A DNA stretch of 64,000 nt from Pecten maximus (lineage: Eukaryota). The stretch is taken from NCBI RefSeq assembly GCF_902652985.1, contig NC_047015.1:1736001-1800000 (forward strand), written 5' to 3'. Shown here in pieces: positions 1-64,000 of the stretch; position 1 is the first letter of the stretch; each line of letters begins with the position of its first letter. The notes beneath the pieces are model-generated. The model did no database searches, had not been told where the DNA came from, and saw nothing but the letters and a program-made list of their open reading frames with translations. A program made the translations under genes and the position numbers.

Positions 1-570
1 AAATGATGTAATACATAGTGATAATACTAAATGATGTATCTAATACATTATGATAGTACTAAATGATGTAATACATTGTGATAGTACTAAATGATGTAAT
101 ACATAGTGATAGTACTAAATGATGTATCTAATGCATTGTGATAGTACTAAATGATGTAATACATAGTGATAGTACTAAATGATGTAATACATAGTGATAG
201 TACTAAATGATGTAATACATTATGATAGTACTAAATGATGTAATACATTGTGATAGTACTAAATGATGTAATACATTGTGATAGTACTAAATGATGTAAT
301 ACATTGTGATAGTACTAAATGATGTATCTAATACATAGTGATAGTACTAAATGATGTAATATATTGTGATAATACTAAATGATGTATCTAATACATTGTG
401 ATAGTACTAAATGATGTAATACATTGTGATAGTACTAAATGATGTAATACATTGTGATAGTACTAAATGATGTAATACATTGTGATAGTACTAAATGATG
501 TAATACATTGTGATAGTACTAAATGATGTAATACATTGTGATAGTACTAAATGATGTAATACATTGTGAT
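1..570. repeat. 28-bp minisatellite (AAATGATGTAATACATTGTGATAGTACT)n, runs off the window start
   Basis: About 20 tandem copies with occasional +4 bp variants; the palindrome TAGTACTA spans the unit junction. Confidence 0.95.
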
Positions 571-1199
571 TCTGTGTTAGATATACTTTATTGACGATAG
601 CTGATGATATATAGTTCGTGAATTTCATTAATGACCAAATCACGATAAGGTGTGTGGAGGTATACACAGCGTGTCATAAGGTGACCGGGGTTACTCTGTA
701 TCATTCCATCATTTCGTTACCGATCTGCCGTCGGTGAAGGCGAGAAATCCTTTTAGCATTCTTTAAAGCTTCAATATTATGTCATCACATCACCCTGCTA
801 CAGGAGTGGACAAAAATATCTAAAATCTATCTGACGTGTCACCTGTGCGGTTTGGAGAAATGATCTAAACAAATGATTGAATTATCTGTAGGGAGTAAGA
901 CATCGAGATAGATTAACAGGATGTCTAGATATAGGCTCGGCAGTTTATGTAGAGCGACATATCTCTAGAAATTATTACGATAGACCAAGTACATTAAGAT
1001 TTCATACATTTCTAAATTACGTAAATCAAAATTAAATTATTTCATTGGCTCAATTTATTATTGATACAAATCAGATAATAAATTTACAATACTGATGTCC
1101 AGCATATTTTACCATGTATCATTGTTATCCATTTGTTAATGTTCATATTCTCTGTACTGTACTGTTTACGAGAATAAACAATGGTTATTGTCATTGACT

Positions 1200-1520
1200 C
1201 ATTAAGAGAGATTGATAGGGAGTCCAGAAAGACTCATAATTTTATGTAGAGAGCGAAACATCGAGAGAGAGATTGACAGGAAGTTCGAAAAGACTCAGCA
1301 TTTTATGTAGAGAGCGAGACATCGAGAGAGATTGGTAGATGTCTAGAAGGACTCATAATTTTATGTAGAGAGAGAGAGACATCGAGAGAGATTGGTAGAT
1401 GTCTAGAAGGACTCATAATTTTATGTAGAGAGAGAGAGACATCGAGAGAGATTGGTAGATGTCTAGAAGGACTCATAATTTTATGTAGAGAGAGAGACAT
1501 CGAGAGAGATGGACAGGAAG
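1200..1520. repeat. ~60-bp tandem repeat (ATCGAGAGAGATTGGTAGATGTCTAGAAGGACTCATAATTTTATGTAGAGAGAGAGAGAC)
   Basis: Three near-identical copies at 1321-1500 plus diverged flanking copies; explains ORF 1303..1500. Confidence 0.9.
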
Positions 1521-1974
1521 TTCAAAAATACAGTTTATACATTTACTCAGTCATTTACTCAGAAGCGCAGTTGTATCGACTCAATCGGGTTTTGTTATTT
1601 ATGGTATAAATGTTGAAATTCTTGTTTAGGTATTGTAAGTTTGTGTACTTCTATTGTTATATACTTCTATTGTTATATACTTCTATTGTTATAATTTTTA
1701 CACTTCCATTGTTATATACATTGCACTTCCCTCGGGAGATAAGTCCTAAGTGCATTGTCAATCATATATAGATTTCTTTATAACTTTTAGCCAGTATTCG
1801 GCACGTAATTCATGTTCAAAAGGACAATAATGTCCGTCTTTTGTAAAATCTTTATAAACATATATAATTTTCGTTAAAAAAGAATGGTATACAATTTATA
1901 GCTCATTGAATTGACTTGCCGTTTATTTCACATTTTAGAGAGTTAAACATGTCCTCCGATTTCCCCCTATCTGT

Positions 1975-2271
1975 CGTCTCCCCTAGTAAGTACTGCAATT
2001 CTACAGTCGGTTGTCTCCCCTAGTAAGTACTGACATTCTACAGTCGGTTGTCTCCCCTAGTAAGTACTGTAATTCTACAGTCGGTTGTCTCCCCTAGTAA
2101 GTACTGACATTCTACAGTCGGTTGTCTCCCCTAGTAAGTACTGTAATTCTACAGTCGGTTGTCTCCCCTAGTAAGTACTGACATTCTACAGTCGGTTGTC
2201 TCCCCTAGTAAGTACTGACATTCAACAGTCGGTTGTCTCCCCTAGTAAGTACTGACATTCTACAGTCGGTT
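1975..2271. repeat. 37-bp minisatellite (TCTCCCCTAGTAAGTACTGACATTCTACAGTCGGTTG)n
   Basis: About 8 tandem copies. Confidence 0.95.
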
Positions 2272-2391
2272 ATAACATTCTATCAAGGGTTTACCGTGCT
2301 ATAAATCAACTCTAAATAAAAACCACTTGATTTGAAACGTTGTCGATAAACATTTAGATTTACACAGGCAATGTGATTTCTGTTTGCTAGT

Positions 2392-2650
2392 TCTACAACT
2401 GCCTTTGGTTGGCATTGGTTGTTGACAGGAAACAGCAGATTCCATAGGCCCTACCACTGCCTTTAGTTGGCATTGATTGTTGACAGGAAACAGCAGATTC
2501 CATAGGCCCTACCAATGCCTTTGGTTGGCATTGGTTGTTGACAGGAAACAGCAGATTCCATAGGCCCTACCACTGCCTTTAGTTGGCATTGATTGTTGAC
2601 AGGAAACAGCAGATTCCATAGGCCCTACCACTGCCTTTGGTTGGCATTGA
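2392..2650. repeat. 58-bp tandem repeat (CTGCCTTTGGTTGGCATTGGTTGTTGACAGGAAACAGCAGATTCCATAGGCCCTACCA)
   Basis: About 4.3 tandem copies. Confidence 0.95.
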
Positions 2651-3488
2651 TAGATTTCATACTACGCAACAGTTAGTGACATTATGTATCAATATTGATA
2701 TGTAGAAATGATTACCCAACTTATGAAGCATTCAAGTTTCTTGACATTTTAATTACTGGACCATATACAATACCTGTAAAACCAGAAATGTCTGTAACGT
2801 TGTAGTCAGTGGTGACACAGCGCTGATGTCCGAGTGTCAAACAATAATTGTACAACGCGTTACCATAGAAACTGTGCATCAAAGAAATAACTTATGAACC
2901 GAGAACTCACCATTAACTTCCTGATCTACTGAAACCAGAGGAACATTCCTTAACATACATTCAAATTGTCCTACCTTAGTCGAAGTTCTGAGAGGATAGT
3001 GTCGGACTGGGAGATCTTTTGATACCAATCTTCCTGTTCTCTGTAGGCAAAGTCCACTTTTAATAAGTTTCTAGCTGGGCGTTTAAACCAACAACACTAC
3101 TTTCGGGTGACTGGCCGCAACGAAAACACCTGTAAGAAACGAAAGTATGTGACAAGATGTTTTATAAACAACACCAAAGTATAGGATTCCGTGGATCTAA
3201 TCATGTGACTATTTCCAAAAGCCTGCTTTTATTGAAATGCCTGAGTGATGGGGGTTACGATAACGACACTGTCCTCGGTCAACACACGTAAAGCCGGGAG
3301 GGTGTGACATGGACGGGAGCGCCTGCTGACAGGGACATGCTGTCGTGCTGTTAGGCTTGGATCTTATCGGCACATTAATGACTTTAAACCTCGGGTAAGG
3401 TCAAAAGGGCTTTAAGGTTGTACCAATAGATAGGAGGTAATGACTATCTGTTTATATATACCGGACAACTGTCAGAGCTTTTCACACA

Positions 3489-4072
3489 CCTCTCGTCATA
3501 CCGGCCAATACACAGGTGACTGGGGTACCCTCTCTCGTCATACCGGCCAATACACAGGTGACTTGGGTACCCTCTCTCGTCATACCGACCAATACACAGG
3601 TGACTGGGGTACCCTCTCTCGTCATACCGGCCAATACACAGGTGACTGGGGTACCCTCTCTCGTCATACCGGTCAATACACGGGTGACTGGGGTACCCTC
3701 TCTCGTCATACCGGTCAATACACGGGTGACTGGGGTACCCTCTCTCGTCATACCGGCCAATACACAGGTGACTGGGGTACCCTCTCTCGTCATACCGGAC
3801 AATACACAGGTGACTGGTGTACCCTCTCTCGTCATACCGGTCAGTACACAGGTGACTGGGGTACCCTCTCTCGTCATACCGGCTAATACACAGGTGACTG
3901 GGGTACCCTATGTCGTCATACCGACCAATACACAGGTGACTGGGGTACTCTCTCTCGTCATACCGGCCAATACACAGGTGACTGGGGTACCCTCTCTCGT
4001 TATACCGGTCAATATACAGGTGACTGGAGTACCCTCTTTCGTCATACCGGCCAATACACAGGTGACTGGGGT
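3489..4072. repeat. 42-bp minisatellite (CCCTCTCTCGTCATACCGGCCAATACACAGGTGACTGGGGTA)n
   Basis: About 14 copies; explains the 14-aa periodic ORFs at 3440-4112. Confidence 0.95.
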
Positions 4073-6281
4073 CTCTTGGTCAGTGATATATCTAGATTCT
4101 GGTATATTCTAACGCTGTTTTGTGTTCGTTAAAATCTTTTGTTATCAAAGGTACCACTGTACCACAAATACTTAGTAAGATCTTGCCCTGCAGCAGATAC
4201 GACACTGATCAGTGTCAATACTTCACAGGTCACCTGTGGGATTTAAAGATGTTATCGCCATATTACATTTTGTCCTGAGTAGACCTAACAGATGATATTT
4301 ACACGCCGACAAATATGGTAATTTTCAATAAAGGTAGCCGCCGGCCGATCTATAACCCCGTACCTGTTGTCTGCCACGTGTCGATGTGAAAGGATCATAT
4401 CGCCGAACTAGTTTGGGACAGGAAAAGGATGTGTGTGACGTGAATAGTCTGTGACTGGAAGTGTCGAGGCCACCCATAGGTGCATGAGGGATTGAAATAC
4501 AGGAGAAAAAACAAATATCATATAAATATAAATTGGCAGGAAATAAGATGACATTTTTATTGTTTTTAAATTTCTGAATGTTTTATTGATGATTATCCTA
4601 TGTCAATTTGAGGCATTTTATTTACTTTTAAAAGGCTGTGGTTGCGTTAAAGTTGTGATGAACGGTGAAGAATCACGTTTTACGCCTCACTTGAACTGAC
4701 ATACTATAATGAAGTTTAATTCTTTGATCGATTAATCCGTGATGTCCGTCATGTTTCTTGATAAACCACATCGCTATTCTTTATATATACTGCAAGATTC
4801 CTGTGAATTACTCTCCCAGTTTATTCTGGTTCCCAGGTTTTGAAAATGTACTCAATTTACTGTGGGTTTTTCTCTCCCTGTAATAACTGATCTGTATCCT
4901 GATTAGAGATCCGACAACTTTCGTTAGAAGAAACTTGTCTCGGAAACTTAATTTGTTCCCGATGAATTGGCCTACCTTCTGTTCTGGTGACTTGTTGAAT
5001 CACACATTCATGTTATATACTTTATGCAAGCATTTCACTATCGACTGATTTAAAACACTGCAGCCTCTTTATTACTATCAGAATCTCTGTTGCGGAAACA
5101 AGCTAACGTTAGGTTTCACCTCATAATCACTTCAACCAACTCAACCAGCACGGCTATTTTTGTGTGGCCTATATTTATCGGAAATGATGCACCAAACGGA
5201 GGTATTCTACTTTCATTTAAAGTATCGAATGTAAAAACAACCGGAGATTTTACTTATCGATTTCCAATTGGAAAATCCGAGACTTTAACTGTATTCGACG
5301 GCCGATGGCCATTTTTTCAACCCAAGAGTTACAGGCGACTTTCCAATGTCGTATCAACTAGAGTATATACGAGTTACCTTCCCTCGATCTGTATATAACC
5401 AACCAATTGTTTTCCCAAAGACTTTAGTGTTAACGTTTTGGAGTATTTCATTCAAATTCTTGAATTCAATATGACAATTATGGTTTATAACAAAAGTTTA
5501 GGGTCTGATATAATACCTAATCAAAAAAAAAAGTTGGGTCCTTCAGCTAAAATTTTCTCCAGGGTAGCCATTTTGAAAATGGGTGAATTTCGCAGTAAAA
5601 ATTCTCAAAAATCTGAAATGTTTACCTGTTAATTGTTATTACCTGAACTTTTGGGAAAAAAATCAATCGGACTTACGAAATTAATATCAACATTTCTTAT
5701 TGATAGTTACCTATCAGGCTACATATCTATTTTCTCGCTTCATAACATACTGGCCAATCAGTGGCTGCCAGACATTTTATCCTTGGCTCAACTTTCTATA
5801 CACAGGGGCTGTTTCAAAAATCTATTTTTTTCAATTGGTTGGTTGTTCCCTATATGTATTTTGTTGTTTGTAACATGTACTTAAAGAACGTATGCACTCC
5901 TGCGACCACCGTCGCCAGCTCCCGGTATACTCCCCAATTGCCCCCCCCCCCCCCCCCCCCCAACATTACGCTATATCCTGGCATTGACACAGAAAACAGA
6001 AAGTAAGAAATATTCTGGAGACACCGACCAAGCCATATATTTTGGCAGTGAAAATGTAAACAATGATCCTTCGTCTCCACTCGCGTCATTGATGTGCCTT
6101 AGCTTGAGCAAATCGTTAATCCTTCGCTGAAATCAACACCTTATATCGATAGATTAGTTATTGGTGAGCATAGAATATAATTTTATTTGAAATAACTCTC
6201 AATATCTCTCCGTGATCGGATCAAACGGATCATGCTCGTATATTCTGCAGCTCCCTCCGCTTGCGGCTCCGCGCCACCTAA

Positions 6282-6485
6282 GACAAGGGAAGCAAGTCCC
6301 GCGCCCTCCAATTTTCGTTAACCCACTCCGCGGTGACAAGGGGAAGCAAGTCCCGCGCCCTCCAATTTTCGTTAACCCACTCCGCGATGACAACGGGAAG
6401 CAAGTCCCGCGCCCTCCAATTTTCGTTAACCCACTCCGCGATGACCAGGGGAAGTAAGTCCCGGGCCCTCCAATTTTCGTTAACC
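6282..6485. repeat. 54-bp GC-rich tandem repeat (GACAAGGGGAAGCAAGTCCCGCGCCCTCCAATTTTCGTTAACCCACTCCGCGRT)
   Basis: About 3.7 copies, followed by short CGGAAG(A)GTCGGACAA repeats at 6503-6552; possibly internal to an interspersed element. Confidence 0.9.
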
Positions 6486-7620
6486 TTCTTCACGACACAC
6501 AAACGGAAGAGTCGGACAAACGGAAGTCGGACAAACGGAAGAGTCGGACAACACGTGGATATGTCTCGGCGATTACACGTTTGTATGTAAGTTAATGAGG
6601 CAATGGTTACTGATAATCCAAGTTCGGGGTAGAGCTTGTCCTGAGTTTTAGTGTGGCCTTTTAAACGCTATGACGGGTTAATCGGTACACTGTAGTATCA
6701 GTACTGTAATTAGTCGGGGATTATCGGTAAGGTAAGCATATCCACAATACGCCGCCTCAGGCTACAATTTGTAATCGATTGGGTATTATGGTGTTTTACA
6801 TGATCAAACACAATGTGATCGCCTTAAAGTTTCTGTGATTATTTCACTTCCACAGTTTTATCAACATGTTTTGTCAGTAATTCCAGTCTGTGTTGAAATA
6901 AAACCGACTCATTGTTGAATTGATTACTGTCATTACCTTTGTATGTTTGTATAAAATGGGCGTGGTTCGCTAATCATGTTTTCTTTCTATGTGAATGCAT
7001 GTCTGGTCGTACACAGCTAACAAAATTTATAAACATACGGAATAAAATCGACATGGTTCTGTTTAACAGCCGTCTTGTATCCGGACAGGTAACGACGAGG
7101 AAGGTTGTACCTTTATAGCTGTCGTGTTAGATCAAAAAGGGAAAATATTGTTTTGATGTTAAACATGATTTACAGTCGCAATATAATAAAAATGTCCCAG
7201 ATAGTTTGAGTGAGAGACCCGAGTGACAGCCATTGTTGATTTAAACAAAGGCTTACACTATCGTTTTTGAAACACTGGCAGTTTTACTGCGCTGTAATCG
7301 ATAAGGCGTTTAAATCTCTACGTGTCAATACTGATTTTATATATATACATGTACATGTATATGGAAACCGGAGCCCGGGGCGAGAGATTGTCGTCCGTTG
7401 TTGATGGACGGAACCAGAGCCTGACATTGGGGCGACAACCGTGTTCGAGCCTCGTCACCTGTTATTGACCATCCATTGATGGGCACTGCAATGACGACTG
7501 AGACACGTGAAATGTTAATATACAGGTACTGCTTTTGGGTACATTAGGAGATTTTTCTTTACAGAAATCTAGCTAAGATTAAAAAAAAACATTTTAAAGT
7601 ATCGGCAATACAGACTTATG

Positions 7621-9488
7621 GTACAACAACACATTCCACAGTACCGTCAACAAAACATTCCACAGTACCGTCAACAAAACATTCCACAGTACCGTCAACA
7701 AAACATTCCACAGTACCGTCAACAACACATTCCACAGTACCGTCAACAAAGCATCCTACAGTACCGACAACAACACATTCCACAGTACCGTCAACAAAGC
7801 ATCCCACAGTACCGTCAACAAAACTGTCCACAGTACCGCCAACAACACATTCAACAATACCGTCAACAAAACAGTCCACAGTACCGTCAACGACACATTC
7901 CACAGTACCGTCAACAACACATTCCACAGTACCGTCAACGAAACATTCCACAGTACCGTCCACAAAACATTCCACAGTACCGTCAACAAAACATTCCACA
8001 GTACCGTCAACAAAACTGTCCACAGTACCGTCAACAAAACATCCCACAGTACCGTCAACAAAACATTCCATAGTACCGTCAACAAAACATTCCACAGTAC
8101 CGTCAACAAAACATTCCACAGTACCGTCAACAAAACATTCCACAGTACCGTCAACAAAACATTCCACAGTACCGTCAACAAAACATTCCACAGTACCGTC
8201 AACAAAACATTCCATAGTACAATGTACCGTCAACAACACATTCCACAGTACCGTCAACAACACATTCCACAGTACCGTCAACAAAACATTCCACAGTACC
8301 GTCAACAAAACATTCCACAGTACCGTCAACAAAACATTCCACAGTACCGTCAACAAAACATTCCACAGTACCATCAACAAAACATTCCACAGTACCGTCA
8401 ACAAAACATTCCACAGTACCGTCAAAAAAACATTCCATAGTACCGTCAACAAAACATTCCACAGTACCGTCAACAAAACATTCCATAGTACCGTCAACAA
8501 AACATTCTACAGTACCGTCAACAACACATTCCACAGTACCGTCAACAAAACATTCCACAGTACCGTCAGCAACACATTCCACAATACCGTCAACAACACA
8601 TTCCATAGTACCGTCAACAACACATTCCACAGTACCGTCAACAAAACATTCCACAGTACCGTCAACAAAACATTCCACAGTACCGTCAACAAAACATTCC
8701 ACAGTACCGTCAACAACACATTCCACAGTACCGTCAACAAAACATTCCACAGTACCGTCAACAACACATTCCATAGTACCGTCAACAAAACATTCCACAG
8801 TACCGTCAACAAATCATTCCACAATACCGTCAACAAAACATTCCACAGTACCGTCAACAAAACATTCCACAGTACCGTCAACAACACATTCCACAGTACC
8901 GTCAACAAAACATTCCACAGTATCGTCAACAACACATTCCACAGTACCGTCAACAAAACATTCCACAGTACCGTCAACAGAACATTCCACAGTATCGCCA
9001 ACAAAACATTCCATAATACCGTCCACAAAACATTCCACAGTACCGTCAACAACACATTCCACAGTACCGTCAACAACACATTCCACAGTACCGTCAACAA
9101 AACATTCCACAGTACCGTCAACAACACATTCCACAGTACCGTCAACAACACATTCCACAGTACCGTCAACAACACATTCCACAGTACCGTCAACAACACA
9201 TTCCACAGTACCGTCAACAACACATTCCACGGTACCGTCAACAAAACATTCCACAGTACCGTCAACAAAACATTCCACAATACCGTCAACAAAACCGTCA
9301 ATAGTACCGTCAACAACACATTCCACAGTACCGTCAACAAAACATTCCACAATACCGTCAACAAAACATTCCACAATACCGTCAACAAAACATTCCACAG
9401 TACCGTCAACAACACATTCTACAGTACCGTCAACAAAACATTCCACAGTACCGTCAACAAAACATTCCATAGTACCGTCAACAAAACA
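7621..9488. repeat. 24-bp minisatellite (CAGTACCGTCAACAAAACATTCCA)n
   Basis: About 75 copies; explains the 8-aa periodic ORFs. Confidence 0.97.
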
Positions 9489-9908
9489 GTGCAGCATTAG
9501 AAGTATAAGGTTTGTATAATGTTTGAAGTGAAGCCGAACACTCCGCTGATAATACTAATACAGTGATATACTTGACGACCTTACACCAGTAACGTTTACT
9601 CTACCAACCACTTACACGGAAATGAAAGCCACGTTTCTTGGTCGTCCTTCGTAATGTTGAATGGTACAGCTGGGACAACTAATTACTAGTAAGACGTAAG
9701 GGTGTTTCCTGTTCTAGACCACACTACTCTGTACGAGTCTCATCAATTATTTACAAATGGTTGCAAGGTAACATCCCTATTGTTTTGTTTAAACTGATCT
9801 ATTGGTTTCTGAGACGTATGAACAGATGTTAGTTGGGTAAGCTTCCAAACAGCGATACTCTGGGTTTGTTGCTGACGAAGCATCGCCGTGGTACAGAGCC
9901 TACAATCA

Positions 9909-12372
9909 CCTCAATATCGTGTAATGTAACACGATGTGGACCTCAATGTCGTGTAATGAAACACGGTGTGGACCCCAATGTCGTGTAATGTAACACGATG
10001 TGGACCTCAATGTCGTGTAATGTAACACGATGTGGACCTCAATGTCGTGTAATGTAACACGATGTGGACCTCAATGTCGTGTAATGTAACACGATGTGGA
10101 CCTCAATGTCGTGTAATGTAACACGATGTGGACCTCAATGTCGTGTAATGTAACACGATGTGGACCTCAATGTCGTGTAACACGATGTGGACCCCAATGT
10201 CGTGTAATGTAACAGGATGTGGACCCCAATGTCGTGTAATGTAACACGATGTGGACCCCAATGTCGTGTAATGTAACACGATGTGGACCCCAATGTCGTG
10301 TAATGTAACACGATGTGGACCTCAATGTCGTGTAATGTAACACGGTGTGGACCTCAATGTCGTGTAATGTAACACGATGTGGACCCCAATGTCGTGTAAT
10401 GTAACACGGTGTGGACCTCAATGTCGTGTAATGTAACACGGTGTGGACCCCAATGTCGTGTAATGTAACACGATGTGGACCTCAATGTCGTGTAATGTAA
10501 CACGGTGTATACCCCAAAGTCGTGTAATGTAACACGATGTGGACCTCAATGTCGTGTAATGTAACACGATGTGGACCTCAATGTCGTGTAATGTAACACG
10601 ATGTGGACCTCAATGTCGTGTAATGTAACACGATGTGGACCTCAATGTCGTGTAATGTAACACGATGTGGACCTCAATGTCGTGTAATGTAACACGATGT
10701 GGACCTCAATGTCGTGTAATGTAACACGATGTGGACCCCAATGTCGTGTAATGTAACACGATGTGGACCCCAATATTATGTAATGTAACACGATGTGGAC
10801 CTCGATGTCGTGTAATGTAACACGATGTGGACCTCAATGTCGTGTAATGTAACACGGTGTGGACCTCGATGTCGTGTAATGTAACACGATGTGGACCTCA
10901 ATGTCGTGTAATGTAACACAATGTGGACCCCAGTGTCGTGTAATGTAACACGATGTGGACCCCAATGTCGTGTAATGTAACACGATGTGGACCCCAATGT
11001 CGTGTAATGTAACACGATGTGGACCCCAATGTCGTGTAATGTAAGACGATGTGGACCTCAATGTCGTGTAATGTAACACGGTGTGGACCTCAATGTCGTG
11101 TAATGTAACACGATGTGGACCCCAATGTCGTGTAATGTAACACGATGTGGACCTCAATGTCGTGTAATGTAACACGATGTGGACCTCAATGTCGTGTAAT
11201 GTAACACGGTGTGGACCTCAATGTCGTGTAATGTAACACGATGTGGACCTCAATGTCGTGTAATGTAACACGATGTGGACCTCAATGTCGTGTGATGTAA
11301 CACGGTGTGGACCTCAATGTCGTGTAATGTAACACGGTGTGGACCTCAATGTCGTGTAATGTAACACGGTGTGGACCTCAATGTCGTGTAACACGATGTG
11401 GACCTCAATGTCGTGTAATGTAACACGATGTGGACCTCAATGTCGTGTAATGTAACATGATGTGGACCTCAATGTCGTGTAATGTAACACGGTGTGGACC
11501 TCAATGTCGTGTAACACGATGTGGACCTCAATGTCGTGTAATGTAACACGATGTGGACCTCAATGTCGTGTAATGTAACATGATGTGGACCTCAATGTCG
11601 TGTAATGTAACACGGTGTGGACCTCAATGTCGTGTAATGTAACACGATGTGGACCTCGATGTCGTGAAATGTAACACGGTGTGGACCTCAATGTCGTGTA
11701 ATGTAACACGGTGTGGACCTCAATGTCGTGTAACACGATGTGGACCTCAATGTCGTGTAATGTAACACGGTGTGGACCTCAATGTCGTGTAATGTAACAC
11801 GGTGTGGACCTCAATGTCGTGTAATGTAACACGGTGTGGACCTCAATGTCGTGTAACACGATGTGGACCTCAATGTCGTGTAATGTAACACGGTGTGGAC
11901 CTCAATGTCGTGTAATGTAACACGGTGTGGACCCCAGTGTCGTGTAATGTAACACGGTGTGGACCTCAATGTCGTGTAATGTAACACGGTGTGGACCTCA
12001 ATGTCGTGTAATGTAACACGATGTGGACCCCAATGTCGTGTAATGTAACACGATGTGGACCTCAATGTCGTGTAATGTAACACGATGTGGACACCAATGT
12101 CGTGTAATGTAACACGATGTGGACCTCAATGTCATGTAATGTAACACGATGTGGACCCCAATGTCGTGTAATGTAACACGATGTGGACCTCAATGTCGTG
12201 TAATGTAACATGATGTGGACCTCAATGTCGTGTAATGTAACACGGTGTGGACCTCAATGTCGTGTAATGTAACACGGTGTGGACCTCAATGTCGTGTAAT
12301 GTAACACGATGTGGACCTCGATGTCGTGTAATGTAACACGGTGTGGACCTCAATGTCGTGTAATGTAACATC
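9909..12372. repeat. 32-bp minisatellite (AATGTCGTGTAATGTAACACGATGTGGACCTC)n
   Basis: About 75 copies; internal inverted repeat TCGTGT...ACACGA; recurrent 5-bp deletion variants. Confidence 0.97.
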
Positions 12373-13930
12373 GTGTTGTTTCCATATACATCCCTGGTTC
12401 AGGGCCAACAATACAAAGTTGCCGGTGTCAGCTGCCAAGCCAGTGAACACTCCAGATACAGCATTACTGGTTTATAACAAGGTCTTATTGATTAAATATG
12501 TAATTACATTTTTACAAGTCGACGACATCACTTATATAGGTGGAACGACACAGGTAAGGTCCTATCAGCCGAAAAATTGTACACAACAATTGTATGATAT
12601 GTAAATATACACGACAGATCAATAGGACATTCATATACCAGTATACTGTACATGTCCCCTCTCCATCTACGGGTGTGGTAGCGTGGTCCCACCCAGCTAA
12701 CGTACATATTAAAACATGTACGCCGACATCTGTCATTTACAACTGACCACACATAAAGCCAATAAGGAAAGTCTATACATACCCGAGTCACCAGTACGTG
12801 TCCATTACCGGAATATCCACCGATCCTGTTTATTTACAGTTCACATATCCTGAGTTACGTAACCTGATTGATTTGTTGAGGAATTCCAAGGAAGTGGGGG
12901 CGCCTAAACTGACCACCGGTCAGTTGTTTAAAGTGCGGTGTGGCCTGTTCGGGTTAGCTTTAATGGCCAGTGTCCAGGGCATCACTGTGACGTTTCGGGT
13001 TGTTTGGTATTTACCTTTATACGTATAGGTAAATTCGCTATTCTATAGGCGCGACTTGGAACTTTGCCTACCGATCATGTCTGGACACAGGTATAACATA
13101 TACATATATATACACAGGTAAATACAGGTATACCTTACACCGCCTGATTCATATAGCCACCCCGGTTAGTCGGCACTCGTCAAATACCTCATAACCCAGG
13201 CTAATTGTGAACAATATTGCGGTAGTGTTACTACAATGACAATATCGAGCGCCTGGGTACTACAATGTATGTCCAATAGAGCGTAGAGACGACTGTCATT
13301 TTCCTGGTCCACGCCCTGAAGGTGAAACAATGGATTATAGACAAAGGAAAATACCTGTAATCTCCATGGTGCATATTTCAGATGATTGTATACAACTTGA
13401 ATAATTACCAACACCAATAAGGCCTTTTGATACAGGGCGAATTACAGTTCTGAAATATAAGATTTGTTGATGGGGTACATTTAAACTGGGTCACTAGTAT
13501 ATGAGTGTAGGTTAAAATCACACAATGATATACACCGCCCTCCAAAAGTTCTGTTACAATTATTACGTAAAATACTGCGAAGTTAATCTCGAAGTCTTTA
13601 TTGCAATTTGTTAGAATCATAACTTCTTAGGATGTTTTTGTTCATGATTTCAAATGTTCATGTTCATTTTTCAACAGTGCATATGTTTTGTTACAATGGA
13701 AATCCTCAAAATGCAACATTCTGAAACATTCCCTTTTTGATTAATATAAATTTCAAAAATGCATCTCGTACATTTTTTTTACTGTTAATCAGTTAAACAA
13801 TAACTTTTATTGGTGTCGGGGGAAAAAACCCAACAACAACATATTTGTAACATTATGGAAAATAGGACCCTCCATTCCCTCTCCTTGTAACTTCAAAGAA
13901 GTCAGGCATTTGTTATATGCAATCGTTACT

Positions 13931-14201
13931 AACAAATGGAATATCTTACGGATATTACAACACTTACAAATGGACTATCTTACGGATATTACAACACTTA
14001 CAAATGGACTATCTTACGGATATTACAACACTTACAAATGGACTATCTTACGGATATTACAACACTTACAAATGGACTATCTTACGGATATTACAACACT
14101 TACAAATGGACTATCTTACTGATATTACAACACATACAAGTGGACTATCTTACGGATATTACAACACTTACAAATGGACTATCTTACGGATATTACAACA
14201 C
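13931..14201. repeat. 34-bp minisatellite (TACAAATGGACTATCTTACGGATATTACAACACT)n
   Basis: About 8 copies. Confidence 0.95.
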
Positions 14202-14280
14202 CCTCTCTCAAATTTTGTTGGCTAGCCATTCGGTTGAAACGTTCCAAGTGTAACAGAACTTTTGGAGGGCAGTGTACATG

Positions 14281-15650
14281 TACAAATCATACCTACAGGT
14301 AAATATTACGTTCCCTCATACAAATTATACCTACAGGTAAAACTATTACGTACCGTCATACAAATCATACCTACAGGTAAAACGATTACGCACCGTCATA
14401 CAAATTATACCTACAGGTAAATATTACGTACCGTCATACAAATCATACCTACAGGTAAAACTATTACGTACAGTCATGCAAATCATACCTACAGGTAAAA
14501 ATACAAATCATACCTACAGGTAAAACTATTACGTACGTCATACAAATTATACCTACAGGTAAAACTATTACGCACCGTCATACAAATCATACCTACAGGT
14601 ATATTACGTACCGTCATACAACTTCTACCTACAGGTAAAACTATTACGTACCGTCAAACAAATTATACATACAGGTATATTACGTACCGTCATACAAATC
14701 ATACCTACAGGTATATTACGTACCGTCATACAAATTATACCTACAGGTAAAACTATTACGTACGTCATACAAATTATACCTACAGGTAAAACTATTACGT
14801 ACCGTCATACAAATTATACCTACAGGTAAAACTATTACGTACCGTCATACAAATCATACCTACAGGTATATTACGTACCGTCATACAAACTATACCTACA
14901 GGTAAAACTATTACGTACCGTCATACAAATTATACCTACAGGTATATTACGTACCGTCATACAAATTATACCTACAGGTAAAACTATTACGTACCGTCAT
15001 ACAAATTATACCTACAGGTAAAACTATTACGTACGTCATACAAATTATACCTACAGGTAAAACTATTACGTACCGTCATACAAATACCTACAGGTAAAAC
15101 TATTACGTACCGTCATACAAATTATACCTACAGGTAAAACTATTACGTACCGTCATACAAATCATACCTACAGGTATATTACGTACTGTCATACAAATTA
15201 TACATACAGGTAAAACTATTACGTACCGTCATACAATTCATACCTACAGGTAAAACTATTACGTACCGTCATACAAATTATACTTACAGGTAAATATTAC
15301 ATACAGTCATACAAATCATACCTACAGATAAAACTATTACGTACCGTCATACAAATCATACCTACAGGTAAAACTATTACGTACCGTCATACAAATCATA
15401 CCTACAGGTAAAACTATTACGTACCGTCATACAAATCATACCTACAGGTAAAACTATTACGTACCGTCATACAAATCATACCTACAGGTAAAACTATTAC
15501 GTACCGTCATACAAATTATACATACAGGTAAAACTATAACGTACCGTCATACAGGTAAAACTATAACGTACCGTCATACAGGTAAAACTATAACGTTCCG
15601 TCATACAAATCCTACCTACAGGTAAAACTATTACGTACCGTCATACAAAT
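14281..15650. repeat. 40-bp minisatellite (TACAAATCATACCTACAGGTAAAACTATTACGTACCGTCA)n
   Basis: About 35 copies with 36-40 bp length variants. Confidence 0.97.
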
Positions 15651-16329
15651 TTTAGCGCATTAGGTAAAGACAAGTACCGTATCAATTCAATTCATTTTAT
15701 TACCTTTGGATTGACAGCCAATCAGTTTTGTATAAACATAATACATAATACTTGATATTGTACAAAATACAAAGGATACAGATAAACATTAATAAACATG
15801 ATATACATATCACATAAGGTACACAATATAGAAATCTATGGTGATATCAGAAACTATTATATTAAGGGAGACAACTGTCACATCATCACACCTGCCATAA
15901 CAAGGGAGGTAAATCTGTTGATTCTGTTGATTCACACTAATCATTGTTATAATAAGTCGTCTTTATCGAAATTCGGCGTTACCATGCTAGCGATACCATA
16001 ACACAGCCTTTCCCATTTCTATTGACTATATCTTTGTTTTTGAAATATGACTTAATTCGTAAAGCGATATCAGTTGTGTTGATTCGATAGCCTGCACTAG
16101 AAGATGGCCGTATAGATATAGACTACATGACAGATATAGTGAAATAGATTCACCTACACGCATGCGTTTTCCAGGATTAATGACATATACAATTTATTCA
16201 AATTACGGGTTAGTGCTATTCGTCTTCGGTTAATATTTATCTAATGTTGATATAAACATGTTTCATCAAAATGCTTTGACAACAGCACAGTGTAGAGTGA
16301 AAAGAGAGGGTACGAATGCGCCTGGTTCG

Positions 16330-17360
16330 TACGACACCCGGGGTGTGTGGGTATAGAGATACTCCTGTATTACGACACCCAGGGTGTGTGGGTATAGAGA
16401 TACTCATGTATTACGACACCCAGGGTGTGTGGGTATAGAGATACTCCTGTATTACGACACCCAGGGTGTGTGGGTATATAGATACTCCTGTATTACGACA
16501 CCCAGGGTGTGTGGGTATAGAGATACTCATGTATTACGACACCCAGGGTGTGTGGGTATCGAGATACTCATGTATTACGACACCCGGGGTGTGTGGGTAT
16601 CGAGATACTCATGTATTACGACACCCGGGGTGTGTGGGTATAGAGATACTCATGTATTACGACACCCGGGGTGTGTGGGTATCGAGATACTCATGTATTA
16701 CGACACCCAGGGTGGTGTGGGTATAGAGATACTCATGTATTACGACACCCAGGGTGGTGTGGGTATCGAGATACTCATGTATTACGACACCCAGGGTGGT
16801 GTGGGTATCGATATACTCATGTATTACGACACCCAGGGTGTGTGGGTATAGAGATACTCATGTATTACGACACCCAGGGTGTGTGGGTATCGAGATACTC
16901 ATGTATTACGACACCCAGGGTGTGTGGGTATCGAGATACTCCTGTATTACGACACCCAGGGTGTGTGGGTATAGAGATACTCATGTATTACGACACCCAG
17001 GGTGTGTGGGTATCGAGATACTCATGTATTACGACACCCAGGGTGTGTGGGTATAGAGATACTCATGTATTACGACACCCGGGGTGTGTGGGTATAGAGA
17101 TACTCATGTATTACGACACCCGGGGTGGTGTGGGTATCGAGATACTCATGTATTACGACACCCGGGGTGTGTGGGTATCGATATACTCATGTATTACGAC
17201 ACCCGGGGTGGTGTGGGTATCGATATACTCATGTATTACGACACCCGGGGTGTGTGGGTATCGAGATACTCATGTATTACGACACCCAGGGTGTGTGGGT
17301 ATCGAGATACTCATGTATTACGACACCCGGGGTGTGTGGGTATCGAGATACTCATGTATT
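16330..17360. repeat. 41-bp minisatellite (TACGACACCCAGGGTGTGTGGGTATAGAGATACTCATGTAT)n
   Basis: About 25 copies; unit contains CACCC-N-GGGTG and GTATC-GA-GATAC dyads. Confidence 0.97.
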
Positions 17361-17520
17361 CACATTCGCTCGACCATTACACGCGCATGTTTGCGAAACA
17401 CTCTCGTTTTACTCTTCACTGTGTTGTAGATAGGGAAGGACGAACCTTTCAGGTCTCAGTTACATTAATTACACTGTTGTAATCAATTCATCAGCATCAT
17501 ATCAAGTGCAATATTATTTA

Positions 17521-18431
17521 CGAGGGCTGATTGATATGTTGTGAGCCTCGTATTGAAGGATTTGAATTTTGTCGGACTCTTTTATAGAATTCCTTTTCTT
17601 GGCTGTCAAGAAAGTCATCCACTGCATATATATGACGTCATCATCGGAATGAAAGTGGGTGCCTGAAATAGCTGTTTTCAGTTTTGGAAATAGATGAAAG
17701 TCTGATGGAGGGAGGTCAGGTGAATAAGGTGGATGTTCAATCAATTTAAAGCCACAATCGTGAATGGCAGCCATGGCAATGACAGACTTGTGAACAGGAG
17801 CATTATCCTGATGAAATAACACACCTTTAGTGAACTTTCTGCAGAACTTAAGTTTAATATTTTCCCGTAACTGCCTCAGAAATGAAGAATAGTATGTGCC
17901 GTTGATTGTTTGTCCATTTTGGAGAAAATCTAGCAGCAAAAAATACCATCTGCACCCCAGAAAACCGAGGCCATAACCTCCCCAGCTGTTGGAACAGTCT
18001 TTACCATCTTTTGCGGGGATAGCCAGGGTGCTTCCATTGTTGCGATTGTTGTTTGGCCTCTGGGGTAAAATGATGGATCCATGTTTCGTCCATAGTGACA
18101 AAGCTATGAAGAAAGTTGGCAGAATCTTCCTCAAAAAGGTTAAGATAAGCAAGCGATAATGTGCGACTGGTGTGCTTCTGATCAACTGTCAGAAGTCTTT
18201 GTAGCCACCGGGCCGTAAGCTTCCTCATTGCAAGATCCTCGGACAGAATGGAATGTACTCTTGCCTGTGTCAGTCATAACAATATCTTGAACTTTATTTA
18301 CCATTTCTGGGGTTGCAATATTGCCAGGCATTGCAGGACGGGGATCATCCTCGAGGCTCTGTCGGCGGCGCTTAACTTCCGACCCCCACCTTTTCACTGT
18401 AGCATAGGAAGGGGCACCTTTGCAAAAGCCA
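17521..18431 (-). mobile_element. Decayed mariner (DD34D) transposon, 5'-truncated; frameshifted transposase
   Basis: TA + TIR CGAGGGCTGATTGATATGTTGTGAGCCTC at 17521. Transposase motifs are spread over frames: APSYATVKRW, W(L)QRLLT, VTMDETWIHHF, FHQDNAPVH, HPPYSPDLPPSDFHLF. The other end is lost at the 47-bp array. Confidence 0.93.
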
Positions 18432-20192
18432 TTGTGGTGGTGTATCAATGTTTGGGGAGGAACGCCTGGTGACTGACACCATGGTGGTGTATCAGTGTTT
18501 GGGGAGGAACGCCTGATGACTGACACCATGGTGGTGTATCAGTGTTTGGGGAGGAACGCCTGGTGACTGACACCATGGTGGTGTATCAGTGTTTGGGAAG
18601 GAACGCCTGATGACTGACACCGTGGTGGTGTATCAGTGTTTGGGGAGGAACGCCTGATGACTGACACCATCGTGGTGTATCAGTGTTTGGGGAGGAACGC
18701 CTGATGACTGACACCATGGTGGTGTATCAGTGTTTGGGGAGGAACGCCTGATGACTGACACCATGGTGGTGTATCAGTGTTTGGGGAGGAACGCCTGATG
18801 ACTGACACCATGGTAGTGTATCAGTGTTTTGGGAGGAACGCCTGATGACTGACACCATGGTAGTGTATCAGTGTTTGGGGAGGAACGCCTGATGACTGAC
18901 ACCGTGGTGGTGTATCAGTGTTTGGGGAGGAACGCCTGATGACTGACACCATGGTGGTGTATCAGTGTTTGGGGAGGAACGCCTGATGACTGACACCGTG
19001 GTGGTGTATCAGTGTTTGGGGAAGGAACGCCTGATGACTGACACCGTGGTGGTGTATCAGTGTTTGGGAAGGAACGCCTGATGACTGACACCATGGTGGT
19101 GTATCAGTGTTTGGGGAGGAACGCCTGATGACTGACACCATGGTGGTGTATCAGTGTTTGGGGAGGAACGCCTGGTGACTGACACCATGGTGGTGTATCA
19201 GTGTTTGGGAAGGAACGCCTGATGACTGACACCATGGTGGTGTATCAGTGTTTGGGAAGGAACGCCTGATGACTGACACCGTGGTGGTGTATCAGTGTTT
19301 GGGGAGGAACGCCTGGTGACTGACACCATGGTGGTGTATCAGTGTTTGGGGAAGGAACGCCTGATGACTGACACCGTGGTGGTGTATCAGTGTTTGGGAG
19401 GACGCCTGATGACTGACACCAGGGTGGTGTATCAGTGTTTGAGGAAGGAACGCCTGATGACTGACACCGTGGTGGTGTATCAGTGTTTGGAGAAGGAACG
19501 CCTGATGACTGACACCGTGGTGGTGTATCAGATGACTGACACCGTGGTGGTGTATCAGTGTTTGGGGAGGAACGCCTGATGACTGACACCATGGTGGTGT
19601 ATCAGTGTTTGGGGAGAAATGCCTGATGACTGACACCATGGTGGTGTATCGGTGTTTGGGGAGGAACGCCTGATGAATGACACCCCATGGTGGTGTATCA
19701 GTGTTTTGGGAGGAACGCCTGATGAATGACACCCCATGGTGGTGTATCAGTGTTTGGGGAGGAACGCCTGATGACTGACACCATGGTGGTGTATCAGTGT
19801 TTGGGGAGGAACGCCTGATGACTGACACCATGGTGGTGTATCAGTGTTTGGGGAGGAACGCCTGATGAATGACACCCCATGGTGGTGTATCAGTGTTTTG
19901 GGAGGAACGCCTGATGAATGACACCCCATGGTGGTGTATCAGTGTTTGGGGAGGAACGCCTGATGACTGACACCATGGTGGTGTATCAGTGTTTGGGGAG
20001 GAACGCCTGATGACTGACACCATGGTGGTGTATCAGTGTTTGGGGAGGAACGCCTGATGACTGACACCATGGTGGTGTATCAGTGTTTGGGGAGGAACGC
20101 CTGATGACTGACACCATCGTGGTGTATCAGTGTTTGAGAAGGAACGCCTGATGACTGACACCATGGTGGTGTATCAGTGTTTTGGGAGGAAC
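18432..20192. repeat. 47-bp minisatellite (GATGACTGACACCATGGTGGTGTATCAGTGTTTGGGGAGGAACGCCT)n
   Basis: About 37 copies; contains the perfect 10-bp palindrome CACCATGGTG. Confidence 0.97.
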
Positions 20193-20790
20193 TATTGTCA
20201 CGTGACTACACTATTGTCACCTCCATCAGATGACATGTGAAGCGTGACTACACTATTGTCACCTCCATCAGATGACATGTGAAGCGTGACTACACTATTG
20301 TCACCTCCATCAGATGACATGTGAAGCGTGACTACACTATTGTCACCTCCATCAGATGACATGTGAAGCGTGACTACACTATTGTCACCTCCATCAGATG
20401 ACATGTGAAGCGTGACTACACTATTGTCACCTCTATCAGATGACATGTGAAGCGTGACTACACTATTGTCACCTCTATCAGATGACATGTGAAGCGTGAC
20501 TACACTATTGTCACCTCCATCAGATGACATGTGAAGCGTGACTACACTATTGTCACCTCCAGCAGATGACATGTGAAGCGTGACTACACTATTGTCACCT
20601 CCATCAGATGACATGTGAAGCGTGACTACACTATTGTCACCTTCATCAGATGACATGTGAAGCGTGACTACACTATTGTCACCTTCATCAGATGACATGT
20701 GAAGCGTGACTACACTATTGTCACCTCCATCAGATGACATGTGAAGCGTGACTACACTATTGTCACCTCCATCAGATGACATGTGAAGCG
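20192..20790. repeat. 42-bp minisatellite (GTGACTACACTATTGTCACCTCCATCAGATGACATGTGAAGC)n
   Basis: About 14 highly homogeneous copies directly abutting the 47-bp array; explains ORF 20198..20863. Confidence 0.97.
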
Positions 20791-21049
20791 TATGTACACG
20801 AATGTTACACTTACACGTTATATACACTGAGATGGTGTTAAATAGATAACGAGTAACAACCATAAATATTTATATTCTAAAAATATGTTTATTATTTCAT
20901 ATGATTATGATCAACATTTTGTAAATATTATATATATTCATCACAAAAGTCAGATTCACTGAACATTCGCGTAACAACTATTCAGAACTCTCACCATTCG
21001 TATAATGGAAGGGGTCCAAGTTTCATCATACATATGTGCCATCAACAGC

Positions 21050-23032
21050 ATAATCCGGTACGTTACGTTCCAAAGACAACCTTATTCCGGAAGTTACGTA
21101 CCACAACATCCTAATCCGGAAGTTACGTCACACAAACAACCTAATCTGTTAGTTACGTGACACAAACAACCTAATCTGGTAGTTACGTACCACAACAGCC
21201 TAAGCTGGTAGTTACGTACCACAACAGCCTAATCTGGTAGTTACGTACCACAAACAACCTAATCTGGTAGTTACGTACCACAAACAACCTAATCTGGTAG
21301 TTACGTAACACAAACAACCTTATCTGGTAGTTTATAGTAACACAAACAACCTAATCTGGTAGTTACGTACCACAAACAACCTAATCTGGTAGTTACGTGA
21401 CACAAACAACCTTATCTGGTAGTTTATAGTAACACAAACAACCTAATCTGGAAGTTACGTACCACAAACAACCTAATCTGGTAGTTACGTGACACAAACA
21501 ACCTAACCTGGTAGTTACGTACCACAGACAACCTAATCTGGTAGTTACGTACCACAAACAACCTAATCTGGTAGTTACGTAACACAAACAACCTAATCTG
21601 GTAGTTACGTACCACAAACAACCTAATCTGGTAGTTACGTAACACAAACAACCTAATCTGGTAGTTACGTACCACAAACAACCTAATCTGGTAGTTACAT
21701 GACATAAACAACATAATCTGGTAGTTACGTGACACAAACAACCTAATCTGGTAGTTACGTGACACAAACAACCTAATCTGGTAGTTACGTAACACAAACA
21801 ACCTAATCTGGTAGTTACGTACCACAAACAACCTAATCTGGTAGTTACGTGACACAAACAACCTAATCTGGTAGTTGCGTACCACAAATAACCTTATCTG
21901 GTAGTTACGTGACACAAACAACCTAATCTGGTAGTTACGTAACACAGACAACCTAATCTGGTAGTTACGTACCACAAACAACCTAATCTGGTAGTTACGT
22001 ACCACAAACAACCTAATCTGGTAGTTACGTGACACAAACAACCTAATCTGGCAGTTACGTACTACAAACAACCTAATCTGGTAGTTACGTGACACACACA
22101 ACCTAATCTGGTAGTTACGTGACACAAACAACCTTATCTGGTAGTTTATAGTAACACAAACAACCTAATCTGGAAGTTACGTACCACAAACAACCTAATC
22201 TGGTAGTTACGTGACACAAACAACCTAACCTGGTAGTTACGTACCACAGACAACCTAATCTGGTAGTTACGTACCACAAACAACCTAATCTGGTAGTTAC
22301 GTAACACAAACAACCTAATCTGGTAGTTACGTACCACAAACAACCTAATCTGGTAGTTACCTGACATAAACAACCTAATCTGGTAGTTACGTGACACAAA
22401 CAACCTAATCTGGTAGTTACGTCACACAAACAACCTAATCTGGTAGTTACGTACCACAGACAACCTAATCTGGTAGTTACGTAACACAAACAACCTAATC
22501 TGGTAGTTACGTACCACAAAGAACCTAATCTGGTAGTTACGTGACACAAACAACCTAATCTGGTAGTTGCGTACCACAAATAACCTTATCTGGTAGTTAC
22601 GTGACACAAACAACCTAATCTGGTAGTTACGTAACACAGACAACCTAATCTGGTAGTTACGTACCACAAACAACCTAATCTGGTAGTTACGTGACACAAA
22701 CAACCTAATCTGGTAGTTACGTACTACAAACAACCTAATCTGGTAGTTACGTGACACACACAACCTAATCTGGTAGTTACGTACCACAGACAACCTAATC
22801 TGGTAGTTACGTGACACAAACAACCTAATCTGGTAGTTATGTACTACAAACAACCTAATATGGTAGTTACGTACCACCAACAACCTAACCTGGTAGTTAC
22901 GTAACACAAACAACCTAATCTGGTAGTTACGTAACACAAACAACCTAATCTGGTAGTTACGTCACACAAACAACCTAATCTGGTAGTTACGTACCACAGA
23001 CAACCTAATCTGGTAGTTACGTCACACAGACA
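21050..23032. repeat. 30-bp minisatellite (AACCTAATCTGGTAGTTACGTACCACAAAC)n with higher-order structure
   Basis: About 65 copies; a variant block recurs at a 722-bp offset. Confidence 0.97.
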
Positions 23033-23146
23033 TCAGAATGGAGATATGTATGTATAGGCCATTTTACAAAAGCACAAACATCTCATTTATCATGATGCTT
23101 TTTATCGTCAGTCAAGTAGTAATAACGACAGTACAGACAAGGAAAT

Positions 23147-23185
23147 TGTCGATTTTTCGAGGCAATCTGCCCCTTTATCAAGACA
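23147..23185 (-). ncRNA. Minimal type-I hammerhead ribozyme-like motif in a solo Penelope pLTR fragment
   Basis: Minus strand reads TGTC-TTGATAA-A-GGGGC-AGATT-GCCTC-GAA-AAAT-C-GACA; flanks ~23115-23215 are homologous to 47540-47640. Confidence 0.6.
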
Positions 23186-23222
23186 CAAGTAAATTACAAC
23201 CGATCACACATATATATTTATA

Positions 23223-24724
23223 TGGTAAACATTTATACAGTCATAGAGAGATGTCTACAGCAATCTGGTAAACATTTATACAGTCATAGAGATGTCTACA
23301 GCAATCTGGTAAACCTTTATAGTCATAGAGATGTCTACAGCAATCTGGTAAACATCTATAGTCATAGAGAGATGTCTACAGCAATCTGGTAAACATCTAT
23401 AGTCATAGAGAGATATCTACAGCAATCTGGTAAACATTTATAGTCATAGAGATGTCTACAGCAATCTGGTAAACATTTATAGTCATAGAGATGTCTACAG
23501 CAATCTGGTAAACATTTATAGTCATAGAGATGTCTACAGCAATCTGGTAAACATCTATAGTCATAGAGAGATGTCTACAGCAATCTGGTAAACATCTATA
23601 CAGTCATAGAGAGATATCTACAGCAATCTGGTAAACATCTATAGTCATAGAGATGTCTACAGCAATCTGTTAAACATCTATAGTCATAGAGATGTCTACA
23701 GCAATCTGGTAAACATTTATAGTCATAGAGATGTCTACAGCAATCTGGTAAACATCTATAGTCATAGAGATGTCTACAGCAATCTGGTAAACATCTATAG
23801 TCATAGAGATGTCTACAGCAATCTGATAAACATCTATAGTCATAGAGATGTCTACAGCAATCTGGTAAACATCTATAGTCATAGAGATGTCTACAGCAAT
23901 CTGGTAAACATCTATAGTCATAGAGAGATGTCTACAGCAATCTGGTAAACATCTATAGTCATAGAGATGTCTACAGCAATCTGGTAAACATTTATAGTCA
24001 TAGAGAGATGTCTACAGCAATCTGGTAAACATCTATAGTCATAGAGAGATGTCTACAGCAATCTGGTAAACCTTTATAGTCATAGAGAGATGTCTAGAGC
24101 AATCTGGTAAACATTTATAGTCATAGAGAGATGTCTACAGCAATCTGGTAAACATTTATAGTCATAGAGAGATGTCTACAGCAATCTGGTAAACATTTAT
24201 AGTCATAGAGAGATGTCTACAGCAATCTGGTAAACATTTATAGTCATAGAGATGTCTACAGCAATCTGGTAAACATCTATAGTCATAGAGATGTCTACAG
24301 CAATCTGGTAAACATTTATAGTCATAGAGATGTCTACAGCAATCTGGTAAACATTTATAGTCATAGAGATGTCTACAGCAATCTGGTAAACATTTATAGT
24401 CATAGAGATGTCTACAGCAATCTGGTAAACATTTATAGTCATAGAGATGTCTACAGCAATCTGGTAAACATTTATAGTCATAGAGAGATGTCTACAGCAA
24501 TCTGGTAAACATCTATAGTCATAGAGATGTCTACAGCAATCTGGTAAACATCTATAGTCATAGAGAGATGTCTACAGCAATCTGGTAAACATTTATAGTC
24601 ATAGAGAGATGTCTAGAGCAATCTGGTAAACATTTATAGTCATAGAGAAATGTCTACAGCAATCTGGTAAACATCTATAGTCATAGAGAGATGTCTACAG
24701 CAATCTGTTAAACATTTATACAGT
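23223..24724. repeat. 39/41-bp minisatellite (GCAATCTGGTAAACATTTATAGTCATAGAGATGTCTACA)n
   Basis: About 37 copies with +/-2 bp (GA) variants. Confidence 0.97.
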
Positions 24725-25304
24725 CGCGGAGTGATTTTGCCAATATGTTTTGATTGAACATTAAAATCATCTTTATTACAAATGATGTTTATGGAATCTG
24801 ATTTATGAGCACCACATATTAAACATTGTTATATAAAGTGTGTCTATGGTAAGAGTGGAGAGAAGATTAGTTAGAATACACATGTTATACTTATATATTG
24901 TGTGTAGTAAATAACATCCACTCAATTCCTCCACTGCTATATAAAACATCCCACATTCATCAGGGTAGCTCCTCAGAGTCACTGTCACCCGGTAACACAC
25001 GGAACACAAAAATATATATCTCAAGAACCGCTCCTCAGCTCAATCTGGGAATCAGAAACAAGTGAATCCAGGAAATCCGTTGATGAACCATTATCTTACA
25101 TGATGATGAAAACGAAGGCTTAAAGACCAGCATTTCCTGATTTGTTAGGGATGTAATGTGTTTTATATTTATCCATACCTTCTGATATATGATTAACACA
25201 GCAGACGGAACTTCATAGGTAAGCGGAGGGCTATTAGTATCTATATAGTTCCTTCCAGGCCACAGGTCGTAGCCAGACATATATCCTCCGAGCGTAATAC
25301 AGTG

Positions 25305-26411
25305 TTATTGGGGTAACGGTGGTGGAGGGGGTGGGGCAGGAATACCGTTAAACAGGGGAGGAGGTGGAGGAACTGAATTGTCCTGTGAAATGATTGTAGG
25401 GGGTGACGGAGAAAAGTTAACTGATCTTGATTGTGAATCGTCATCCTCTGCTAAATTATCTGTCGACTTCTGTCGCTGTTTTAATTCCTTTAGGACGTCG
25501 TTAGAGAACATGGATCTGTGTGCCTTCTGACTCTGTGATTGTGACAAAGGATTGACCGAAGTACTCGGACGTGGAGGAGATTCCGATCTGGACTTTACCG
25601 AAGGCCTCGGTGTGATTCCGTCGAAGGGTGGCGTGATGGGTCTGTCAGGTGAGTCCGGCTCACTGCTTGGGTAGTCTCTATGGAAGGATTGTCGCGGGGA
25701 ACCAGCTGTACTTGGGATGTCCAGAGGTGGTGAAGGTGGTGGGTACGTGTCGTTACCTTTTACGCTTCGTGCGTAAGGATTCTCATCTCGATTTATATTG
25801 TGCGTGTACGGATTCTCATCTGGCTGTCGTGATTGCTGATAAACGTCTGTTTCATCATTTGTTTTTGATTTTCGAAGATCGACGTTCCTAGACCGGGACA
25901 GATCTTGTGGCGGCACCTCTGTTAGTGGACTTGTTCCCCATCCGTCTTCAACAATACCCTGTAGTCTTTCCGACATGGATAAGCCTATGTTCTGTGACGG
26001 AGAACCTATGTCCTGGTCCGGCTCGCCCCAGTCGTCTGTTGGTGGAGGTGTGGCTTTCACCGGTTGTGGTTTAATAACGGTTGCGTATGTATAGTCTTCA
26101 GGCTCTGGGGTAGGGTTTCTTTCGGGTGGTTTGTACCCCTTTGGAACGAAAGATACGTCCCCTGATTTTGGCCCAGCTGCTGGCTGAAATGTTCCGAACT
26201 CAGAACTGGAATCTTTTTCTTCCTTGCGCGCTGGTTCAGCTGGAGGTCGTGAGGATATCCTCAGGTCCTGATAGATTGCCATGGGTGGACTACGGGAACG
26301 GGACCGGGAAGGGGAGCGGGACCTAGTCCTCATAATCACAGGCTCCTCCCTTACTGGTGCCTTTACAGGGGATGACGATCGCTTTTTGTGGACATCACGT
26401 GACTGTCTGAC
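25305..26411 (-). CDS. Uncharacterised single-pass membrane protein, last coding exon (Ser/Pro-rich disordered tail, C-terminal polyproline)
   Basis: Acceptor TTTCTCCAG|GTC at 26412/26411; 369 codons ending ...APPPPPPLPQ*; in phase with the upstream micro-exons; candidate AATAAA at ~24772 (minus strand). Confidence 0.85.
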   Translation of the reverse strand, partial: VRQSRDVHKKRSSSPVKAPVREEPVIMRTRSRSPSRSRSRSPPMAIYQDLRISSRPPAEPARKEEKDSSSEFGTFQPAAGPKSGDVSFVPKGYKPPERNPTPEPEDYTYATVIKPQPVKATPPPTDDWGEPDQDIGSPSQNIGLSMSERLQGIVEDGWGTSPLTEVPPQDLSRSRNVDLRKSKTNDETDVYQQSRQPDENPYTHNINRDENPYARSVKGNDTYPPPSPPLDIPSTAGSPRQSFHRDYPSSEPDSPDRPITPPFDGITPRPSVKSRSESPPRPSTSVNPLSQSQSQKAHRSMFSNDVLKELKQRQKSTDNLAEDDDSQSRSVNFSPSPPTIISQDNSVPPPPPLFNGIPAPPPPPPLPQ

Positions 26412-26805
26412 CTGGAGAAAACACTTGTATCAGTTAATCCACCCAGGGACGATTTACACATACTTCTCATTACTATATGATTGATAATAAATACATTTAT
26501 ACTATTTATGTTAGTCAAAGTACTATCAAAAGTGAAAATTACAAGATATGTAATTACATTGATTTAGACTCAATACCAGAACAAGAAATTTGATCGCAGA
26601 CCAAAAAAATCCTATAGAGCGAAATTAACCAAGGGCTCCCAGCCTTGGCATTTCTCAAAACGCCGTTCATCATTTAAGTTTTGCCTTTTAACTGTCTTTG
26701 GAAGTGATATACATGTGTGTGATGTATATGACACTTATACTCTAGAAAAAGATGAATTCAGTATTTACTTCGCAGACAATACCACAGCAAATTTTATTAA
26801 CTTAC

Positions 26806-26830
26806 CTCTGCCCGATCTTCGTCCATCTCT
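26806..26830 (-). CDS. 25-nt micro-exon of the membrane protein gene (G-EMDEDRAE)
   Basis: TTTCTAG| ... |GTAAG; phase 2->0 links the flanking exons in frame. Confidence 0.75.
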
Positions 26831-27849
26831 CTAGAAACAATAAAAATAATCATAATTTATTATTTTTTTGTAATTTTTGACACGATATTGTGTAAACATT
26901 GAATAAAAACACAGGATCAAATGTAAATATAAGGCATTCTTCTTATTTTTATCGTTACCTGGTGAGTCCGTTATTTAAAATACATGTAACAATGCAGTTT
27001 ACACACTTGTAAACGATCAAAACCAAAAGTATTCCTTATATAGGTAAAAAAAAGAAAGTCTTCTATCACGTGATATTTTAATCATTACAAAGCCGGTATA
27101 TGACGTAATTTGACATTTGACTTTCACATGTTGTAATGTAGTGGTCAATATGAAATATAAATAATCTAAACTTTTCTCTGATAGTCAATTAAAGACAAGT
27201 CAATTCACAATCAATTGAAGGATTCAAAACGTCATTCAAGATTTTAAGTTTTAGAGCACCAATCAAAAGGAAAGAAACTCAAAGACAGGTAAATTTGAGA
27301 GCAGCATTCCAGGTCAAGTAAGTGTCAGAGCAATCAAAGACAAGTATATTTAGAAAGTCAATCAAAGTAGATTTCTTTAGATTGTCAATATTAAGTGATG
27401 TTTAGAGTACGAATCACAGCTTAGTATGTTTCAGAACAAAAATAAAAGTTTAGCATGTTTCGGAACACCAATGGAAGTTTTGTATGAACAAATCAGAGAT
27501 GTTTCTGAAAATCAACAAAGCACAAAAATCCCAAACCGTTAAACTATCTACACACATGCGCTGCCACGAAGAGGGAGACCGCGGAATTATGTTATCATTG
27601 TCTAGTAACACGGATGAGTTTTCTCAAAAAGGCGTCAAGGATATTTCGAAAAAAGTATAAAATTCAAAGAATAAAAGAGGGGAGGGGTTTGAAATGTTAT
27701 ATCATATCAGAGTTTTACTGCAACGTTTTACATTACATGAGCTTGTGTTTTGAGCTTGGTGGCCGTTAAATGCTGAAAATGAAACTATCGCCACGATATA
27801 CGTTTTAACCCACTCCGATAACCAACACAGTGTTAAGCAAACACACTTA

Positions 27850-28959
27850 CGAGGGCTGATTGATATGTTGTGAGCCTCATATTAAAGGACTTGAATTTAG
27901 CTGGACATAAATTATTTTTCATCATAATCGCTTTCAGTATCTATATACTTTTACCAGCGGTGTTTAAGGGTCTCGATGCCACGTTATTGAACTCCTTTTT
28001 TTTGGTTTTTCAGAAAGTCATCCACTTCATGTATGACGTCATTATCGGACTGAAAGTGGGTGCCTGAAATAGCTGTTGTCACTTTTGGAAACAGATACAA
28101 ATGTGAATGGCAGTCATGGCAATGACAGACTTGTGAACAGGAGAATTGTCCTGATGGAATAATACACCTTTAGTGAGCTTTCCGCGGCTCTTAAGTTTAA
28201 TATTTTCCCGTAACTGCCTCAGAAGTGAAGCATAGAATGTGTCATTGATTGTTTGTCCCTTTTGGAGATAATCTATCAACAGAAAACTATTTGCATCCCA
28301 GAAAACCGAGACCATAACCTTTCCAGCTGACGGAGCAGTACCAGTGTGATTTAATTGTTTCTATTGCTGTTTTGCATCTGGGGTAAAATAATGGATCCAT
28401 GTTTCATCCATAGTGACAAATCTCTAAAGAAAGTTGGCAAGAAGAAAGATCCTCGGTCAGAATGGAATGTACTATTTCCTGTGAAATGCTAATTCTACTG
28501 GCTATATATCTTTCTGTGTCTCATCTGGCAGTCATAGCAATATCATGAAATTTATTGGCCATTTCGGGGGTTGCAACATTGACAGGCCTTCCAGGACGGG
28601 GGTTCATCCTCAAGGTTCTGTCGACCGCGCATAAAATCCACCACCAACCTTTTTTCACTGTAGCATATGAAGGGGCATCTTTCCCTAGTGTTGCTACCAT
28701 ATCATTATGGATATCCTTAGGGGTTAAACCTTTTTATGCAAATATTGGATCACTGCTCTTTCACCGAGTTTGTCCATTTTGCAAAAACCGCTTGTCTTGT
28801 TTAATTTCAAGTGCTACCTCGTCGTTATAAACTAACCAAATGAGACCAGTCCTTGAGTACACGGCCCTATATAGTCAGAAAATAGTAGGACTTAAAAAGT
28901 ACACCCTTGAGTACCTCTTACAATACGAGGCTCACAACATATCAATCAATCATCCATCG
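27850..28959 (-). mobile_element. Mariner transposon copy with both TIRs and TA target duplication, internally deleted and frameshifted; intronic
   Basis: TA|CGAGGGCTGATTGATATGTTGTGAGCCTC ... GAGGCTCACAACATATCAATCA..TCG|TA; transposase remnants MVSVFWDA, FHQDNSPVH, DAPSYATVK; same family as 17521-18431. Confidence 0.95.
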
Positions 28960-29080
28960 TAATCTCCGAGAAGCTAACAGTTCAATTTATACAAACGTGG
29001 GCCAAGTGCAACCGTTCCATGTCTTTTTAATACTAGTAAGTAGAAATAGCATGCGATGTTCTGCTCACTCTTATACATAC

Positions 29081-29110
29081 CCTGAGATTACGGTCTCCGA
29101 TGAACTATTG
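29081..29110 (-). CDS. 30-nt micro-exon of the membrane protein gene (N-NSSSETVIS-G)
   Basis: ATTACAG| ... |GTATGT; symmetric phase 2-2, open in the required frame. Confidence 0.7.
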
Positions 29111-29179
29111 CTGTAATGATATATTTAACATAACAATTTATTTCGTTCATTAGTGAAGGCAGAAAGTAACTTTTCTGGC

Positions 29180-32100
29180 TACCCAGTAACCGTCCCCTTG
29201 TTGTATTGTATGTCTGGCTAGTCAGTAACCATCCCCTTGTTGTATGACTGACTAGTCAGTAACCGTCCCCTTGTTGTATGACTGACTAGTCAGTAACCGT
29301 CCCCTTGTTGTATGACTGGCAAGTCAGTAACCATCCCCTTGTTGTATTGTATGACTGACTAGTCAGTAACCGTCCCCTTGTTGTAGTGTATGACTGGCTA
29401 GTCAGTAACCATCCCCTTGTTGTATTGTATGACTGACTAGTCAGTAACCGTCCCTTGTTGTATTGTATGACTGACCAGTCAGTAACCGTCCCCTTGTTGT
29501 ATTGTATGACTGACTAGTCAGTAACCGTCCCCTTGTTGTATTGTATGACTGGCTAGTCAGTAACCGTCCCCTTGATGTATTGTATGACTGGCCAGTCAGT
29601 AACCGTCTCCTTGTTGTATTGTATGACTGACTGGTCAGTAACCATCCCCTTGTTGTATTGTATGACTGACTAGTCAGTAACCGTCCCTTGTTGTATTGTA
29701 TGACTGACTAGTCAGTAACCGTCCCTTGTTGTATTGTATGACTTACTAGTCAGTAGCCGTCCCTTGTTGTATTGTATGACTGACTAGTCAGTAACCATCC
29801 CCTTGTTGTATTGTATGACTGACTAGTCAGTAACCGTCCTCTTGTTGTATGACTGACTAGTCAGTAACCGTCCCCTTGTTGTAGTGTATGACTGACTAGT
29901 CAGTAACCGTCCCTTGTTGTATTGTATGACTGGCTAGTCAGTAACCATCCCCTTGTTGTATTGTATGACTGACTAGTCAGTAACCGTCCCTTGTTGTATT
30001 GTATGACTGGCTAGTCAGTAACCGTCCCCTTGTTGTATTGTATGACTGGCTAGTCTGTAACCGTCCCCTTGTTGTATGACTGACTAGTCAGTAACCGTCC
30101 CCTTGTTGTATGACTGACTAGTCAGTAACCGTCCCCTTGTTGTATGACTGACTAGTCAGTAACCATCCCCTTGTTGTATTGTATGACTGACTAGTCAGTA
30201 ACCGTCCCCTTGTTGTAGTGTATGACTGGCTAGTCAGTAACCATCCCCTTGTTGTATTGTATGACTGACTAGTCAGTAACCGTCCCTTGTTGTATTGTAT
30301 GACTGACCAGTCAGTAACCGTCCCCTTGTTGTATTGTATGACTGACTAGTCAGTAACCGTCCCCTTGTTGTATTGTATGACTGGCTAGTCAGTAACCGTC
30401 CCCTTGTTGTATTGTATGACTGGCCAGTCAGTAACCGTCCCCTTGTTGTATTGTATGACTGACTGGTCAGTAACCATCCCCTTGTTGTATTGTATGACTG
30501 ACTAGTCAGTAACCGTCCCTTGTTGTATTGTATGACTGACTAGTCAGTAACCGTCCCTTGTTGTATTGTATGACTTACTAGTCAGTAGCCGTCCCTTGTT
30601 GTATTGTATGACTGACTAGTCAGTAACCATCCCCTTGTTGTATTGTATGACTGACTAGTCAGTAACCGTCCTCTTGTTGTATGACTGACTAGTCAGTAAC
30701 CGTCCCCTTGTTGTAGTGTATGACTGACTAGTCAGTAACCGTCCCTTGTTGTATTGTATGACTGGCTAGTCAGTAACCATCCCCTTGTTGTATTGTATGA
30801 CTGACTAGTCAGTAACCGTCCCTTGTTGTATTGTATGACTGGCTAGTCAGTAACCGTCCCCTTGTTGTATTGTATGACTGGCTAGTCAGTAACCGTCCCC
30901 TTGTTGTATTGTATGACTGACTAGTCTGTAACCGTCCCCTTGTTGTAGTGTATGACTGACTAGTCAGTAACCGTCCCTTGTTGTATTGTATGACTGACCA
31001 GTCAGTAACCATCCCCTTGTTGTATTGTATGACTGACTAGTCAGTAACCGTCCCCTTGTTGTAGTGTATGACTGGCTAGTCAGTAACCATCCCCTTGTTG
31101 TATTGTATGACTGACTAGTCAGTAACCGTCCCTTGTTGTATTGTATGACTGACCAGTCAGTAACCGTCCCCTTGTTGTATTGTATGACTGACTAGTCAGT
31201 AACCGTCCCCTTGTTGTATTGTATGACTGGCAAGTCAGTAACCGTCCCCTTGATGTATTGTATGACTGGCCAGTCAGTAACCGTCTCCTTGTTGTATTGT
31301 ATGACTGACTGGTCAGTAACCATCCCCTTGTTGTATTGTATGACTGACTAGTCAGTAACCGTCCCTTGTTGTATTGTATGACTGACTAGTCAGTAACCGT
31401 CCCTTGTTGTATTGTATGACTTACTAGTCAGTAGCCGTCCCTTGTTGTATTGTATGACTGACTAGTCAGTAACCATCCCCTTGTTGTATTGTATGACTGA
31501 CTAGTCAGTAACCGTCCTCTTGTTGTATGACTGACTAGTCAGTAACCGTCCCCTTGTTGTAGTGTATGACTGACTAGTCAGTAACCGTCCCTTGTTGTAT
31601 TGTATGACTGGCTAGTCAGTAACCATCCCCTTGTTGTATTGTATGACTGACTAGTCAGTAACCGTCCCTTGTTGTATTGTATGACTGACCAGTCAGTAAC
31701 CGTCCCCTTGTTGTATTGTATGACTGACTAGTCAGTAACCGTCCCCTTGTTGTATTGTATGACTGGCAAGTCAGTAACCGTCCCCTTGTTGTATTGTATG
31801 ACTGGCTAGTCAGTAACAGTCCCTTGTTGTATTGTATGACTGGCCAGTCAGTAACCGTCTCCTTGTTGTATTGTATGACTGACTGGTCAGTAACCATCCC
31901 CTTGTTGTATTGTATGACTGACTAGTCAGTAACCGTCCCTTGTTGTATTGTATGACTGACTAGTCAGTAACCGTCCCTTGTTGTATTGTATGACTTACTA
32001 GTCAGTAGCCGTCCCTTGTTGTATTGTATGACTGACTAGTCAGTAACCATCCCCTTGTTGTATTGTATGACTGACTAGTCAGTAACCGTCCTCTTGTTGT

Positions 32101-32475
32101 ATGACTGACTAGTCAGTAACCGTCCCCTTGTTGTATTGTATGACTGGCTAGTCAGTAACCGTCCACTTGTTGTATTGTATGACTGGCCAGTCAGTAACCA
32201 TCCCCTTGTTGTATTGTATGACTGGCCAGTCAGTAACCGTCCCCTTGTTGTATTGTATGACCGACCAGTCAGTAACCGTCCCCTTGTTGTATTGTATGAC
32301 TGACCAGTCAGTAACCATCCCCTTGTTGTATGACTGACTAGTCAGTAACCGTCCCCTTGTTGTATTGTATGACTGGCTAGTCAGTAACCGTCCCTTGTTG
32401 TATTGTATGACTGGCTAGTCAGTAACCGTCCCTTGATGTATTGTATGACTGGCTCGGCAGTAACCGTCCCCTTGT
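29180..32475. repeat. 39-bp intronic minisatellite (AGTCAGTAACCGTCCCCTTGTTGTATTGTATGACTGACT)n with higher-order repeats
   Basis: About 85 copies; the junction forms the perfect palindrome ACTGACTAGTCAGT; the GTAGCC variant recurs at ~29755, 30587, 31433 and 32007. Confidence 0.97.
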
Positions 32476-32534
32476 GATATTACGTATTTCCTTTGGCAAT
32501 ATTTTTTGATTTGTTGTAGTATCTGGTGATTGTT

Positions 32535-32958
32535 CAATCTAATTTAAATCTAGATGGTCATTCTCACTACGTTACATGAACATCTAACAACATCCCATAA
32601 GAGGTCACGTTCTGGTGACCTTTGAGATGTGTGCATTTCACTTTCAGGGCGAATTGTCCATTTGCCGATGTCATCGAGGCAAACCATTTCGTTACAGCAT
32701 GCGTCTGAAGAAATACCATTTCGGTACAGCATGTACTATATATTTTGTGGGACGAAATGACTTGAAATAAATTGACATATTATGCAAGTTATGAACATTA
32801 GTCGTGCTAATTCGGACATAATAATTCACTTCCAAGATTCTGGAAGTAGTCATTTGATTGGCTAATCCAAAAGGTCACCCTGACGTGACCCCTATTGGGA
32901 TGTTGTTAGATGTTCATATAACGTAGTGAGAATGACCATCTAGAATTTAATTAGATTG
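32535..32958. mobile_element. MITE with ~90-bp TIRs and 9-bp TSD (GTGATTGTT); Mutator-like by TSD length
   Basis: CAATCTAATTTAAATCTAGATGGTCATTCTCACTACG... / ...CGTAGTGAGAATGACCATCTAGAATTTAATTAGATTG; TSD at 32526-32534 and 32959-32967. Confidence 0.9.
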
Positions 32959-33102
32959 GTGATTGTTAAGCATCCCATGGTATTTCACAGTTAATTAAAG
33001 TATAATGTTAAATAGAATAAGCAGAAAGATTAATCTACACAAACCAACTCTTAATCATATCTTTAAAAGAGGCTGTAATTTAGGAATCGTTATGAAATCA
33101 TT

Positions 33103-33492
33103 TAAACATTGAACTGCTTTCATTTGGAAGTTATGGGCTGATGAATGCCAACTGGACAAAGGGAAATTTAATGAAGCGCGCTAGCGCTTCATGTTGAATT
33201 TGCCTTTGTTCAGTTGGCATTAATCAGCCCATAACTTCCAAATGAAAGCAGTTCAATGCTTATATTTACATCTGACAACGAATTTGAAAGACTATATCCA
33301 GGACATTTACTCTGATAATGAATGAACAACTTATTATCGTCAAAGACGGAACAGCCTTTTCAACAGCCATTTTTCGTTATCGCCGACGTGACAATTATGA
33401 CGTCATAATAAAGATTTGGAAGTTATGGACTCATAACTTCCAAGTGAGCTTGGTAAAGTTATATAGTGGGGCTGCAGTGTAAATGTAAATAT
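33103..33492. repeat. Palindromic element: 160-bp near-perfect hairpin plus a second module with nested dyads
   Basis: 33103-33262 arms are reverse complements around ATGAAGCGC-GCTA-GCGCTTCAT; 33416-33443 TTGGAAGTTATG-GACT-CATAACTTCCAA; second module bounded by TATATTTACA...TGTAAATATA. Confidence 0.85.
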
Positions 33493-34164
33493 ATCCTCAT
33501 AAATACATTTATGGCAAAATAAACGCTAGGCGTGATGGAATATTTACATTTTAATAGTTATAGGGCTATATAGGGTATATCAGAGTAGGCCTTGTCCACA
33601 GTCCTGTTTTATGTACAATATTTAGGCTGGATAACCAATATCATTATGATTCCTGACCATGAAAACGCATTTATGTCACTGACGTGGCTGACGTTTTTTT
33701 GTGTCAGATAGTTATTGGGTACGATTACAAACCGTAAGTAGACATGGTTAAGAGTTGGTTTTAAAGGGAACTATATATATATAGAATCACATCGTCACAT
33801 GCATCTTCTGTTTTGTTATATATTATGAAAGCTGTTTAAATAATAATTGGATAAAGGAGATACTATCTTGTAAACATACAACAAAAACACATTTTCTTAA
33901 CAAAGAGAAGAAAATGCATGAAAAAGAGATAAATAATATGTATGACAAGTAGCATTTATTAAATTTGTCAGAGCAGGTGGCAAATCACCATCCTTTACGG
34001 AGTATTGTGTACATTGGAACCTCGTGAATTAAGATCCCGTTAGTACATACATAATAACATGATAAACAGATCCCAACTAACAAGGCTCCAGTGTAAGTTA
34101 ATATTGATTCTGTTAATAAGCTTTAGACCAACAGAAGGGGCAGGACAATGTTCACTCTACATAC

Positions 34165-34753
34165 TTGATGATGATCGTGGAGGGGACTCTAGAAGTGACG
34201 AACTGTCGGTGATACCTAGATTTCCGCTCACGGACTGTGGATCTGCCTGATGTGGTGGAGTCGCTATCTTCAGAGTCGGACACATAAACCACCTGGACTG
34301 GATACTGCTGTCCGAAGAAGTAAGGATAAGCCATTGGTGGATACTGAGCCATGTGAGCCATATACGGATTGGCTCTGGAGTGTGTTCCTCTGGCATGCAT
34401 TCCCCTTGATGGGTTACCTCTCGGATACATCCCTCTGGGATATGTCCCTCTAGAGTACGATGATGTTCCTATAATAATGGGTTGAGGGGGAGGTCCACGA
34501 AAAGTCCCCACCATTGGCACGGGTCCCATATGTGGATGCTGATAAGGCGTCATTCTAACACTGCCTGGAGGATCCCTACGGATATCGTAATGCTGTCTGG
34601 GATTACGAGTAGCTCCATTCATCTTTGACATAGGGATGCCATTTTGTTGTTTTCCGCGGCCTCTTATGCTTGGCATCGCCATTGGCCACAGGCTTAGGCT
34701 CATTTCTCTGTTTCCTATTTGGCTGTGATTGTTGAGATTGTGGGGATTTTCGT
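34165..34753 (-). CDS. Second coding exon of the membrane protein gene (juxtamembrane basic, then Pro/Met/Tyr-rich); contains an apparent +1 frameshift
   Basis: CTTTCAG| at 34754 and |GTATGT at 34164; 589 nt where the flanking phases (2 in, 2 out) require a multiple of 3. Confidence 0.75.
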
Positions 34754-35175
34754 CTGAAAGCATCAGAAAATTGTCACAATACATTATTAGAATTCTACTT
34801 TTTAAGCAATGTTTTATACTGGTAGCTTGTACAACAATATAAATGATCATGTCCCAAGCTAATATAGGGACTGCTGTATGACTATTATCATAATATTAAG
34901 GAGGAAGTGGTAACATGTTTATCCATGTTGCTCAATCACAAAATATACCTTCTTCACAATCTTAATATTGGAACCAAACACCATGCAGGGCATAAAAAAA
35001 GTTTAAATACAGTGTAAATCAATAAATCAATAAGATTAGACATCGTTGTACGAATTAGTGTGTATATATGTTCAGATGTAATTAAATCCCATATCCTTGA
35101 GACATGTGAGCACGAACTGTGTTTAAAATAATCGTTAAAATATGACTTTGATATTGATATAAACTCTGATGTTAC

Positions 35176-35273
35176 CTGATATAACAGACGACGGGAATGA
35201 CAAAGAGGAGTATGATACAGAGGATTCCTGCCAACACCCCGACAACTATTAGTGACGTCAGTTCCACGGCCAT
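35176..35273 (-). CDS. First coding exon: N-terminal transmembrane segment MAVELTSLIVVGVLAGILCIILLFVIPVVCYIR
   Basis: Acceptor TTGCAG| at 35288/35287, AACATGG Kozak context, ~24-residue hydrophobic helix, donor AG|GTAAC; missed by the ORF track (under 60 aa). Confidence 0.8.
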
Positions 35274-35559
35274 GTTATAAGGAGCACCTGCAACTATAAA
35301 TAAACACGGTAAGAACAGATGATGATAACGCTTTTTTATGTAGAAATATTAAATATCATTGAAGACATTGGAAATAAAAAATGCATATTATGTGGCGATT
35401 TTAACATATTTTCGATTCTACTTTAGGCTGTCATAACTATGAAAATATAAATAACCCGAACGCTAGGAATAAGTTTTAGAATTCAAAGAAGAAATTGGAT
35501 TAATAGATACATCTAGAGAATTTAACCCAATACCAAAATATACGCATGGCACAGGAAAA

Positions 35560-36430
35560 GTCCACTAAAACAAGCAAGATTAGACTACATATTGATATCA
35601 GACAGTTTATTACCAAGTCTATCATCATCAACAATTGAACCAGGTTATCGCTCGGATCCTTCTCTTTCTGATGTTATTTAACTTTCGCTGACTTGAAACA
35701 AGGAAATATTATTTGGAAATTCAACAACTCACTATTATTTACAAGGAATATATTACACTCATTAAATTAACGATGGACAACATAAAACTACAAAATGCTG
35801 TTCCACTGTATAACATAATCTCAATAATATTCCTTTAAATATTTTTTTTGTTTATTAATGACCAATTATTCTTAGAAACACTACTGATGGAAATTAGGGG
35901 TAAAACAATTTCGTACTCTAGTCATATTAAGAAAAAATCTAATAAAAGGGAAATAATCTAATAAATCGAATAAAAAAACTTGAATAAACCTGACCTGATA
36001 TCACAGTGTTAAACGACCTGGAAAACCAAAAAGAAACAATTAGAAGAGATAAGAAAACATAAAGTAAAAGGAAGAGAAACCTACTAAATACTTCTGCGGG
36101 CTAGAACCAAAAATCTACACTAGTGAAATAATTCCGAGTCTAAGCAAAGAAGACGGTACAACAATATCGAACCAAAAGAATTTTTTTTAAAAGAAACTGA
36201 AAATTATTACAGAACAAAGAAAACCTATTATTAGAACATTTTAATCTTGGGACCTTACAACATACCCAAATTAACTGCTTATGAATAATTGAATATTGAT
36301 GGCCGAATAACTTTAAATGAATTAACAAATACACTTTCAAAAATGAAAAATTATAAAAGTCCTGGTTCTGATGGGTTCTCAGTTGAATTTTGAAAATATT
36401 TTTGAAACTGGTAAGTTTATTTTAAGATAA
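35560..36430 (+). mobile_element. Degenerate L1/Tx1-type LINE ORF2 fragment (endonuclease end to start of RT)
   Basis: Broken-frame motifs PGYRSD, WKFNNSLL, FLETLLMEIRGKTISYS, EKPTKYFCGLE, KMKNYKSPGSDGFSVEF. Confidence 0.85.
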
Positions 36431-36475
36431 TTGAATTAAAGTTACAGTTTAACGTTCATCGCATACTAGGAATCA

Positions 36476-36730
36476 AACTTTGAGTCACGAAGGCTAGTCC
36501 AACACTTTGAGTCAGGAAGGCTAGTCAAACACTTTGAGTCACGAAGGATAGTCCAACACTTTGAGTCACGAAGGATAGTCCAACACTTTGAGTCACGAAG
36601 GATAGTCAAACACTTTGAGTCACGAAGGATAGTCAAACACTTTGAGTCACGAAGGATAGTCAAACACCTTGAGTCACGAAGGATAGTCCAACACTTTGAG
36701 TCACGAAGGCTAGCTCAACACTTTGAGGCA
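36476..36730. repeat. 27-bp minisatellite (AACACTTTGAGTCACGAAGGATAGTCM)n
   Basis: About 9 copies, each with TGAGTCA. Confidence 0.95.
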
Positions 36731-37198
36731 CTCAATTATACTACCCGAACACGGTCACAAACATTTCGGTAAACACAGCCGTCATCAGTAAATGCAGCTG
36801 GATGTGGGCGTAGCTGTCGTATATATTTCTTATGTTACCGAAGGTTATATGGTGGACAGCAACCCGGAACAGAAGAGCAATGTAAATCCATTGAAAGCAC
36901 TGAGTTTCTATATAATCAATATAGTCTATTAAAGGTATATGTTATAAATGCTATGTAAACTGTTTTCTAGTATCTACCTACATTTGTTTATCCTAACATT
37001 GAATATATCTAATTCAATTCCTTGTTTAAATATAATAATATACAAATGATCATCCTGTTATTAAAACAAGTGACTTTGTTTGCTTTTTGAGTTTCGATTA
37101 TGTAGATTCAATAAATTACTTAATATGACATGATATATAAATACATACCAAATCAGAATATACTAGTAATCTATACTACACCTCCTACTTAAATACAG

Positions 37199-38236
37199 TA
37201 CAGGGAGGCTGATATCCTTATAGACCACGATATACAAACAGGGAGACTATTATCCTTATAGATCACGATATACAAACGGGGAGGCTGATATCCTTATAGA
37301 CCACGATATACAAACAGTGAGACTATTATCCTTATATACCACGATATACAAACAGGGAGGCTGATATCCTTATAGACCACGATATACAAACAGGGAGGCT
37401 GATATCCTTATAGACCACGATATACAAACAGGGAGGCTGATATCCTTATACACCACGATATACAAACAGGGAGGCTGATATCCTTATAGACCACGATATA
37501 CAAACAGTGAGACTGATATCCTTATTGACCACGATATACATATAGTGAGACTATTATCCTTATAGACCACGATATACAAACAGGGGGGCTGATATCCTTA
37601 TAGACCACGATATACAAACAGTGAGACTGGTATCCTTCTGATATCCTTATAGACCACGATATACAAACAGTGAGACTATTATCCTTATAGACCACGATAT
37701 ACAAACAGGGAGGCTGTTATCCTTATAGACCACGATATACAAACGGGGGCTGATATCCTTATAGACCACGATATACAAACAGTGAGACTGATATCCTTAT
37801 ATACCACGATATACAAACAGGGAGCCTGATATCCTTATAGACCACGATATACAAACAGGGAGGCTATTATCCTTATAGACCACGATATACAAACAGGGAG
37901 GCTAGTATCCTTATAGACCAGGATATACAAACAGTGAGACTGATATCCTTATAGACCACGATATACAAACAGGGAGACTGATATCCTTATAGACCACGAT
38001 ATACAAACAGGGAGGCTGTTATCCTTATAGACCACGATATATAAACAGGGAGACTGATATCCTTATAGACCACGATATACTAACAGGGAGGCTGTTATCC
38101 TTATAGACCACGATATACAAACAGGAAGACTGATATCCTTATAGACCACGATATACATACAGGGAGGCTGCTATCCTTATAGACCACGATATACAAACAG
38201 GGAGGCTGTTATCCTTATAGACCACGATATACAAAC
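37199..38236. repeat. 38-bp minisatellite (CAGGGAGGCTGATATCCTTATAGACCACGATATACAAA)n
   Basis: About 27 copies. Confidence 0.96.
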
Positions 38237-40696
38237 GTTTACTTTCGTTTAGTCTAATAACCCTTAATATACACCAAATACCATATCTTCATATTTGTTA
38301 TTTCAACACATTCAAATGGAAATTTGTGTAATGCATCGATTCATTTCTTTATTAAGAGTGTATTCGAATGCACATCACAGCAACAACATTGCTGTACATG
38401 TAACGACATGACGTAAGACCTATCACTTCCGGATTCCAATATGTCTTTAGAGGTATAATTAGAAAGCCTTCAGTAGCTCTCTGTGTGTTTCATTACTTAC
38501 ATATCTATACATGTCTATACAAACACACGCCTATTGCAAATATAGGCCATGTATTTACCTAACTACCGAACACCGGTTCTGCAGGTTTATCGACTGAGCA
38601 TTCAATTGTTATGGTGGAATAAGCACACATAAATGTTCCGCTTTCTTGTGATGGGTCAACATATATTTAAATATAGCAGAGTGAAGTCAGACACGACCAT
38701 TGATGTTGTGTTCATTACATCAGCTATATCATAAGACAGGGAAATTAAAGTAAGACCCAAAGAAAATTGATCGCATCAAAAATGATTGACAGAACCGTAT
38801 GAATATACTTTGGTTTGAATGTATTGTCGGAGAATACTTGCTAGGTACGTTAGGCTGTATAACCTAAAACTCTGTAACATTGACACGCCTCACCCTGTCA
38901 CAATCACGTAAGGCCCGAGAGTAAGTGGACCGGTAATGTATATATCTAATAGTATATAGTGTAAAACTGGAGTGTACTACAATGGACTGTTATACACAGA
39001 CTAATATCGTAGTCACCACATGTATGATGTATGTTATTGATTATTCTGGCTATATCAAATATTCCTATTTAAAGGTACAATTCACCTGCGCGGTTCTTTT
39101 GTATTATTCATGGATATGGTACACTGAACACATATTATGTGCATTGCAGTGCACGCGTTATGCACCTGCATGTTATATACATGTCGTGGCAATACTCTAA
39201 TGGCAATACATATAAAGTAGCACGTAAAACTTCCACTAAACATGTCCACGCCCCATGTAGACATTTATAAGACTGTTCTCACTCCATTAGTGTAAAGACG
39301 TGTATATATGTGATGAGAACCAGATAGGAATGATGTGGACCGTGTCAGACTACACAGCCACTGGCAGTCTGTCACGCGTCCCTGTTTGTTTGTTTAGATG
39401 TCACCGTCATAGTTCACGGTACTCATTTGAGCTGGTTATATTATATCAGCTTAACTTCAAAAAATTAACTTGACATGAACAGTTACTAATATATTGTGTG
39501 TCTTATGTACAATCTTTATAGCAAATGACTTAGTGCCTGATTAGGATGCGACAAGGTATATCACGTAATTACAAAATAACATTGTATTCTAGTGATATTA
39601 CAAAATTATCAATATGTATAGGAAATAAATGATATTTACAGATTGACGAAAATATACATAATGTAACTCTTCATATTACATAACAACGAGGATTTAACCG
39701 AGAGCAAACAACTGTTATAGAACAATGGATACTTAATTAAATCACTAATTGACTTAAATGTCATTAAAACTACGAAAACAATTCAATAATTTTAAGTAAA
39801 ATAAAGCAAAAACAATAACCAGCGAACGTGACTGCAATATTACAACTATAGTCGATCATATAAATAATGTATTATATATTTTAAACTAAGTATATATAAT
39901 AATTGTAGAATGACTAAAATAATATTCAGGAAAGATAATACATTCTATATTTTAAAGAAGTAAAGAAATAATAATAACAAAATGGTTAAAAGATAATTAG
40001 TTAACGGAAAAAGATTAGATGATAATGAAAATTTAACAAAAATATAAATAATAATTACAGAATTACAAAATACAATTGACAACAATAGATACTAACAACA
40101 AAGTATAAAGGTGATTACAACCCTTCTATGTAACGGTCCATGCACACAGGTGTCATCACCCCAAAATAATACAGATCGTATCAGACCTGGCTACACAGAC
40201 GTCTTTTATCAAATCACAAACCAGTTTTGAAAACTTTGGCACTTTTACCTAGGAAATGTTATCAAATTCATGATCATATTTGTACCTGTACTGGCACAGT
40301 CATTATTCATATAGATATATATTATCAACATTACAACAGCATAATTAGCATACCTATTGTTGGTGCCTAGACACCCGATACCTGTCAGCTCCATTCCAAC
40401 ACACAAAAAAAGAAAAAGAAAAACGTCACTAGTTGTGAAAAAGACTATGATGGAAACGGATTTATCTCCATAACCAGCGAGTCAGTATTTTACCTATGCA
40501 TTCATCCTGAGAAACACACTCGCCACACAAAGTGAAATCCAACATTTATTTTTAATTTGTCTCTAGATTCATCGTCAAACCCATGGAGATGTTCAAACAG
40601 TTACAACACACAGGAAAAACAAACACTGTAAGTGTTCTCAAATTTTAGCGATTAAGAAAATTTCAACAGTTTAAAGTGTTTGTCTTCAAGGTTAGG

Positions 40697-40960
40697 GGGT
40701 TTAACGTCTACGCAACAGCTCGCGTCATATGAGGACGGGTGTCAAGGAGATGTCTATAGAATAGATAAACAAAGCACAGAATAACAGGCAGCGAGGAAGG
40801 AATGAAAATGTTTAAGATCCCAAATGTTTCAATTTGAGTAGACGATCTAGGCCTTATCGATGTCCCCGAATAGAGGACACAGAAGAACATCCCCGATTAT
40901 TTAGGGTGTCTATTTTAGTCGTCTTCTACGATCAACATTCAATGGAATGGGACTCTTCAA
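40697..40960 (-). mobile_element. Possible SINE remnant
   Basis: TTTAACGTC...CAACAGC...GTCATATGAGGACGG resembles the reverse-complemented 3' end of molluscan SINEs as recalled; not verifiable here. Confidence 0.3.
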
Positions 40961-41250
40961 TATCCTCTGAACAGAAGACAGTTGAGAAGCCACCCGTCGT
41001 CCCAGCACGGGAGTGATTAGCGCAACCATGAATTGGTACACTAATATTTTTCATGTAAAACAACATAAAAATAATTTAGCAGAAGGCTTTCAACGAAGAA
41101 AAAGCGCTTAATAAAGTAACAGCTAGAATAGCTATATTCACACTAAGCAATGATCACTTTAGGGAATTTCTCAATCTCTCGCCTTGAACAGCTTTCACGC
41201 TTGTGTTTCCGCCATGGTTTTTTTATTGCTTATTTTCTGCTTTAAACATT

Positions 41251-41660
41251 CACAGTTGATGCTACCGTTCTGATGACGTCATACGCAGCTGATGCTACTG
41301 TTCTGACGACTTCATACACCGCTGCCACCGTTCTGACGACGTCATACACAGTTGATGCTACTGTTCTGACGACGTCATACACAGTTGATGACATCATTCT
41401 GACAATATACACAGTTGATGCTACTGTTCTGACGACGTCATACACAGCTGATGCTACTGTTCTGTCGACGTCATACACAGTTGATGCTACTGTTCTGTCG
41501 ACGTCATACACAGTAGATGACATAATTCTGACAATATACACAGCTGATGCTGCTGTTCTGACGACGTCATACACAGCTGATGCTACGGTTTTGACGACTT
41601 CATACACAGCTGCCATCGTTCTGACGACATCATACACAGTTGATGACATCATTATGATGC
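41251..41660. repeat. Degenerate 33-bp minisatellite (ACAGTTGATGCTACTGTTCTGACGACGTCATAC)n
   Basis: About 12 copies; explains ORFs 41242..41652 and 41273..41713. Confidence 0.9.
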
Positions 41661-42708
41661 CACATGCAGCTGCTGTCCTATATCATTGTAAATCTCGATA
41701 TGTCCCCCATTAGCATGTACCTGTCGTTCAGTCAACAATGCAATTAGACTGTCTGTTGGTTCTCATTGTCCTGGGCTCAATGGGGCCCAGTAGTACAACC
41801 GTAGTGGTGACACATGTGTCATTTGTGCTGGGACTATTGTATACATACAGACTGTGTCACGGCATTACCCGGAAACGACGGGATACCCTTATAAGGGTTT
41901 CACAATGTACACTTTGGGTACGCCCATTGCTATAGCAGCCCTACCTTGAGTTCACACAAGCGTGACTAAGGAGATCGTGTCTTTTTAAAAGAGGATTTAA
42001 ATTTTTTTTCATTAATTCACAGATAAATATAAACCCTGTAGCCTATACAACAAACACTGAATATGTCTGTCGTGTATTGTAACAAGCAGAACTATGACGA
42101 ACGTGTAGGTCTATTTAAATATATCGACTAATTTCATTACCTCACTAGCATTCAAGCACGATATATGTTTTAATGTATACCTAACATTATAATTGAGATA
42201 TTTATAAACATGGATAATTTATCCAGTCAGTTTGCCGTCTGAGGAGACAAGGAAGTACTGTAGACTCCTATATAACTCGACATTACAACACCGATATACT
42301 GATTAACGTCACGGTTCCATAGCTCCATAGTATATGATCAGTCTTCAATAACACTTCCTCGTCAATATGTGTATAACATTTCTACAAAGGCGACGCAGAA
42401 AGTCAGGATTAACCAAGTTAAGTCCTTACAAAGTAAAGCCATATCAAAATCATCAATATTTGGTCCCCATCTTAGTTATAAAAATAGAAAACTCATATAG
42501 CCGTTGCAGTTGAGAGCGTAGACATTCTTAGTAATCAATACACCACACCTGTGATTATTGAGGGCAATTTTATCCACAATCGTTGCAAATCTATCACCAC
42601 CATAGGCTTAACATAATCCATTAATGCTTATTTATGGTTTCAGCACCTCCTGTACAACTGGACATTTGACCACGCCTTCTATCAGGTGTGAAGCTGTGCC
42701 CTACTCAC

Positions 42709-42900
42709 CTCGTAACAGCAGGAGGACCAGGAGGGGACACTTATCGTCCTGTCAGGATTCCTCCTTAGCTAGTCCCTAGGGATCGTCTCCGTCTATATCA
42801 AAGCTCCATACACCTCCCGTCCATGGATCCAGCACCGGTCCGGTGTTCTCCGAGAGGTACCAGTGAGTTGGGGGTTCCTCGTTCAGCGATACGCCTGAGC
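42709..42900 (-). other. Candidate non-coding first (5'UTR) exon of the membrane protein gene
   Basis: GC-rich island ending in a strong donor GAG|GTGAGT at 42709/42708; no ATG in frame with the TM exon; contains a short uORF MDGRCMEL*. Confidence 0.35.
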
Positions 42901-43524
42901 AGGCACGAAAAATTCTTCTCTATAATAATCCCGTGTACACATAGAACTGTGTACATTTGAATATAGAATATCACTAAAGCTTTACATGGACTTTAAAGCG
43001 CAACTGAAGCGAAGTTTGCCGAAATAACCCGAGGGCTTTTAAGCACAGTGTATACCACAAATTGAGTAAAGACAATGTTAATTGTAGGTGATATGTTATA
43101 CGGCGTGTGAATACAAATGATGTGTGTGTATGTATACTTACAATGCTGATATATACAACTTATTATTGTACTCAGATCTATAATTCAGTGTGTCATATGT
43201 CCCGCTTCAGCAGCATGTACGTATGCTTGTATACATTGGACAAGCCATTAATTGATTGACCAAATAAAACCAGACACGAAAAGAAAATTCAAATAAGCGA
43301 TCAACCGAGACGACAGGAGGTTTAATTACAAGTAGGTCAATGAGTACACATGTTAATGAAGCATCAGAGTACTTGAGGGAATATAAACATATGTAGGAAG
43401 TCCATCCATTATTCATAAAGCGCCCAGTGATTCGGGAAGGCAGTGTAGATCTTTATTGCTTCTAAAAAGGCAGCTTAAGTTCAGAGAGCATCGTCAGCTA
43501 GTGCACATGGGCTGGGTTTAATAG

Positions 43525-44450
43525 AGTAAAATATCACAATAAAACATTTATTAAAAACAATATGGGAAGGTGTGTGTGGAAAATGTCAGTAACATAAGCA
43601 TTAAAAACAACATGGAAAGGTGTGTGTGGAAAAATGACAAAGTAAAAAAAAAATTTTTTTTAAATATGGGAAAAGTGTGTGTGGAAAAATGCCACATTAA
43701 AACATTTATTCAAAACAACAAAGAAGGGTGTGTGTGGGAACATGACGAAGTAAAAAATAATCATTAAAAAAATATTGAAAAGGTGTGTGTGCCAAACTGT
43801 CACAATAAAAAAAACATTAAAAAACATGGAAAGGTATGTGTGTGAAAATGTCACAGTAAAACATTAGATAAAAAACAATATGGAAAATAGTTTTTTTAAA
43901 ACGTGGAAATGTGGAATGGTATGTATGCTTAAATGTCACAGTAAAACAAGCATTAAAAACAATTTGGAAAGATGTGTGTGCAAAAATTGAAAGTTAATAT
44001 TCATTAAAAACAACATGGAAAGGTGTGTGCAAAACTATCACAGTAAAACATTCAATCAAGACAATATGGAAACTAGTGTTTACAAACATATCACAGTAAA
44101 ATATTCATTAAAAAACATGAAAATGTGCGTGTGCTAAAAAGTCAGTCAAAACTTATAATGATAACAAGATGGAAAGGTATCTGTGTCAAAATGATATAAC
44201 AAGCATTAAAAATAATTTGGAAAGGTGTCTTTAAAAATAACGCAGTAAAACATTCATTAAAACAATAGATGGAAAGTAGCGTTTGCAAAAACATTCCAGT
44301 AAAATACCATTATCAAAACAATATCGAAACATGTGCGTACACAAAAGTCACAGTAACAAATTCATTAAAAACAATTTGGAAAGGTATGTGTGAAAAAATG
44401 TCACAGTAAAACTTTCATTAAAAACAATAAAGAAAGGGCAAAATGTCACA
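43525..44450. repeat. Old, diverged ~51-bp A-rich tandem repeat (AAATGTCACAGTAAAACATTCATTAAAAACAATATGGAAAGGTGTGTG...)
   Basis: Recurrent GGAAAGGTGTGTG and GTCACAGTAAAAC motifs at ~50-bp spacing. Confidence 0.8.
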
Positions 44451-44462
44451 GCAATGCACCTA

Positions 44463-45630
44463 TTGACCAATATATACAAGTGCTGATATGTGAGCAATAT
44501 ATGTAGGTGTTGATATGTAACCAATATATACAGGTGTTGATATGTGACCAATATATACAGGTGTGGATATGTGACCAATATATACAGGTGTGGATATGTG
44601 ACCAATATATATGTGTTGATATGTGACCAATATATACAGGTGTGGATATGTGACCGATATATATGTGTTGATATGTGACCAATATATATGTGTTGATATG
44701 TGACCAATATATACAGGTGTGGATATGTGACCGATTTATACAGGTGTTGATATGTGACCAATATATACAGGTGTTGACATGTGACCAATATATACAGGTG
44801 TGGATATGTGACCAATATATATGTGTTGATATGTGACCAATATATACAGGTGTGGATATGTCACCAATATATACAGGTGTGGATATGTGACCAATATATG
44901 TGTTGATATGTGACCAATATATACAGGTGTGGATATGTGACCAATTTATGTAGGTGTGATTATGGGACCAATATATACAGGTGTGATTATGTGACCAATA
45001 TATGTAGGTGTTGATATGTGACCGATATATACAGGTGTGGATATGTGACCAATATATACAGGTGTGGATATGTGACCGATATACACAGGTGTGGATATGT
45101 GACCAATATATACAGGTGTGGATATGTGACCAATATATACAGGTGTTGATATGTGACCAATATATACAGGTGCGGATATGTGACCGATATATACAGGTGT
45201 GGATATGTGACCAATATATACAGGTGTGGATATGTGACCAATATATACAGGTGCGGATATGTGACCGATATACACAGGTGTGGATATGTGACCGATATAT
45301 ACAGGTGTGGATATGTGACCGATATATACAGGTGTTGATATGTGACCAATATATACAGGTGCGGATATGTGACCGATATACACAGGTGTGGATATGTGAC
45401 CAATATATACAGGTGCGGATATGTGACCGATATATACAGGTGTTGATATGTGCCCAATATATACAGGTGTTGATATGTGACCAATATATACAGGTGTGGA
45501 TATGTAACCAATATATACAGGTGTGGATATCTGACCAATATATATGTGTTGATATGTGACCAATATATACAGGTGTGGATATATGTGACCAATATACACA
45601 GATGTTGATATATGTGACCAATATATACAG
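44463..45630. repeat. 27-bp minisatellite (ATGTGACCAATATATACAGGTGTGGAT)n, left segment
   Basis: About 43 copies; the same unit resumes at 49732-49860 and 52508-53290. Confidence 0.96.
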
Positions 45631-47570
45631 ACCCTGATTTAAAACGTTTATCTTATATATGTAGTTACAAAAATGCTTTGAATATATTAAACGATGTAAA
45701 TCTACAGAAAATTACAAAAATCTGATTGATAAAAAGGTTGTGTAACTGGACAGAAGTTACTAAGAAAAGAAACTACATTTGGTTTCAAGGGGACATGTTG
45801 GAATACATGAGAAAGTTTAGTTCGAAACTGCTCTATAAGAATTTTTCATCACCTAAAGCATCTGGTCCCGAAATGAGCATAGATTTGTTTATAACCATTT
45901 TAAAGGCTTGGCTGCTGATGCAAGCGATGAAACCGGTTTTGCAAATATTTTTGATAACGATCCAAATGATAACTCCATTGTGTCATTGTTTGAGGAGTTT
46001 AACTGTCCTATTGTTATTGATGATATTGATACAGCTTTACGCAATTTGAATCGTGGGAAATCACATGGAATTGATGGAATTCTAAATGAATGTTTTTTAG
46101 AAGGTAAATATTTATTGTTGCCTGCCTTGTGTACATTATTTAATGAAACTTTGGACTATTTCACTACTGACTGGCCCGTTGTGGCCATAACGCCAGTTAA
46201 AAAAGGGGGTGAAAATCAAACCCTAATGATTTTAGGTGTATCAGCCTGTTAAGTTGTCTTGGTAAATTGTTCACATTCGTTTTAAATACTAGACTTCTTA
46301 GGTGGTCTAAATCATTTGATTTTATTACAGATGCACAGTTTGGATTTCACAGTGGTCGCAGTACTGTAGATGCGACGTTTGCTCTACATTCAATTAATAC
46401 TAAACCGAAAACAAACGGTTATATTGCTGTTTTCTTGATTTTCACAAAGCCTTTGATTGCGTAGACAGAGTTAACCTGTGGAACAAGCTGTAGGAGTCAG
46501 AGGCAAGTTTCTGCATGTTATTAAATCAATATATAATAATGTGAAGTCTTGTGTGAAATTGGTTATCTACATTTTTTTTTTTTTAAATATCGGTTTATTA
46601 CAAGGCTAAATTTTGTCGCCAATACTTTTTTTATGTACGGTAATGATTTTGAGTCTTTCTTCATTTCAAAATGTAACAATCATTATGATTTTGAAAAGTT
46701 AAGTTTATTTCTTATGCTATATGCTGATGATCTAGTCCTGTTTCCGGAAACTGTCGAAGGCCTATAGAACCTTCTAGATAATCTTGACATTTATTGCTCG
46801 CAATGGAAATTAACTGTAAACGGTGAAAAAACAAAAGTTGTGATTTTCCGTAAAGGTGGTAAAATTCGAAATAATGAATTATGGCTTTACCATGGAGAAA
46901 AACTTGATTGTGTTGACAAGTTCTCTACCATGGTGTAAACTTTAGATTCAATGATAAATTCACGAACATACAGAAGAAATTGTCGGATCAATGACGTAAA
47001 GCCGTATTTGCTTCATTTCTAAATGTTCAAATACGAGTCTAAATTGTAAAACCATGTTGAGTTTGTTTGATATTTATGTAAGCAGTGTTTTGTTCTATGT
47101 ATGGGAAGTGTGGGGCTCGACAGAAGGATCAGACATTGAAAATATGAATGTTCATTTTGTAAGAAAATACTTAAGGTTAAAAAATCTACAATTAATGTAA
47201 TGGTATACAGGGAACTTAATTGTTTTCCTTAGAATATAAACGAAGATATATGATTATTAAATATTGGTTAAAATTACTTGACACGAGAAATTGTATATTG
47301 AATACTGCATATAATCTCTATTAAGAAAAATCACTGGTTTATGTTTTAATTGAGTACACGGTGTAAAGGAATTACTGTTCATTAGGTTTCGGTGAGGTAT
47401 GGCAATCACCAAAGAACTCTGAAGCTTTTTTATCTTGTATACGGCAAAGAATTTTTTGATCAAGCCAAACAGTATTTGAGAGATTTATTAGAAAAGTCTT
47501 CTTCTTATATATATATGTATATATATATATTGGGCAAAGAAGTAATTCAAACAGTGTAAACAATAAGGTT

Positions 47571-47609
47571 TGTTAAATTTTCGAGGCAATCCGCCCCTTT
47601 ATCAAAACA
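47571..47609 (-). ncRNA. Minimal hammerhead ribozyme-like motif in the inverted pLTR
   Basis: Reverse complement identical to 49261-49299. Confidence 0.6.
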
Positions 47610-48198
47610 CAAAAAATTACAAATGCAATCACATAATATATATAAGAAATACTGGAAATACAATGAAATACAATAAGAATAATGTTTTAGTAACTGGAGA
47701 AACCACAATGAACCCTTCGGCAAACGTGGGCCGAAGGCGGATACTAGCGTGACTGCATCATGTTCAACACTAGAACGCTATGCGACCAACGGCAGAGATA
47801 TTTTGAATTCCCCCGCACGTGAAAGCATATCGAAGAGTTCAAAGACGATTCGTCCCTAAATACTGCTAGTGGACGACATTGCATTCATATAAAAAATGTT
47901 GCATTATCGTCTCTACAGTGATTGATTAAATATCGTGTACAAAGTCTGAAAAACTTTAGAAAAATATGTTTGAGACTCACATTTAGTCGCCTCCCGCCAT
48001 CATGCAACAGCATCTTGGTCCGAGTTGGTCCGAATCGTCTGTTTCCCGTAGCGTCCTGTAGGGACACTTCGGCATTCGTATTTCTTATATTTTCAGTCTT
48101 GATAAATATTTGTAGTAGTTTTTTCACACCACTCTCTATAATTCTAATGATCTAAAACATATATTTCTATATAACTTCTTTGACCCTTATATATATAA

Positions 48199-48588
48199 AC
48201 GTGCAAATTGTGCCCATACACGGAGTCCACAGACACGTTTAAATGTGTAATAAACAACCGTGTTTATCACATTTTACAAACACTGACATGCACATCAGGC
48301 AATGTTGTATATCTCCTCTCCTGCAAAAAATGCAAAATGCAGTATGTTGGAGAAACCAGCACAAAGCTCAACATCAGAATCAACAATCACCGTTGCTCCA
48401 TCAAGCAAAACAGACCAGACTTTCCTGTGGCAAGGCATTTCAATTTACCTAGTCACAGTTGGAAGGATATGCAGGTGGTCGCCATTGATCACTGTCCTAC
48501 CTGGAATGAAACGAAACGTCGTTCCAGAAAAAGATACTGGATCACCAATCTCCAAACCTGCTACCCTCGGGGTATGAACGAACGTTAA
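48199..48588 (+). pseudogene. GIY-YIG endonuclease domain of a Penelope-like retroelement (5'-truncated, RT absent)
   Basis: CKLCPY...CTSGNVVYLLSCKKCKMQYVGET...RINNHR...VARHF...WI..LQTCYPRGMN; the expected catalytic Glu in R-E-x-x-WI appears as Lys. Confidence 0.88.
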
Positions 48589-49260
48589 AGACGTCTTCTG
48601 GATATACTCTCCATCTGACCATTATATCTGACTATTCGTGTAGTTAATTATTCAATTTGTTAAATGTTTCATAATTTCTGTACTTTTGGGGGCATCTATT
48701 CATTTTTGCTCTTTGAGACTCACATTTAGTCGCCTCCCGCCATCATGCAACAGCATCTTGGTCCGAGTTGGTCCGAATCGTCTGTTTCCCGTAGCGTCCT
48801 GTAGGGACACTTCGGCATTCGTATTTCTTATATTTTCAGTCTTGATAAATATTTGTAGCAGTTTTTTCACACCACTCTCTATAATTCTTATGATCTAACA
48901 CATTTTTTTCTAAAGTTTTTCAGACTTTGTACACGATATTTAATCAATCACTGTAGAGACGATAATGCAACATTTTTTATATGAATGCAATGTCGTCCAC
49001 TAGCAGTATTTAGGGACGAATCGTCTTTTAACCCTTCGGAATACTTTCACGTGCGGGGGAATTCAAAATATCTCTGCCGTTGGTCGCATAGCGTTCTATT
49101 GTTTGAACATGATGCAGTCACGCTAGTATCCGCCTTCGGCCCACGTTTGCCGAAGGGTTCATTGTGGTTTCTCCAGTTACTAAAACATTATTCTTATTGT
49201 ATTTTATTGTATTTCCAGTACTTCTTATATATATTATGTGATTGTATTTGTGATTTTTTG

Positions 49261-49299
49261 TGTTTTGATAAAGGGGCGGATTGCCTCGAAAATTTAACA
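49261..49299 (+). ncRNA. Minimal type-I hammerhead ribozyme-like motif (U3:A8 variant) in the PLE pLTR
   Basis: Stem I TGTT/AACA, core TTGATAA+A, stem II GGGGC/GCCTC, GAA, palindromic stem III AATT, predicted cleavage after 49295. Confidence 0.62.
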
Positions 49300-49859
49300 A
49301 ACCTTATTGTTTACACTGTTTGAATTACTTCTTTGCCCCATATATATATATATATATCAATCAACATATTGTGGATAGTTTTCCATTCAGTTTTATTAAA
49401 CCATTATACACTTATGAAATACAGAATATGTCTATCACAACTGTGTATGTCTGGGCATTCGTTAGCAATCGAAACTTGTCGTTTTAACAATATTGATCGA
49501 AATAAACTTTGTATGAGATATTATTATATTTGTAAGTCGCCGACTGAGAGAGAAGATCAATATCGTTTTATATCAATATGTAATATGTATAACAATTTAA
49601 GAAAGCGCCTCATTTAACCCGTACTCCGCTTTGTATTTGTATTGCTGCTCTATACCAATAATATGCATTGTGTTGTTTATAATATGTACTTATGGGCCGT
49701 ATGTCCCACAGTCAATAAAGAAATTGAAATTAAGGTGTGGATATGTGGTCAATAAATATACATGTGTGGATATGTAACCAGTATATACATGTGTGGATAT
49801 TTGACCAATATATACATATACAGATGTGGATATGTGGGTAATATATATATATATATATA

Positions 49860-52505
49860 TGCAATATTCTAAGTGGGGTCTTACCAAGGCTTTGAAGAGA
49901 TTGGAAAACATTTCTTCATCTAAATACATGAATGTCTTGAATATTAGACCAACTATCCAATTTGCTTTCTTTGCCTGGATGTTAACATGTTCCGTGAATT
50001 TGAGGTCGAAATAAACACCCAGATCCTTTTCGGTTCCCACTTTTTGAATAAAGTAAGTTCATAATCAGAAGGTTCATTTCCAGTGCTAATATTCATATGG
50101 TTACATTTCTCCTTGTTAAGCTTCATTTGTCCGGTTCCTGTGGAACCCCGCTTGTCTCTTGTACTGTGGTACACTTTTTCCCCGCTGATGGTGACCTGCC
50201 GCTCCATACCACATAAAAACCCTATACCATTTTCCTGTGTTACTCAAGATGCCGTATCCCTCGACTTTCTCCAGTAATCTTTGATGGGGAACAGTATCAA
50301 AGGCCATCTTGAAGTCAAGGTTCACTGTATCCACTTGTTTCCCAGTATCTAATGCCTCTGTCCAATCTTCCGTGACTTCTAGTATCTGAAGATTGCAAGA
50401 TCTTTTGCTTCTAAAACTGTATTGATGTTTTGAGAACAGCTCATTCCTGGCTATATGCTCCGTTACCCTATTTCTTATTGTCCTCTGGAGCATTTTACCA
50501 ATAACTGATATTAAGCTTACGGGCCAGTAGTTGCTACACTCCTGTATACTTCCCGACTTTAAGATTGGTATTACGTTTGCCTTTTTTCAGTCATCCGGGA
50601 GTCTTCCTTCCTTCATCGACTTATTAAACACTGCATTCAGTGGCCTAATGAGCTATTCTATTGTCTGCTTGATGAAATGAGGATGGATGTTGTCAGGACC
50701 TGGTGATTTTGATCCATCCATAGTCTTCACTGCAGCTTTGATTTCTTCATCTGTGATGTCGGTGTCAACCAAGTCGTACAAGATATTTTTTCTTAGGAAG
50801 TGTGGAATATTTTCATTCAACTCCTTGGTGTAAACACTGGCAAAGAATGTTGATAATGCCTCTGCCTTCTCATTCGACGTAAGTTCCCCTCCTCTACAAA
50901 AGAAATTTGAGACTGCGGCCTTCGTCTTGGTCTTGGAACGGGTGTACCTCCAGAACTGCTTCGGGATTGTTTTAATATTCAAAGCTACATCTCTTTCCTT
51001 GGTAAGTACCGAGTTCCTGACTAGATTGGTTGCCATATTCTGAGCCTGATCGTATTTCCTGTAGTTATTGTCAGACTTACAATGTAAGTATTTTTTCCAC
51101 TTCGTCCTCTTTGTTTTCAGTGCCTGAACCGCAGTTTGATTAAGTGTGTCTCCAGCTGCAACTAGGCTCCATCTTGTTGACCGGTACATATTTATCAAAA
51201 CTTCTTGATATTTTCTCAACAAGATACAAATGTAGTTCCATGCCTCATCTACCGACATCCTCTCCATACAAACCCAGTAATCAACCGCTAGATCTGTTTT
51301 GGTCTTCCTATAGTCTGCCTTGAAGAAGTTTCGTTTACTATTCAATGTTAAAAACAATAAAACAATGGTCACTCTTACCCAGACCAGACTGATAAGCCAT
51401 ATTATCCACCATGTAATCCTCATTTGTCAGGACAAGGTCTAACAATGATGGCACATTGTTTTCCCGAAATCTTGTTGACCGAGTCACATGTTGGTAGATA
51501 TATTTATCCTGCACCGCTTCCGTTGATTTTGTTGTATAATGAGTCTTGCTGGTTGTAGTAGACTGACTTTTCGAGATAGTCTTCTTCATATTAAAGTTAG
51601 AGTAACAATTCGATCATTGTTTTCAACGGTAGAGTTAGGGCTTCTATACACACAAGTCTTCCCTAGTATAATTATACAGAATACAGATTTCTTCAAATTG
51701 TCTACAATAGTAACTTCCTTCATATTCAGATTTTCCTTGATATAGGTTAACATTTCCCGAGTCAGATAGTCATTCTCTCCCGAGATGTTAGTGATCATAC
51801 TGTATCCATGTACTGCTGCAGATTTATCTCCAGGAAATGCTTCCTGGGTAAAACTTCTGTCAAAGCAACAATGTCGAATTCCTCATCAATTACAAGTGAC
51901 TTGAGTCCTATTATCTTGGTTAGGGTCAGAGTTAAGTATATTGGTTAAAAGGGGTTACGCCCTTTCAATGGGGGTGAGGATGGACTATATAACTGTATCC
52001 TCACTCTACGGTCGCCATCAGTTACATATGACTGATCTTAATTTTGGGCCCCGAGTATAGGGTTAAGTTCATATGTGTTGTGTACACCATCTCATGGTTC
52101 TGGCTGATCCTCTCTTTCTTTTCCGAAAATCTCCTTGCTCTCCTTTCCTTATACTCTAGCCTTTGTTGCACAGTTAGGCATCTCAGTAATATGACATCTT
52201 TAAACTTTGGACTTGCCTTGGAATTATTATTTCTGGCTTCCTCAAGGAGAAACTTACGTTGGCTTTTACTTCCAATCTTACAGACGAGTGGATGGTTTTC
52301 GTTAGCTTGGTGGGCCCCTATTCAGATAAACATCACCATGTTCAGATTAGCTACTCCAAAAGTAGGATCCTAGTTTCCTAACTAGTTTATCATCAGAAAT
52401 CTTGTCTTGTTTTGAGTCACCACTGTGGAGTTCTGGGAGATTAAAAAGAATGACATTATTTTCTTTGTCCTGTCTCTGGTGTAGTTCCTTAGTTCTAACA
52501 TCTAA
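49860..52505 (-). mobile_element. Degenerate CR1-type LINE (ORF1 remnant, APE endonuclease, internally deleted RT)
   Basis: ENNVILFNLPE (ORF1), DIVALTE, CVYRSPNS, SLLDLVLTN, LGKSDH, SPGPDNIHP, LDFKMAFDTVPHQRLL, EKDLGV, LVRPHLEYC; the GVPQG/YADD region is missing. Confidence 0.92.
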
Positions 52506-52507
52506 TG

Positions 52508-53290
52508 ACTAATATACATACAGGTTTGGGTATATGACCATTATAGACAGGTTTGGATATGTGACAAATATATACAGTTGTGTGTATGTGACCAATATAT
52601 ATAGAGTTGTGGATAACTACAAATACATACATATATTTATCCTGCAACTGCCACCGTTTTGTCGGAATACACCCACCAGATATATTTTGCTGTACGGCAG
52701 TGACAGAAAACAGCTGTATTTTGGAATCTTAGCACGTGTGTCAATTCGACTAGCATACTTCGAAACAATGTTTAAAAGGCGAACATATTTGGATTATTGT
52801 TGATACCGTTTCACTTCAAAATGATTATTTTTGTTTTGTTTGTTTTTATTGCATTATCAGTGTCTTATTATTCTCTATATACAGGTGTTTGTAAGTACAA
52901 ATGCAAATATGTATATAGGTGTGAATATTACAAATATATACATGTATATAGATGTGAATATGTTACAAATATCTATACAATTTTTGTATATTGGTATGAA
53001 TATGTTACAAATATATATACATTTTTGGATATGTGACCAAAATACATATACATGTATATATATAAAAGTGTGAATATCTACAAATATACATATGCAGGTG
53101 TGGATATATTACAAATATATACACAGGCGTGGATATGTGATCAATATATTTATAGTTGTGGATATGTTACAAATATATATACAGGTGCGGATATGTGACC
53201 AAAAAAAAACAAAATATATATATATATATACGTGTATACAGGTGCGGATATGTGATGTGGGTATATAACCAATGTGCACAGGTTTGGACA
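52508..53290. repeat. Diverged right-hand segment of the 27-bp minisatellite
   Basis: Degenerate ATATGTGACCAATATATACAGGTG units, interrupted at ~52640-52870. Confidence 0.8.
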
Positions 53291-53524
53291 TTTGACTATA
53301 CCTACATATTGTATTAAAGACTTGTTGCTCCAAATGTCTGCTAGAAATAAACACAATTGAAAACAAGATGCAAGTCCTCGAATACTTATTTATTTAATTA
53401 ATTACAAAATTATTGAATTGTGACATTATGCATTTTGAAAGATGTGAGTTTGAAGTACTGTTTAATATGAAGTGTGTGTTAACAATTTATCACAAATACT
53501 GGCAATATATTGAATTTCAATATA

Positions 53525-54225
53525 CAGTCTGCCCTCGACCTATCGCCACCTGAATCTAACCCATACCGCCATCCGCCACATTTATTAAAATACAAATGTC
53601 CCGAAACGCTACTGTATATATCTCCCTCGATGATCTCACCCTTTTGTTCTGATTTTGGCGATCAAGGAACTCTTAAGTGTTTTATTTATAAACATAGGAC
53701 ATTTTCTGTTTTCACATGCAAATTATACAGGTGACAAAGCTTTACGCTTGAATGATTTTCTATCGCTGAGATAGATCAATATTCGGATGTTTTTATGTCA
53801 CATCCGAAACTTATGGTTTGGCTTGAAATAAAAGCAGGACTCACTACTCACTTTGTGTTCCTATTGTGTATGGTATGAATGTTTGGATTCGCCAGTCTAG
53901 GTGGAAAAGCAACTGCCGAATACTTTCGCATAGATTTCGACAGATAATAACTGTTGGCACGCAGCACAAGCAGATCAATGTCTATAACCATAAATTTGTG
54001 ACTTATATAAAAATATATAGCCTATAGAATAATTGACTAACGATTATCCATTATGTACATGTGTATTGTAAATCATGTAACATTAAATTATCTGGTTAAC
54101 GTTGGTAACGCAATCTCTTATACCATCTCATGTTTGTAATTTCCATAATTTGATACTATCGCCACCCTCGTTATACCGCCATAACTGCCGTGGATGAAAT
54201 GTGGCGATATAATGAGGGTAGACGG
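53525..54225. mobile_element. Tc1/pogo-like MITE with TA target duplication
   Basis: TA|CAGTCTGCCCTCGACCTATCGCCAC ... GTGGCGATATAATGAGGGTAGACGG|TA, imperfect 25-bp TIR with subterminal TATCGCCACC repeats. Confidence 0.7.
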
Positions 54226-54375
54226 TAATATGAAATGTACATATAAATCAAAATGAAAATCAACTCTCACCAAGATCTTAATCAATATTAAAATTCTGTG
54301 TTCCAGGCACCACTTCTGAAACAAGAATATGTTAAAGCACAGAAAGAAAACTTGTCTGTGGTATGGTTACAAAAG

Positions 54376-54515
54376 TTACTCTTCGTTGTCTGTGACACCA
54401 GGCACTCTTTGGTGTGGTTTTGACCTTTTTGACCACTCAGACCATGACCCATCATACACAGATATGTCTTTTCCACATAAGTGTCCAGCTAGGGCAAGGC
54501 AGCATGCAGTGACAC
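54376..54515 (-). CDS. MPST: 3-mercaptopyruvate sulfurtransferase, exon 3 (alternative acceptors at 54560 and 54605)
   Basis: [28 protein letters not shown]...* carries the rhodanese C-terminal signature; acceptor TTTACAG|. Confidence 0.92.
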
Positions 54516-55302
54516 CTGTAAAGATGGGAAAGTATTGTACAAGGCAGCAGGCAGTGACACCTGTAAAGATGGGAAAGTATTGTACAAGGCAGCAGGCAGT
54601 GACACCTGTAAAGATGGGAAAGTATTGTACAAGCTCATCATATACTCCAATAGTTAACATTTTTGCTTCATCTTGCTCATAATGGACATCTTAAGGAGAA
54701 AGAATTTACTTTTTCTGCTACATGAATATAGATTTGACACATTTAACAATGAAAATTATGTCAGTATTGAAATAGTAATGTATGCATATGAATTCCGTTG
54801 CGATTGCGAGGACTCGCTAATTGATAATGGTACATCAATATCACATTCATTCCACATGGGAATTACTGTCTGGTGCATATGGCATTGAAACATCTAACAC
54901 ATCTTTTATTCTAACTAACTTTTAATTAACTAACAATATACAAGCTTTCACATGCTTTAATGCATAAGTTAGAGATATCAACTCCCACATCGCTGCACCC
55001 TCTCCCCCCGAAGAATGTTCAGACACCTGTAGCTGTCTAAGGTGGAGGAAAACCTTGTGTACCTTTGTTGGACAGCAAACTCTATTGATAGACATCATCT
55101 AGAGTAGAAGTCGACCTCCTACTGAAGTGGTCTACACCTCATGCTTGTATTTATATTGTTATATTATTTGGCTATCAATTCCTGCCAGCACACTATAGCC
55201 AGCTACCCAGGTGACAACAGCGACACCTGTACACATACATGGCAAAATGATCACTTTAAGAGTGTGATTCTAGAACGCCTATCATAGCATCATCATTGAA
55301 AG

Positions 55303-55663
55303 CATAACCCAACACTATCAAATACTTATAACACTAGCTGGTACCAAGATTTAATCCTGTACAAATACCTGATCCACATAACCCAACACTATCAAATACT
55401 TATAACACTGGTACCAAGATTTAATCCTGTACAAATACCTGATCCAGTACATAACCCAACACTATCAAATACTTAATAACACTGGTACCAAGATTTAATC
55501 CTGTACAAATACCTGATCCACATAACCCAACACTATCAAATACTTAATAACACTGGTACCAAGATTTAATCCTGTACAAATACCTGATCCACATAACCCA
55601 ACACTATCAAATACTTAATAACACTGGTACCAAGATTTAATCCTGTACTAATACCTGATCCAC
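55303..55663. repeat. ~71-bp tandem repeat that includes the MPST exon-2 donor site
   Basis: Five copies of TACCTGATCCA at ~55366, 55436, 55510, 55581 and 55652. Confidence 0.92.
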
Positions 55664-55813
55664 AGGAAGCAGCAATAGGTTTTTCTAAATCTATCTGAAC
55701 ATCAGCAAACACTGTCCTTAGATCAGCAGGATTCTTCACCTCCTTTGTCTCTGGATCAATAATGGAATCGTAGGGAATATTAACAGACCCAACAATATGT
55801 CCCCTCGGCGCTC
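55655..55813 (-). CDS. MPST: 3-mercaptopyruvate sulfurtransferase, exon 2
   Basis: GAPRGHIVGSVNIPY...KPIAASCGSG; TGTAG| acceptor and |GTATT donor, phase 1-1; the spliced loop CGSGVT is MPST-type rather than TST-type (CRKGVT). Confidence 0.93.
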
Positions 55814-56361
55814 CTACAATTAATGAACAATCAATATTTTATTCATCCGTATTAAAAGCATTAACATTTTTTAACTGACCATAATAATTGGCATAAAATT
55901 AAAAAGAATAAAAGTTTACAGTCGAATTGTACATTACATGAGTTAACTATTTACTGCCTAAAACAACAGATTTTAAACAAACTTCCAGAACATATTGTAA
56001 TCCTTCCTGTGATATTTATATATGTACATATTAATGAAATATACATGGGCATCGGATCATTACTTTTAACAGATAACAGGAAGGCAAGTAATCCCTCCAC
56101 ATGTCAAAATAGTTAAAGACAATTACACCCTTTGTGAATTAAAACCTGCCTCATAGGTAATAATTTTAAACATCTTATATTTTACTAGCACCTTGGTTAA
56201 ATACTAGTAGTTATTCATATAATCTATGTCAGAGTTTCTTATTAGAACATTCAGGACTGTACGTGCCAAACTTGGAATTCAAAGGCATTCAAACCTAATT
56301 ACACCTACAACTTTATATTTTTCATACATATATTTAATTTGTTGTCTACAACATGTGTTAC

Positions 56362-56941
56362 CCGTCTCTGGTTCTGGATCTGTGGCGTAAAATCTTCCAG
56401 AACTTCTGGCATCCACAAGCTGGAATTCTTTGTCCTCTATGTTTCTAACAATATCTTCAAAAGATTTCACCAATGTTTTATTCATCGAAGCAGAATAGGT
56501 TTCTTTTGAAAATGATGGTATTTCTGAAGATGTTGGATAACCTTCCAGACACCATTTTGGGAACCCTCCATTCAGAAGAGAAATTGATTTGTGTCCAAAG
56601 ATTTTGAATGTCCACCATGCTCGTGGGGCGGAAAAGAATCCATTTTCACTGTTGTCATAAATAATGACATGGGTGTTGTTACAGATCCCTAAATTACCAA
56701 CGTAGTCTTCAAAGTGGGACTGACGAGGAACTGTGTGACTGAACTGTGATGTTTTATCAGAACACTCGTCAATGTCGAAGAAAGAAGCTTTCGGTATATG
56801 TTTTTCAACATATTCCTTTCTACCATCCCTTTGTAAACTTGGCAAATGCCATGAAGCATCAAGAACTCGCATATTCTTCACATTTCCTGTCAGGGAATCA
56901 TGAAGCAACTTGGCAGAAATAAGCGTATTGAATTTCTTCAT
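56362..56941 (-). CDS. MPST: 3-mercaptopyruvate sulfurtransferase, exon 1 (spliced CDS 879 nt, 292 aa)
   Basis: VLDASWHLP, HIPKASFFDID, SAPRAWWTFKIFGH, LNGGFPKW, QLVDARSSGRF...PEP; donor G|GTAAC. Confidence 0.95.
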
Positions 56942-57356
56942 TATAGCTACCTAATTACTAAAATACTGTGTAAAAGAGTATCTAATTACTAAAATACAAT
57001 GTAAAAGACAGTCTCTAATTACTAAAATACTGTGTCAAAGAGTCTCTAATTACTAAAATACTGTGTAAAAGAGTCTCTGTCAGGCTATGTCAGTGGTCTG
57101 CTGGTGTTGACAGATCCAAGTCTGAAGGTTGTAAGAACCACACTTGAAGCTTGAAATGTTGCCGCTACAACCAAAGAAAAATAAATACACGGACTTCTAC
57201 TATTTATAGATTTAGGTTATTTGAATGGACCATTTTCTACTTTTATAATGTACATAATCTGATATTGTTCATTTATTTAATATATACTGTGCAATAAGCT
57301 TAATTAAGTGGTATTTTTATTTGGTATGTTATAAGCGATTTATGTTGTCAGTAAAG
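56942..57356. promoter_or_regulatory. Putative bidirectional promoter / 5'UTRs between head-to-head genes
   Basis: Divergent ATGs 415 bp apart; short tandem repeat CTAATTACTAAAATACTGTGTAAAAGAG at 56950-57078. Confidence 0.55.
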
Positions 57357-57503
57357 ATGGCGGATGAAGAGGAACAAGATTCGACAGAGTCTTTGGATGA
57401 GAAGAGTGACGACGAGGAGGAACCATCAGCTAGAAATGCACGAAAATGTTCCTGGCTTTCACAATCAATACTCAAGAAAGAGAATAAAGCCAGAGTGAAA
57501 CAG
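57357..57503 (+). CDS. First coding exon of an unidentified gene (MADEEEQDSTES...KKENKARVKQ)
   Basis: AAGATGGCG Kozak context, acidic N-terminus; probable donor CAG|GTGGAT in phase 0, matching the exon at 63947; exon end uncertain. Confidence 0.65.
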
Positions 57504-58294
57504 GTGGATAGCTTTCTAGATCAAAACACCTCTGGAACTAGCATGTCTGATCAGATCGACATCGACAGAGTGTCACAATGGAGTATCTGTTTTCTACAAA
57601 ATCGATCATAGTCATACATCCAGTACATATAAATGTTCAAACGCTTATTAGTTTTTATCATACAAGTGATATTTTCTTTAGTCCGTGTAGCCGAGAGAAA
57701 CAAGTTTTCTGTCATCGTGCTGGTTCACGGACATATTTACTGAAAAACCAAACGAAATGAAAATAACATGAGATAGGCCTATAGATATATCATCTAGGGA
57801 AGGTATTATGTCGAATATCAATACCTTCTGATGTGGTCAATCATTGTGTAAAAGGAACGGTTTGATGTTTCTTGTACAGGTTAGGAACTCCCCAGAAAGT
57901 GGAGATAGATTCCAGGCAACTTATATTAGTATTTTACGATTGAGTGCACCCAATTCAAAAACAAAAACAACATCAAAATATCGGATTTTGGTATATGAAA
58001 CTGATAAGCGGACCTGTTTTTCTTATCATAAACAGTTTTTGTTTGATTTTTTACCGATATTCACTTTTTTTTTGGGGGGGGGGGGGTCATGTAATAGGAC
58101 TGTAGTCTAAATGATATGTCAAAGGTCAACCCAGGTTTGAATTGAGTTAGTTCACTAGAAGTTCCGTCAAGTTTAAATAAATGCAATAAACTGCTCAACA
58201 AATGATACACAATACATGGTAGGTAAATTTATTGTACCCGCAGATGCCACTTATAATATATATATATTTCAGAATCATATGATTCCAACATTGC

Positions 58295-59396
58295 ATAGAA
58301 AACACAAACATGGGCACTAACGCTGGTTGTTTTACTGTATCCTAATCACAGAGAACACAAACATGAGTTACTGTATCCTAAACATAGACAACACAAACTT
58401 GAGTTACTGTATCCTAAACATAGAGAACACAAACATGAGTTACTGTATCCTAAACATAGACAACACAAATATGAGTTACTTTATCCTAAACATAGACAAC
58501 ACAAACATGAGTTACTGTATCCTAAACATAGACAACACAAACATGAGTTACTGTATCCTAAACATAGAGAACACAAACATGAGTTACTGTATCCTAAACA
58601 TAGAGAACACAAACATTAGTTACTGTATCCTAAACATAGACAACACAAGCATGAGTTACTGTATCGAGTTACTGTATCCTAAACATAAAGAAACATGAGT
58701 TACTGTGTCCTAAACATAAAGAAACATGAGTTATAATGTGTCCTAAACATAAAGAAACATGAGTTACTGTGTCCTAAACATAAAGAAACATAAGTTAATG
58801 TGTCCTAAACATGAAGAAACATGAGTTAATGTGTCCTAAACATAGAGAAACATGAGTTAATGTGTCCTAAACATAAAGAAACATGAGTTAATGTGTCCTA
58901 AACATAAAGAAACATGAGTTAATGTGTCCTAAACATAAAGAAACATGAGTTACTGTGTCCTAAACATAAAGAAACATGAGTTACTGTGTCCTAAACATAA
59001 AGAAACATGAGTTACTGTGTCCTAAACATAAAGAAACATGAGTTAATGTGTCCTAAACATAGAGAAACATGAGTTAATGTGTCCTAAACATAGAGAAACA
59101 TGAGTTAATGTGTCCTAAACATAAAGAAACATGAGTTAATGTGTCCTAAACATAAAGAAACATGAGTTACTGTGTCCTAAACATAAAGAAACATGAGTTA
59201 CTGTGTCCTAAACATAGAGAAACATGAGTTAATGTGTCCTAAACATAGAGAAACATGAGTTAATGTGTCCTAAACATAAAGAAACATGAGTTACTGTGTC
59301 CTAAACATAAAGAAACATGAGTTACTGTGTCCTAAACATAAAGAAACATGAGTTACTGTGTCCTAAACATAAAGAAACATAAGTTACTGTGTCCTA
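58295..59396. repeat. Compound minisatellite: 36-bp unit switching to a related 31-bp unit
   Basis: CATGAGTTACTGTATCCTAAACATAGACAACACAAA up to ~58665, then CATGAGTTACTGTGTCCTAAACATAAAGAAA. Confidence 0.95.
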
Positions 59397-59816
59397 TGTT
59401 AGTGTTGTGACGATGATTGGCAAGGATCAATTAGGGATTGTTTATGTCAATGTTGATGATCAATGGTATCCTCTCTAATCGATCATCAGGTAAGTTATTG
59501 TGCCGAATATTGAAAGTAGAACAGACTCTTGAGGGGACGCAACTCGAGTTTCCATTTGACACAAATGCAATAGTGGCCATGGGTTTATGTATTCTAATTT
59601 AATTCTGACTACAAACTTTATTCAATTATAGATTTTAAATTGTTTTAAATAGTTTAATTGTGTTTCTCTCTGCAACAATGCCCCAGAATCCGAAGCCAAC
59701 ATTTTGTCATCAGTGTAAACAACCCGACATAAACAAGACAATTTCCAAGCATTAGACGTTTTAAACAAATGAATACACTTTTAACACATAAAATTACTTA
59801 TCAGTATACTATTTTT

Positions 59817-60283
59817 CATCTTCGCTAGCCAAGACTTCTGATTACGTTACACTCCACGAACCCTTGACGGATATAGTCGTGTTCAAACCGTCGCGCCCTG
59901 GAATCTAATAATCGCGTTTTACATTCTGGCTTGGTTTCGCAGTAAACAAAATATGCGGCACCCAGTACAGAGCTACATTGCCGACTATGTCATGGCATTT
60001 TACCTAAATACAAAAATCACAATCTTTGGGGGAACATTCGCAGTGTTTGATCAATTCATATAAGTCATTGATCACATATCTCATCGAAATGACACCAAAC
60101 CTCGATGTGTGTTTGTAAACATCACCGATGAAGTAAATCGGTAACGCTTGTTTTGATTGGTCAAAAATTTCATGCGTGAAGGGTGGTAATTTCGAATCAC
60201 CGCTAGAGGGCCAGAACTGACGCCTCTATCTGCCAAGGGTTCGTGGAGTGTAACGTAATCAGAAGCCTTGGCTAGCGAAGATG
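59817..60283. mobile_element. MITE with ~65-bp TIRs and 9-bp TSD (ACTATTTTT)
   Basis: CATCTTCGCTAGCCAAGACTTCTGATTACGTTACACTCCACGAACCCTTG... / ...CAAGGGTTCGTGGAGTGTAACGTAATCAGAAGCCTTGGCTAGCGAAGATG; TSD at 59808-59816 and 60284-60292. Confidence 0.9.
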
Positions 60284-60784
60284 ACTATTTTTTAAACCTT
60301 ATATTTGTTAGATACATATTTAATTCGTAGATTCTTGAATTTGACTAGATCTTATGCTAACCGATGAGCAATTACAAAAACATGTTTCATGATGTCTTAG
60401 GATGTCACAAATGATTCTTGATCTTTGTACAAATGATGTTGCATGAAAACAGTGTTACTAGACATTGATTAGTTCATATTTTATATTTTTTAACTTGAAG
60501 GTGAATTCTTGTTGAATTTACATTTTACAATGTAGTAATTACTATGAATAACATTTGTTTGAAATCTTTAATTGCACAATTTTATTAAACCCATGTCTAC
60601 CATTACCATGGTCTCTCTCTAGTCAGCTGTTTATTATCATTACCATGGTCTCTCTCTAGTCAGCTGATTATTACTGCTTAAGGATTAATAAAAAAAACAA
60701 TTCTCAATATTTTTTACTTGGTGAATTATTTGATGATAAGTCCAAAAATCATAAAAATAATGTTTTAGAGCATTGTAGTACTAG

Positions 60785-63051
60785 TTAGCTCACCTGCCCG
60801 AAGGGCAAGTGAGCTTATGCCATGGTGCGGCGTCCCGCCGTCCGTCCGTCCGGCCGTCCGGCCGTCCGTCCGGCGTCAACTTTTTCATTTAAACAACTTC
60901 TTCTCAATAACCAAGAGGCTCAGGAACTTCATATTGGGCCTGTAGCATGCTGGGGTGAAGGGCTACCAAGTTTGTTCAAAGAAATGACCTTGACCTTCAT
61001 TCAAGGTTACAGAGGTGAAATAGGCTATAATCTTCAAACGACTTCTTCTCAATAACCAAGAGGCCCAGGGACTTGATATTAGGCCTGTAGCATGCTGGGA
61101 TCAAGGGCTACCAAGATTGTTCAAAGAAATGACCTTGACCTTCATTCAAGGTCACATGGGTGAAATAGGCTATAATCTTCAAATGACTTCTTCTCAATAG
61201 CCAAGAGGCCCAGGGACTTGATATTAGGCCTGTAGCATGCTGGGATCAAGGGCTACCAAGTTTGTTCAAAGAAATGACCTTGGCCTTCATTCAAGGTCAC
61301 ATTGGGCAAATAGGCTGTAATCTTCAAACAACTTCTTCTCAATAACCAAGAGGCCCAGGGACTTGATATTGGGCCTGTAGCATGCTTGGGTGAAGGGCTA
61401 CCAAGTTTGTTCAAAGAAATGACCTTGACCTTCATTCAAGGTCACATGGGGCAAAAAGGCTGTAATCTTCAAACAACTTCTTCTCAATAACCAAGAGGCC
61501 TAGGGACTTGATATTAGTCCTGTAGCATGCTGGGATGAAGGGCTACAAAGTTTGTTCAAATAAATGACCTTGACCTTCATTCAAGGTCACAGAGGTGAAA
61601 TAGGCTATAATCTTCAAACAACTTCTTCCCAATAACCAAGAGGCCCAGGGACTTGATATTAAGCCTGTAGCATGCTGGGGTGAAGGGCTACCAAGTTTGT
61701 TCAAATAAATGACCTTGACCTTCATTCAAGGTCACAGAGGTGAAATAGGCTATAATCTTCAAACAACTTCTTCCCAATAACCAAGAGGCCCAGGGACTTG
61801 ATATTAGGCCTGTAGCATGCTGGGGTGAAGGGCTACCAAGTTTGTTCAAATAAATGACCTTGACCTTCATTCAAGGTCACAGAGGTGAAAGAGGCTATAA
61901 TCTTCAAACAACTTCTTCGCAATAACCAAGAGGCCCAGGGACTTGATATTGGGCCTGTAGCATGCTGGGATCAAGGGCTACCAAGTTTGTTCAAAGAAAT
62001 GACCTTGACCTTCATTCAAGGTCACATGGGTGAAATAGGCTATAATCTTCAAACAACTTCTTTGCAATAACCAAGAGGCCCAGGGACTTGATATTAGGCC
62101 TGTAGCATGCTGGGGTGAAGGGCTACCAAGTTTGTTCAAATAAATGACCTTGACCTTCATTCAAGGTCACATGGGTGAAATAGGCTATAATCTTCAAACA
62201 ACTTCTTCGCAATAACCAAGAGGCTCAGGGACTTGATATTAGGCCTGTAGCATGCTGGGGTGAAGGGCTACCAAGTTTGTTCAAATAAATGACCTTGACC
62301 TTCATTCAAGGTCACAGAGGTGAAATAGGCTATAATCTTCAAACGACTTCTTCTCAATAACCAAGAGGCCCAGGGACTTGATATTGGGCATGTAGCATGC
62401 TGGGATCAAGGGCTGCCAAGTTTGTTCAAATAAATGACCTTGACCTTCATTCAAGGTCACATTGGTCAAATAGGCTATAATCTTCAAACAACTTCTTCTC
62501 AATAACCAAGAGGCCCAGGGACTTGATACTAGGCCTGTAACATGCTGGGATGAAGGACTACAAAGTTTGTTCAAATAAATGACCTTGGCCTTCATTCAAG
62601 GTCACATGGGTCAAATAGGTTATAATCTTCAAACGATTCTTCTGAATAACCAAGAGGCCCAGGGACTTGATATTGGGCCTGTAGCATGCTGGGATGAAGG
62701 ACTACCAAGTTTGTTCAAATAGATGACCTTGACCTTCATTCAAGGTCACAGGGGTCAAATAGGCTATAATCTTCAAATCACTTCTTCTCAATAACCAAGA
62801 GGCCCAGGGACTTGATATTTGGCCTGTTTGTAGCATGCACAGAGCTTAGAGTCACCAAGATCCGATCTTAGGCCAATAGAATGCTTGAATGAAGGACTAG
62901 AAAATATATTGACATGAATAAACCTAGCTTACTCTGATATTTGAATAAAGTTGTTATCTGAATCAGCATAGTATCTGTAGAAATGACCTCAATCAACTGC
63001 AAATTTGCTGTAGAGCCAGGTGAGCGATACAGGCCCATTGGGCCTCTTGTT
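60785..63051 (+). mobile_element. Non-autonomous Helentron-associated element (HINE/pearl-like) carrying a 145-bp satellite array (~13.5 copies)
   Basis: 5' TT-AGCTCACCTG subTIR with hairpin GCCCGAAGGGC, (GTCC)n microsatellite, central 145-bp repeats, 3' CAGGTGAGC subTIR and palindrome AGGCCCATTGGGCCT-CTTGTT. Confidence 0.88.
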
Positions 63052-63369
63052 AATTAGTACCCCCTGTTTCCATGGTGCATGTAGGGACTGGTTGGTGATC
63101 CATACACATAATCACTATCATGCTTACCATTATGTTACAAAGAGTAATAAAGAATCAGATGAGCAATATATACTACAACAGAATACAAGCATGAGCAATA
63201 TATACTACAACAAAACAGAAGGTTGGTTTGCTTACAAGACTAATGTGTTCATATACTCGTACAGAAAGATTAACCGTTTATGCTACTGATTTAAACCGAT
63301 CATCAATTACCATCCTCAACCAATTTCCCAACTAAATGATGGTTCCAGATGTAATATTGAGGTCACTTT

Positions 63370-63565
63370 GTTTAGGCCCATGCCAGGAAATGGAAGGTGG
63401 GGGTGGCATATAGTGTAACCCATGTCCGTCCCATTTCGTCCTAATGCAATGTAACTAGCTAGCTAATCTCAGGAACTGCTCACTAAACGTTCCTCACCAA
63501 ACTTTCGGGCTGTCAAGTGGCAGTGGGGCATATACATGTATATGCTTTCCAGACATTTTCTAGTT
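63370..63565 (+). mobile_element. Possible short degenerate HINE-like element
   Basis: GGCATATAGTGTAACCCATGTCCGTCC head and GGGGCAT...ACATTTTCTAGTT tail resemble bivalve Helentron-associated repeats as recalled. Confidence 0.35.
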
Positions 63566-63946
63566 TTATATTTTTTCAGATTTGTGCTTCAAATTTGAGG
63601 TACCATTTGAAAATGGCCAGCTGTCTCTGCCAGCATTATTCACAAATTTGATTTCGCAGTCATCATTCCTGTGTTATAATATCAATTTATCTTATACTTT
63701 CAGAGCAGATACATATATATGGACTTAAGTGTTATTACAACAATTGATATGTTTGTGTAGAGTTAATGTAATCTTCTACCAGAAATCTGTCATAAAGCTC
63801 ACTTTAGTAAGTTTGGGGTGCAGAGCAAGTATAACATAACAGTTCTATGTTACAGGAAAATTTAAATAGGTATTGTTTCATAAGGTTTGATTACTGAATA
63901 CCATAGTGTACATGTTATTTGATTTATTTCTTTTCATTTATTTCAG

Positions 63947-64000
63947 ATTTCAAAAATTCTAAAGAAACTGGAATCAGAAAAAACAGTAGACGATTTACAG
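63947..64000 (+). CDS. Probable second exon of the plus-strand gene (ISKILKKLESEKTVDDLQ...), reaches the window end
   Basis: Strong polypyrimidine acceptor TTTCTTTTCATTTATTTCAG|; open in phase 0. Confidence 0.6.
   Translation, partial: MSKILKKLESEKTVDDLQ

Follow-up and report, generated by a model that had tools for sequence, protein, structure and literature searches.

Minimal hammerhead ribozymes of Penelope-like elements (PLEs) were described by Cervera and De la Peña (2014, PMC4209133), and the available parts of that paper list as their general features an extra nucleotide that separates position 9 from 10.1, a G10.1-C11.1 pair and palindromic positions 15.2-16.2. A U3-A8 core was reported from the Cercyon PLE of Schistosoma mansoni, and the authors' own descriptor of this variant gave about 1,300 matches; in the supplement, the S. 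mansoni(3) row carries the 8-nt core UUGAUAAA, identical to the one considered here, and a Saccoglossus PLE row combines U3 with G8. According to the same source, the monomer of a PLE minimal hammerhead was inactive and dimers were weakly active; the dimer model is summarised in a review (PMC6765202, consulted in part). Natural U3-A8 covariation is also recorded by Perreault et al. (2011, PMC3088659), who, in the part available, refer to U3-A8 ribozymes shown earlier to be active in vitro. For the Anolis element PAc, the accessible sections of PMC11167929 report that cleavage required protein, that core mutants left insertion in vitro unaffected, and that RNA-seq ends at the cleavage site were not found.

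Here we analyse a minimal hammerhead motif in a stretch of 64,000 nucleotides of the Pecten maximus genome, which we call the window. The motif is a new example of the published variant type, residing in two newly described Penelope families that we designate A and B. The initial annotation had presented it as an overlooked kind of hammerhead, which cannot be upheld, as U3-A8, the extra nucleotide and the palindrome were all published in 2014 (PMC4209133, in the parts available). No description of families A and B themselves was found in the literature searched, and they may have an entry in Repbase or Dfam.

The motif in the window

The motif and its parts, together with the two other copies, are as follows.

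49261..49299 (+): family-A minimal type-I hammerhead motif (sequence, pattern match, hammerhead descriptor, predicted fold)
49261-64/49296-99 (+): its stem I, TGTT/AACA
49265-71 (+): its core from U3 to A9, TTGATAA, followed by the extra A at 49272 (+)
49273-77/49283-87 (+): its stem II, GGGGC/GCCTC, closing a loop of 5 nt
49288-90 (+): GAA, followed by the palindromic AATT at 49291-94 (+) and U17 at 49295 (+)
49295/49296 (+): predicted cut, after a UUU triplet
47571..47609 (-): second family-A hammerhead, an identical 39-mer inside an inverted arm (sequence, pattern, descriptor)
23147..23185 (-): family-B hammerhead, stem I TGTC/GACA (sequence, descriptor, family contexts)

We confirm that the motif at these positions is real, and that the three copies noticed initially, at 49261(+), 47609(-) and, in diverged form, 23185(-), are present as described: the pattern search of the window returned 3 matches, whereas 100 shuffles averaged 0.00, and the same three motifs and nothing else were found when a relaxed hammerhead descriptor was applied and the pairing checked. 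The copy at 23185(-) differs from the family-A motif by the loop AGATT and by AAAT-C in place of AATT-T, the A for U at position 16.2 breaking the AATT palindrome. It was also anticipated correctly that canonical searches would miss the family, with 0 Rfam matches in the window at gathering score and, for 47400-49500 at E<=10, 5 matches of which none was a hammerhead.

Several other features were seen in the window. A 223-aa stop-to-stop frame at 56279-56950(-) has a rhodanese-like domain (PF00581, E=1.6e-11) and is possibly a host exon or a retrocopy; a DDE transposase fragment lies at 17514-18188(-) (Transposase_1 and DDE_3, E about 1e-5); and a reverse transcriptase (RT) fragment at 50116-50586(-) (RVT_1, E=4e-15), giving no match to the PLE protein, likely belongs to a decayed LINE-type element. 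Minisatellite arrays with units of 24-145 nt are very dense over the whole window (70 rows).

The host element

The element parts around the three motifs are these.

48197..49344 (+): main 5'-truncated PLE family-A copy, with endonuclease end, 3' UTR/pseudo-LTR, hammerhead and a tail of ~45-49 nt
48199..48588 (+): C-terminal GIY-YIG fragment of the PLE open reading frame, 129 aa (Pfam PF01541, E=5e-7)
47969..48169 (+): partial tandem copy, 201 nt long, of the pseudo-LTR's 5' part, a direct repeat of 48712-48912
47516..47979 (-): inverted 5'-truncated pseudo-LTR (3' end) of the same family-A element
49345..49357 (no strand): (TA)n run at the element's 3' end, the likely insertion target, with a matching run at ~47506-47529
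23111..23212 (-): PLE family-B 3'-end fragment of 102 nt, between two minisatellite arrays

The identity proposed initially, a minimal type-I hammerhead of a PLE, is borne out by the GIY-YIG domain, the pseudo-LTR layout and the RT-bearing relatives. The main copy is 98% identical across 1151 nt to the near-full-length element L035, and its GIY-YIG fragment corresponds, at 97% identity, to aa 712-840 of the protein P0002, which has RVT_1 at 327-511 and GIY-YIG at 747-831, with the linker and a DKG motif visible in the translation; a PDB sequence search with P0002 gave 0 matches. An 840-codon open frame encoding RT, a CxxxCxxC linker and, at the C terminus, GIY-YIG was found in 1 of 20 fetched relatives, namely L035, where the motif lies 680 nt past the stop. 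The inverted-repeat arms carrying the 47609 and 49261 copies are 96-98% complementary, and these two copies are the opposed ends of one complex 5'-truncated family-A insertion bounded by (TA)n.

The family-B fragment shares 93% identity with the near-full-length B copies L201 and L202. A and B are sister PLE families whose near-full-length elements encode both RT and GIY-YIG, and the motif sits in their pseudo-LTRs or end repeats, being present in both pseudo-LTRs of L201. Non-LTR retrozymes are defined, in the part of bioRxiv 2026.07.22.740005 available, by tandem units that are short and non-coding and carry one hammerhead apiece; the copies examined here were coding PLEs, truncated or nearly full, and inverted pairs, and no such units were found among them. 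In the 5' UTR of L035, a GT...AG stretch whose 3' end is rich in pyrimidines (2979-3152, +) resembles the known PLE-leader intron; no splice joint for it was seen in the contigs from RNA runs.

Genome-wide copies and core states

A search of the host genome (918 Mb) with the core pattern gave 1,029 matches, and the reversed control gave 0. U3 occurs in 68/69 family-A and 36/36 family-B contexts and A8 in 66/69 and 32/36, respectively, in a non-random sample that included loci picked for G8; U3:A8 is the norm, or master state, across the A/B lineage. The extra A after A9 was found in all 69 family-A contexts and 35 of the 36 from family B, the G-C pair at 10.1-11.1 in 8/8 distinct rows, and the AATT palindrome (15.2-16.2) is the usual form in both families. 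For family B, AATTC with an intact stem I was seen in 12/36 contexts and AAATC in 2/36; AATT-C being the usual form, the cut triplet of this family is normally UUC. Consequently, the UUU site predicted initially stands for family A, and the predicted AUC is a minor family-B variant.

The 3:8 states among 23 near-canonical matches comprise 2 C3:G8, 11 U3-G8, 9 C3-A8 and 1 G3-G8. A hidden subfamily with a canonical core was considered and rejected, just two of these near-matches having C3:G8 and coming from different families. G8 is found in 7/32 matches of an older A-like subfamily, and a tree of 58 contexts was poorly resolved, with one clade of 4 U3-G8 copies (local support 0.85).

Hammerhead-like motifs with canonical C3:G8 were noticed elsewhere in the genome, at L207:7399(+), L208:7236(+) and L200:495(-) and in L176/L177; the first three loci also contain distant PLE protein matches. 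A dispersed repeat (L142, L149, L152-L169 and others) combines a box resembling U3:A8 with a 7-bp hairpin and with GAAAATT; no stem I is evident in its flanks, and it is probably not a hammerhead.

Copy ends at the predicted cut

The 3' ends of family-A copies lie mostly 43-49 nt beyond the predicted cut, running into TA repeats (26/41 contexts), which means that the reverse-transcription templates of those copies spanned the site. A further 7/41 contexts are family-A copies apparently ending at +148 to +164, and in L051 and L201 the 3'-terminal motif is repeated ~135-150 nt beyond the predicted cut; the repeated motif and these ends together suggest two reverse-transcription start sites.

For the 5' ends, 665 family-A 3' anchors were collected, 60 of which lacked the core in register; 7 of these 60 matches were removed (6 passenger variants and 1 duplicate), 52 distinct rows were obtained, and 15 of them were set aside as internal indels or substitutions, leaving 37 ends. 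The corresponding family-B set started from 88 matches, with 17 passenger copies left out and 27/67 distinct rows explained by internal changes, which gave 40 ends. The filter recovers a part of the truncated copies only. The 37 family-A ends include 1 at +1, 6 at -1 or -2, 7 at -4 and 6 at +17; 14/37 fall within -4 to +1 (binomial p=0.009 against a uniform expectation, in a window chosen post hoc), and clusters of equal size lie at A/T-rich spots elsewhere (+17, +9 to +11). L035 itself starts within 2 nt of the predicted cut. Family B has 2/40 ends at +1, which have their flanks in common and probably go back to one event, and a cluster at -2 to -7; C17, which cannot come from a TA target, is kept in 9/14 ends upstream of the cut. 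We therefore rejected a pile-up of 5' ends at the cut as a sign of cleavage in vivo, given the clusters elsewhere and the C17 retained in family B, and in our reading the clusters reflect A/T microhomology to the target rather than cleavage. This agrees with Anolis PAc, for which uncut RNA was the main insertion template in vitro, according to the accessible part of PMC11167929.

We also considered whether a family-B variant without the cut site (26/88 matches) proves that dead hammerheads transpose, and rejected it: the 9 examples examined share both flanks and thus represent one insertion, carried inside another repeat. Fragments of PLE 3' ends were seen as passengers in other chromosome-spread repeats as well (L117, L123, L125, L130, L132, L133, L135, L136 and L138, and also L093, L094 and L105), and one such fragment has its cut site deleted.

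In two RNA-recorded runs, parts of the element are present as contigs, and none among the contigs listed spans the cut with 31 letters to either side of it. Expression of the element was dropped as a conclusion from these contigs, which show neither RNA ends nor strand.

Conservation, covariation and folding

The proteins of families A and B share 534/796 identical residues, the four-fold sites are saturated (68/215 identical) and the 3' UTRs are unalignable. The motif is nevertheless identical at 36/39 positions, against 23-28/39 in adjoining windows and 15-19/39 farther upstream, and such identity next to saturated four-fold sites suggests that the motif is under selection; this peak, centred on the motif, is the best evidence for a function. 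The intermediate level of 23-28/39 reaches from ~40 nt upstream of the motif to 150 nt downstream. Stem II with its loop is near-invariant between the saturated families, beyond what pairing needs, so that a short exchange of the motif module between the families, or a role in protein binding, might contribute.

Both of these observations count for an alternative, that the motif is a dead or near-dead hammerhead descendant, kept for protein binding or as a module of a promoter or of the reverse-transcription start. It is also favoured by the UUU triplet, which is poorly cleaved in minimal hammerheads. The copy ends, which bear no signature at the cut, can be added to this, as can the insertion of PAc in vitro, unaffected by hammerhead mutants in the accessible part of PMC11167929. 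Against it, every catalytic position is retained, the 3:8 pair and stem I have changed in a compensated manner, and the 39-nt motif itself forms a sharp peak of identity; on balance we find this alternative unlikely.

The stem-I covariation noted at the beginning, TGTT/AACA against TGTC/GACA, is a real difference and is weak as covariation. In stem I, family B and the old A-like copies have C-G, the young A copies have U-A and one copy has U-G; changes on both sides affect 1/12 pairs, which was equalled by 165/500 shuffles, and the two TGTT/AACA copies of the window, being arms of one insertion, are not independent evidence. Within this genome, the covariation is a single family-level event and is not significant. 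In the predicted fold stems I and II are formed, with an energy no better than that of shuffles (z -0.89 and -1.25); the AAUU duplex alone is predicted to be unstable (+2.2 kcal/mol), and when two molecules are folded together, the prediction has them pair via stem II and not as a double hammerhead.

Proposed mechanism

Taking the observed PLE context, copy number, U3:A8 norm, A/B conservation and 3'-end positions together with published relatives, from which we infer folding, dimerisation and cleavage, we propose, with a probability of roughly 0.7, that the motif is a slow minimal hammerhead, acting only as a dimer or with the aid of protein, by which a minority of the element's RNAs would be cut, and that reverse transcription would start downstream on uncut RNA. 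In tandem transcripts, two AAUU segments would form helix III in trans, with U3:A8 standing in for the C3:G8 pair, and cleavage after UUU in family A or UUC in family B may trim some of the transcripts. Reverse transcription would begin downstream of the motif, on RNA still spanning it, and most inserted copies would then be derived from uncut RNA.

Another possibility, that cutting is efficient and unit-length RNA is re-ligated to a circle and copied through the rejoined site, so that the copies look uncut, was already proposed as a model for PLEs (PMC4209133, in the parts available) and would suit both the 3' ends past the cut and the pseudo-LTR-to-5'UTR head-to-tail junction, found at 244 places with the intact motif read through in most of 30 examined, but we consider it quite improbable, as uncut tandem transcripts give the same picture and the data are assembled contigs, in which RNA ends and circle junctions are invisible.

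The copies of the window are likely inert passengers. Its intact copies face opposite ways, so no tandem dimer is available on one transcript, with one sense copy on each, and in a read-through RNA of the insertion the motif copies would be buried in a hairpin of ~460 bp.

The work adds two further Penelope families to the published class of minimal hammerheads and shows again that Rfam and searches limited to CUGANGA undercount hammerheads. A young lineage of ~1,000 copies can serve as test material, offering natural C:G, U-G and U:A cores and UUU next to UUC in one background, and the A/B lineage may be useful for understanding the role of hammerheads in endonuclease-bearing PLEs, a subject of PMC8557442 in its available part.

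Comparison with known hammerheads and Penelope-like elements

In the architecture of its host the motif resembles the Neptune and Nematis PLEs as the available part of PMC8557442 describes them, with RT, a CX2-5CxxC linker, a C-terminal GIY-YIG and the DKG motif, pseudo-LTRs in tandem and inverted arrangement, insertion into (TA)n and a hammerhead near the 3' end. Unlike in Neptune and Nematis, the tail past the cut is ~45-49 nt here, and the likeness is one of architecture. The natural U3-A8 hammerheads of PMC3088659 show the same compensatory pair, and the available part of that paper ties it neither to PLEs nor to a loop-less helix III.

The PLE hammerhead of Crassostrea gigas, from the supplement of PMC4209133 as far as available, shares by eye the GUC/GAC stem I, AAUU, UUU, a 5-bp stem II opening with GGG and a 5-nt loop, and its first bases past the cut are the same as in family B. 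In contrast to the motif here, it has C3:G8, A at position 7 and two differing stem-II pairs; compared by eye, it looks homologous to our motif and lends the helices some cross-species covariation support. One may imagine that the 3:8 pair has switched stepwise in nature, from C:G as in the oyster relative, through a mobile U-G sub-lineage of which the G8 copies of the older subfamily would be the trace, to the fixed U:A, and that a motif strongly selected yet leaving no mark at insertion ends would be a tuned-down, protein-gated RNA switch and not a device for processing at integration; we offer this as a doubtful speculation.

The closest likeness is to the PLE minimal hammerheads of PMC4209133, in the parts of the paper and supplement available: the type-I layout within a pseudo-LTR, the short helix I, the extra 9/10.1 nucleotide, G10.1-C11.1, palindromic 15.2-16.2 positions, the lack of loop 3, a U-rich 5' flank and U3-A8 are all shared, and the motif fits the minimal hammerhead consensus of the supplement save at positions 3 and 8. 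It differs from those hammerheads in the host and the element family and in a helix II of 5 bp against 7-8 bp, and, unlike in the examples given there, the variant core is here the norm of the whole A/B lineage.
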